Of a stretch of DNA of 64,000 bases, positions 1-64,000 are shown piece after piece (the stretch's first letter is position 1; every line of letters begins with the position of its first letter). The DNA is from Octopus vulgaris (lineage: Eukaryota), in NCBI GenBank assembly GCA_951406725.2, contig OX597831.1, positions 11,408,001-11,472,000 of the forward strand, given 5' to 3'. The notes under the pieces are model-generated. The model did not search any database and had not been told where the DNA came from. It worked only from the letters and a program-made list of their open reading frames with translations. The position numbers were made by a program, and so were the translations under genes.

Positions 1-770
<770 letters not shown>

Positions 771-1111
771 AAGACCCCCTTCGGTCATGAATGACCATGG
801 GATTGCACCTAGAAAGTTACCCTCCTAGACACAAGTCCGGGCAATGTTGTTTATGGAAGGCTAGCAGTCGCCCATGCATACCAGCCTCCCCTCTCCACGC
901 CACCAGTGTTATCCAAGGGAAAGACAAAGGTCGATACAGCTTGGCACCTGTGACGTCGCAACTCATTTCTACAGCTGAGTGAACTGGAGCAACGTGAAAT
1001 AAAGTGCCTTGCTCGAGAACACAACACGCAGCCCAGTCCGGGATTCGAGCTCACAACCTCACGATGATAATAATAATAATAATAATAATCGACGCTCTAA
1101 CCACTGAGCCA
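771..1111 (-). mobile_element. tRNA-derived CORE-type SINE (family C), near full length, embedded in (AAT)n
   Basis: Minus strand: A box TGGCTCAGTGG, B-box-like GAGCTCGAATCC, then GTGTTCTCGAGCAAGGCACTTTATTTCACGTTGCTCCAGTTCACTCAGCTGTAGAAATGAG resembling the MIR/CORE domain; 3' stem-loop GGTCAT-ga-ATGACC; homologous to 36715-37215. Confidence 0.8.
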
Positions 1112-1322
<211 letters not shown>

Positions 1323-1524
1323 TAGAAATTGTATATATATATATATATACATATGAAATGATATACGCATACATACATATGCACCTGTATCTACGCATCC
1401 ATGCACATAAAAATATGTTTGTGCGTTTGTACCTCTGTTGATTTACTGAAGTCAGTCACTGGACTCTGATGGCGATCATTCGCCGCCTGCCACGCTACAA
1501 CCGACAATATTAAACTCACATCTT

Positions 1525-1574
<50 letters not shown>

Positions 1575-1729
1575 TGTATGTATGTATGCATGCATGTATA
1601 TATTCATGCATCTATGTATGTGTATGCATGTATCTATCTATATATATATATATATATATATATGCATATATATAATATAAATAATATATACGTACGTATA
1701 CGTACATACTTACATGTATACGTATATAC

Positions 1730-2087
1730 ATATGCATATGTGGGCACAGGACGTCAGAAAACGTAAACAACAAAAACTAGGAAGTACGAGGACGTGGAAT
1801 ATGAACATTTTTTATGTTGCGAGCAACGAAACAATGGAAAACAAGGTAAACAACACTAACAACGGCCCTTCATCAGTTGTCGGCTATTTCTCTAATCCAT
1901 ATTTCGAATATATATCGTAGGACAAGTAGAGAGATATGTCTTTCAACGCGCAAACACTGATTGAACCTCATGGCTGGTTGCCGACAAATTTTTTCTGCTC
2001 TAAATGGATTTGATCCCATATATGCTGTGTATATCAATATTTGCGCGTTGAAAAATATATCTTTCTAATTGTTCTACAATATATTTC
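1730..2087 (-). mobile_element. Degenerate Penelope-like terminal-repeat derivative with hammerhead core remnant and about 55-bp inverted repeat
   Basis: CTGATGAAGGG on minus strand at about 1867-1877; inverted arms 1906-1961 and 2033-2087; end motif TATGCATATGTGGGCACAGGAC shared in reverse with 34224-34370. Confidence 0.45.
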
Positions 2088-2142
2088 ATCGCTTCAAAAA
2101 CAAACTTAAGTTTGTTTACATATGACACAACATATACATATA

Positions 2143-2220
<78 letters not shown>

Positions 2221-2221
<1 letters not shown>

Positions 2222-2395
2222 CTAATGCTCGTAGCTTAGTTTTTGTTTGGGGCTGGCCAGATTGGAGCAATCTCAAGATTAATCAGCCGAAATTGCGAGG
2301 ATGATCCGGTTCTTGACTGAAGATTAAAGGCTTCGAATGACCCGTCCGTGTTTTTTGTATCGTCTATTTGGATGTTTTGCGTTCTTTCCATTTTG

Positions 2396-2400
<5 letters not shown>
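2221..2400 (+). repeat. Dispersed repeat family D, copy 1, between (TA)n tracts
   Basis: GATTAATCAGCCGAAATTGC...GATGATCCGGTTC...GACTGAAGATT...CCCGTC shared with 12292-12427; GGCTG...CAGCC-GAAA resembles hammerhead stem II. Confidence 0.7.
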
Positions 2401-2441
<41 letters not shown>

Positions 2442-2456
2442 CGTACACTTTATTCT

Positions 2457-2504
<48 letters not shown>

Positions 2505-2524
2505 AATAAAGTGTACGTACGTCG

Positions 2525-2571
<47 letters not shown>

Positions 2572-3479
2572 AACACACACACACACACATTCAGATATAT
2601 ATAGTATATAACAACAAGGCTTTTAATGACTAAAATATTATTTATCTCCTCCTAGATATCGCTCACATTTATTTAGCGTTAAACATATCAAATTGAAAAT
2701 TAGTTTAAAAGGAATATAAGTTGACAAGCTTTGGCCTAGTGCATGACCTGGGGGAAAAATCTGAACATTCAGCCCGTTATTTTACTTCCAACACTCGCTA
2801 TGTTTTAATGTCTCGTCAGTTGCTCGGTAGAGCATATGAAGTGAAACTGATGTTCGGGTGAGTTTAGGAAATCTTTCAGTTTTCATTTGGCCCAGGTTTT
2901 GGCTAAAGTTCAGTCAATTTTAAATGCATTAGAACAGATTAGTGTAAAAATTCGCTTCAACAAGTGAATTGGTATCCTTCCGATATCGATAAAATTTCTT
3001 CTTCAGGCAGTTCAAGACTATTAATTTCCTTTCTTCCATAGAATCTCAGCCACATTTCCAAAGAATGTACTAAACATTTAGGTGTTACATGCACATGTTA
3101 AATAGATGCTCATGCATGCATGCAGACAAATATATAATGCATATCTATATAAACGCATGTGTGTTTGTATGTGTGTGTTTTGTGTCTGCGTCTGAGTGCA
3201 CGCGGGTGCGAGCGTGTGTTCATGCGAAATAATTATATAAAAATCATTGAACATTCAATTGACGGATCACTTAATGAGTTTCTGTAGAGTAAAATATTCA
3301 TGAAACGATTTACAAAGAGAATATTGACCGTAACAGCGAGGTTGCAGGTTCGATTTTCTCGGATTAATCGATGAAGGGGAGCAAGCTGAAATGTCAAAGT
3401 CACGATCAACATTTTCCCTGTAAATGTTCATAAACATGTGTTCTATTATACACATCCACACACACACACATATATATGC

Positions 3480-3527
<48 letters not shown>

Positions 3528-4302
3528 TATATATGTATACATATGCACATATACATGTATATAACATATATATGTATGTTTATATAGATATAAATATATG
3601 CATATATATAAATATATACATGTAAATATATGCATGTGTATACATATATATGTACAAATATATATATTAATATAACATATATATATATATATGTATATAT
3701 GCATGTAGGTATAAATGTATGTATGCTTGTGTGTATGTATGTATATATGTATGCATGCATGTATGTACGTATGTATGTATGCTTGTGTATGTATGTATAT
3801 ATGTATGTATTATGTATATATGATGTATGTATGTATGTATGTATGTATATATGTATGTATGCTTGTCTGTGTATGTATGTATATATACTATTTGGCATGC
3901 CTAACGACTTCTCACACTCTTGCAAGCGTTTTTCCCACTTCACCTTCTTGATCCTCTTCTGCCCTCTTCCCTGTCTTTCCGTTCACCCTCTTGCGTCTGC
4001 AGAACGAACCATCATACATCTTGTCACAATCAGCCGTATCTTTCTTTCTTGTTCGACGAACCTTCATATTACCCAGGTTGCATTGTGTCTCCTCGTAGCG
4101 CATCCCACCTGTTCAGTCTTGCTGGTTACATGGGAACCTCAGTAATGCTGCTAACACGAAAGGAGCACCCACCACGTGACGTAACATTGGAAGGGGCTGC
4201 CAAACTGCATCAGCCATGACAATATTGCAACTCCTTATTCTATATGGAAAGCCATCGGAGATTGTCGATCATAAGGATGACGGGTCATACACACACACAT
4301 AT

Positions 4303-4404
<102 letters not shown>

Positions 4405-4431
4405 TATATGTATGTATATATATATATATAC

Positions 4432-4525
<94 letters not shown>

Positions 4526-4589
4526 TCCTTGTATATTTATATTTATATTGAATGATACAGTATATATATATATTCTATATAATAAATTA

Positions 4590-4626
<37 letters not shown>

Positions 4627-4689
4627 ATGTATATTTATATTTATATATGATATGTATATATATATTTATATATATATATATGGTATATA

Positions 4690-4733
<44 letters not shown>

Positions 4734-4929
4734 CATTGTAAACAAAGTATAATTAAAAACGTATATGGCCCAATGTTTTATGAAAATTATACTATTCATG
4801 TGTGTGTGTCTGTGTGTGTGTGTCTGTGTGTGTGTGCATGTATGTGTGTTTGAATATATATATGTATGTACATGTGTACGCATTTTTATGTATATTAATA
4901 GATGTATATATAAATATTGATAGATAGAC

Positions 4930-5010
<81 letters not shown>

Positions 5011-5384
5011 TTTAGATATATGTGCATATGCATTTTATATATGCCTGCGTGTATGAATGTCCATATGCTGGCATGCACGAATCCTACACGTTCATAAGCA
5101 TACATCCAGCATTATATTTATACGCATACGCACCTATATATTTGTATACATATGTGTGTGTGTGTGTGTGTGTGTGTTTACCGCCAACGTCAACAATTTA
5201 CGATCGTTTGAGAAGATTTTACTTAGTTAAACCAATTCGTGGTGCTTCTTCGATTATAACCTGAAGTCATGTCTGAGAATGGAATTGTTGAAATGGATCA
5301 ACATCAGCAGCGACGGTGTCCCGTGGCAGCGGCGGAGCTCACTGCCAATATCGTGATCGGGGTGGTAATACTTGTAGCAGCTGT

Positions 5385-5427
5385 ATTATTATCATTATTA
5401 TTGTTATTATTATTATTATTATTATTA

Positions 5428-5494
<67 letters not shown>

Positions 5495-5571
5495 CATCAT
5501 TATTATCATTATTATTATTATTATTATTATTATCATTATTATTGTTATTATTATTATTATTATTATCATCA

Positions 5572-5635
<64 letters not shown>

Positions 5636-5644
5636 TATTATTAT

Positions 5645-5690
<46 letters not shown>

Positions 5691-5781
5691 TGTTGTTGTT
5701 GTTGTAGTAGTAGTTGTTGTAGTAGTAGTTGTTGTAGTAGTAGTTGTTGTAGTAGTAGTAGTTGTTGTAGTAGTAGTAGTG
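5385..5781. repeat. Compound trinucleotide array (ATT/ATC)n grading to (GTA/GTT)n
   Basis: Directly visible. Confidence 0.95.
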
Positions 5782-7609
5782 GAGAATTGCAACAGTGCTG
5801 AATGTTGTAAGCTGTAGTCCAAAATTTTGTCATTAGCTGCCCACTTAAGTTCAAGCTTCACCGTCGCTACCTCAGTGAAAGAGGGGGAGAGACATAGACA
5901 GAGACAGACAGAGAGACAGAGACAGACAAATGGACAGACACAGAGAGAGGCAGACAGACAGAGATGGATGGAGTCCCACTACTAGAATCCGCATCTTTAC
6001 TCCAACACAATTCATCATTATTTCTTATTGTCATCGTGAGGGATGGAAGAAAAAGGTGGTGTTCTTTCCATTTTTTAATCGTGTTCAGCTGTTTGTGAAT
6101 GTGTGAGTATGCGCGCGAACACATACACACATACAGACACATATATATATATATATATATTTATACACAGGTGAGTGTGTGAGGGTGATAGAGGGTGTGT
6201 ATGTGCGCATGCATGTATAAAATATGACAACATGAAACGACCATGAAATATAAAATTCTGAAAGTGAAATCGCTTCCTAAGAGTTTGAATTCCCCCACCC
6301 CCACCCCGACCTCCACTGTACCCCCAACAAGGAAAACCAACAACAACGACAACATTTGGCAGCAAAAGGGTAAGTGGGAAAATATTGTTTAGAGATGTGT
6401 TGATACGTTTGGCAAAATGGCAATAGCAACAACAACAACAACAACACACACACACATACTCTCTCTCTCTACCTCTGCCTCTAACCATAAAACTTATGTC
6501 CAAACAGTATTTTAATGATAAAAATTTGAGTGATGGATCAAATTCGTCCTTTGCCTATGTAATTTGCAGCTGATAAATTGTTGATATGGAACATTTAACT
6601 AGAAGAAAGCCTACATGGCACTATTATATTACAAAAACAAGTGCTTTCCTACCTGAATGAGTCAGGCACTAGAAAGAAAGAGGTAGCCTACTCGTGCTTT
6701 GTCAATGCTACAATTTCTTTCCTTAAACTTGCCATGGTACAATGGGAGACAGGCCTCGTTTATACACGAACTTAAGAGAATATTTATCAACTTAAGTATT
6801 GAGTTTAAGCCTGGAAATAAGGTGAAAGAAAAACGATGAGCTAGAGCGCCATACACCAAACCATAGCCTAATCCAGCTACAGTTGAGATGAAGAGACATG
6901 AGGGCGACGTAAAAAGATATTGATGTTAATCCCTGGTTTGTACTTCATTCCAAAGCTGAGACGACAGGTCAGGTGAGAGTTCTATGGATGTACAAATCCT
7001 CATAACATCCACAAAACCAGGAAATGAGTGTGTTTGAATTGATGTAGAGAGAGGAGCACGACAACTGGTCCTTCGGTGCAGAGAACCTGACTACTATATG
7101 TTATTTAAGGCCCTTCGCGCGGAATAGCTGTGGAAACTAAATGTCAAACATTAAAAAAAAAGCTTCGAAGACAGCAAATAAAAATTGTGAAAGCGTTCGC
7201 TTCGCTCTCGGTTTTAAGAACAGACCAAAAGGCCAGGAAAATTTTCTACCTGGTCACAAGCAACAACAACAGCACTTAATTAGTTTCCAGTGTCAACGAG
7301 TAGAAGGCAAAAAAACAAAATTGATGGAAAGAAATGAAAGTCAGAAGGGAAACCCACAAAAAGTGGTTTAACCTTTGAGAATACAAGCGAAAACTGCGCG
7401 GAGAAGCTCAACGACCTCATCCTGAAAATCAAGGATTTTCCGTTGTTGCGCAGAGAAGATATAGGAGATAGAAAGGATACAAAACAGCATCTGGGGATAC
7501 ATTCTCACTTTCATTTCCAATTTTAAAAATGTCCTCTATAACATGTATTGAGAACTCTATCTTTTGTTCGACATAACGCAACATCTCTCTCTCTCTTGCT
7601 TCTCTCTCG

Positions 7610-7693
<84 letters not shown>

Positions 7694-7713
7694 ATACACA
7701 TATATATATATGT

Positions 7714-7763
<50 letters not shown>

Positions 7764-7772
7764 CATACATAA

Positions 7773-7819
<47 letters not shown>

Positions 7820-8042
7820 CGTAGATAACATTAAGTTTCCGCCAGTATTGGCCCAAACCATTTACCAACTGAATAGCACAGCATAGAAGAAGCTTTTAAG
7901 TCATGTTCCGGAACACCACCCCATCTCACAAGAGTGCGGATTTGTTTGTAAAGATGTATCCGTTTGTCTGCGATTTGTCTGGTATTTCTTGCACAGATTT
8001 ATCCACGTGCCATTTCATTAATGAATAAAAAGAAAAATATGC

Positions 8043-8084
<42 letters not shown>

Positions 8085-8308
8085 TAAGCGAATGTGTATC
8101 TGTGTGTAGGCGAACATATTCATTTGTTCGAAGCAGGTGTTTCACAACGTCACAAATCTGAGTTTGCCGTTAGCATTCATCATATCGACATGATCCAAGG
8201 CACCGTGACGAAATGGGTGACAGTCAAACGCAACGCAAACATAAGAGTTACATCTTAGCTTAGAATATACGCTTCAATTATCCCTATTGTATATTTACAG
8301 TGTACATA

Positions 8309-8383
<75 letters not shown>

Positions 8384-8687
8384 CTGTATTATCGTTTGTG
8401 TAAGCAACAGGAAGCTATGAATATGTACGTTTGATATGTGAAGCGAACTAGAGTTTCAGAACGATGTATTGATTTTAGCATCGTGGTATGGCCTGTGTGT
8501 TTGTGTGCGCGGCTGTGTGGCACAGACGCCCGCACACACACACATACATATACATACGTATATACATATACGTATATATGATAAACACACACACACACTC
8601 ACATATATATATATATATACATATATATATATGAATATATGTATGTACGTATGCATTTATTTATGAATATAAACAAATATATATATA

Positions 8688-8727
<40 letters not shown>

Positions 8728-9594
8728 GATACACATGCATATATAGACATTTATTTCTCAATTTTGCAAACACTTATACACACGTATATATTATTCATGT
8801 AGCAACACATGTATATATTTCACAACTGAAAAAAAAAACAGTTGCATATTATACGCAGTGGAGCAAACACACACTAGCACAAACAGACACACACACACAC
8901 ACGCACACACACACACACACACACGCACACACACACACACGCACACACACACACATACGCAAATGCACTTCTGTCCACGTATGCACACGTGTTTGTATGT
9001 ATGTACGTACGTACGTATGTATATACGAATGAGCATATTAAATAGATATCTAAAAACAAATTCGTAGAGGAAAACAGATAAAAGCGTATTGGCATTTAAC
9101 CATATTCTATAGGAAAAGAAAAGCAAAAAAAAAATAACAAACTAAAAAAAGATGTTTCTTAGTCTTTTTTTTTTTGCGATAACATAAAACGATTTTTTAA
9201 CACATTTTCTTATGAGTTCTTTACGGTTTGTTTGGAACGATAAAAAGCAATTTATAAGATCATCGACCTTTTAAGAGTTTTCCGCTCTCAGTTTTTTTTA
9301 GGAAAACTAAATTTTATCTAACGGTATAGCCTATAATAAAAGTGTAATAAAAGCGGATTGTAACTTTATTATGTTTGATACAAATGATAAAGATGGGGAG
9401 GATGTATGGAGCGTTAATGGGAGTCGGGAGTTTTATGATTTTAAAATGATTCTGAAGATAATATAATGCGGGGGTAATTAGAAAAAAAAAATATCAGAGT
9501 GATTGTGAAGACGAAAGATTAACGATTAAAGTGCTTGATTTTGATAAAAAGTTTAGATCCTAAGAAATGTTTGTACTACAAATACGCATAAAGG

Positions 9595-9667
<73 letters not shown>

Positions 9668-9744
9668 GGTAGATAGAGAGGGAGATAGATAGATAAATAG
9701 AGAGATAGATAGACAGACAGATAGACAGATTGACAGATAGATAA

Positions 9745-9801
<57 letters not shown>

Positions 9802-9846
9802 CACATATATGCATATACATAAATTATATACACATATAAATATATG

Positions 9847-9881
<35 letters not shown>

Positions 9882-9928
9882 GGGGTGTAAATGTATGCGT
9901 GTGTGTATACAGCATGTATGTAACTATA

Positions 9929-10001
<73 letters not shown>

Positions 10002-10617
10002 GCAGGAAAAAATTTATCCATATGTATATATATGAATGTATGTGTATGTATAATTATCTATCTGTCTTCTGAATCACACACATACACATACACATACAGA
10101 CACATACACATACAGACACATACACACACACACAGGCATTAATTTTATATATCTGTGTGTCTGTCTTGTAGCCGGAAACCAGAGCGAAAACAGTGAGCTA
10201 AAGAGGCTTCAAAGAAAAGAGACAAGTGACTACAGCTGTTCGCTTCTCTGCAGACTGACTTTCATTTCCTGGAAAGCATCTCAATTTCGGAGAACTTTGG
10301 GGGTCTTGGGATAATCTCCCCTTATCATACGATGTCAATACAATTGAATTGCCACCAAACAATTACTGTACTCTCATTAGCAGCTATGATAATTAAAAAA
10401 CACAACAGAATTTAATATATGTGATTTAGTATATCGCCAATGTTCTTTGCCGACCAAATACGCTCCGCAAACCGTTCGCTTGGCTTATTTTCGTCTCATG
10501 TACATATACATATGTGTATATGTGTGTGTATAGATATATGTGTTTATATATGAATGAAGCCATGCCTTTGGGCTGAAGCGTATAAATGAATAAAAGAATA
10601 TATATATACATGTATAC

Positions 10618-10694
<77 letters not shown>

Positions 10695-10759
10695 TACATA
10701 TATATATATACATATACATACATATATGTACATACATATATATACATATACATATACAT

Positions 10760-10822
<63 letters not shown>

Positions 10823-11171
10823 TATATACACATATATATATGCACGCAACATATGTTGTAGAGGTGCATGTTTCCTTATGCTCGCATCAGAAAAGATAGA
10901 TTTGTCAGTGACTTCCAAATATCGGAGAGTGCGATGAAGGCCAAACAGTCCGCTACTTCGAACTCACTGACTAAACATTATCAATCTATCTATACATATG
11001 TACATATATACATACATGGTCATATTAAATGCCTGCGTGTGTGTATGTGCATGCCCTTGTCGTGAGTTTATGTGTTTCTGTGTGTGTATAAATGTATGTA
11101 TATACATTTATACATTATATGCTATATACATATTCACACACACAAACATATAAATATATATACACACACAC

Positions 11172-11204
<33 letters not shown>

Positions 11205-11215
11205 ACCACACACGC

Positions 11216-11246
<31 letters not shown>

Positions 11247-11372
11247 CAAATATATATATGTATACACATACATATATATATATATGTATATATATTTGAA
11301 TATAAATATATATATACATATACACATTTATAAATATATATATATGTATACATATATATATATGTATATTAT

Positions 11373-11423
<51 letters not shown>

Positions 11424-11503
11424 GCCTACATATATATATATTTATATATACATACATATATACGCATATATATGTGAATATATTCAAATATATATAAATA
11501 TAT

Positions 11504-11564
<61 letters not shown>

Positions 11565-11634
11565 CAGAGAGAGAGAAAGCATGGGGTTAGAGACAGAGTA
11601 GAGAGAAAGAGAGTGAGCAGAGGAAAAGAGGAAG

Positions 11635-11698
<64 letters not shown>

Positions 11699-12000
11699 GG
11701 CATGAGATAGATTATCGGATTAAAACAGTTCGCATCTGCTTGATTTGTTTAATGACATGAAACCAGAGGAATGTGTTTGCAGCTAGGAAGAAACATCGCC
11801 GCTAGTGGAGGGAACAACACACACACTCACATACAGAGGCACTCACGCACAAGTATATCATAAGTATGTGTGCGTGTGTGTGTATGTGTGCGTGTGCGTT
11901 TGTATGTGTGCTTATAGATATATTTATACACATGTTGATATATGTGTGTGTTCAGTGTCTATATATTTATTCACATATATGTATATATATATACATATAA

Positions 12001-12031
<31 letters not shown>

Positions 12032-12236
12032 TGTATATATATGTATATATATGTTTGTATGTAAATACATGCATACTCACACACACACGCACACAAACAC
12101 ACACACACTAACACACTCATATAAACACACACACACACACATATGGATCAAGGCAGTTTGATTCAAACTGTTATGATCCACGCATTTAACTTCTAATAAA
12201 TGTGTTGAGTGCCCTTCTTTCGTTCCTTCAAACAAT

Positions 12237-12284
<48 letters not shown>

Positions 12285-12291
12285 TATTAAT

Positions 12292-12427
12292 CAGGATTAA
12301 TCAGCCGAAATTGCTAAGATGATCCGGTTCCCGACTGAAGATTAGAGGCTTCGACTGACCCGTCTGTTATTTTGTATCGTCTTTTTGTGTGTTTTTGCGT
12401 TCTTGTCCCATTTTGTAACTTATATTT
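12292..12427 (+). repeat. Dispersed repeat family D, copy 2
   Basis: Colinear with 2277-2400. Confidence 0.7.
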
Positions 12428-12436
12428 AATTTCTAT

Positions 12437-12508
<72 letters not shown>

Positions 12509-12635
12509 TCATACAGTATATATTAACATATATGTATTGTTTGCACGTGGTTTTGTCCGTGCTGTGCGGTGTTTGGTGCGGGGTTGAGTGTAAGGAAAAC
12601 ATTGACTTCTAAACACAGATATGAGATTAATGTTT

Positions 12636-12650
12636 CCAGCAGGGGGAGCA
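12636..12650 (+). promoter_or_regulatory. Possible CTCF-type motif
   Basis: CCAGCAGGGGGAGCA vs consensus CCASYAGRKGGCRS, one mismatch; motif match only. Confidence 0.2.
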
Positions 12651-12942
12651 CGAAACACAAGCCGAGTGCTCACAACCTAAAACTCAGAACCTCTAGATCC
12701 GGGATGTTACAACAAGATCTTGATGACGATCACCAATCAAACTGTTACGATTGATTCCATACTTGAAGGATCGAGGAAAAAATCGAATAAAATTTGATCA
12801 TTAATAACGGAGCGTATACAGAATTGCACTTCGCCTTATATAATAACACCGACGGAACTTCACCGACACACAAACACACACACACATAGAGTCAGCACAC
12901 ACGAATACAAATTCACTCACAGTGTGTTTGTGTGTGGGTATG

Positions 12943-12984
<42 letters not shown>

Positions 12985-13258
12985 AATAAGATATATATAC
13001 ATAAATATATAAAGTATATGCATATATATATATATGTGTGTGTGTACATATATATATAAGTATAGATATATAAGTATATATATACGTACATGTACGTTAT
13101 ATATATACTTATATATCTATACTTATATATACATATATATATATACATATACATATATATATATACTTATTTATATATGTATATATACATACATATATAT
13201 ATACTTATATATATGTGTATACACACACACACACATATATACATATACATGTACATAC

Positions 13259-13339
<81 letters not shown>

Positions 13340-14049
13340 CAACCCAATCTTATACTATCTGTGTGTGTGTGTGTAGTGCAATACATAAATTCATAGAATC
13401 GTGTTGCTCTCACAGGAAGCTCCTCCAGAAAGCACGGTTATCGTACCACATAGAAACCCAACACAGGATTCTAATGCGAGAATTTAAGCTGCTGAAAGTT
13501 GTGATCTGAGTTTTATATCGGCATTAATTTGTAAATGTACAATTCCATTAGGCAATATGTAGCACCCATATTGGTGCAGACATATAAAATAGTTATTATA
13601 CATTGAATATATTACTATATGGTGATGGCTACGAAACGGCTGTAACCCTACGGATAGCATGTAGATAATCACATCTTATACCTCCAAACCATTTATGGTT
13701 GGTGAGTGTGTGTGTGTGTGTGAACGTGCATGTGTACATATACGTATATACATTTACATATATCAAGTGCTAATATTTATTATATACACACCAATATGGT
13801 TCGTTTGTGCGTTGATATATTGGTGGAGTTAAGACATCTACGATGTATAATGGCAATGTACATCGCTAATCAAACATAGTTTAAACAACTAATGAAATAT
13901 ATAAATATTTATTGTGTAGATAATTGTGTTAGGGTGTATACTGGCGTGTCTGTGAGTGTTGGGTGTATAAATGTAGTAATACATCATTAGGTAACATTAT
14001 AACGACATATATACATGATTTTAGGCATAACTACAAGCATTTACGGATA

Positions 14050-14101
<52 letters not shown>

Positions 14102-14261
14102 AAGTTTACGAAAAATATATATATATAGATATATATATATAGAAAGATACACACATAAATAGATAGATAGATAGATAATGTTTATTATATACATTATATA
14201 TTTAAATGTAGGATTACACATATACACACAAACGCATATATATTTATATTTACCTATTTTA

Positions 14262-14378
<117 letters not shown>

Positions 14379-14617
14379 CGGAGTAAGAGCATAAATGTGA
14401 AACAAGGTGGAAAAAAGAATACTCAAATACCAGAGGTAGAGTAATATGTTTTATCTAAAAGCAGGAGAAATTTAACAAAAGCTGTTACTCGGAGTTTTAC
14501 GTTCCCAGGTAGATAGATAGATAGAGAGATAGATATATCTAACAATATATCTAACTATATATATATATATATACATATGTATGTATAGGTATATACATAC
14601 ATATATATATATATATG

Positions 14618-14657
<40 letters not shown>

Positions 14658-14666
14658 CAGACACAC

Positions 14667-14752
<86 letters not shown>

Positions 14753-15090
14753 TAAAACTTACTGTTAATACATTTATTCACACAAACACACACACACACA
14801 CTCATATACTGCCCATCCAAACTATAATACGCTGCGATAGAAAGAGCATTCCTTTTCCTACCGTTTCGCGGCACAATACGATGCAGGGATGAGTGAGACG
14901 TCAACATTTGTCACACAATATCATAATGTTAGATTATTTAATAATATTATGGCATAATGCGATTGCGCATTACGTAAGTGAATAAACTAGATTTCAATAT
15001 GCATCCACCGTACCATACACACACATACATTGGTACATACATAAATGCATACATACATATATACATACATATATATATACATACACACAC

Positions 15091-15124
<34 letters not shown>

Positions 15125-15446
15125 GTTTATATTAATATATATATTTATATATTTCATAAGTGTGTATGCATATGTATACACGTACCTATATGAGATAGAT
15201 AAGTATGTGTTTATATCTGTATGTATGTACGTGTGTATGTATGTATGTGTGCGTGTGTTTGTGTGTGTACATGTATGTGGTTACATGAAATGTTTGCGTA
15301 AAGAGATCGATTCAATCATGATCGTTAATCTTTAATCTCACAGTCTTTCTATATCTAATGTGTGTGTGTATGTTTACATTCATATCTAAATACTTAAACG
15401 CGCACGCACACTACATATATACACACACACATACATATACATATAC

Positions 15447-15489
<43 letters not shown>

Positions 15490-15635
15490 TAGATAGATAG
15501 ATAGATAGATACACATACATACACATACTTCTAGACAAATTTTTATATATAGGTATATATCAATAGATCCATTTATAAAGATGTATGCATATAAATTTAT
15601 ACATATACACTTGTGTGTATATATATATATATTAA

Positions 15636-15688
<53 letters not shown>

Positions 15689-15888
15689 TCGGGCAGAGTG
15701 AGAGTGAGAAACATTCATATTAATATATATGCAACTATTTATACACCCATACATATATGTATATATGTGTATGTATGAATGTATTCAAATGTATGCGTGT
15801 GTGTGTGTGTGTATGTGTATGTATGTGATAGACTCTGTAAATAATTGCTTATATTTTTGCAACAGAGTGTTTGTGCACATACACACAG

Positions 15889-16000
<112 letters not shown>

Positions 16001-16036
16001 CATATTTATATAGATATATTGATATATGTATACATG

Positions 16037-16254
<218 letters not shown>

Positions 16255-16359
16255 GGCCTAGGTGGAAAGCAGAGCGCTGTCACTTGTTATCTGCTCATCA
16301 GTCGGTTTAACAAATGTAAACAAACTTAGATTCATGTTTGTGTGTGTGTGTGTGAGTGA

Positions 16360-16396
<37 letters not shown>

Positions 16397-16557
16397 TGAG
16401 TGTATGCCCTTGTATGTGTGCCTTTGAGAATGTGTTTGTGCATGTATATGTGTGTTTGTGTGTGTGTGTATTTATATATGGACATACACTTACATACAGA
16501 CACACGTATATGTATGCACACAAATATATATATATACCCACTCTCATACACATAGAA

Positions 16558-16596
<39 letters not shown>

Positions 16597-16681
16597 ATCA
16601 CATACACACACACACACATATATATATATATACACCTTTTTCTTCTTCCTATTATTAAACTAAGGCCATATGTATACGCAA

Positions 16682-16880
16682 AGGGCTTCTTTCAGTTTCC
16701 CTCTTTAAATTCACTGACACACTCACGCACACACATATGTAGATGTGTTTGTATTTATATAATCATGTATCAACCAATGACGACCTAGGGCTATAGAAGA
16801 AGACATTTGCCCAGGTTGCCACAGAGTGGGACTGAACATGGGAACATTTGGTCTGGAGGCAAACTTCTTACAACACAGCC
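16682..16880 (-). mobile_element. SINE family A, degraded 5' half
   Basis: GGGCTTCTTTCAGTTTCC...GAAGACATTTGCCCAGG...GTGGGACTGAAC...CACAGCC matches the reverse complement of 59619-59781. Confidence 0.75.
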
Positions 16881-17680
16881 TATATATATATATATATATA
16901 TATATATACGGGCATCATACAAACACTTATGTTACATTGTGCATTTCGAAACTTCTACTTTCTAGTGACATTATCCATGCGATTTGAAAACAAGAACTCC
17001 CTCTGTGTTCATATTAAATGCAGCTACCCGTTTCTAGCAACATGTAGATATTTATACTTTAGCATGAAATTTGTATGTGTATATATATATATATAACAAA
17101 GTTGAGTTGTGGGGTATCGCACGAGTGGAATTATATACGAAAGAAGGTTTGAAAATGCAATTTAAAAGATGTGTATTTACTTAACCGGTTTCACTCTTTG
17201 GAAAAAGATTGTCAAAAGTAACATAGAATATTATGAATTCAAAAAAGTTTTTTACATAATTGCCACATTACATGTATATATACAGTCTTTGGTAACAGGG
17301 ACATGTTAAGGACATAAAGAAGTACAACAGTGTGATGCGAATATTTGAAAAAATGGGCAGAAAAGAATAAAACAAATATATTATTGGAAGTTTGGTTGCG
17401 TTAATTATTGGTTGTTGCAAATTGCCACATTACATATATATATGTATGTATGTATGTACGTAGATAAAAATAGGATGTGGTAGGGGTTCGATATAAGATT
17501 CTAAATTAATTTTGAGGAAAATATTACGTAAGCATTTACATACACACACGCACTTGCGCGCGCGCATACACACACACATATATATAAATATATCCTTCCC
17601 TACATGTCTAAATTTTGTATGTGCATGTGTATAATATCTATAAAATATATATATATGCATGTGTGCGCTTATATGTATAC

Positions 17681-17720
<40 letters not shown>

Positions 17721-17729
17721 GTCTTTATT

Positions 17730-17789
<60 letters not shown>

Positions 17790-17932
17790 TATATATATAT
17801 GTACACATTTATATATATATAAGTTAAGTGCAATATAGAAGTGAGCTTGCGGTCCCAACGATTAAGTAATTTCTCGGATTACTGCTTGTTGATTAATGAG
17901 AGGCAGAAACTATGCGGAAGCCGTCTGTGTAA

Positions 17933-18333
17933 GGACTTGTCTCAAACTTTATCACCGAGAGTTACACAAACACTAGAACATGGCGCCACTGCATAGCGCC
18001 AAGGACTCCAAATTTGCCATCAAGATATAGGACAAGATACAGCAACAGCTTGGGCTTTAATTGGACCACAGCTCTTCAAAATCCTCCCGAAGGGCTTGAG
18101 AGATATGCATGGGGCGGATGTAGGTGTCTTCAAAATGAAACTGGACCTCTTACTGTCAAGTGTCCCAGATGAACCAACTTCACACTAGAAGGTGCAGATG
18201 AAGCCAGCGGTATCAAATTCCATCATGCACCAAATTGTCAATTTCTAAAAAAAATTAATGAAGTAAAATTATGTAGCAGCATGGCCACAGCAAATGAGCT
18301 GAAAACAGATCAAATGAAATCAAAATATCAAAT
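17933..18333 (+). mobile_element. CR1/L2-group LINE, ORF2 C-terminus and 3' UTR relic
   Basis: Manual translation with one frameshift: GLVSNFITESYTNTRTWRHCIAP...YSNSLGF / GPQLFKILPKGLRDMHGADVGVFKMKLDLLLSSVPDEP; LFxxLP...FKxKLD is typical of CR1/L2-group ORF2 ends. Confidence 0.7.
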
Positions 18334-18334
18334 C

Positions 18335-18383
<49 letters not shown>

Positions 18384-18431
18384 TAAATATATAAATATAA
18401 ATATATATATATAAATATAAATATATAAATG

Positions 18432-18513
<82 letters not shown>

Positions 18514-18636
18514 CTTAAGACACTTAAGACGGTGCCGTAGAATGCCTAAAGCCCGTTGACTAGAATCAATAAGAGATCATATGTCCGTGTATGTTTGTGT
18601 ATGTATATATATGTATGTAAGTATGCATTTAGCCAC

Positions 18637-18670
<34 letters not shown>

Positions 18671-18735
18671 GTGTATAAAATACATATTTTCTACAAGGCA
18701 TCGAAGAATATGTTTCCGGCATGTCTAATCAATTC

Positions 18736-18975
18736 GGCGGTTTGGCGAAATACTTAGCGCGCCGGACACATTACTTGAAAGACGTATCATATGTCTTTAC
18801 GTCATGAGTTCAAACTCCGCCAAAAGGCGAAGACGACTTTGCCTTTCAACCGTTTGGCGTTGATTAAAAAAAGTACCACTTATGCACTGGAGTCGATGTA
18901 ATCGACTTAATGTCCTCCACCAAATTTGAGGCCTTGTGCTTCAGTAGAATGGAGTATTCCAGTAGAATGGAGTAT
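18736..18975 (+). mobile_element. SINE family B, degraded, with (ATT)n tail
   Basis: GAGTTCAAACTCC B box; GACTTTGCCTTTCA...AAGTACCA...GCACTGGAGTCGATGTAATCGACT matches 42434-42668. Confidence 0.75.
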
Positions 18976-18989
18976 TATTATTATTATTA

Positions 18990-19050
<61 letters not shown>

Positions 19051-19058
19051 TACAATTT

Positions 19059-19120
<62 letters not shown>

Positions 19121-19123
<3 letters not shown>

Positions 19124-19313
19124 TTTTTGTTTCTTCTTTCAAATTTGCTTCCATTTCTTGCCGAGTGTCTTCCCGACTCCTAGGGCAAAGAAACTCATAG
19201 TATACATTGGTAGGCCATTAAACCAAACTCAATAGTTCGTTCATTTTTTTATTTTTTTTTAAAGTTAAATTAAAATACATGAGCAGCAACAGTTCTCACA
19301 TCGACAATGCTCG
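19121..19313 (-). mobile_element. Probable R4/Dong-type 3' end inserted in (TAA)n
   Basis: Flanked on both sides by (ATT)n; minus strand CCTAGGAGTCGGGAAGACACTCGGC then A-rich sequence into (TAA)n; family assignment is from recalled resemblance only. Confidence 0.4.
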
Positions 19314-19387
<74 letters not shown>

Positions 19388-19415
19388 CATCATTATCATT
19401 ATTATTATTAGTTAA

Positions 19416-19600
19416 GCGAGTGCGCTGGCAGGATAGTTAGCACGCCGGATGAAATGCCTTGTAGCATTTCACCTGTCTTTAGATTCTGAGTTCGAATTCT
19501 GCCGCGGTCGACTCAGCATTTCATCCTTTTAGGGTCGATAAATTAAGAACCACTCTCCCCAAATCTAAGGCCTTGTACCTTTTGTGGAAATATTTATTAT
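19416..19600 (+). mobile_element. SINE family B, internally deleted
   Basis: TTCTGAGTTCGAATTCTGCCGCGGTCGACTCAGCATTTCATCCTTTTAGGGTCGATAAATTAAG. Confidence 0.8.
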
Positions 19601-20036
19601 ATAATAATTCCATATTTCGGTTATGTTCCACATGTTCCCGTGTGTGTATGTATATATATATATATATATATATGACAAGAGTTCGGTCGGTCCTCAGGCT
19701 ATGGTAGAAAACGCTTGCTCAACTTGTCACAGTGTGGGACTGAACTCAAGTACACAGTCAGGAACTAAGTTTATTTCTTTCTGTGTCTACTTATAGAAAT
19801 GTAGTGAGGGTGCAGTGAGGGTGCAAGTGAGGGTGCAATGAGGGTGTGAACGTCCTGACGAACGAGATGGAGCGTCTCCAATAAACAGATATTGCAGACC
19901 ATCTGGATTCTAGCCTCAAGAATTGTATTTTATCGTTTGAGGATTTATAGCGACCGAATGACTCACCAGCTTCCTATATGCAATTACGCCTGTACGTACA
20001 CACAAACAAACACACACAAACACACAATTACACACT

Positions 20037-20076
<40 letters not shown>

Positions 20077-20183
20077 CATACACACATATGCATATACATA
20101 CACATACATATATGTGTATAAATATATTTATACACAACCACACACGCACACGTGTATGTATTCACATACACACAAGCAGTTAT

Positions 20184-20227
<44 letters not shown>

Positions 20228-20792
20228 GAATAAACACCTCGTATATAGTCGTGGGGCGAATTCAATAAGCAGTCCATCATTTCTTCACACAGTGACTGAC
20301 CAATTTCTTTTCTGTAGAGAACCACTGGAACGGAATTGGTTAGTGATTGTGAGAGGAGAAATATTGCTCTGTCGAATTCCTGAATATGAACATATAGATG
20401 AAACACAAAGAAATGTATTGATATATAAGTTTATATATGTGTATATATGCATATACACATACACACACACACTTACACACGCACACACATATATATATAT
20501 ATAAACATGCTATAAATCATGTAGACTTGTATATGTTTATATACATAAATATATTTTTATATGATACTATATATGTGTATATATGTATATGTAAATACGA
20601 ACAAATAAATATACGCGTATTTGTGCATTTATCTATGGATGTGCATGTATTTACTTAACCACATACATATATACATACGCTCACACACATATACATATAC
20701 ATATATATATATGCAAAAAGGTCTACATAGGTGAATCAAATTGCTTGTGTAAATATGTGAGTTTATGTATGCATGCATGAATGTGTGTATGC

Positions 20793-20919
<127 letters not shown>

Positions 20920-21054
20920 ACATATAAATAAATAAACAGATTTTGTGTGTGTACGTGTTTGAGTGCTTATATATCAATCAGTAAATATATGTATATATAA
21001 TTTTATACGCTCCCAGTAACAATACACACATCCGTATCCACTTAAAATTCTATC

Positions 21055-21112
<58 letters not shown>

Positions 21113-21280
21113 TATGTAATTACATACGTATGTATATATGCATAAAATCATAGATATATGCATATCATACACGCACACACACAGACACAAAAATACACAC
21201 ACACATATATATCCATATGTATGTTTATATGTATGTATCGACGCGAAGACGGACATGACTGCATATATATATATATATAC

Positions 21281-21433
<153 letters not shown>

Positions 21434-21452
21434 TATACATATTAAAAAAAAA

Positions 21453-21525
<73 letters not shown>

Positions 21526-21555
21526 ATATATATATATTATATTATTTTTTTTTTT

Positions 21556-21586
<31 letters not shown>

Positions 21587-21947
21587 CATGTTGTCCACAG
21601 CTTTCCAACATGGCTTGTGCTGCTCAGATGTTAGAAGGCAATACGGAGGGAAATTATGGATCTGCTTGTATTACGAGCTGCGTTAACGAAATACAAACAA
21701 CCACCAGCCAGCACGCTTCTCTCTCTACACACATACACTGCGTGTGTGTGTGTGTGTGTGTGCGTGTCTGTGTGTATACATACATGCACACACATATACA
21801 CACACATACATACACACATTGTGCAATTGATGCACTTTTTCCGTTCGTATGTGCAATCATTATTGTTTTGTGCATTTACTAAGCATTTTTTTTCACTTAT
21901 TAAGTAATGGAGCGCATATGTGTGTGCGTGTGTGTGTGTTTGTGTGT

Positions 21948-21995
<48 letters not shown>

Positions 21996-22185
21996 GTATA
22001 TATATGTATATGTATATAGCATAATGTATTTATATATATATATTTTTTATATGCATATATATATATATATATGTGTATATATATATGTATGTATATATAT
22101 ATATATATGTGCGTGTGTGTGTGTGTGTGTGTGCGTGAGTTTGTATGTATATATGTGTGATTTTGTACATATATATGTGTGTGAA

Positions 22186-22218
<33 letters not shown>

Positions 22219-22285
22219 GATGACAAATGTACTTATATATCTATGTACGTATTTGTTTGTATGTCAATGCCCGTGTTTGCTTTCA

Positions 22286-22317
<32 letters not shown>

Positions 22318-22337
22318 CGTGTGTGTGTGGACAACGG

Positions 22338-22686
22338 TCATGCTGGGGCAATGCCTTGAATTAATTAATCTAACAAATCGACCTCAATACTTATACTTAT
22401 TTTATGGTTCTTAGCTGAAACGTTAAGTTACGGGGATGTAAGCAAACCAACTGCGGTTGACAAGGGATGGCGGTAGAAAAAATCCTAAGAGAGACGCACG
22501 TCGTCTAACACACTCACACACGCACACATATGTAGACAAGGAGCTTCTTACAATCTCCATTTATCAAATGCACTCACAGAGGCTTTAATTGGCCCGGGGT
22601 TATATTAGACAACATTTATGGAATTTGTGGAATTGAAACAGAAACCTCATATTTGGAAGGGAAGCTCCACATCTACACAGCCACGT
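22338..22686 (-). mobile_element. SINE family A, old near full-length copy
   Basis: CATGCTGGGGCAATGCC...AAGTTACGGGGATGTAA...CACTCACA...CACAGCCAC colinear with the reverse complement of family A. Confidence 0.7.
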
Positions 22687-22779
22687 ATATATATCAATAA
22701 AGAAAAATACCTCTCCATGGTGACTTAACTGCTACTTTTAGCACCACAACTGCAATATGAAGGAAATTCCTCTGTTAGG

Positions 22780-22983
22780 GCATGGTGGCATCAGACAAAC
22801 CTTTGAGCGACATTTTGTCCAGCTGCTTATGAGTTCAAATACAGCCGAGGCCCGTTTTACCTTTTATCCTTTTCAGAAGGATAAAATAGAATACCGGGGA
22901 AGTGCTGGAATCACTGTAGTCGACTTAATCCCTCCCCTCAAAACTGCGGCTCCTGTGCCAAAATTAGATAGAATTATATGATT
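22780..22983 (+). mobile_element. SINE family B, old copy
   Basis: GAGTTCAAATACAGCCGAGG...CCTTTTATCCTTT...GTCGACTTAATCCCTC. Confidence 0.6.
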
Positions 22984-23066
22984 ATTTTATCAACACCCGA
23001 AACTGTAAATCCTTTGGGATTACAAAGGGAAAGTGAGTAGCTTCCAGCCTCAGGGAAGTACCGCAT

Positions 23067-23137
<71 letters not shown>

Positions 23138-23358
23138 CGGGAGTATGATGCCTTGTTTATGGTTATGTGGAAACTGGGCCTGCAAAAAATAGCAGCAGTT
23201 TATCCGGAAACATAATATTATTTAGGCAATGCTTGATTTAGTAACAATAAAAACAGACAATACGCGTAAAATCGTAAATTTACAAACACACAGGCGCGCT
23301 CGAGGCCCCCACCACACGCCCACACACATATACACATATAAATTCCTATATATGTATG

Positions 23359-23405
<47 letters not shown>

Positions 23406-23671
23406 GGCAAAGTAATTTATTTTACTAAGCCCTAATTATATAATATATATATATATATACATACATATATTTATGTATATATGTATATATGTGTGTGTGT
23501 ATAATGTATGTGTGTGTGTATGTATATATATATATATGTATATATATGCATATATGAATACATATGTATGTATATATATATTATTTATATAATTATATGA
23601 TTGAACGCCACACATCCATTTCCAAGTAAGTTTTATCTCTCTTTCTCACTGTCTCTCTCGCTCTCTCTCAC

Positions 23672-23736
<65 letters not shown>

Positions 23737-23893
23737 GTATGTATGTATGTACTGTTCAAAACACACATATAGATCGATCGAAAGACAGATAGATTGATAC
23801 ATAGATATATAGACACATACATAAATACATTCATTTAAAGATAGACTCATACATAAGTATATACACATATATAGGCGCACGCACATACACACT

Positions 23894-23936
<43 letters not shown>

Positions 23937-24000
23937 TACAATTTCTAAAGAGTATTTGAGTTCGGTTAACAGAGGGCCAGATCTCTAGAAATGCATTATA

Positions 24001-24032
24001 CAGGGGTGTTCAGTGAAGCGTGGACACCCCTG
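24001..24032. mobile_element. 32-bp Tc1/mariner-type mini-element (TIRs only) flanked by TA
   Basis: TA|CAGGGGTGTTCA-gtgaagcg-TGGACACCCCTG|TA; 11 of 12 positions inverted-complementary. Confidence 0.5.
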
Positions 24033-24375
24033 TATACACATACATTCTTTAGATAAAAGGTGCGAGATAAATGGATTTATGTTAAGATATTTACTTAATC
24101 CTTTCAGCCATGCGCTTGCGGTCATGCTGGAGCAGCACCGTGGATTTTGTACTTTTACGAATCATTCTTCTTAGGCCGATTTCTTCAGAGTGGCAGGATT
24201 TCATATCTCCATTCCTCTATGAGCTTTTTCCATTCGTTGCTGGCCCATTTGGTGTAGGAAGGAGTTTCACTTTATCCTCCTTCCTCTGTACCTCACACCG
24301 GGATACATACATACATACATGCACACATACATACATACATACATACATACATACATACATACATACATACATACA

Positions 24376-24408
<33 letters not shown>

Positions 24409-24424
24409 GTTTGTTGAGCTCTGC

Positions 24425-24578
24425 ACATTTTTCTTCTCCAGTTTTCTCATCTCAATCTTTTCCGTTAAAAAGCGTAGGTTCGAAACGTAAAAGGCATTTT
24501 CATTCTTCCCAAGTGTCAAACTAATACACCTGCTTCTTATACTACACCTGTCTTCGTCTTTTATTTTCTGTAAATTTG
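24425..24578 (+). repeat. Family E: Penelope-like terminal repeat with decayed minimal hammerhead, copy 1
   Basis: Colinear with 55270-55435; TTT-CCGTTAA-A-AAGC-GTAG-GTTC-GAAA-CG-TA-AAAG at 24457-24493. Confidence 0.6.
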
Positions 24579-24613
24579 GTCGATATATATATATATATAT
24601 CTTTAAATGTAAG

Positions 24614-24657
<44 letters not shown>

Positions 24658-24670
24658 CGTGTGTGTGTGT

Positions 24671-24779
24671 AAACCCTCCTTCTTTCCTTCTTTCCTTCTT
24701 TCCTGAACGTCCAATAACACTATATTTGTTCCACGTCCTCGCGTTGTTTTGTTTTCTCTTTGTGATTTCATGTTTGGAT

Positions 24780-24785
<6 letters not shown>
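24671..24785 (+). repeat. Family F 3' portion (inverse of 28893-28960)
   Basis: CCTGAACGTCCAATAACACTATATTTGTTCCACGTCCTCGCG is the near reverse complement of CGCGAGGACGTGGAACAAATAAAGTATTATTGGACGCTCAGG. Confidence 0.7.
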
Positions 24786-24824
<39 letters not shown>

Positions 24825-24826
<2 letters not shown>

Positions 24827-25030
24827 GAGCGGTTGCTGAAAAGTTCCTGATTTTAAAGGTTTCGTGACTACGCGGCAGACCCGGTTAGAGGCTCAAACGT
24901 CCAAGTTCTTTTACAGGGCTTAGAAAAGTGTGTGAATCCGAGAGGGGAAATATGTTGAATAAAATCGTAATTCACAGATCCTTCTGTATTTTCTTTTACC
25001 CGAAGCCAGGAACCTTTCAGCAGGGACCTA
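24825..25030 (+). mobile_element. Mariner-derived MITE / internal-deletion derivative
   Basis: TIR cores TGCTGAAAAGTTCCTG / CAGGAACCTTTCAGCA; internal TGTGTGAATCCGAGAGGGGAAATATGTTGAATAA reads about CVNPRGE-YVE*, like the mariner C-terminal C(V/I)xxxGxY(V/F)E*. Confidence 0.7.
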
Positions 25031-25220
25031 TGTCCGGACACTTAGACTAAAGTACTGAAAGATAAGAATGAAAGTCAATGAAATATTTAATGCATAATCA
25101 TTAGTCCGACAAAATATATTTTGTTTCGCCCAGGGTTGATGGGGAACAATTCTCAGTGAACTGAAAGCGAAAGAGATTATATTTTGTCGCATTAACGATT
25201 ATGGATTAAATATTGCATAT
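25029..25220. repeat. Family G palindromic element, copy 1
   Basis: Inverted arms 25082-25129 and 25167-25214; colinear copy at 28350-28542. Confidence 0.75.
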
Positions 25221-25598
25221 ATATATTTATATATATATATATATAAATATATATATACACGCGCGCACGCGCGATACCGGAGTACCTTCCTTTTATTATC
25301 TTCAAATTCGCAACTAAAGTTCCTTCACTCGCACGCTCTCACACATGTACAGACCACTAAAGAAGGTTCTGCTGTGTCTGAAGGAGGAATTAAGGAAGAA
25401 AAAGTAGATGCAATAATTGGCTATATATGAAGGGACTCAATGACCTGGAGTTCCGTACGAAGTTGTGCATCCGTAGGTCTTTGCTCGTTATGAAACCCAA
25501 ATATAAGTTATATACAGATATATGCATCCTACATATGCATATAGGTATGTATATTGCGCGTATATATATCTATATATCTATATATCTATATATCTATA

Positions 25599-25634
<36 letters not shown>

Positions 25635-25760
25635 GAGTGTGAGATACATAAATACATACATAAATGCATACATACACACATACATACATACATACATACA
25701 TACATACATACATACATACATACATACTTACATACATGCATACATACACACGTACATGGA

Positions 25761-25764
25761 TAGG

Positions 25765-25846
<82 letters not shown>
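25761..25846. repeat. (GATA)n
   Basis: Directly visible. Confidence 0.95.
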
Positions 25847-25847
<1 letters not shown>

Positions 25848-25849
25848 AA

Positions 25850-26432
25850 ATATGTTCTACTCTGGGCGAAATGACCGGAATTTTGGAAGAGGGGGCCAGT
25901 CGATTATATCGACCCCAGTGCGTAACTGGTACTTATTTAATCGACCCCGAAAGGATGAAAGGCGAAGTCGACCTCAGCCGAATATAAACTCAGAACGTAA
26001 AGGCAGACGAAACACCTAATTCTTTACTACCCACAAGGGGCTAAACACAGAGTAGACAAACAAGGACAGACAAAGGGATTAAGTCGATTATATCGATCAC
26101 AGTCCGTAACTGGTACTTATTTAATCGACCCCGAAAGGATGAAAGGCAAAGTCGACCTCAGCCGAATATAAACTCAGAACGTAAAGGCAGACCAAACACC
26201 TAATTCTTTACTACCCACAAGGGGCTAAACACAGAGTAGACAAACAAGGACAGACAAAGGGATTAAGTCGATTATATCGATCACAGTCCGTAACTGGTAC
26301 TTATTCAATCGACCCCGAAAGGATGAAAGGCAAAGTCGACCTCTGCGGAATTTGAACTCAGAACGTAACGACAGACGAAATACTGCTAAGCATTTCGGCC
26401 GGCTTGCTAACGTTTCTGCAAGCTCAACGCCT
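25850..26432 (-). mobile_element. SINE family B trimer (184-bp period) inside (GATA)n
   Basis: AGTCGATTATATCGA at 25898, 26082 and 26266; a single tRNA-like head at about 26345-26432. Confidence 0.85.
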
Positions 26433-26462
26433 TAGATAGATAGATAGATATATTGACAGAGG

Positions 26463-26526
<64 letters not shown>

Positions 26527-26538
26527 TATTGACAGAGG

Positions 26539-26606
<68 letters not shown>

Positions 26607-26618
26607 TATTGACAGAGG

Positions 26619-26688
<70 letters not shown>
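26433..26688. repeat. (GATA)n with higher-order spacer TATTGACAGAGG
   Basis: Spacer at 26451, 26527 and 26607. Confidence 0.9.
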
Positions 26689-26792
26689 GGCGTTTATATA
26701 ACTATTTATATAAATAAAGACACAAAAGAATATAATTCATAAATTTTTAATGGGAATGCCTAAATATGTATATATATATATATATATATATT

Positions 26793-26847
<55 letters not shown>

Positions 26848-27170
26848 GTATGTATATATATATGTATATATATACATATACATATACTATATATATATAA
26901 TACATGTGCATGCATGTGCGTGTGAGTGGGTGTACAGATACATGTATGGAAATTTTAAAGCGCATGTTTACGTGAAGACGAATATGTATTTATATATGTG
27001 TGTATGTGTCTGTGTGTGTGTATGTATATATATTTATATATAGACACATATATAAGTATATATGCATGTATATATATATATATATATATATACATATATA
27101 GATATGTATATATATATACGTATATTTATAGGCATGAGTGTGAATGGATCTTTGCGTATATATATATATA

Positions 27171-27205
<35 letters not shown>

Positions 27206-27843
27206 AAGAAGGGTAGTAATATTATTTACTACCAGGTTTCTTATATATATATATATATATATACACACACATGAAATACATGCATATATGTAAACCCTTA
27301 TTATTTAATATAAGTGTATAGGTTGATACATAACTCTCAGTGTGTGTGTGTGTGAGTGAGTGTATATTTAACTATACTTCTGTCTTATATATATATATAG
27401 CTGTATATATCAATGTATATTTTGAAGTTTTATATATATATATATATATATATCTTCGCGTGTGTCTAAACAATTTGATTACAACACATACACATATAAA
27501 CTGCATAATAATTAGACGCCGACACATAAACACATACACACATAGAAAAAAGATGACACTTACATACACACATTCGTACAATACGCACACATACATGGAT
27601 GCATATATATATATATATACATACATACACTTGATAAATGTCAATGCCCGAAACTCTAGACTCTTGAGTCACTCTGTAATATCGGGTCATTATTAATAGC
27701 ACAAGTATTTATATTTATATTTTGAGCTCTATTTTCCTGTTAGGTTCACAAAAACTTATGTATATACATAATTACAATCATAATTACAATATATATATAT
27801 ATATATATATATGTACGTATATGTATATATATACATATGTATG

Positions 27844-27886
<43 letters not shown>

Positions 27887-28011
27887 GCATATACGTACAT
27901 ATATATATATATATTATTATATGCATACATTTATATACTTATATTATAAGTACATACACACTAATACATATATATATATACACATACATATATATATATA
28001 CATATACGTAC

Positions 28012-28059
<48 letters not shown>

Positions 28060-28349
28060 ATGTACATATAATATAGGTATATAAATGTATGCATACATAT
28101 TATCTATATATTTATATATATATATATATAAACATGCACCCCCCCCACACACACACACATACATATAAGTATATCCGTCTCTTTATCAATCGGTCTATCT
28201 TTCAGTTGTCTGTCAGTATGCATGTCTGTCTGCCTGTAAGTATGTGAAGATGCGGATTCACGCGCACGCATGTGTGTGTGTGTGTGAGTGTATTTGTGTG
28301 TGTGTGTGTGTGTGTATTGTGTCAGGGCGTGATAAGTTCGAAAAGAAGT

Positions 28350-28542
28350 TATGTCCGGATACTTAAGTAGTCACAGATAAGAATGAGAGAATATGAAAAA
28401 AAATATTTAATCCAAAGTCGTTAGTCCGACAAAATATAGTTTGTTTCGTCTAGGATTGACGGGGAACAGTTCCCAGTGAACTGAAAGCGAAACAGATTAA
28501 ATATTTCGTCGGATTAACGATTATGGATTAAATATTGCATAT
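28350..28542. repeat. Family G palindromic element, copy 2
   Basis: Colinear with 25029-25220. Confidence 0.75.
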
Positions 28543-28855
28543 ATAAACACACATATACATATAGATATGTATATATTTTATTATGCCCTAGCAAGAATAG
28601 AATTCACAGTGAGTTCGAAGTTTTGGCAAACTAATCCATCATCGAACTAAGTTATGCATAAAAACATCCGATGATGGTTTAGGTAGCAGAGACTTCGAAG
28701 TCACTCTCAACAGTATACTTATTACAGAATAATAAATTTTGTAATCTACCAAATATATTGAATAAGCTTTCAGTTTAAAATTAGTTTTGACAAAAACAAA
28801 CACTGTGTACACACATACACATATTTGTACATATACACACACACACCTCTTTGTG

Positions 28856-28892
<37 letters not shown>

Positions 28893-28895
<3 letters not shown>

Positions 28896-29062
28896 CGCGA
28901 GGACGTGGAACAAATAAAGTATTATTGGACGCTCAGGAAAGAAGGGAAGAAGGAGGTTTTAACGTTTCGAGCGAAGCTCTTCGTCGGAAACATAGGAGAT
29001 GGAAAGATCCCGAGAAGGGAAGACAGAGGAAAAACATCGTCAGTGGTACTCACGAGGTCACA
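28893..29062 (-). mobile_element. Family F: Penelope-like terminal repeat with minimal hammerhead variant
   Basis: Minus 28991-28957: GTTT-CCGACGA-A-GAGC-TTC-GCTC-GAAA-CG-TT-AAA (U4 to C change, extra A after A9). Confidence 0.6.
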
Positions 29063-29075
29063 CACACACACACAC

Positions 29076-29135
<60 letters not shown>

Positions 29136-29491
29136 TAGATAGATAGATAGATAGATAAATAGAGAGAGAGAGAGAGAGAGAGATATGCTCACAGGCATAT
29201 GAATATACATACATACGTTTGTTTACAGGTGCATGGCAGTGTACTCAGTACATAATATGGAGTATCTATTACACATTAATAAAGAATCAGATTTAGAGTT
29301 CATTACGTCCGTCGTAGCAACTCAGAGTTTCATGTTTTATAGAACATAGGGATGACACCTGACAAATATTGCTTGGTTAGATCGATTAAGTGCGGATCAT
29401 TTGTGATTGTGCGCACGAGCTTGTGTGTGTGTATGTGTGTGTACACATACGCAAACACGCATTTACATATATACACACATATATACGAATG

Positions 29492-29543
<52 letters not shown>

Positions 29544-29606
29544 AACATACGTACATACATATACGTAATATATATATATGTATATGCATGTATACATGAA
29601 TTTATG

Positions 29607-29651
<45 letters not shown>

Positions 29652-29742
29652 ATAGATATTTTCTCTACATACATACATATTTACGTTTATCTTCAAATAC
29701 ATATATGCGGTATGTGTATGGCATATATACATACATACATGC

Positions 29743-29796
<54 letters not shown>

Positions 29797-29998
29797 ATAT
29801 ATATATGTGTGTGTTTATGTGCTATGTGTGTGTGAGGAGTGTGTGCACAACATTACATAACATAAAATAACATACATGAGGTATTTAAAAAACGATGGAA
29901 ATATGGAATACCCAAAATAGTAATAACACGAAATAATACAAAACAACGATAATGATTATTATAATGACTGTGATAATGATAGCAATAATAATAACAAC

Positions 29999-30036
<38 letters not shown>

Positions 30037-31005
30037 TAATACTAATAATAATAATGGTAACAATAATTGTTTTCTGGTGTAATAAAAATTGTGTAATAAT
30101 AACAGTGCAAAGCATAAATGAATGAGAATTAATAAGAAAAAATGCTGAATTTACGGTAAAATATCGCCGTATATTTTAAGTCTTAACATCCATTCTGCAA
30201 GTTGGTTATCATTTCGTTTCCAATCTTCCTCATCTTCCTCATCTTCTTTCGCCTGCCTTTCGTTTTTCTTCTTTCTTTCTTTCTTTCTATCTTTCTTTCG
30301 TTCTTTCTATCCTTTCCTCGTTTTCCCCTCTTCCTTTTCTCCTTTTATTTCACTCGACAGAATACCAATGATAATATCAATAATAATAATAATAATAGTA
30401 ATAGTAATAATAACAGTGTTTTGTTGTTCTCGAGCAGCAGTGGAAACGAGTGTTGTTGTTTTTAAAAACAACAGAGAAAATAGAAGTTTAATATCATGGC
30501 TCTAACAATTTTTGCTATGTCCGTCTTCGTTGCTCCTAACAAAACGATCCTCACTACTTTTTTCTTCCTTTTTTTTCCAATATTTCTGACTCTTTCTCTC
30601 TTTTCCCTCAATCAAACCACACCTACCTACTTACATACAACTACACACACATAAAAACACAACACACACACACATGTATACACATATATACATATATGCG
30701 TACGTACAGCCATACGCATGTGTACGTACATCAACACAACAACTCGGCTTCCTGTAAAATATCTCTTTATGCACCATAGAGCTTATTTTTCGCCACGCCT
30801 CGTTCGTTTCCGTCAACCCTCTCCGTCTTACTCCGTTATACTCCGCCCTTTTCTCTCACTCTCTCAAATCCTTCTCTTCCTCCTCCTCCTCCTCCTTTTC
30901 CTCCTCCTCCTTCTTCCACACATTACGACAATTCCGTCTCCTGTCATTGGCTGCTTGTCATGTGTTTGTTTCTGGGTGCTAAAATGACGGTATATTCATT
31001 CCAGT

Positions 31006-31057
<52 letters not shown>

Positions 31058-31065
31058 CATACATG

Positions 31066-31274
<209 letters not shown>

Positions 31275-31451
31275 CATATATACACATATACATGCTATAT
31301 GCGTACGTCTGTATATATGTATGTGCCGTTTTAAGTGTGTGGTTGTGCCATTAATTTCTATGTGTTTATGCTGTTAACAAGCGAAAGTACAAACGCACAC
31401 CTATCTCGCAGTTTGTGTGTGTGTGTGTGTGTGTTTGTGTGTGCGTGTCTA

Positions 31452-31489
<38 letters not shown>

Positions 31490-31594
31490 CGCGTGTGTTT
31501 AATCTATGCGTCGTACTCGTGCTTTCAAGTGACATTCGTCCTCATTTAAATATTGACCACGCCCCCTTTTCTTCGCTTCAGCGAAACTGGACGG

Positions 31595-31681
<87 letters not shown>

Positions 31682-32425
31682 TATATATATATTCAGTAGC
31701 GGACAATTGCCGAAAACATTGGCATATAATATATAAATGCAACATAGAAGAGCACAAATATGAATGAGTGTGTGCAGGGTTGCGTGTGTGTTTGGAGAGG
31801 GTGCGTGTGTGAAGGGGGTGCTTATGTGTGTGTGAATAAAAGTATGTATGTATACCCGTAAATGTATATGCATTGGAATGTCGAAATTTACATTTTAGCA
31901 CCCGTTTCTCTCACAAGTTCTCATCGTCGATTCCGTGAAAGTTCTCTTCCCACACACACACACACACACGCACATATCTTTCTGCGTATTTCAGCCTAAA
32001 AGTTGTGGCCATGCTACAGCAACCGTTAATAAATGTGGAAATGCTTACCTTAAATCTCCCAGGTTTCCGAAGCGGTCGGCCATCGAAGTGTTAACTTGAC
32101 GTTGCTTTAGCCTTGGCGATCAGACGAGATACGAAAGCCACTTCATTCAACGTGATACGGTGATATACGCACGCACACACACACACACACATATATACAC
32201 ACACATATACATCTATATATAAATACATATACATACATACATACATGCATACATGCATACACATGTATATATATATATATGTTTGTATATATACATGTAT
32301 AAATAGATATATATATATATATATATATTTATTTATACATGCATATACACATACACACACACATATATATATATATATATGAGTGTATACATACATTCAT
32401 ATATACATACATACACGTATATATC

Positions 32426-32543
32426 TGTAAAATAATGTGACAATTATTCGGTTGCCATAATGAACCTCCTAGTTTCGGATGTCCGGCTGGAAACTCGGAG
32501 TTTTATTATGGCGATCGAATAAATTGGCACATATTATTCTACA
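32426..32543. repeat. Imperfect fold-back palindrome with arms of about 50 bp
   Basis: TGTAAAATAATGTGACAATTATTCGGTTGCCATAATGAACCTCCTAGTTTC ... GAAACTCGGAGTTTTATTATGGCGATCGAATAAATTGGCACATATTATTCTACA. Confidence 0.75.
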
Positions 32544-32639
32544 AATAAATTCCTCTATTTACATAATATCAAAGTCTCTTTCATTCTTTTGTTGTCATAT
32601 GATTATTATAATATAAATATTCCTATAGGCTGATATACG

Positions 32640-32705
<66 letters not shown>

Positions 32706-33139
32706 TAGATATAGATATATATATATATATAGATAGATAGATATTTATATGTGTATTTATATATCTATATATATTCAATATACATGTATACATATATGTG
32801 TATATGTATATGTACATGTATATATGTATATACATACATGTATACGGTTTTGTGTGCGTGTATATGTGTTTGTTTATGCTGCATTCGACGAGCTTCCTCA
32901 ATAGCAACAAAATTCTGGGGCCACGTCTGTTTTTTGGGGGGTTTTTTTCGGTAAACGATAGAGTTCATATCGTGGTGAGGCGTAGCCAAAGAAATGTGTG
33001 AAAGTCGAAAACTTTGTCGACGATTGTATATAGCTCCGAGAAGATCGTCGGTTTTGGAGGATGATTGGGACAGAAGAAGGAAGTGGTAAAAACGGTGCGG
33101 TAGAATTGGTGAGGGATGAGTAGAGGAGGATATAAACGA

Positions 33140-33473
33140 AGGACGGAGTGAAGGAAGGGAGGAAGGAAAAATACGAAAAAGAGAGAAAAGGCGGAATGAA
33201 GGCAGGAAAGAAGGAATGAAAATAAGAAAGAACGAACTGAAGAAAGGAAGTAAGGAAGGAAAGAAGGAAGGAAGGAAAGGATGGAGGAAGGAAAGAAGGA
33301 ATGAACGAACGAACGAATGAACGAACGAACGAACGAAAGGAAGAAAATAGAAAGAACGAAAGAAAGAAAGAAAGAAGGAAACAAGAGAAAAGAAAGTAGA
33401 AAAGAAAGAAAGGGAAAAGAAAGAAAGAAAAGAAAGAGAAAAGAAAGAATGAGGAAATGAAAGGAAGAGAAAA

Positions 33474-33517
<44 letters not shown>

Positions 33518-33520
33518 AAA
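33140..33520. repeat. Purine-rich (GAAA/GGAA/GAAC)n tract
   Basis: Directly visible. Confidence 0.9.
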
Positions 33521-34144
33521 AATGAATCCATTTCAAAGGATCTTGGGTATTCTTCAACAGCCATATTGCTTTCCTTCTGTTGAACTTCTCGTGGAAGAAT
33601 TTTTATATCAGAGACAACCAGGTTGCATGAACGCATATCAACAATAAACTTTGGATAGTCTGAAGAATGGATTCTTCGAAAGAACTTTTCTCTCCACAAA
33701 TCCAATCACCATAATCTTTCTGTTACTTTTATTATTATTTATTTTTTTTCGCTCGGACTCATTTTGAATATTCCTTCTCACTTTGCTCTCCTCTTCATCC
33801 AACAGAAAACAGTTTGAGATGGGAAGTAACTCGGAGATCAATCGCAAAATGATGGTCTTTCTGGTCGACTTCGACATATGAGTGTTTGAAGGAAAGGATT
33901 TTTAAAAAATAGCACAAATAGTTAAGAACAAAAAAAGCTGCGTTTATTTCCGATGGATGAGCGAATATAATTTCAATCCAAGCATGAGTTTTGCTATGAA
34001 GCCATAATGAGAACAATGACGGTTTTTGATTTTGTGCCAGCCTGCGATTGGGCAAATGGGTTCGTTGATTGCCGGATATAATGCTTTTACTGTTCTCATC
34101 ACTTCAACTCTAGTCGTTTTGATGCAACAGGTCACATTTTATAC

Positions 34145-34441
34145 TTCTCAGATCGATCTAGGCAACACTTTGTGAGTGAATTTGGTTGACGGAAGCTGAA
34201 TCGAAACCCATCGTATATATATACGAAGGGGATTGTTCCTTGGGTGGTATGTCTTGTACTCTGTTTTTTCGTTGTTTGAAAAAAGTCTGTTTCCATGATT
34301 TTTGCTTTTATGTTTTCATTTCTCATTGTGTTCGACGTTTTTTTGGTGTCCTGTACCCATATATGCATGTATATATACATATAGATGTAGGTATGTACAT
34401 ATATGTATGTATATATGCATATGTTTTATTTATTATTTTGC

Positions 34442-34506
<65 letters not shown>

Positions 34507-34820
34507 GTTTTGGCATCCAGAAGACCCAAGAGGCAGGTAAGGCTATGTAAGTGCTTCAGAAGGACCGTTATTAGACTCCTGGTTCGATGATAGTGTGAGA
34601 GAGGAGTCTTAGGTGGGTCGTGTGTGAGCATGTATATGTTAAATAAAATGAGACAAAACCAAGGCAGTGTGAAATTTCTAGGACATTTATGTATGTGTAT
34701 ATATGTGCATGTGTGTGTGTGTTTGACCGCCATACTACTTGACAACCGGTGCTAATACAACGGTTCGGCAAAAATGATCGATAAACACCAGAATCTTTTA
34801 AAAAATAAGTACTGAGGGTA
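34145..34820 (+). mobile_element. SINE family A split by nested insertions in its internal microsatellite
   Basis: 5' part TTGTGAGTGAATTTGGTTGACGGAAGCTGAA...CCCATCGTATATA ends at about 34223; 3' part GTGTTTG...CTTGACAACCGGTGCT...CGGTTCGGCAAAA...AATAAGTACTG resumes at about 34715. Confidence 0.7.
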
Positions 34821-34888
34821 AAAGACAAATGATGAGGTGAGGTGGCCGAATGCACCTATCGGAGTGATCTCTGCTAAAGGCAGTCAAC

Positions 34889-34904
34889 ATGCCATCTGGT
34901 GGTG
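34889..34904 (-). promoter_or_regulatory. Possible CTCF motif
   Basis: Minus strand CACCACCAGATGGCAT matches the core CCASYAGRKGGCR; motif only. Confidence 0.3.
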
Positions 34905-35057
34905 ACTTTGAAACGGGCAACGTATTGATTTTACTAGCGGAGTTGGGAATGGCAGGATTTGAACTTGGAACGCAAAGAACCGAAACAATACTACAAAACA
35001 TCAGATGCGACATTCTTACATTTCCGGTAATCTACCCACCACCCTAGATAGTTACGC

Positions 35058-35058
35058 T

Positions 35059-35131
<73 letters not shown>

Positions 35132-35132
35132 C

Positions 35133-35174
<42 letters not shown>

Positions 35175-35415
35175 CTATTCTCTCTCTTTCTCCCTTTGTC
35201 TCTATCTCTCTTTCTCTCTCCCTCTTTCTCCCTCTCTCCATCTCTCTCTCTATCTCTATCTCTCTCTATCTATCTCTCATCTCTCTCCTTTCTCTCTATC
35301 TCTCTATCTCTCTCCTTTCTCTCTATCTCTCTATCTCTCTCTTTGTCTCTATCTCTCTTTCTTTCTCCCTCTCTCTCTTTCTCTCTCTCTCTCCCTTCCT
35401 TTCCCCCTCTCTTTC
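35058..35415. repeat. (CT)n/(TATC)n pyrimidine tract
   Basis: Directly visible. Confidence 0.9.
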
Positions 35416-35416
35416 A

Positions 35417-35541
35417 TTGACCTCGAAAGGATGAAAGGCAAAGTCAGCGTCGTTGTGATTTGAACTCAGAATGTAAAATAGCGAACGAAATGACGCAAAG
35501 CATTCTGTCTGACTCCGATGACTCGCTTGATTCGCCGCCTT
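35417..35541 (-). mobile_element. SINE family B 5' part
   Basis: CGAAAGGATGAAAGGCAAAGTC...TTTGAACTCAGAA...TCGCCGCC. Confidence 0.75.
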
Positions 35542-35659
35542 TGCGTTTTACTTACAGAAACGAACACGAAACCTAGCGACACCTGTTGTTGATTCCAAAT
35601 GAAAGCGGGAGATAATTTCAAGGAATGAAGAATCATTTACATGTCGCAGGCAAGGGACA

Positions 35660-35701
35660 ACTATAGACATGTTTCGATCTATTAAACCTCATCAGTGTAG
35701 T
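35660..35701 (-). ncRNA. Minimal type I hammerhead ribozyme (Penelope-type)
   Basis: Minus: ACTACA-CTGATGA-GGTTT-AAT-AGATC-GAAA-CATG-TC-TATAGT; complete core, stem II with two GU pairs, palindromic ACAUGU stem III, GUC site, stem I with 5 of 6 pairs. Confidence 0.75.
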
Positions 35702-36284
35702 ACAATCTAAGCAGATAGGCAGATCAGCAGGCAAAGTTGTTTGGGTTTTCTTACATATATGAAAAAAAAGGTGTTGTGTTACGAACGGGTTTTTAACCAG
35801 AATAATTTGAGATAATTTATAATTTTCAAGATCGTTATATATAGAATTGATAATGAGTGCCTTACAACGATGCTTTGATTAATCAATATAACCTGTACTT
35901 AACGATCGCTAAATTAGTTCTCACATTGGCGGAATGCTATTGCCATTCAGAAACAGCAATTATCCTCAAAATTAATCATGCAGTACAGTTAATTAATCAT
36001 TAAGCAATCATTACTGGCAATGTTGAGTTTTGTATGCTTAAAATTATGTTACCTGAAAATGTTAACGCAGTTAGGGGCTTTCTATGAGACATGAGGCTGA
36101 AACAAAGAAACTAAGAGGAGATAACCGTGACTATAACGTGTTATCAGAAATTTGAATAATTTTTTTTTTTTGTTTCATTATTATTGTTCTTAATCTCTTG
36201 GACTAATATGGACAGTTAATCAGTTCCTCCAGCGTATGTGTGATCGGGACCCCATCAATGACTCTGAAAGGAACATCAGTCAGT

Positions 36285-36492
36285 TACTGGGCCCAAGACC
36301 AGCGATTTTGGGGGCAGAGACAATTCGATTACATTGACCCCAGTACTTGATAGGTACTCAAGTGTACCGACCCCGAAGGGATGAAAAGAAAAGTTGAGCC
36401 CAGCGAACTTTGTACTCAGAAAGTAAAGAGCCGGACGAAATTCTGCATAGCATTTAGTCCGGTGTATTAAAAATTCTTCCAGTTCACTGTCT
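36285..36492 (-). mobile_element. SINE family B, old copy
   Basis: CGATTACATTGACCCCAGTAC...CGACCCCGAAGGGATGAAAAG...ACTCAGA...GACGAAAT. Confidence 0.7.
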
Positions 36493-36714
36493 CACAATAA
36501 TAATGGGGAATTCCTTGGATCCTTTTTGTTTTATTTTATTTTATCTATTTTATATTCATTTTTTTTTTATTCTTCTCAACCATTCGACTGCAGGTGTGCT
36601 GAAGACACCCTTCATATGGTGGGTTTTAGTTGGTTATATGGTTCTTTAGCGCGGGGACCTGGGAATTCGAACACCTGAAAATAGGCGGGAACAGTTAACT
36701 CAGGGTTAACCCTT

Positions 36715-36871
36715 TTCAAGCAACCACTGATATTCATCATCAGCTGTGTGAACTGAAGCAACGTGAAAGAAAGTCTTGCTCAAGAACACTGTGCACCGTC
36801 CTGTCAGTGGATCGAAACTACGAAGTCGTGATCCTGATCCCATTACCTAAACCACCAGGCTAGAAGCCTTC
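36715..36871 (-). mobile_element. CORE-type SINE (family C) 5' part
   Basis: CAGCTGTGTGAACTGAAGCAACGTGAAAGAAAGTCTTGCTCAAGAACAC matches 972-1021. Confidence 0.7.
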
Positions 36872-36917
36872 CACATATATTTGTTTGCATGTCTATGTAT
36901 GGATATATGTTGTAATG

Positions 36918-37215
36918 ATGCGTGACTTAGTGGTATAGGTATTCGGCTCACGTCGTGAGTTCGATTCACGGCGATGCGTTCTGTCCTTCAGCAAGACACT
37001 TCATTTCACGTTGCTCCAGTCCAGTCAGCTGGCAAAAATGAGTTGTACCCGAGTTTCCAAAAGCAAACCTTGTCACATTCCGTTTCTTCCAAAGAACTAC
37101 ATTAATAATTACGTGTGGCTGTGGAGTGCTCAGCCATTCGCATATTAATTACAAAAGCAGGCTCTGGCGTTAATCGGATCAACTGGAACCCGTCATCGTA
37201 ACCGAGGGAGAGCCA
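36918..37215 (+). mobile_element. CORE-type SINE, different 3' subfamily
   Basis: TGACTTAGTGG A box, GAGTTCGATTC B box, CCTTCAGCAAGACACTTCATTTCACGTTGCTCCAGTCCAGTCAGCTGGCAAAAATGAG core. Confidence 0.75.
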
Positions 37216-37474
37216 GGATCATGAGTGTATGTATGGACGTAGCAGACATGTAAAGATGGAAAATACACCTTTTTTTTCCATATATTGAAAATCCTTTATC
37301 CATTTTCGACTTCATAAGGTCAACCAATACATATATGAGGTTAGATAAGTAAAACACACGGTAGAATGATAGAATGATGTGTACAATGAAAAATATCGAA
37401 GCTCTAATTCTTCGGAGCCACTCTGTATGAAAGAGAAGTAAAAGGAACAAGAGAGGTAAGAGAAAAGAAATAAA

Positions 37475-37802
37475 AATTATACTAATGCAGTATATGGGGA
37501 TCGGACAATATGCATAAGACAGTGTCAACGATGGTTTCAGAAATGCCGAGTCGAAAACTACAACCTAGAAGTCTTCAAAATCATATGGATGGAACAAATA
37601 TGAATTTTGTAGACGAGGTCAGAAAAGTACAGGAGTATTTTTTGTCACGGACAAATGAATTTTGGAAGAGGGGCCTTGTAAGTCTACCAGATAGATGGAA
37701 GATCATTGTAGAAAGTGTAGATTAAAAAAAGAACTTTGTTTATCTTAATTGTGAAAAATAAAAGAAGTATAAAAACTGCATTATTTATGGGATGGCCCAA
37801 TA
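37475..37802 (+). mobile_element. Internally deleted mariner transposase relic with probable 3' TIR
   Basis: TNAVYGDRTICIRQCQRWFQKCRVENYNLE (N-terminal HTH) joined out of frame to RSLQNHMDG...EVRKVQEYFLSRTNEFWKRGLVSLPDRWKIIVE (C-terminus); ends ...TTATTTATGGGATGGCCCAA|TA. Confidence 0.8.
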
Positions 37803-38237
37803 TAGACACATGTTTACATCCGTGCATACATACATAATACATACATAATACATATATACATACATGACATACATACATACATACATGCATATATATATAT
37901 ACTTATATTTTAAGTTTCTTTAACAGTATACATACTTTCAAACATACACACATACATACATACCTACAAAGCATTTATTTATATAAGTTTTCAGGCGTAT
38001 ATCTAATTAAAAATAGCCGTGTGCGTATAAACGCGCGCCTATATGCGTCTGTGTGCGCGTACAGATAAAACTAGTCTCAATTTACAGGCTTATACACAAA
38101 AATAGTCTATATACAACATAAATCTCAAGATAATACCGTATTATTACTACAGAGTAAAACCATGTTAACATTATCTTTAAAATCCTTTTCGATGTCTTTC
38201 GGATCACATTTAAAGCAAGTTATTTGGATAGCATTGC

Positions 38238-38271
<34 letters not shown>

Positions 38272-38826
38272 GACTTGTGAATGCGATTTATCGTTGTCTT
38301 GTATAAATGTCTTTGTGTTTAACAACGTAACTGATACAGACTCTAGTCTGACACTTTTCCCGCCTTCGTCATTTAGACGGGTGTTTCGTAGCTGGTTGTG
38401 GTCTCTTTAATGAGGGTATTTGTTGTTATACGCCTTGTTTAACTAATGGATGGTTGGTAATCGATCTTTTATGTATGTACATATGTATGAATATACGCAT
38501 GTGTGTGTGTTTGTGCGGTGCATACGCATGTTTGTGTGTAAATAACGAATATAAACCCTCAAAATACTCCCTATAATCCAATCACACTCACCCATCATTG
38601 CATACATATATGCACATGATCACCCACCTCCCATAAACGCAGACACTCACGAGTGCGCGCGCACAAACATCCGTGCATACATAGATAGATTTTGTAGTAC
38701 AAGCAGGATAAACAGAACACAAAATGTGTATGTATATACTACCATTTTAGGAATTGTACCTTTTATTAATGCTACCAGTTTACAGAAATTCAGCACATAC
38801 TTATATTCCATGCAGATATATATATA

Positions 38827-39226
38827 TCTCTTCATATATAAAAGTAAGGTTGTGTGTCTGTCTCCTACGATTTAAATTCCTAACTACTCCCACATTTTGC
38901 GGTGCAGTGTAACCAAAACCGGGTATCTTATAGTCGGGATTCATATCGAGCCCTTCTGGGTATTAGCGCGCGTCTACGATGAGTCTACGATTTTAAAAAG
39001 AAATTACCATCATTTTTTTCCATTTTAATGCATTTTTTCGCTATTATATAAGGGAAGTAACTCTCTAAAAATGTCTACGATGAGTCAACGATTTTTTAAA
39101 AAGTTTACCATCATTTTTTTTCCATTTTTAATGCATTTTTTTTGCTATTTTAGGCTATAACTCTCTAAAAATGCTTATATTGTTATTTCCCTTACAAACC
39201 CGAGCAACGCCAGGCGATACTGCTAG
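38827..39226 (+). mobile_element. Non-autonomous Helitron
   Basis: A|TC start with TATATAAAAG; subterminal GC-rich hairpin CCCGAGCAACGCCAGGC; ends CTAG|T; no TSD; internal 101-bp duplication (38972 and 39073). Confidence 0.8.
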
Positions 39227-39415
39227 TATATATATATGTTGTGCGCGAGTGTGTATGTGTGTATAAATATATATATATGTAAACTTTCTTAGGTGACAGA
39301 CTTTCTTTAATTTTCGTCCTTGTCTCCTACCGTTTCAGGATTTAGCTTCTTCCATTATTTTGCGCTATTACACCTTGACTGTGTTTTTTCTGTGCCTGAT
39401 CGAAAGACTGCAGTT

Positions 39416-39452
<37 letters not shown>

Positions 39453-40634
39453 ACATGTATGTATGTATGTATGTATGTATGTATGTATGTATGTATGTAT
39501 GTATGTATGTATGTGTGTATGTATGTATGTGTGTATGTATGTAGGTATGTGTGTGTGTATGTATGTATGTATGTATGTATGTATGTGTATCTTCTGTTAA
39601 AGTATTTATCGTTCCCCCCCCCCCGGCAATATGCTGTTCTTCACTTTTAGTTGTTGTTTCTTCATCATCTCAATGATATTCCTAATATCAGTGAAGCAAC
39701 GAGACGTGTACTCTTATGGAATATAAAGTCGTTCAATCTTGAACTCACCGTAATCATACTGACTCTGGTCTCCTCGGCTGATGAGGAGAGGCTTTCTATG
39801 TTTCTATTTTGCCCTTTGCATTGATGAACAGAAGTTAATCATGTCCATGTCGATTTTCCATACACACACAAACATACATACACGCGCACTCACACACACA
39901 CATTGACAGATAGATTCATATACATACGTCATACACATACACACACACGCACACATATATAACTGGCATTGTTCTTCACTAGTTTGGCCCAGACAATGTA
40001 CGTAGATCTTTGATATGATCAAAGGCGTTACATCCATGACCATCCTGTTTTCTTCATTGATACAATATTCACAAACCCACATTAGTCAATGTCTTACTTT
40101 TAAAAAAATAATTACAGAGTGTAATTTGGCTCCTATTTCTAGCAATTTTACGTTGTTAATCACACCGGCAAAGAACCCCTCTCTAATCTGTAGCCAGGAA
40201 GTTGGCGTTGGCGGCTTTCGACAGCATCCCGTGTGTATATTCAAAATTAAGGAGTACATTGGCCTGGTTACCCGGTTCTCAGAGGAAATGAAGACAGAAT
40301 TGGCCAGGATAAGTGCGGTTCCATTTCACCAAATGACTGCTATGAATGCTGCGAGTTGATTCGATTTGATGAGAACCAAACTTAAATGGCATTTGGAAGC
40401 AATAAATTCCAACCAAGGAATAGTAGAACAGCAGACGTAAAAACGAAATTGCGTACAATGGAACCAATAACCGACCAATATTTCTGTTGAAGTTGTAGGT
40501 TTTTGTATTAATAGCAATAACATTTTCGTAACGTGATTCAACAGTAGATTAAGCACTTCTACAGAACTAATTAATCTTTGTTAATTTATTACTCACCGAG
40601 GGCTGTCGTGTTTTTACATACATACATGCTATGT

Positions 40635-41531
40635 TGTTTTCTTCTCCTTTAATGCTGTGTTCGCTTCCAATAAGTCCTCTTCCACCTCTTTCTTGGTACA
40701 TACAGTCTATTTGTGTCACTTTTTGGGTGGAGTAACCCATATCTAGTTAGCAATTTCCTTGTCTTTCTGCCTAAGCTGTTTAGTTTGTCTATTGACCATG
40801 CGATTACCCCTGCTCCATATCTAAGGAGTGAAACCGTCCAGGTGTTGATAGCTTCGATCTTATTCCGTCCATTTAATTTCGAATTAAGGATCAGTCTCAG
40901 TTTGCGCAAGTACTCCTCCTTATATTTTTCTGCCATTTCTTTCTCCATCAATTTACCCATTTCCAAAATCCTCAAGTACTTATAGCCCGTCTCTTCTATC
41001 TGCTTCATAACCTCCCCGGTGGTATCGTTAGCCCGTCCATACATTTGATTTTGCCTCTCTTCAAAATTAACACATTAAACTTTCTCAGTCCGAACTCCAT
41101 TCTGATATCAGGACTGAAGGTATAAACCGTATCAACGCGGGAACTGACTTGGGCTTCATCTTAACCATAAAGTTTGAGGTCATCCATGAATAATAAATGG
41201 TTGGCGGCTTTTGAATACATACCCAGCTTTCGCTTTCCTCAGAATCAGTGTTAGTGGTATCAAGCACAGTACAGAGATCAGTGGGGATAGGCAGTCCCCA
41301 TAGAAGATGCCCCTCCTAATTTCTACTGTCCCTAAACGCCTCCCGTATGCTATCAGGTCCGTCCTCCAATTCGCCATACTTTCGATGCAATACCAAATAT
41401 GTTCATACACTCCATAATCCAAGAATGTGGGATCATATCGTACGCCAACTATCTAAGTTACTTTTCCTCCTCTTGCAGTCTCTAAGTACGGTTTTGTTTA
41501 TTAGGAGTTGCTCCTTGGTACCACTGCATTT
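40635..41531 (-). mobile_element. R4/Dong-clade (RLE) non-LTR retrotransposon, decayed reverse transcriptase
   Basis: GTKEQLLINK; IRRGIFYGDCLSPL; HLLFMDDLKLYG (FMDD at 41179-41190); MEFGL; YKYL; LNSKLNGRNKIEAINTW; HPKSDTNRLYVPRK; contains frameshifts and stops. Confidence 0.9.
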
Positions 41532-41556
41532 ATCATCATCATCATCATCATCATCA

Positions 41557-41612
<56 letters not shown>
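41531..41612. repeat. (ATC)n(ATT)n array between two R4/Dong pieces
   Basis: Directly visible. Confidence 0.95.
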
Positions 41613-41830
41613 TTCCCTTTATCTCAGGTTTTGTTGGAGCTCCTGGGGTCTTGCATTCGTAGCAAGCATACTACCTGCAGCCTACGGTACCATGCTGTTC
41701 GTCCTTTTCAGCAATCTAATATTTTCCTGATTATTCTGGCCGCGCCATGGAAGCCTACCTCTTGTAACAGTTCTACTTAGTACTCTACTCCAATTTCCTT
41801 TATATTCTCTCTTGATGCCTTCTGATACTG
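41613..41830 (-). mobile_element. R4/Dong-type 3' end (ORF C-terminus, 3' UTR, TAA tail)
   Basis: Minus translation TVS.../ENIKEIGVEY*VELLQEVGFHGAARIIRKILDC* resembles the RLE C-terminal LQKxxLLGTARI(I/L)R motif; runs into (AAT)n. Confidence 0.7.
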
Positions 41831-42206
41831 TTTTACTTGATTCAGTCATTTGACTACGGCCATGCTGGACCACCGCCTTTAGTCGAACAAATCGACCCCA
41901 GGGCTTATTCTTTCTAAGCCTAGTACTATATTGCTAAGTTACGGGAACGTAAACACACGAACATCAGTTGTCAAGTGATGGTGGCTGGGGGGACAAACAC
42001 AGACACAAACACATATATACATATATAAACGTATATACGACGGGCTTCTTTCAATTTCCGTCTACCAAATCCACTCACAAGGCTTTGGTCGGCCCGAGGC
42101 TAAAATATAGTAGAAGACATGTGCCTGCGGTGCCACGCAGTGGGAGTGAACCCGGAACTATGTGGTTGGTAAGCAAGCTTCTTACCACACAGCCACTCCT
42201 GCGCCT
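41831..42206 (-). mobile_element. SINE family A, near full length
   Basis: Colinear with the reverse complement of 59619-60020. Confidence 0.88.
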
Positions 42207-42210
42207 ATAT

Positions 42211-42375
42211 GGCAGGCTTCTTTCAGTTTCCATCTACCAAATTCACTCACAAGGCTTTGGTCGGTCCCGGCGCTGTAGTAGAAGACAAATGGCAAATATG
42301 TCGCGCTGTGGAACTGAACCCGAAACCACGTGATTGGGAAGCAAGCTTCTTAACCACACAGCCACCACTGCGCCC
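42211..42375 (-). mobile_element. SINE family A 5' half, tandem to the previous copy
   Basis: CAGGCTTCTTTCAGTTTCC...CACAGCCACCACTGCGCC. Confidence 0.85.
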
Positions 42376-42433
42376 ATGTGACGTCATCATTTGATAAGAT
42401 TACACCTAAGGAATAATATAGGATAGAATTGAA

Positions 42434-42668
42434 GGCGGCGAGCTGGGCGAAACGTTAGCGCGCCGGGCGAAATGTGTAGCCGTATTTCGTCTGTCGTTAC
42501 GTTCTGAGTTCAAATTCTGCCGAGGTCGACTTTGCCTTTCATCCTTTCGGGGTCGATAAGTTAAGTACCAGTTACGCACTGGGGTCGATTTAATCGACTT
42601 AATCCCTCTGTCTGTCCTTGTTTGTCCCCTCTGTGTTTAGCCCCTTGTGGGTAGTAAAGAAATAAATA
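42434..42668 (+). mobile_element. SINE family B, full-length reference copy
   Basis: tRNA-like head with B box GAGTTCAAATTC; central GTCGACTTTGCCTTTCATCCTTTCGGGGTCGATAAGTTAAGTACCAG resembling Meta/Sauria-SINE domains; A-rich tail. Confidence 0.85.
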
Positions 42669-42749
42669 TAGAATAGAATGGGATAGCCATGGTTGGAACA
42701 CTTCTATATGCATCACTCTTCACGAGTCCGGGACGGCTCATGCGAAAAA

Positions 42750-42819
42750 AACAACAACAGCATCAACAACAACAACAGCAACAGCAACAACAACAACAAC
42801 AGCAACAACAACAACAGCA

Positions 42820-42854
<35 letters not shown>

Positions 42855-42868
42855 AGCAACAGCAGCAG
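42750..42868. repeat. (CAA/CAG)n
   Basis: Directly visible. Confidence 0.95.
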
Positions 42869-43602
42869 TAATTCAGGATGCATTTGTAGTGAAAACTGCC
42901 AGTGTTGTTGCTTATCTGTCTGACTGCCTGACAGTCTTGCTGGTCGATCTGTCGGCCGGTTAAGCTGGCCGGTTAAGCTGGCCGGTTGGCCGGCTTGCTG
43001 GCTGGATGCCTCGTTGGCTGGCTGGCTGGTTGGACGGTTGGCTGGCTGACAGTGCGCTGGAAGCGACACCGGCTAACATATTTAGCGTTATTGGATAGAT
43101 GTTGCTTTAAATTTCTCGATAAACACATAACGACATAAATATTATATGTAAATAGCGTAGCATTGTTTAAATAGATGGAAACACACACACACGCACACAT
43201 AGCACTGCTCCAACACACATGCATATATATATATACACTGTACACACACCTACACACTCAACGAAGCAGTCGACATCTTTTGTTTCGCCTAATACCATCG
43301 TATATACACAATTACGCTCTGATCTGTCTCTATAAAATTAACGTATCTACATTTGTCAGTCACGTGTTCACACTTAAAAGCAGATTTACTTTCTTTCTCT
43401 TCCCTGCTAACTCGCAAAAACATTCCCTCCTCCTCCTCCTCCTCCTCCCACATCTCACTTAGTCGCCATTTTCCTTTTTCCTATTTTCTTTTCATTCTCC
43501 TCCGCCCATCGCCATTTTCCTATAATTTCTTTTGCCTTTTTCTCTCTCTATTTCTCTCTCTTTTCTCCCTATTTTTCAATCGTTCACTTACTTTCCAGTA
43601 GT

Positions 43603-43687
<85 letters not shown>

Positions 43688-43692
43688 CATCC

Positions 43693-43752
<60 letters not shown>

Positions 43753-43768
43753 GTCTATCTATCTATCA
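43603..43768. repeat. (TATC)n
   Basis: Directly visible. Confidence 0.95.
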
Positions 43769-44374
43769 ATTTGCTTATCTCTATACGAGTAATCAATTTA
43801 TAGATATATAACTACTCACACATACACATACCTATAAACATACATTAAATATATATGCACAACACACATATACACAAACATATATAATTACCACTCTCTC
43901 TTTCTCTCTCGTTCTCCCTCTCTGTCTCTCCCCCTCTCTCTCCCCCTCTCTTTTTATATCGCACTCTCGCTTTATATGTTAACAGACATACATATATGTA
44001 TCTATATACATATATGTACATATATATACATGTACATATATATATACACATACACACACATATATATCATATATATATATACAGATATATATATATGTAT
44101 GTAAATATACACACGCATATACACATATACACTCACATACACACATGTATGTACATATATATATATATATATATATACACAAACACATATTTGGATACAA
44201 AAATTATATACCTTGTTATGTATAAATATTAATATATAGCTATATAAACACACCTTTCTAAAAGCGTATATGTCAGTTTATATTATTTATATATACAAGC
44301 ATAACATTACACATAGGTGTATGTGTATGTGTGTGTACATACACACACATACACACACACACATACACACATAG

Positions 44375-44446
<72 letters not shown>

Positions 44447-44498
44447 TGATAGATACGCTTGTATACATGCAAACATATATGCGTACATACAAACACAT

Positions 44499-44559
<61 letters not shown>

Positions 44560-45050
44560 TGTATGTGTGTATGTATGATTGTATGTACGTATGATGTAGA
44601 AGTGGTTGCGTGTGCGTTCACATAAATATAAAATACTCGCTTATTTTTATATACAACAGTTGCCTTCCCACAATCATGAGCACACTTGCACGTATATACG
44701 TACCCACACAAAAGGTGTGGGGTGTGTGTGTATATATATTTATATATACTTATATATTTGTATGTATGTACCTATATGTATATACATACATACAAGGAGT
44801 GTAAATGCTACTAAAATAGACCGGTTAGCATCAATGTACATCAATGTACACATCCTAGACACATTAATCGATCGTCAGTCATCGATATTTAGTATGATTG
44901 AGGAATCGTATACATTCTATTGGCTTTCGATAAATACACCTGCTTCTGATATCTGGAGAAGAGGAAACGGAGAATCCTAGTCTACGGAATCGGTTATCGA
45001 ATTAGGGTGTAGATATACGCGTTTGTGTGTATGGGAGTATATGTGTGTGT

Positions 45051-45101
<51 letters not shown>

Positions 45102-45349
45102 TGATTGTGTCTTTTTATTCAGTTTCTATTTATACATTTGTGTATGTATAAGTATGTATAAGTATATGTGTGTATGTATAAGAGTATATACGTGTGTACA
45201 AGTGTATGTGAGTGTATGTCGGAAACTAAAACGAAGAAAAAAAGTTATAAACAGCTAAATATATATAGTAATGCACGCTATTTATATTTATACACACGCA
45301 CACACATATGTATGTATATATATTCTTTTTTTTTTTCGTTTATTCTTTT

Positions 45350-45657
45350 ACTTTCGGCGAACAAATGGACCCCAGGACTTATCCTTTGTAAACCTAGTAT
45401 TTATTCCATCCGTCCCTGTTGCCGAACCGCTAATTTACAGAGACGTAAACACACCAATATCGGTTGTCAAGCGATGGTGTGGGGGACAAACACAGACAAA
45501 CAAATACACGCAAAAGACACATATAAATATAAGACGGGGTTATTTCAATTTCCATCAACCAAATCAACTCACAAGTCTTTGGTCAGCTCGTGGGAATGAA
45601 CCCGGAACCATGTGGTTGGTAAGCGAGCTCCTTGCCACACAGCCACTCCTGCGCCTA
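45350..45657 (-). mobile_element. SINE family A, internally deleted
   Basis: ACCCCAGGACTTATCCTTTGTAA...GCCGAACCGCTAA...GGACAAACACAGAC...CACAGCCACTCCTGCGCC. Confidence 0.8.
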
Positions 45658-46214
45658 TATATGTATATTTATACACACACACACACATACACACACACAC
45701 ATATATATATATATACATATATATACATGCATATATATATATATACATATATATACACACATATACATATACATACATATTTATACATACATATATGCAT
45801 ATATATATTTATATATATATACACACAGATATATATATATATATATATATATATTTATGTATATATATATATGCATATATACATATATATGCATATGCAT
45901 GTATGTATGTATGTTTGTATGTATGTATGTATGTATGTATGTATGTATGTATGTATATGGTGATACGGACGAAACATATGAAGTGAAAGGGACACTTCAA
46001 CGTCCCAAAGAATCGATAGGGTGGAATCAGGCCTTTCTCACTTTCACATGGAACCAAAAGTGTCGCAGAGTTTAGACTTTCATATACGCTTTCGGTTTTG
46101 CATTCTGGAATTATATATATATGTATACACACACAACCATACACATAGTTAACATGCATCAATGTAATCTATCGTCTATCTATACGAACATACATACATG
46201 CGTACATAAGTGTG

Positions 46215-46268
<54 letters not shown>

Positions 46269-46473
46269 GAGAGAGAGAGAGAGATACATACATACATATA
46301 TGTATATCTATATACACATATATATATACATGTACATATATGTATATATGTATATGTATATATACATATACATATATACATATATATGTATACATATACA
46401 CCCACATATATATATAATATATATAAATAAATGAGTGTATATATATAGGTATGTATATATACATACATATATG

Positions 46474-46506
<33 letters not shown>

Positions 46507-46510
46507 GTAT

Positions 46511-46542
<32 letters not shown>

Positions 46543-46615
46543 ATATATAGATATATATATATATAGATATAGATATATATATATATATACGTATGTATGC
46601 TTATATACATACACA

Positions 46616-46646
<31 letters not shown>

Positions 46647-46852
46647 AAAGTAAAGATTCAAGTTAATTTAAATGAATTTACTTGAATATGGTACCTAACT
46701 TAGATGCACCAAAAAAACTATACTGTTTTAACAATACAATAATGTGGGGTGATTATAAGCAGAAAGAAGCAACAAGAATGGATAGGTTAAAGCCTGTCCT
46801 TGTATGAAACGATTGTATAAAAACCTATCCATTCTTGTTGCTTCTTTCTCGC

Positions 46853-46905
<53 letters not shown>

Positions 46906-47017
46906 AATGTATGTATGTATAGTAGTATATATGCATGTATGTATGTATATGCATCCATACAACCATGTGCGTGTGAGTGCAGAGCGGACGTTAGGGACAG
47001 AGAAAGAGAAAGGAAGG

Positions 47018-47054
<37 letters not shown>

Positions 47055-47269
47055 TGACTGCGAGGAGCCCATTTATATGTCTATACTCCAAATATCAATG
47101 TCTGTAGTTTCGCGTTAAACTATCATCTAATTTGTTTCTTGCATTCCTACATCCTACATGTTTGTCACGTTTGGATCGCATACCTTGTGTCCACGCAGAA
47201 GGTTTCACTTCTTCACATGATTGGAATGTCCGTGTGTGTGTTTGTGTGTGTGTGTGTGTGTGAGTGTGT

Positions 47270-47342
<73 letters not shown>

Positions 47343-47344
<2 letters not shown>

Positions 47345-47728
47345 TCTTCTTACTCTTTTACTTGTTTCAGCCATTTGACTGCGGCCATGCTGGAGCAAAT
47401 CGACCCCGGGACTTATTCTTTGTAAGCCCAGTACATATTCTATCGGTCTATTTTGCCGAAGCGCTAAGTGAAGGGGACATAAACACACCAGCATCGGTTG
47501 TCAAGCAATGCTAGGGGGACAAACACAGACACACAAACACACACACATATATATATATACATATATACGACAGGCTTCTTTCAGTTTCCGTCTACCAAAT
47601 CCACTCACAAGGCATTGGTTGGCTCGGGGCCATAGCAGAAGACACTTGCTCAAGATGCCACGCAGTGGGACTGAACCCGGAACCATGTGGTTGGTTAGCA
47701 AGCTACTTAACACACAGCCACTCCTGCC
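47343..47728 (-). mobile_element. SINE family A, full length
   Basis: Tail TACTCTTTTACTTGTTTCAG through to head CACAGCCACTCCTGCC. Confidence 0.88.
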
Positions 47729-47729
47729 A

Positions 47730-47826
<97 letters not shown>

Positions 47827-48388
47827 CATCAGTCTGCTTGGGTCTATATATATGTACATAAAATATATACATGCGCACGCTCATACCTATCTTTGTGTGC
47901 GTATTTATACATACACACGCACATGTATATATGTATATATATAGAAACACATCAGTGTTTGAATGTATGTACGTGTGCATTAATGTATCTGTGTGTATGT
48001 ATGTGTACATGCATGTGTGCATTAAACATATACGTACATGAATATATACATACATATATATATATATATGTATAAATACACAGACAGAGACACACAAACA
48101 TATATATATATATGTATACATATTTATATATATGTATATATACTTATATATGTTTTTATACATACATACATATATACATATATATGCATATATATATATA
48201 TTCATACATGTATGTATATTCATATATATACATATATACACACATATATATATATACACACACACATATATATATATACACACACAATATATATACATAT
48301 ATATATACATATATATATATGTATATATATATATATACATATATATATATGTATATATATATATACACACATATATATATATATGCAT

Positions 48389-48449
<61 letters not shown>

Positions 48450-48569
48450 TATGTATTGAGTACCTTATTTACTGTATACCCGGGACCTACATATATATAT
48501 ATATATATATATATCTGTTGTATACTTGTAATTATACATTTATAAACATTTATAAAATAGATTCATAAA

Positions 48570-48700
48570 ATCATGCATCTTTCATCGTAGGCTACCCACT
48601 CAGAATCGGCTATCAATCTACATAGTAATGAATGAATTTGTGAATGTACTATTGTATTCATTAATGCTGAACTTTGATGGAATCTTGCACGTATAATCTT
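48570..48700 (-). mobile_element. Possible highly decayed mariner transposase fragment
   Basis: RFHQSS...HSLLCRLIADSEWVAYD loosely resembles WVPHxL...SLLxR...LITGDEKWVxYD. Confidence 0.3.
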
Positions 48701-49686
48701 TGCATACTGAAATCGGATCGACATCATGAAAGTTACGAAACGGCTGTAATCATATGGATGTCGTTTGAAAATATATATGTTTCTTCTCCTCTCCGCCACT
48801 CCGCATACTCACCCACACACACACACTATCTCTCATCAACGCACGCTCATTCACACACACACGCACACACACACACACACACACGCTCACATAATTAGAG
48901 TTCATTAGATATCTGCACATAAATATGAAAACCGATCTAGAATCCTTTTGTCGAAGACGATATATATATATATACACACACTCACACACATATATTCCAG
49001 TTTCCGCCTCTTCCTGACACTGATGGCATTTAAGGATCGTAAAAGGTCTAGGGCCGATTACTTCCTCTACCAATGTCACCAAACATTGATCTCAGAACTG
49101 AAAAAACCCAGATCTAATACCTTCAAGGCATTCTGTCCGATGCTCTACCGCCTCGTCTATTCTATTAATATTGTCTTTCAATCAACCAGGGAATATCCAG
49201 GAAAGTAAAAGCAGTTTGCCTCTTCAAGATTCGAACTCAGTGCGTTGCGTACTTGAAGAAATTCTGTATTGCAGGAGCTGGGCCAATACGGTGAGGTAAA
49301 GGTAAATAATTATGAACAAAGGTGATTAACTCTAATGAAAAGGAACCAAATGTGTTGCAAAAGTCTTGTACTTGGGAACGGGTAAAGAAAAGTATGACAT
49401 GAAGTTACACTTGAAAAGGAGAGTTGATCGTTACATACAAACACACATACACACACACAAACAAACACACGCACACGAACACACACACGCATATATATAT
49501 ACGTGCGTAAGTAGGCGTGAATGTATATATGTAAATATGTATCCATACCTGTCTATGTCTGTCTATATATATATACGTATATAAAAGAATGTCTGTTTAT
49601 ATATACTAGTATGTGTGTATGTTCGTGTGTGTGTGTATGTTCGTGAGTGTATGTATGTGTTTGTGTGCGTTTGTATGCGATATGTA

Positions 49687-49739
<53 letters not shown>

Positions 49740-49843
49740 GAATGCATGAAGATTATAAAATCGTGTGACGATTATAAAAGTACATCACTCGTTTAATAAG
49801 AATACATACGTACATACATGCATATATATATACACATATGTAT

Positions 49844-49907
<64 letters not shown>

Positions 49908-51011
49908 GTATATATAAAAATATAAGTATATATATGTATATATATATGTAAATATATATATGTATATATATATATATGGGTATATATATATGTATGTAAA
50001 TATATATATCTTTCATTTTCACTTATTTTTCACTTATTTTTTAAGCCCGGTACTTAATCGGTCACTTACTCGCTGGGATTGCGGGAACGTAAACACAGCA
50101 ACACCGATTATCAAGCGGTGGGGTACACACATACCTACATATGTATATATATATATAATGTAGATATATATATATCGTATAAAAGATATACATGATCATA
50201 TATATATATATATATATATTTACACACACATACACATATATAAATATATCTATATATATTTATATATATATAACACAGACGCACACAGACACAGTCACAC
50301 ACATACACACACAATAACATACACACACGCATATATGCTCACAGCTATTTTTCTATGTATCCTTCTTTCTCTCAATGGATGTGTAGGTATATATATATAC
50401 ATATATATATGTGTGTGTGTATATGTGTGTGTGTATGTATATGGTGAGTGTGTTTGTATATGTATACACACGCATATATATATACATGTTCTTTTGCTAG
50501 ATTTAGCTCGCTTTCTCTATTATTTTTTATGCTACAAATGCATAAGTAACTGAAGGACAGATAGGTTTCGGTTATGGCAGCTATTACCGAAAAATGTTTA
50601 ATTAAAAGATATACATACACACACATGTATGTATGTATTTATGTATGTATAGCTCTATGTCCATAGGTACAAATTCCCACACTCGCACACTTGGCTGCAT
50701 GAATACACGATAAAACATAGATATTATTAAGTGTTTCATACATATCTCTGTCGCCTTAGGGAGCTAAGCAGTCATCTTGGTGCATTTTATAAGAGATTGC
50801 CTCGCGGGAAAAAGTAATGTTGGCAGGCAGCTACGATTATTTGACGTAACACAACATAGCGCCGTACATGTGTAAGTCACACACCTTCTGTGATATCACG
50901 TTGGCGATTTATTCCTTGGCAGACGTCAACTAATTAACTGCAACACGTACACACACGACTTCTGGTTTACAGAGATGCAGACGCACTCAACATGTATACA
51001 CAGTAGCACGC

Positions 51012-51117
<106 letters not shown>

Positions 51118-51118
51118 G

Positions 51119-51229
<111 letters not shown>

Positions 51230-51255
51230 AAAAATGAAGTTTGAAAATGCTGCTA

Positions 51256-51301
<46 letters not shown>

Positions 51302-51734
51302 TATATTTATATATGCAAATATAAATATGTATATATTTATATATATGGATGTTTCATGCACGCATGGATGAACAAATACACACATATATATACGCACACA
51401 CATACTCTTTGGGTGATAACAAATTTCGTGAGAGTGCGTGCGTGTGTGTATGTGTGTGTGTGTGTATTTGTATGTTCATTCAAGCAGAAAGTGTTGTATG
51501 GTATTTATATGTAAATAGCTGAGAATGGAAGTGTGAATGTCTGTAAATGTGTATGTATACACGCACACACGTATACACACACATGCGTATACACACACGC
51601 ACATATACATATAGCTATATATATATATACACATATAGCTAAACACCCAGCGATATAGGTAGATAGATAGATAGAGAGGTAGAATTAATAACCATATAAT
51701 ATATGTGCGTGTATTCATATATACATATATATAT

Positions 51735-51795
<61 letters not shown>

Positions 51796-51808
51796 CATAT
51801 ATATATAC

Positions 51809-51859
<51 letters not shown>

Positions 51860-51967
51860 CATACATATATATACACATAATATATATATATATACACACA
51901 TTGACATATATATATATATACTTATATATACAAAGAGACACATACACGCATACCTTTACATATATGA

Positions 51968-52036
<69 letters not shown>

Positions 52037-52037
<1 letters not shown>

Positions 52038-52278
52038 GCTTGACATATACTTAATTGAGAAAGAAAACAAGCTATGGTGGATCATAGATTTAGCATGCCC
52101 AGCTGACAACAAGTTATGCGATCAGGAAGAAAGAAAAGTTGAGAGATATGACAGGTTAGCTTGGGAAGTTAAGCCATTGTGGTCGATGAAAAAGGTAGCA
52201 GTAGTAATAATAATTGTCGGAGCCCTGGGAACAGAGAGTAAAAATCCCGAGAAGTACGTGGCAAAAATAGGGACTGCA
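52037..52278 (+). mobile_element. R4/Dong-clade restriction-like endonuclease (RLE) fragment, 5'-truncated at (AAT)n
   Basis: [26 protein letters not shown]...[17 protein letters not shown]....[11 protein letters not shown] matches the KPDI...IID...K..KY..L...GALG RLE motif; preceded by (AAT)n at 51973-52036. Confidence 0.85.
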
Positions 52279-52585
52279 GAATTTGACCTAAGAACATAGA
52301 CGAAATACCATGAACTCAGAAGATGGACGAAAGACCGCCAAGTTTTCCGCCCAGCGTCTTAACAATTCCGCCATTTCACCGTTTTTAATTGCTTCTAATT
52401 TTAGCTCCAGGTCAATAGTTTTGAGGGGCAGGGTTAAGTCACGTGCCTCAACTCCAATATCTGACACGTTCTATGTTTTATCGACCCTGAAGAAATGAAA
52501 AGCAATATTGAGCTCAGAAGGATTTCCACTGAGAAGGTTAAGAGCCGGACGAAAAACAGCTCGGCTTTTAGTCCGATGTTCTAAA
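52277..52585 (-). mobile_element. Two degraded SINE family B pieces
   Basis: TGAACTCAGAA...GACGAAA; TTTTATCGACCCTGAAGAAATGAAAAGCAA...GAGCCGGACGAAA. Confidence 0.6.
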
Positions 52586-52699
52586 GCAGTGGTTCTCAAC
52601 GGTTTTTTTACCTGCCTTGGTCGGCGCTGACTCCTGTTTGACTCTACTGGAGTCTCAGTGTTCTTTGATTCTTACAAAAATTTTATTTCATTTTTTAAG

Positions 52700-52885
52700 T
52701 TGTGGCTGCGTGGTAAGAAGCTTGCTTCCCAACCACATGGTTCCGGGTTTAGTCCCACTGCGAGGCACCTTAGGCAAGTGTCTTCTACTATAGCCACGGA
52801 TGGACCTAGGCCTTGTGAATGGATTTCGTAGATGGAAACTGAAAGAAGCTCTTCGTATGTATATATGTATATATGTGTATATATG

Positions 52886-52952
<67 letters not shown>

Positions 52953-52979
52953 GCATATATATGTATATATGTATATATG

Positions 52980-53014
<35 letters not shown>

Positions 53015-53327
53015 GTATGTATATACGTATATATATGTATATATGTATATATGTATTTATGTATATATATATATCTGTATATATATGTACGCACATATAT
53101 ATGTATATATAAATATTAATACATATGTGTTTGTATCTGTGTTTGTCCCCTCACCACCGTTTGACGACCGGTGTGAGTGGTTTGTATCCCCCGTAACTTA
53201 GCGGTTCGGAAAAATCGAACGATAGAATAAGCAGCACTTCTTTAAAAAAGAGGAAATACTGGGGTTGATTCATTCGACTAAAAACTTCAAGGCGATGCCC
53301 CAGCATGGCCACAGTCTAGTGATAGAC
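52700..53327 (+). mobile_element. SINE family A, full length with expanded internal (TA/TG)n of about 275 bp
   Basis: Head GTGGCTGCGTGGTAAGAAGCTTGC at 52703; tail CCCCAGCATGGCCACAGTC at about 53298-53316. Confidence 0.85.
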
Positions 53328-53439
53328 TACATGACACTCAGTCCCTTCGGGTATTACATATAAGACATACGTATCTGTGCGGTACTCAGCCACATATACG
53401 ACAATTCAAAGTACTAGGTGGAGCAGCTGGGAGGAGAGG

Positions 53440-53848
<409 letters not shown>

Positions 53849-53896
53849 ATATATATATAAATATACACATACATACATATCTATATATACATATAT

Positions 53897-53928
<32 letters not shown>

Positions 53929-53943
53929 GTTGATATGAGTGTA

Positions 53944-54005
<62 letters not shown>

Positions 54006-54436
54006 TATATGATGCAAATGTCTGTAAGTATGTATATGTGTTTGTGTGTGCGCGTGTGTCTGTGCGTGTCGTGCGTGTAGCATTTCGTTGTTAAGTGTGT
54101 GTATAAACGTTCAACATCCAAACACAAAGACGATATATGCATTCAATTCATTAAATTCCTCACTAATTTCTCACCTTTTTCTTTACAGTTTATATATAAC
54201 GGTAAAATGTAAAATAATGCAATCGGTAGAGCATTGGTCTGTTCTTCAGCGATATTTCGTTACAGCCCTTCATATTTCGTGTCCAACTCACGCCGCGAGC
54301 GACATGGCCGATTATCTCTCTCACCGTCCATTTGATTGTATACTTGATAGCACAACAGAGGGAGAACTGAAGAGTTTTGAGAAACCGATCCCAAGATACA
54401 AGCCGGCACCTTGCTGGTGACTGGTATGAATCTGTA

Positions 54437-54533
<97 letters not shown>

Positions 54534-54568
54534 GAAAGAATGGAGTCGAACGACGATTTAACAAAATT

Positions 54569-54663
54569 CCTTTATTCTCGACACATGTTTCGAAGACTGC
54601 ATATTCTTAATTCCGAAGGAATAAAGGGTGCATTATGCCGTCTTCTCATCAGGAAAAACAAGG
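54569..54663 (-). ncRNA. Type I hammerhead ribozyme (minus-strand copy)
   Basis: Mirror of 54791-54885; CTGATGA = reverse complement of 54646-54652; GUC site = reverse complement of 54580-54582. Confidence 0.8.
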
Positions 54664-54790
54664 AACTTATGTCAGCATCACGACGAACACAAACATTTAG
54701 ATGACTGCCCACACGGAGTTCATTATTACTATGGACTCCGTGTGGGCAGTCATCTAAAAGTTTTTGTTCGTCATGATGCTGACATAAGTT

Positions 54791-54885
54791 CCTTGTCTTT
54801 CCTGATGAGAAGACGGCATAATGCACCCTTTATTCCTTCGGAATTAAGAATATGCAGTCTTCGAAACATGTGTCGAGAATAAAGG
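54791..54885 (+). ncRNA. Type I hammerhead ribozyme (plus-strand copy)
   Basis: Stem I CCTT-gtc-TTTC / GAGA-ata-AAGG; CTGATGA 54802-54808; stem II GAAGAC/GTCTTC extended by GCATA/TATGC; GAAA 54863-54866; stem III AC-ATGT-GT; GUC with predicted cleavage after 54874. Confidence 0.82.
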
Positions 54886-55077
54886 AATTTTGTTAAATCG
54901 TCGTTCGACTCCATTCTTTCATTTATCTATAGTAAAAAAACACACAAATTTCCACTCGAAAGCAGGTGATTTCTGCCCTTGGCAGTTAGCTTCAACCGTG
55001 CTCTCTGACGTAAATTTGCTACCCGAGTATCGGTTAACCGAATTATCCATACTAGGATAATTCATTCAACTACTTAA

Positions 55078-55122
<45 letters not shown>

Positions 55123-55132
55123 AGTATGTATG

Positions 55133-55207
<75 letters not shown>

Positions 55208-55269
55208 ATATGTATGTTTGTATGCATATATATGTATGTATATACATATAATTGATTGCTACTAGCCAC

Positions 55270-55435
55270 TGAACTTTTTCTCATTTTCTCTCCCTGATTA
55301 TTTCTGTGTTCCTTTCTGCTGAAGAGCATAGGCTCGAAACATAAAAGACTTTCTCACTTCTCGAGTGTTAAACTAATACATTTATTTGTTATTTACACAC
55401 CTGTCTTTGTCTTTTGTTTTGTAAATTCCAACTAT
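55270..55435 (+). repeat. Family E copy 2 with minimal hammerhead variant
   Basis: CTTT-CTGCTGA-A-GAGC-ATAG-GCTC-GAAA-CA-TA-AAAG at 55312-55347; colinear with 24425-24578. Confidence 0.65.
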
Positions 55436-55451
55436 ATATATATATGTGTGT

Positions 55452-55488
<37 letters not shown>

Positions 55489-56474
55489 AAGGCACACACA
55501 GAGAAAGGTAGAAAGCAAAACATAGGATGAGAATTTGTAGATAGAATATTTACTTCATCTTACGCGCATTTCATTAACAAGGAAAACATACGAGTGATAT
55601 TCGAACATGCTTATAAGCAGATAGCATTGTCAAATCTTCAGAGATAGCGTTACAGTCATTATTAAATCAAATTTCTTATACTGAACTGCTAACCATCTTG
55701 TTGCACCTACTACCACAACAAGGATTGTTGTTTTTGTTTTGGATATACAGGAATGCACAAGGAATTCTATATACTGTTTATTTTTCTTGCAAATTATATT
55801 CAATTTCCACTGTAGAACACGCTTTCTTAACGATTTCATTGTTAGGGCGTGTGATTATCCGTTCTGGACAGCTTGCTCATTGAATTACTGCAGAATCGCT
55901 TGAGTTTATGTTGTGGCTCTTTCCGTTCCTTAACAAATCTCTAGGACCGTATCTTAAAGGTGTGTCAAAGGCAGACCCACATCTTCCAGTCTTGGTACTG
56001 GTACTTCATTACGAAAAGATTTCAACTTTACTCGAATCTTCTTAAACATCATAACGTCTCGCGCCGATATGCGGCAAAGTCAACACCTCGGATTGCTACA
56101 CTTTGCATTAGCCTCTCACAACCTTATCCATACTAGTCGTTTACTGTTTAACGCCTTCTACTTGGCCGACGCTACACCAAAAAGACTAGTCGAATTCTCT
56201 CAAACGACCTTCACAAATGCTTTTCCAGTCCTATCACTTGTTAGATTCAAGGTAACTGTTCAGATGTGGCATATATGAATAACGAAGGAAGCCAATCGTA
56301 AGATAGTAGAGCTTACAATCTTTTCTGACTGACGTCCAAAGATTCATCCGGTCACCTAAATAACACGTGGCGTTTCATAACTTCAGTATCATTCGTATAA
56401 AGCACACAAAAGCAAGAAAGACACTACCATTAAGTAAGGCTTGATGTTGATGAATAACCAGACGGATATTTTAA

Positions 56475-56652
56475 CTTTTACTAGTTTCAGCCGTTAGACT
56501 GTGGCCGTGTGGTAATAGCTTGGTTTTCAACCACAGGGTTCTGGGTTCAGTCCCACCGCGTAGCACCTTGGGCAAGTGTCTTCTACTATAGCCTCGGGCC
56601 GACCAAAGCCTTGTAAGTGGATTTGGTAGGCGGAAACTGAAAGAAGCCCATC

Positions 56653-56703
<51 letters not shown>

Positions 56704-56744
56704 CATACATACACATATATATATACATAATACATATATATACA

Positions 56745-56800
<56 letters not shown>

Positions 56801-56974
56801 CGTATATGTATATACATACATACATACATACAACGACAGGCTTCTTTCAGTTTTCGTCTACCAAATCTACTCACAAAGCTTTAGTTGGCTCGAGGCTTTA
56901 GAAGACACTTGCCCAAAGTGCCACGTAGTGGGATTGAACCTGGGAGCTTCTTACCACACAGCCACGCCTGTGCC
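56475..56974. mobile_element. Rearranged SINE family A: two 5' halves in inverted orientation around a microsatellite
   Basis: Minus tail stub 56475-56506; plus head 56501-56653; microsatellite 56654-56830; minus head 56834-56974. Confidence 0.85.
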
Positions 56975-57630
56975 GATATGTATTTGAAATGTTTGTACAC
57001 ATCATCATTTTGATCTAAAGCTGTTCCAGGAATGTAGAGTCATACTTATGAATGAGGGGGGATTGACAGGGGGGTACTGGTAAAAGTGTTGGCGCCATTA
57101 TTCACACGTGTATAAAGATGTCCGTAGAACGAACATGGTGGAATAAAAGACTTGACTGGTGTAGAAAATTGAGGGGGAAATAGCGATCCTTTAGAAAAAA
57201 CATTAAGGATTCGAGTTGATGTTAGTAAAACAGGAAAACAGGGATAATGATGAAGCGTGGTGAGAGAATAACGATGGAGAGTTGTGACCGAGGGAAAGAG
57301 GCGGCGAGACTGTTATAAAAGGGGAGATGAAAGAGGATGAATCTTCATACGCGTGAAAATTGTCTACATTGACATACACATACATATACACATAGATACG
57401 TACATATATATACACACATATATATATATATATATATATAACCTACATATAGACATACATAAACACGCACATTTATATGTGTAATTATATATATATTTGT
57501 ATATAAATATTCATGCACACGCATACACACACATAATACATACATGTATTTATATACATACACACACACATATATATGTATGTATGTATGTATGTATTAA
57601 TGTATGTATGTATGTATGTATGTATGTATG

Positions 57631-57681
<51 letters not shown>

Positions 57682-58433
57682 ATGTATGTATTAATGTATG
57701 TATGTATATATGTGTTTGTATAGCAGTCCGACAACGGCTTAGCTGTCTGAAATTTAGAAATCACTGTCAACAACATTCTTGTATAAGAGTAGTAAATTTG
57801 TACCTTATAAAAGTGTGGATTAACCCATCAGATTAGAAGAAAATTGTTTTTAATATAATTAAACATAAAAGAAACATAAAAGAAACACACACAGGCACAC
57901 ACACACACGTGCGCGCGCGCGCGTTTATAACTTTGTGTTGCAAGATTCCTGATGTGAAACCGTGTGTTGAAACATATTTTTGTATTTCGGGAGGGTCACT
58001 TGTTTTGTTCTCTTTCCAAAGAAACCCACGCACTATATATTCATTCATCACTCGTGTATTACTGTTCTTATTCTAACGCATGTCCATTGAACGGAAACCT
58101 TGTGTGTATATACATACATACATGCATACATACAAACATATATATAAATATACACACAACAAGGAATCGTCGATGTCAAATTTATATGTATAGATTTATA
58201 TATATATACACATTCACACATATTCATGTATCATTAAACACGGCTGTGTTAATTACATAAAGAAGTTAGTTTTTTCTAATTACCATCATTAAAATCATTA
58301 GTAGTAGTAGTAGCAGCAGCAGCAGCAGAAGTAGTAGTAGCAATAGTAGCAGTAGTAGCATTATTTATATTTATATTTTTCCTTCTAAGGATCCCGTATC
58401 TTAAATCACAAAGCAAACATCTTTCAGAATAAG

Positions 58434-58542
<109 letters not shown>

Positions 58543-59054
58543 TTTATTTATTTATATATATATATACACACACACACACAATATGCGTATGCAGATTTGA
58601 ACACATATGTAGAAGTGTACGCCATTGTAGACAGATGTATACGCATACATGGCCAGATGTTCCGACGCACGAACAGACAGACACGTAATTAGAATTTTTA
58701 AAAAATGCTTGTTTATGTTGTTGTTGTTGTTATATTTACAGGTGTTAAAGTGAAATATTGTTAATTAAACACTTAAAACTAAACTAACACATGTTGTATT
58801 TCGTCGAATATTAACTATTTAAGACACCACTAAGTGATGGCGTTAAGGAGTAGAAAGGGAGAGAGAGAGAGAGAGAGAGAGAGGGAAAGAGGGAGAGAGG
58901 GGGAGAGGGAGAGAGAAAAGAGAGAGAAGGGGAGACAGAGAAGGAGAAAAGGAGAGACATGGAAACAGAGACTGACAGAGGCAGAGAACGGAGAAGTGTC
59001 AGATCAGAGAGCAAAGAATGGATACACACACACACACACATATATACATGTGTG

Positions 59055-59109
<55 letters not shown>

Positions 59110-59111
<2 letters not shown>

Positions 59112-59281
59112 CGTGGCTCTGTGGTAAGAAGTTTGCTTCCCAATCACATGGTTCTGGGTTCAGTCCCACTGTGCAGCACCTTGGGCAAGTATCTTCTACA
59201 ATAGCTTCGGGCCGAACAAAGCCTTGTAAGTGGACTTGACAGACGGAAACTAAAAGAAGCCCGTCGTATATATATGTGCGT

Positions 59282-59326
<45 letters not shown>

Positions 59327-59521
59327 TGTGTCTGTGTGTCTGTGTGTGTGTGTGTGTTTATATGTGTGTATCAACAATCACTTGACAACCGATGTTGGTG
59401 TGTTCATGTCGCCGTAACTTGGCAGTTCGGCAAAATAGACCGATAGGATAAGTACTAGGCCTACAAAGGATAAGTCCTGGGATCGAGTCGCTCGACTAAA
59501 GGCGGTGCACCAGCATGGCCG
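59110..59521 (+). mobile_element. SINE family A, near full length
   Basis: Colinear with 59619-60033. Confidence 0.88.
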
Positions 59522-59533
59522 TTATATATAATA

Positions 59534-59610
<77 letters not shown>

Positions 59611-59618
59611 GGATCATA

Positions 59619-60033
59619 GGCGCAGGAGTGGCTGTGTGGTAAGTAGCTTGCTTACCAGCCACATGGTTCCGGGTTCAGTCCCACTGCGTGGCACCTTGGG
59701 CAAGTTTTTTCTACTATAGCCTCGGGCCGACCAAAGCCTTGTGAGTGGATTTGATAGACGGAAACTGAAAGAAGCCCGTCGTATATATATGTATATATAT
59801 ATATATGTGTGTGCGTGTATGTTTGTGTGTCTGTGTTTGTCCCCCTAGCATTGCTTGACAACCGATGCTGGTGTGTTTATGTTCCCGTCACTTAGCGGTT
59901 CGGCCTAAGAGACCGATAGAATAAGTACTGGGCTTACAAAGAATAAGTCCCGTGGTTGAGTTGCTCGACTAAAGGCGGTGCTCCAGCATGGCCGCAGTCA
60001 AATGACTGAAACAAGTAAAAGAGTAAAAGAGTA
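59619..60033 (+). mobile_element. SINE family A, full-length reference copy
   Basis: A box TGGCTGTGTGG, B-box-like GGTTCAGTCC, CORE-like ACCTTGGGCAAG, internal (TA)n(TG)n at about 59782-59830, tail of repeated GTAAAAGA. Confidence 0.9.
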
Positions 60034-60052
60034 TTACGAAGTAGCATTTATG

Positions 60053-60084
<32 letters not shown>

Positions 60085-60184
60085 TAAAAATACATATGTA
60101 TGTGTCTGTAACATTTAGATGTACACATGCTTGTGTATAAGTCTATTACAATACGTATATATTATTTGTATGTATGCATATATA

Positions 60185-60249
<65 letters not shown>

Positions 60250-60393
60250 ATCTGTGTGTTTATATATATATATATCTTTGCGCGTATATATATGTATGTT
60301 TGTGTTTGTGTATATATATGTGTATATATATATATAGAGAGAGAGAAAGAGAGATAGGTAGATGATACAGACAGACAGACAGACAGACAGACA

Positions 60394-61846
<1,453 letters not shown>

Positions 61847-61948
61847 GGCTGTAGTAGAAGACACTTGCCCAAGGTACCACGCAGTGGGATCGAACCCAGA
61901 ACCATGTGGTTGGTAAGCAAACTACTTACCACATAGCCACGCACGCCT
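61847..61948 (-). mobile_element. SINE family A head truncated by the (GATA)n array
   Basis: GTAGTAGAAGACACTTGCCCAAGGTACCACGCAGTGGGATCGAACC...CCACATAGCCAC. Confidence 0.85.
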
Positions 61949-61954
61949 ATATAT

Positions 61955-61998
<44 letters not shown>

Positions 61999-62038
61999 TT
62001 ATACACACACAAAGGGGGATGCTGAAGTGTTGAGGAAA

Positions 62039-62088
<50 letters not shown>

Positions 62089-62498
62089 TATATTATTATT
62101 ATTAATTGTATATATAACTGTGTTTGTACATTTGTATGTGAACAAAAGCATTCTACGCCTCTGTGTGCATGTTTATGTGGGTGTGTGTGGAGGGGTTTGT
62201 TGAATATTTGTGTGCACGTGTGTAGATTTGTTCCTGGAGAGTGCTTTAACGATTACAGATTTCCAGAAAAATTTTTATAATTACAAGAATTTTATATCCT
62301 TGGGATGGGGAGGTGAAATTAAAATATATATTTATATACTTACACAACAACATTCAAACATATACATACACACACACACATGCTCCCCAAATATATATAA
62401 TGTATATATATATATAATATGTATATATATATATATGCATTTATGTATGCATTCATATTGAACGAGTGATGCACCTGCAAATTTTATAATCCTCATGC

Positions 62499-62540
<42 letters not shown>

Positions 62541-62553
62541 AATATGTCTGCGC

Positions 62554-62587
<34 letters not shown>

Positions 62588-62660
62588 TGATGTATACATA
62601 TCTATGGTACATAAAGAAGCGAAAACAAATATAGCGTGATATAGCAAATATATATATATA

Positions 62661-62724
<64 letters not shown>

Positions 62725-62858
62725 GGATGTATGTGTATCCTTAACTGTCCCACACTTTCTCTCTCTATCTCTCTCTCTTTCTGCTCCCTTCTTCTTCTTC
62801 TTCTTCTTCTTCTTCTACTACTACTACTACTACTACTACTATTACTAGTAGTAGTAGA

Positions 62859-63061
62859 TGTCCTCCCAACATCGCTTGACAACCGATGTTGGTATGTTTA
62901 CGTCCCCTGGAACATAGTGGTTCGGCAAAATACCGACAGAATAAGTACTAAGCTTACAAAGAATAAGTCCTGGGTTTGATTTGCTCGACTAAAGGCAGTG
63001 CTCCAGCATGGCCGCAGATAAATGACTGAAACAAATAAAAGAGTAAAAGAGAGAGAGTAAA
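62859..63061 (+). mobile_element. SINE family A 3' half
   Basis: GCTTGACAACCGATGTTGG...CTCCAGCATGGCCGCAG...AAAAGAGTAAAAGAG. Confidence 0.85.
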
Positions 63062-63216
63062 GTCTTTTATTTCCCTACAAGGATAGTATTTCAGTTCTGT
63101 ATTTAAGAGATGAGGAATTATGTACATTATTGACATTATTTACATTTGACATATTTTGTATCTTTTCGGAGAAGCCTTTCACATAGGGAGACATACTGTG
63201 GACAGCTTATTGGTTT

Positions 63217-63717
63217 GTGAATAAACTGTCCACAGTCTGTCTAACCTATGTGAAAGGGCTCTCCGAAAAGATACAAAAGATATGTGGTTCACATGACATC
63301 AGGACAGTATTCAAGAGTAATACAATACTTCGCAAATATCTCCGAGTAAAATCACCAATAGAAGAGAATATGACCAAAGACTGCGTGTCCTCCATCTCAT
63401 CCAGCTGTGGTAGATTTTACAAAGGCGAAACATGCCGCCCCCTCAAAATAAGGGTAGACGAACATCGCAAAGCTGTGACACGAAGAGATATTGATAAATC
63501 GGGTATAGCTGATCGTGTATGGAAAAATGGAGACCCCACTCCCCGCCTGTGGGATGAAGTTAAAATGACAGATAGAGAAAACCACTGGAAAATACGAAAA
63601 CTAAAAGAAGCAGCACATATGCTAGGATACAACAACCTCCTAAGCAGACCGAGCGCAAATATGAATAGCGTATGGGAACCGGTATTAAGGAAGGATAGGA
63701 AAATATTAGATCTATAA
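63217..63717 (+). pseudogene. Penelope-like RT C-terminal linker plus GIY-YIG endonuclease, degenerate
   Basis: CLTYVKGLSEKI...IRTVFKS...LR; CVSSISSSCGRFYKGETCRPLKIRVDEH (vs GVYxIPCxCGxxYIGETxRxLxxRxxEH); KSGIA; RKLKEA; no RT core, motifs mutated. Confidence 0.88.
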
Positions 63718-63746
63718 GCCCTAAAATTCATTCCATAATTGCCCAC

Positions 63747-63820
63747 GGGCATATGGCATTGTGGTTAAGAGCGCGGGCTACTAGCCCCAAGATTCCGAGT
63801 TCGATTCCAGGCAGTCACCT
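63747..63820 (+). promoter_or_regulatory. tRNA-like Pol III head (A and B boxes)
   Basis: TGGCATTGTGG at 63754, GAGTTCGATTCC at 63797, anticodon-like arm GGG-CTACTAG-CCC; acceptor stem poor, so not a functional tRNA. Confidence 0.7.
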
Positions 63821-64000
63821 GTATAATAATAACGAAAAATACCTTAGGAATGAGAACCCAGGCTGGAGGGTATATCAGCCGAAACGTTGTGCTAACAACA
63901 AACAAAATGAGGACAAATATCCGTCAAATGTAAATAATGTAAATAATGCAAGAATAGTATTTACCTCGAAGGTTATTTACTAGTATCAAAAGATCAAATT

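Follow-up and report, generated by a model that had tools for sequence, protein, structure and literature searches.

Inverted copies at the 5' end are described as frequent among Penelope-like elements (PLEs), where a tail of 30-40 bp is often present on one side only (PMC8557442). According to the supplement of that paper, Penelope-13_HM carries an inverted copy truncated at its 5' end, and one and the same hammerhead occurs on each strand. Hammerhead pairs on opposite strands, 100-700 bp apart, have also been reported, together with low activity and dimers (PMC4209133), and metazoan retrozymes have been presented as tandem PLE derivatives (bioRxiv 10.64898/2026.07.22.740005). For another PLE, two internal start sites of reverse transcription and the extension of both target strands were found in vitro; the start site is described as the same for both strands, so that a strict pairing of long and short ends is not predicted (PMC11167929). 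The hammerhead of this element, PAc (Poseidon of Anolis), is reported to cut only with protein and to be dispensable for in vitro insertion (PMC11167929). PMC8557442 names the origin of the tandem and inverted structures of PLEs, and of their microsatellite bias, as an open question. In the open literature we found no published twin-priming or hairpin account of PLE inversions; subscription papers, Repbase and Dfam were outside the scope of this search, so both an annotation of the present family and a published version of the model may already exist.

The locus described here lies in a stretch of 64,000 nucleotides from Octopus vulgaris (contig OX597831.1; "the window", to which all positions refer), where a first-pass annotation had seen a palindrome bearing a hammerhead ribozyme on each strand. 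The 194-bp arms with five mismatches and a 7-nt loop given for 54530-54924 are confirmed by our arm alignment, and an inverted-repeat search of the window recovers arms of 198 nt (54526-54723 and 54731-54928; 97% complementary, 7-nt spacer). One of the five mismatches, 54720/54734, is the palindrome junction itself. At the internal differences 54657, 54681, 54690 and 54695 the left arm has the non-common allele every time, though four sites are too few for significance. The end at 54924 was placed too early: the right copy extends about 150 nt further, to 55079, and shares, over 355-361 nt, 93-97% identity with the 3' termini of copies that bear the ORF (e.g. L040, L042, L033 and L060). The insertion is accordingly an asymmetric one of about 550 bp (54530-55079) and not a symmetric 395-bp unit (Table 1).

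Table 1. Features of the insertion and its flanks in window coordinates; the target portions are read from the sequence and the ribozymes are predicted.
Feature	Position	Strand	Remarks
(AT)n tract	54444..54486		Left portion of likely target microsatellite
(AG)n tract	54488..54529		(CT)n on the element strand; between target and short 3' end
Inverted pLTR copy	54530..54719	-	Element positions about +14 to +203; outer end is the family's "short" 3' end
Junction and 7-nt loop (loop 54724-54730)	54720..54734	+	Native element sequence with Inr-like TCATT; A54722 is +1
Direct pLTR copy	54720..55079	+	Begins at the 5'-end hot spot; outer end is the family's "long" 3' end
150-nt "tail"	54929..55079	+	Separates short and long 3' ends; right arm only
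(AC)n then (AT)n	55080..55113		Right portion of likely target microsatellite
Type I hammerhead, right arm	54789..54887	+	Stem I 54789-54801/54875-54887; predicted cut after C54874
Core parts, right arm		+	CUGAUGA 54802-54808; extended stem II 54809-54862; GAAA 54863-54866; stem III and loop 54866-54873
Type I hammerhead, left arm	54567..54665	-	Core 54652-54646; predicted cut after 54580

The right arm is the pLTR of a young, high-copy Penelope-like retrotransposon. It matches many places in the genome at 97-100% identity (40 of 2345 candidates scored), and its exact 16-mer occurs 344 times. The copies end 3' at two sites, one short (54924-54928; +207, with A54722 as +1) and one long (55075-55079; +358), and longer copies extend upstream into a 3'UTR of about 450 nt and the terminal part of an ORF. 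The full layout is present in L051, in the order (TA)n, inverted short piece, partial pLTR, ORF, 3'UTR, pLTR and (TA)n, with a unit of about 3.5 kb, and here the tail runs about 50 nt further to reach the ORF start. Together with the truncated copies, this layout displays the partial tandem forming pLTRs and the 5' truncation of PLEs with an endonuclease (EN+). The PLE-type hammerhead, the young age and the PLE origin with an inverted 5' copy proposed at first pass are thus borne out by the parent family and its copies.

The parent protein has about 880 aa (in L052, an open frame of 833 aa; in L051, 883 aa interrupted by a single TAG), with YRDD, C-terminal SIY..FYIG and the R/H/E/N residues, and is 31-34% identical to 10 homologues. 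The best named homologue comes from Argonauta, in line with an octopus host. Searches of Pfam with the EN piece, two ORFs and the protein alignment, and of PDB with the alignment, gave no useful match, and the motifs are what identify a single ORF with RT and GIY-YIG as in EN+ PLEs. Several features point to the Hydra clade: SDKT in L051 and L052 has DKT in place of DKG, the EN lacks CCHH and has CxxC and CxH around E and N, and the target is (TA)n. We also count the RWK motif, which reads RWL here and RWK or RWR in the homologues. The CxCX5C linker before the EN, found in 10/10 aligned homologues, is absent from L051 and L052, which have at its position an Asn-rich stretch of about 120 aa between RT and EN (L051:2403-4814, L052:2441-4939), and the unit of about 3.5 kb in L051 exceeds the size of <3 kb general in that clade. 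The family thus seems to be a Hydra-like PLE rather than a Hydra member, as judged from motifs. The Naiad clade is ruled out by the C-terminal EN. We also note that (TA)n targeting is kept despite the Asn-rich replacement of the linker, which counts against a linker finger setting this bias.

Upstream, the parent has CCAAT, TGACGTCA, TATAA at -28 and TCATT, for which we assume the labels CRE, TATA and Inr. Both TGACGTCA and TCATT are retained in copies down to about 73-80% identity. An older subfamily (L158, L160, L161 and L162; 4/25 aligned older copies) has lost 13 nt between its TATA-like motif and Inr-like site, placing the TATA-like motif at -15, which is a caveat to the twin-priming model below. 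Among 86 anchors, 45 of the 5' ends fall at -1..+10 (21 of them at -1/+1) and none at -5..-2, while 8 lie at -19..-6 and 33 further upstream, many continuing past the reference; palindromes are counted twice in this sample and ends beyond +11 are invisible. The hot spot relies on this count rather than on the control counts (32 versus 4 versus 4), which are weak since one anchor spans a polymorphic site, an undercount of about threefold; a broader anchor gives 41. These DNA ends suggest that TCATT, with A54722 as +1, may be the transcription start, and AT-rich microhomology with the target may have added to the pile-up. The promoter-like motifs of the parent sit upstream of the axis and are missing from the present locus, and an RNA starting near the axis, as once envisaged, would not be expected from this copy. 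Contigs of two presumed RNA runs, whose identity is guessed, cover the pLTR and not the junction, and speak neither for nor against expression.

Among the family copies, (TA)n abuts 65/87 short ends and 63/81 long ends, whereas (CT)n or (ATCT)n follows ...ATCT at 13/87 short ends and (AC)n follows ...AAAC at 3/81 long ends. The (AG)n tract of the present locus may stem from slippage during insertion or from later expansion. Repeats between the element 3' end and (TA)n copy the last 2-4 element bases in the window (54488-54529 and 55078-55086) and in L005, L006, L008, L017, L018, L022, L027 and L034. Such end-copying repeats could reflect reiterative telomerase-like synthesis at the start of reverse transcription, or later microsatellite growth. 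Copies of a SINE-like repeat surround the element in direct and inverted orientation (52700-52850, 53684-53850 and 56517-56990), from which a read-through RNA could gain further dsRNA. Elsewhere in the window we recognise by eye what we take to be fragments of a LINE RT (40652-41452, minus strand), of a mariner transposase (37486-37722, plus strand) and of the C-terminal part of another PLE (63187-63714, plus strand), with no Pfam match for any of the three. Pfam recognised no host exon in 36 of the 86 window ORFs, a search that exons of <70 aa would escape, and the element may still lie within an intron.

Each arm has the intact type I core first reported, with CUGAUGA, GAAA and GUC, a stem II of 6+5 bp that carries an additional hairpin, and a stem III of 2 bp; the left-arm ribozyme mirrors the right-arm one with an identical core and one additional A-U pair in stem I. 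Rfam gives no hammerhead at the gathering threshold in the whole window, nor at E<=10 in 54400-55100, probably owing to the 54 nt between A9 and G12, and the call therefore rests on core motifs and covariation. Over 159 unique copies, the pair 54813-54858 occurs as G-U (65), A-U (52) and G-C (34) and the pair 54829-54847 as U-A (66), C-G (58) and U-G (30), counts that represent few subfamily events and not independent changes; the pair 54835-54841 is disrupted in about a third of these copies. The core is intact in 114/139 copies. The conserved core and stems I-III argue for a type I hammerhead within the pLTR, as in other EN+ PLEs. Loop II could alternatively form a 9-bp helix with the 3' strand of stem I, but one pair of this helix is disrupted in 58/157 copies and we reject it.

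The self-complementary 6-nt ACAUGU singled out at first is the wrong register for a double hammerhead, as the nucleotide to be cleaved would then be G. A productive dimer would instead pair through the 8-nt ACAUGUGU, which includes two G-U pairs and has a computed energy equal to that of ACAUGU (-6.0 each), while the commoner allele ACAUAUGU (86/139 copies, against 26/139 for ACAUGUGU) is a perfect palindrome computed at -7.0. In a folding model without Mg or tertiary contacts, the active monomer fold lies 4.3 kcal/mol above the ensemble (p about 1e-3). When the entire insertion is read through, the RNA folds at -378 kcal/mol, with the active ribozyme fold 124 kcal/mol above the ensemble, and this computed folding agrees with the earlier suggestion that the ribozyme would be buried in a read-through hairpin. 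Each strand of the palindrome has only one sense ribozyme and hence cannot give a dimer partner in cis. As for traces of cleavage in the genome, no 5'-end pile-up occurs at +154 among 100 of 204 matches listed, and 0/9 loci have a 3' end at C17; one further copy, L119, ends there but appears to be a local duplication. We predict that the hammerhead is a 5'-UTR ribozyme of the parent that would act weakly on its own and is designed to act as a dimer; at the present locus, in a copy that lacks the promoter, it is probably just carried along. A hammerhead on each strand of a palindrome would then be an expected by-product of PLE insertion and not a new RNA system. If read through, loci of this kind could hypothetically supply dsRNA pathways.

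Searching the genome with the arm, as first proposed, recovered the ORF-bearing parent PLE, single copies and 26 loci with a palindrome at the same axis (arms meeting within 5-25 nt; L086/L087 appear to be one duplicated locus), and no tandem monomers. The palindrome is hence no one-off inversion, the outcome that would have undone the first interpretation. Thirteen of the 26 share the same 41-nt axis span, and 12 have exactly the present loop. The locus pairs L086/L087 and L095/L096 share junctions and are likely segmental duplications. In 15/25 loci both arms could be aligned at >90%, the other 10 being excluded for deletions or early ends, and here the arms differ by 1.8% within loci versus 6.2% between loci, a within-locus value reached in 0/2000 shuffles. 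The arms are sisters in all 15 scorable loci, subfamily-diagnostic columns agree within every one scored, and left arms do not cluster together. Another 15 wider or partial inversions give 3.1% within versus 5.9% between loci. Loop alleles and junctions vary among the palindromes, and the loop allele tracks the subfamily. Because their arms are sisters, each palindrome seems to have arisen from one source at its own locus, at insertion; on these sequence comparisons, the palindrome does not spread as a unit.

The ends of the copies follow a sharp rule. All 86 anchors listed on C1-C4 correspond to 74 loci (L095/L096 look duplicated), of which 39 are head-to-head over the stretch analysed: 34 long+short, 1 long+long, 0 short+short and 4 with an unclassified end. 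Long+short is accordingly found in 34/35 classifiable loci, where chance would give at most half (binomial about 1e-9, by hand), and in 24/26 axis palindromes. These loci present the inverted 5' copy and one-sided tail of EN+ PLEs. The 35 single copies comprise 21 short, 12 long and 2 other ends. In 10/34 long+short loci (L064 excluded as rearranged) the inverted partner consists of the tail only, and two such partners stop at +210 and +217, beside the short site. In the 12 exact-loop loci the long arm bears the native loop in 5, the present locus included, and the short arm in 7.

We consider it probable that the locus is an insertion of about 550 bp of a young PLE, with two head-to-head hammerhead-bearing terminal repeats produced in a single event by twin priming on one source RNA. 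The source RNA would start at the Inr-like site, driven by CCAAT/CRE/TATA-like motifs in a previous copy just upstream. The endonuclease would nick both strands of the (TA)n target, after which one target strand would prime reverse transcription from the long site and its partner from the short site, inside the 5' pLTR of the RNA. Both cDNAs would be extended toward the RNA 5' end, stopping at or before it, and their free ends would be joined via 2-4 nt of CAT/ATG microhomology, leaving the 7-nt loop. We count the parent ORF and its layout, the end rule, tail-only inversions, short-arm loops, sister arms and 5' pile-up as support, and likewise the paired internal start sites and the extension of both target strands found in vitro for PAc (PMC11167929). 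Against a single RNA template, sister arms could also result if gene conversion had acted later or if one source locus had supplied two RNAs.

In an alternative that we regard as unlikely, a single cDNA ending in ...CCAT-loop-ATG would prime itself and copy back, with one arm then cut at the AT-rich short site or joined there to the target. The native 5' end does hold a CAT/7-nt/ATG micro-hairpin that would yield exactly the loop seen in 12/26 loci, sister arms would follow directly, and with the native loop on the long arm fold-back alone could suffice at the present locus. However, an additional cutting step is required for the 7/12 loci with a short-arm loop, many junctions have no hairpin, and there is no route to the short-ended single copies (21/35) or the tail-only inverted pieces (10/34). 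Since a tail-only inverted piece cannot be templated by the short cDNA, it counts against plain fold-back. Far less probable still is an ordinary insertion followed by inversion at the DNA level or by gene conversion between neighbouring copies. Conversion too would make the arms alike, and later deletions and rearrangements are seen at some loci (L064, L069 and L077), but the joining of both outer ends, as family 3' ends, to (TA)n would be left unexplained, as would the long+short rule.

The first-pass reading of a self-propagating, palindromic non-autonomous ribozyme element, retrozyme- or MITE-like, is largely refuted and has hardly any likelihood left. Twenty-six similar palindromes, 13 of them with a common axis span, and the two intact cores of the present locus might suggest it. 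However, the arms are sisters sharing subfamily alleles, left arms form no group, loops and junctions vary, tandem monomers are missing, cores are mutated in some palindromes (L062, L065, L070 and L086) and the upstream promoter-like motifs are absent. Nor does the element appear orientation-independent, with a 150-nt tail on one arm and 26 axis loci against 344 16-mer matches. Long palindromes are a known class of artefact, but a fold-back chimera or assembly error is virtually discounted by the four internal arm differences, symmetry ending at a family 3' end, unrelated flanks and, as modest support that is not locus-specific, contigs of the independent DNA runs X4 and X2 covering 54690-54715 across the axis at low depth (coverage 7.6-14 in X4 and 82-186 in X2, versus thousands elsewhere). 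Two further opposite-strand joints are found in X2 contigs.

Twin priming can be extended, tentatively and at slightly under an even chance in our judgement, to a general rule: PLEs would integrate by obligate dual priming, in which the two nicked target strands each use a different one of two fixed start sites, separated by 150 nt on a single RNA, and priming in the 5' pLTR gives strong-stop-like mini-insertions ending at the transcription start. If true, this would account for inverted pLTRs and one-sided tails across PLEs and supply exact coordinates for a test; the family would also reach its (TA)n targets in the absence of the linker zinc finger to which this preference is attributed. The present locus is one ordinary copy among hundreds. 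In L1 twin priming, two primers act on one RNA and a 5' inversion is joined by microhomology, as in the mechanism proposed here; in L1, however, the pieces are not known to overlap and the second primer site is variable, whereas in the present family the second site is fixed and the arms can overlap almost fully.

Among described PLEs, the Hydra clade (e.g. Penelope-13_HM and Hydra-1_Obim) shares with this family a single ORF with RT then GIY-YIG, DKT, an RWK-like motif, the CxxC and CxH around E and N with no CCHH, (TA)n targets and a 3' hammerhead (PMC8557442). By the same source, the family differs from that clade in having no CxCX5C linker, a size of about 3.5 kb versus <3 kb, a 54-nt branched stem II and a tail of 150 nt versus 30-40. 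A second hammerhead family, matching the Hydra-1_Obim motif (L167-L172; 58 exact matches to its 15 nt in the genome), is separately present and also (TA)n-ended, with 27% EN identity and no pLTR similarity. Penelope elements of Adineta vaga likewise have an inverted pLTR overlapping the direct one, a tail at one end only, TATA- and Inr-like pLTR motifs, solo pLTRs and Asn-rich RT-EN inserts; they differ in belonging to the Penelope/Poseidon clade, in very low copy number, a short tail and target duplications of 8-10 bp, and the pairing of their ends is not counted in the parts of PMC3846280 considered here. In PAc, too, two internal start sites define the tail, the target is AT-rich, both strands are cut and extended and the pLTR has a hammerhead (PMC11167929). 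Its start sites are, however, adjacent, inside the ORF and described without strand difference, whereas those of the present family are separated by 150 nt and precede the ATG. With the minimal PLE hammerheads (PMC4209133) and the non-LTR retrozymes (bioRxiv 10.64898/2026.07.22.740005) the ribozyme shares its type I core, tiny stem III, palindromic loop and dimer-type design; such retrozymes consist of head-to-tail tandem monomers, while the present element is a single head-to-head pair with one sense ribozyme per strand.

This family bears on the question named in PMC8557442, and the 34/35 rule, tail-only inversions and sharp 5' limit make the two-primer model testable. The palindrome is real and young, and is explained as a PLE of a new family in a known arrangement, probably formed by twin priming. 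Inverted 5' copies, one-sided tails and opposite-strand hammerheads were already known for PLEs, to which the sharp long+short rule and the 5' pile-up at the Inr-like site are added here.
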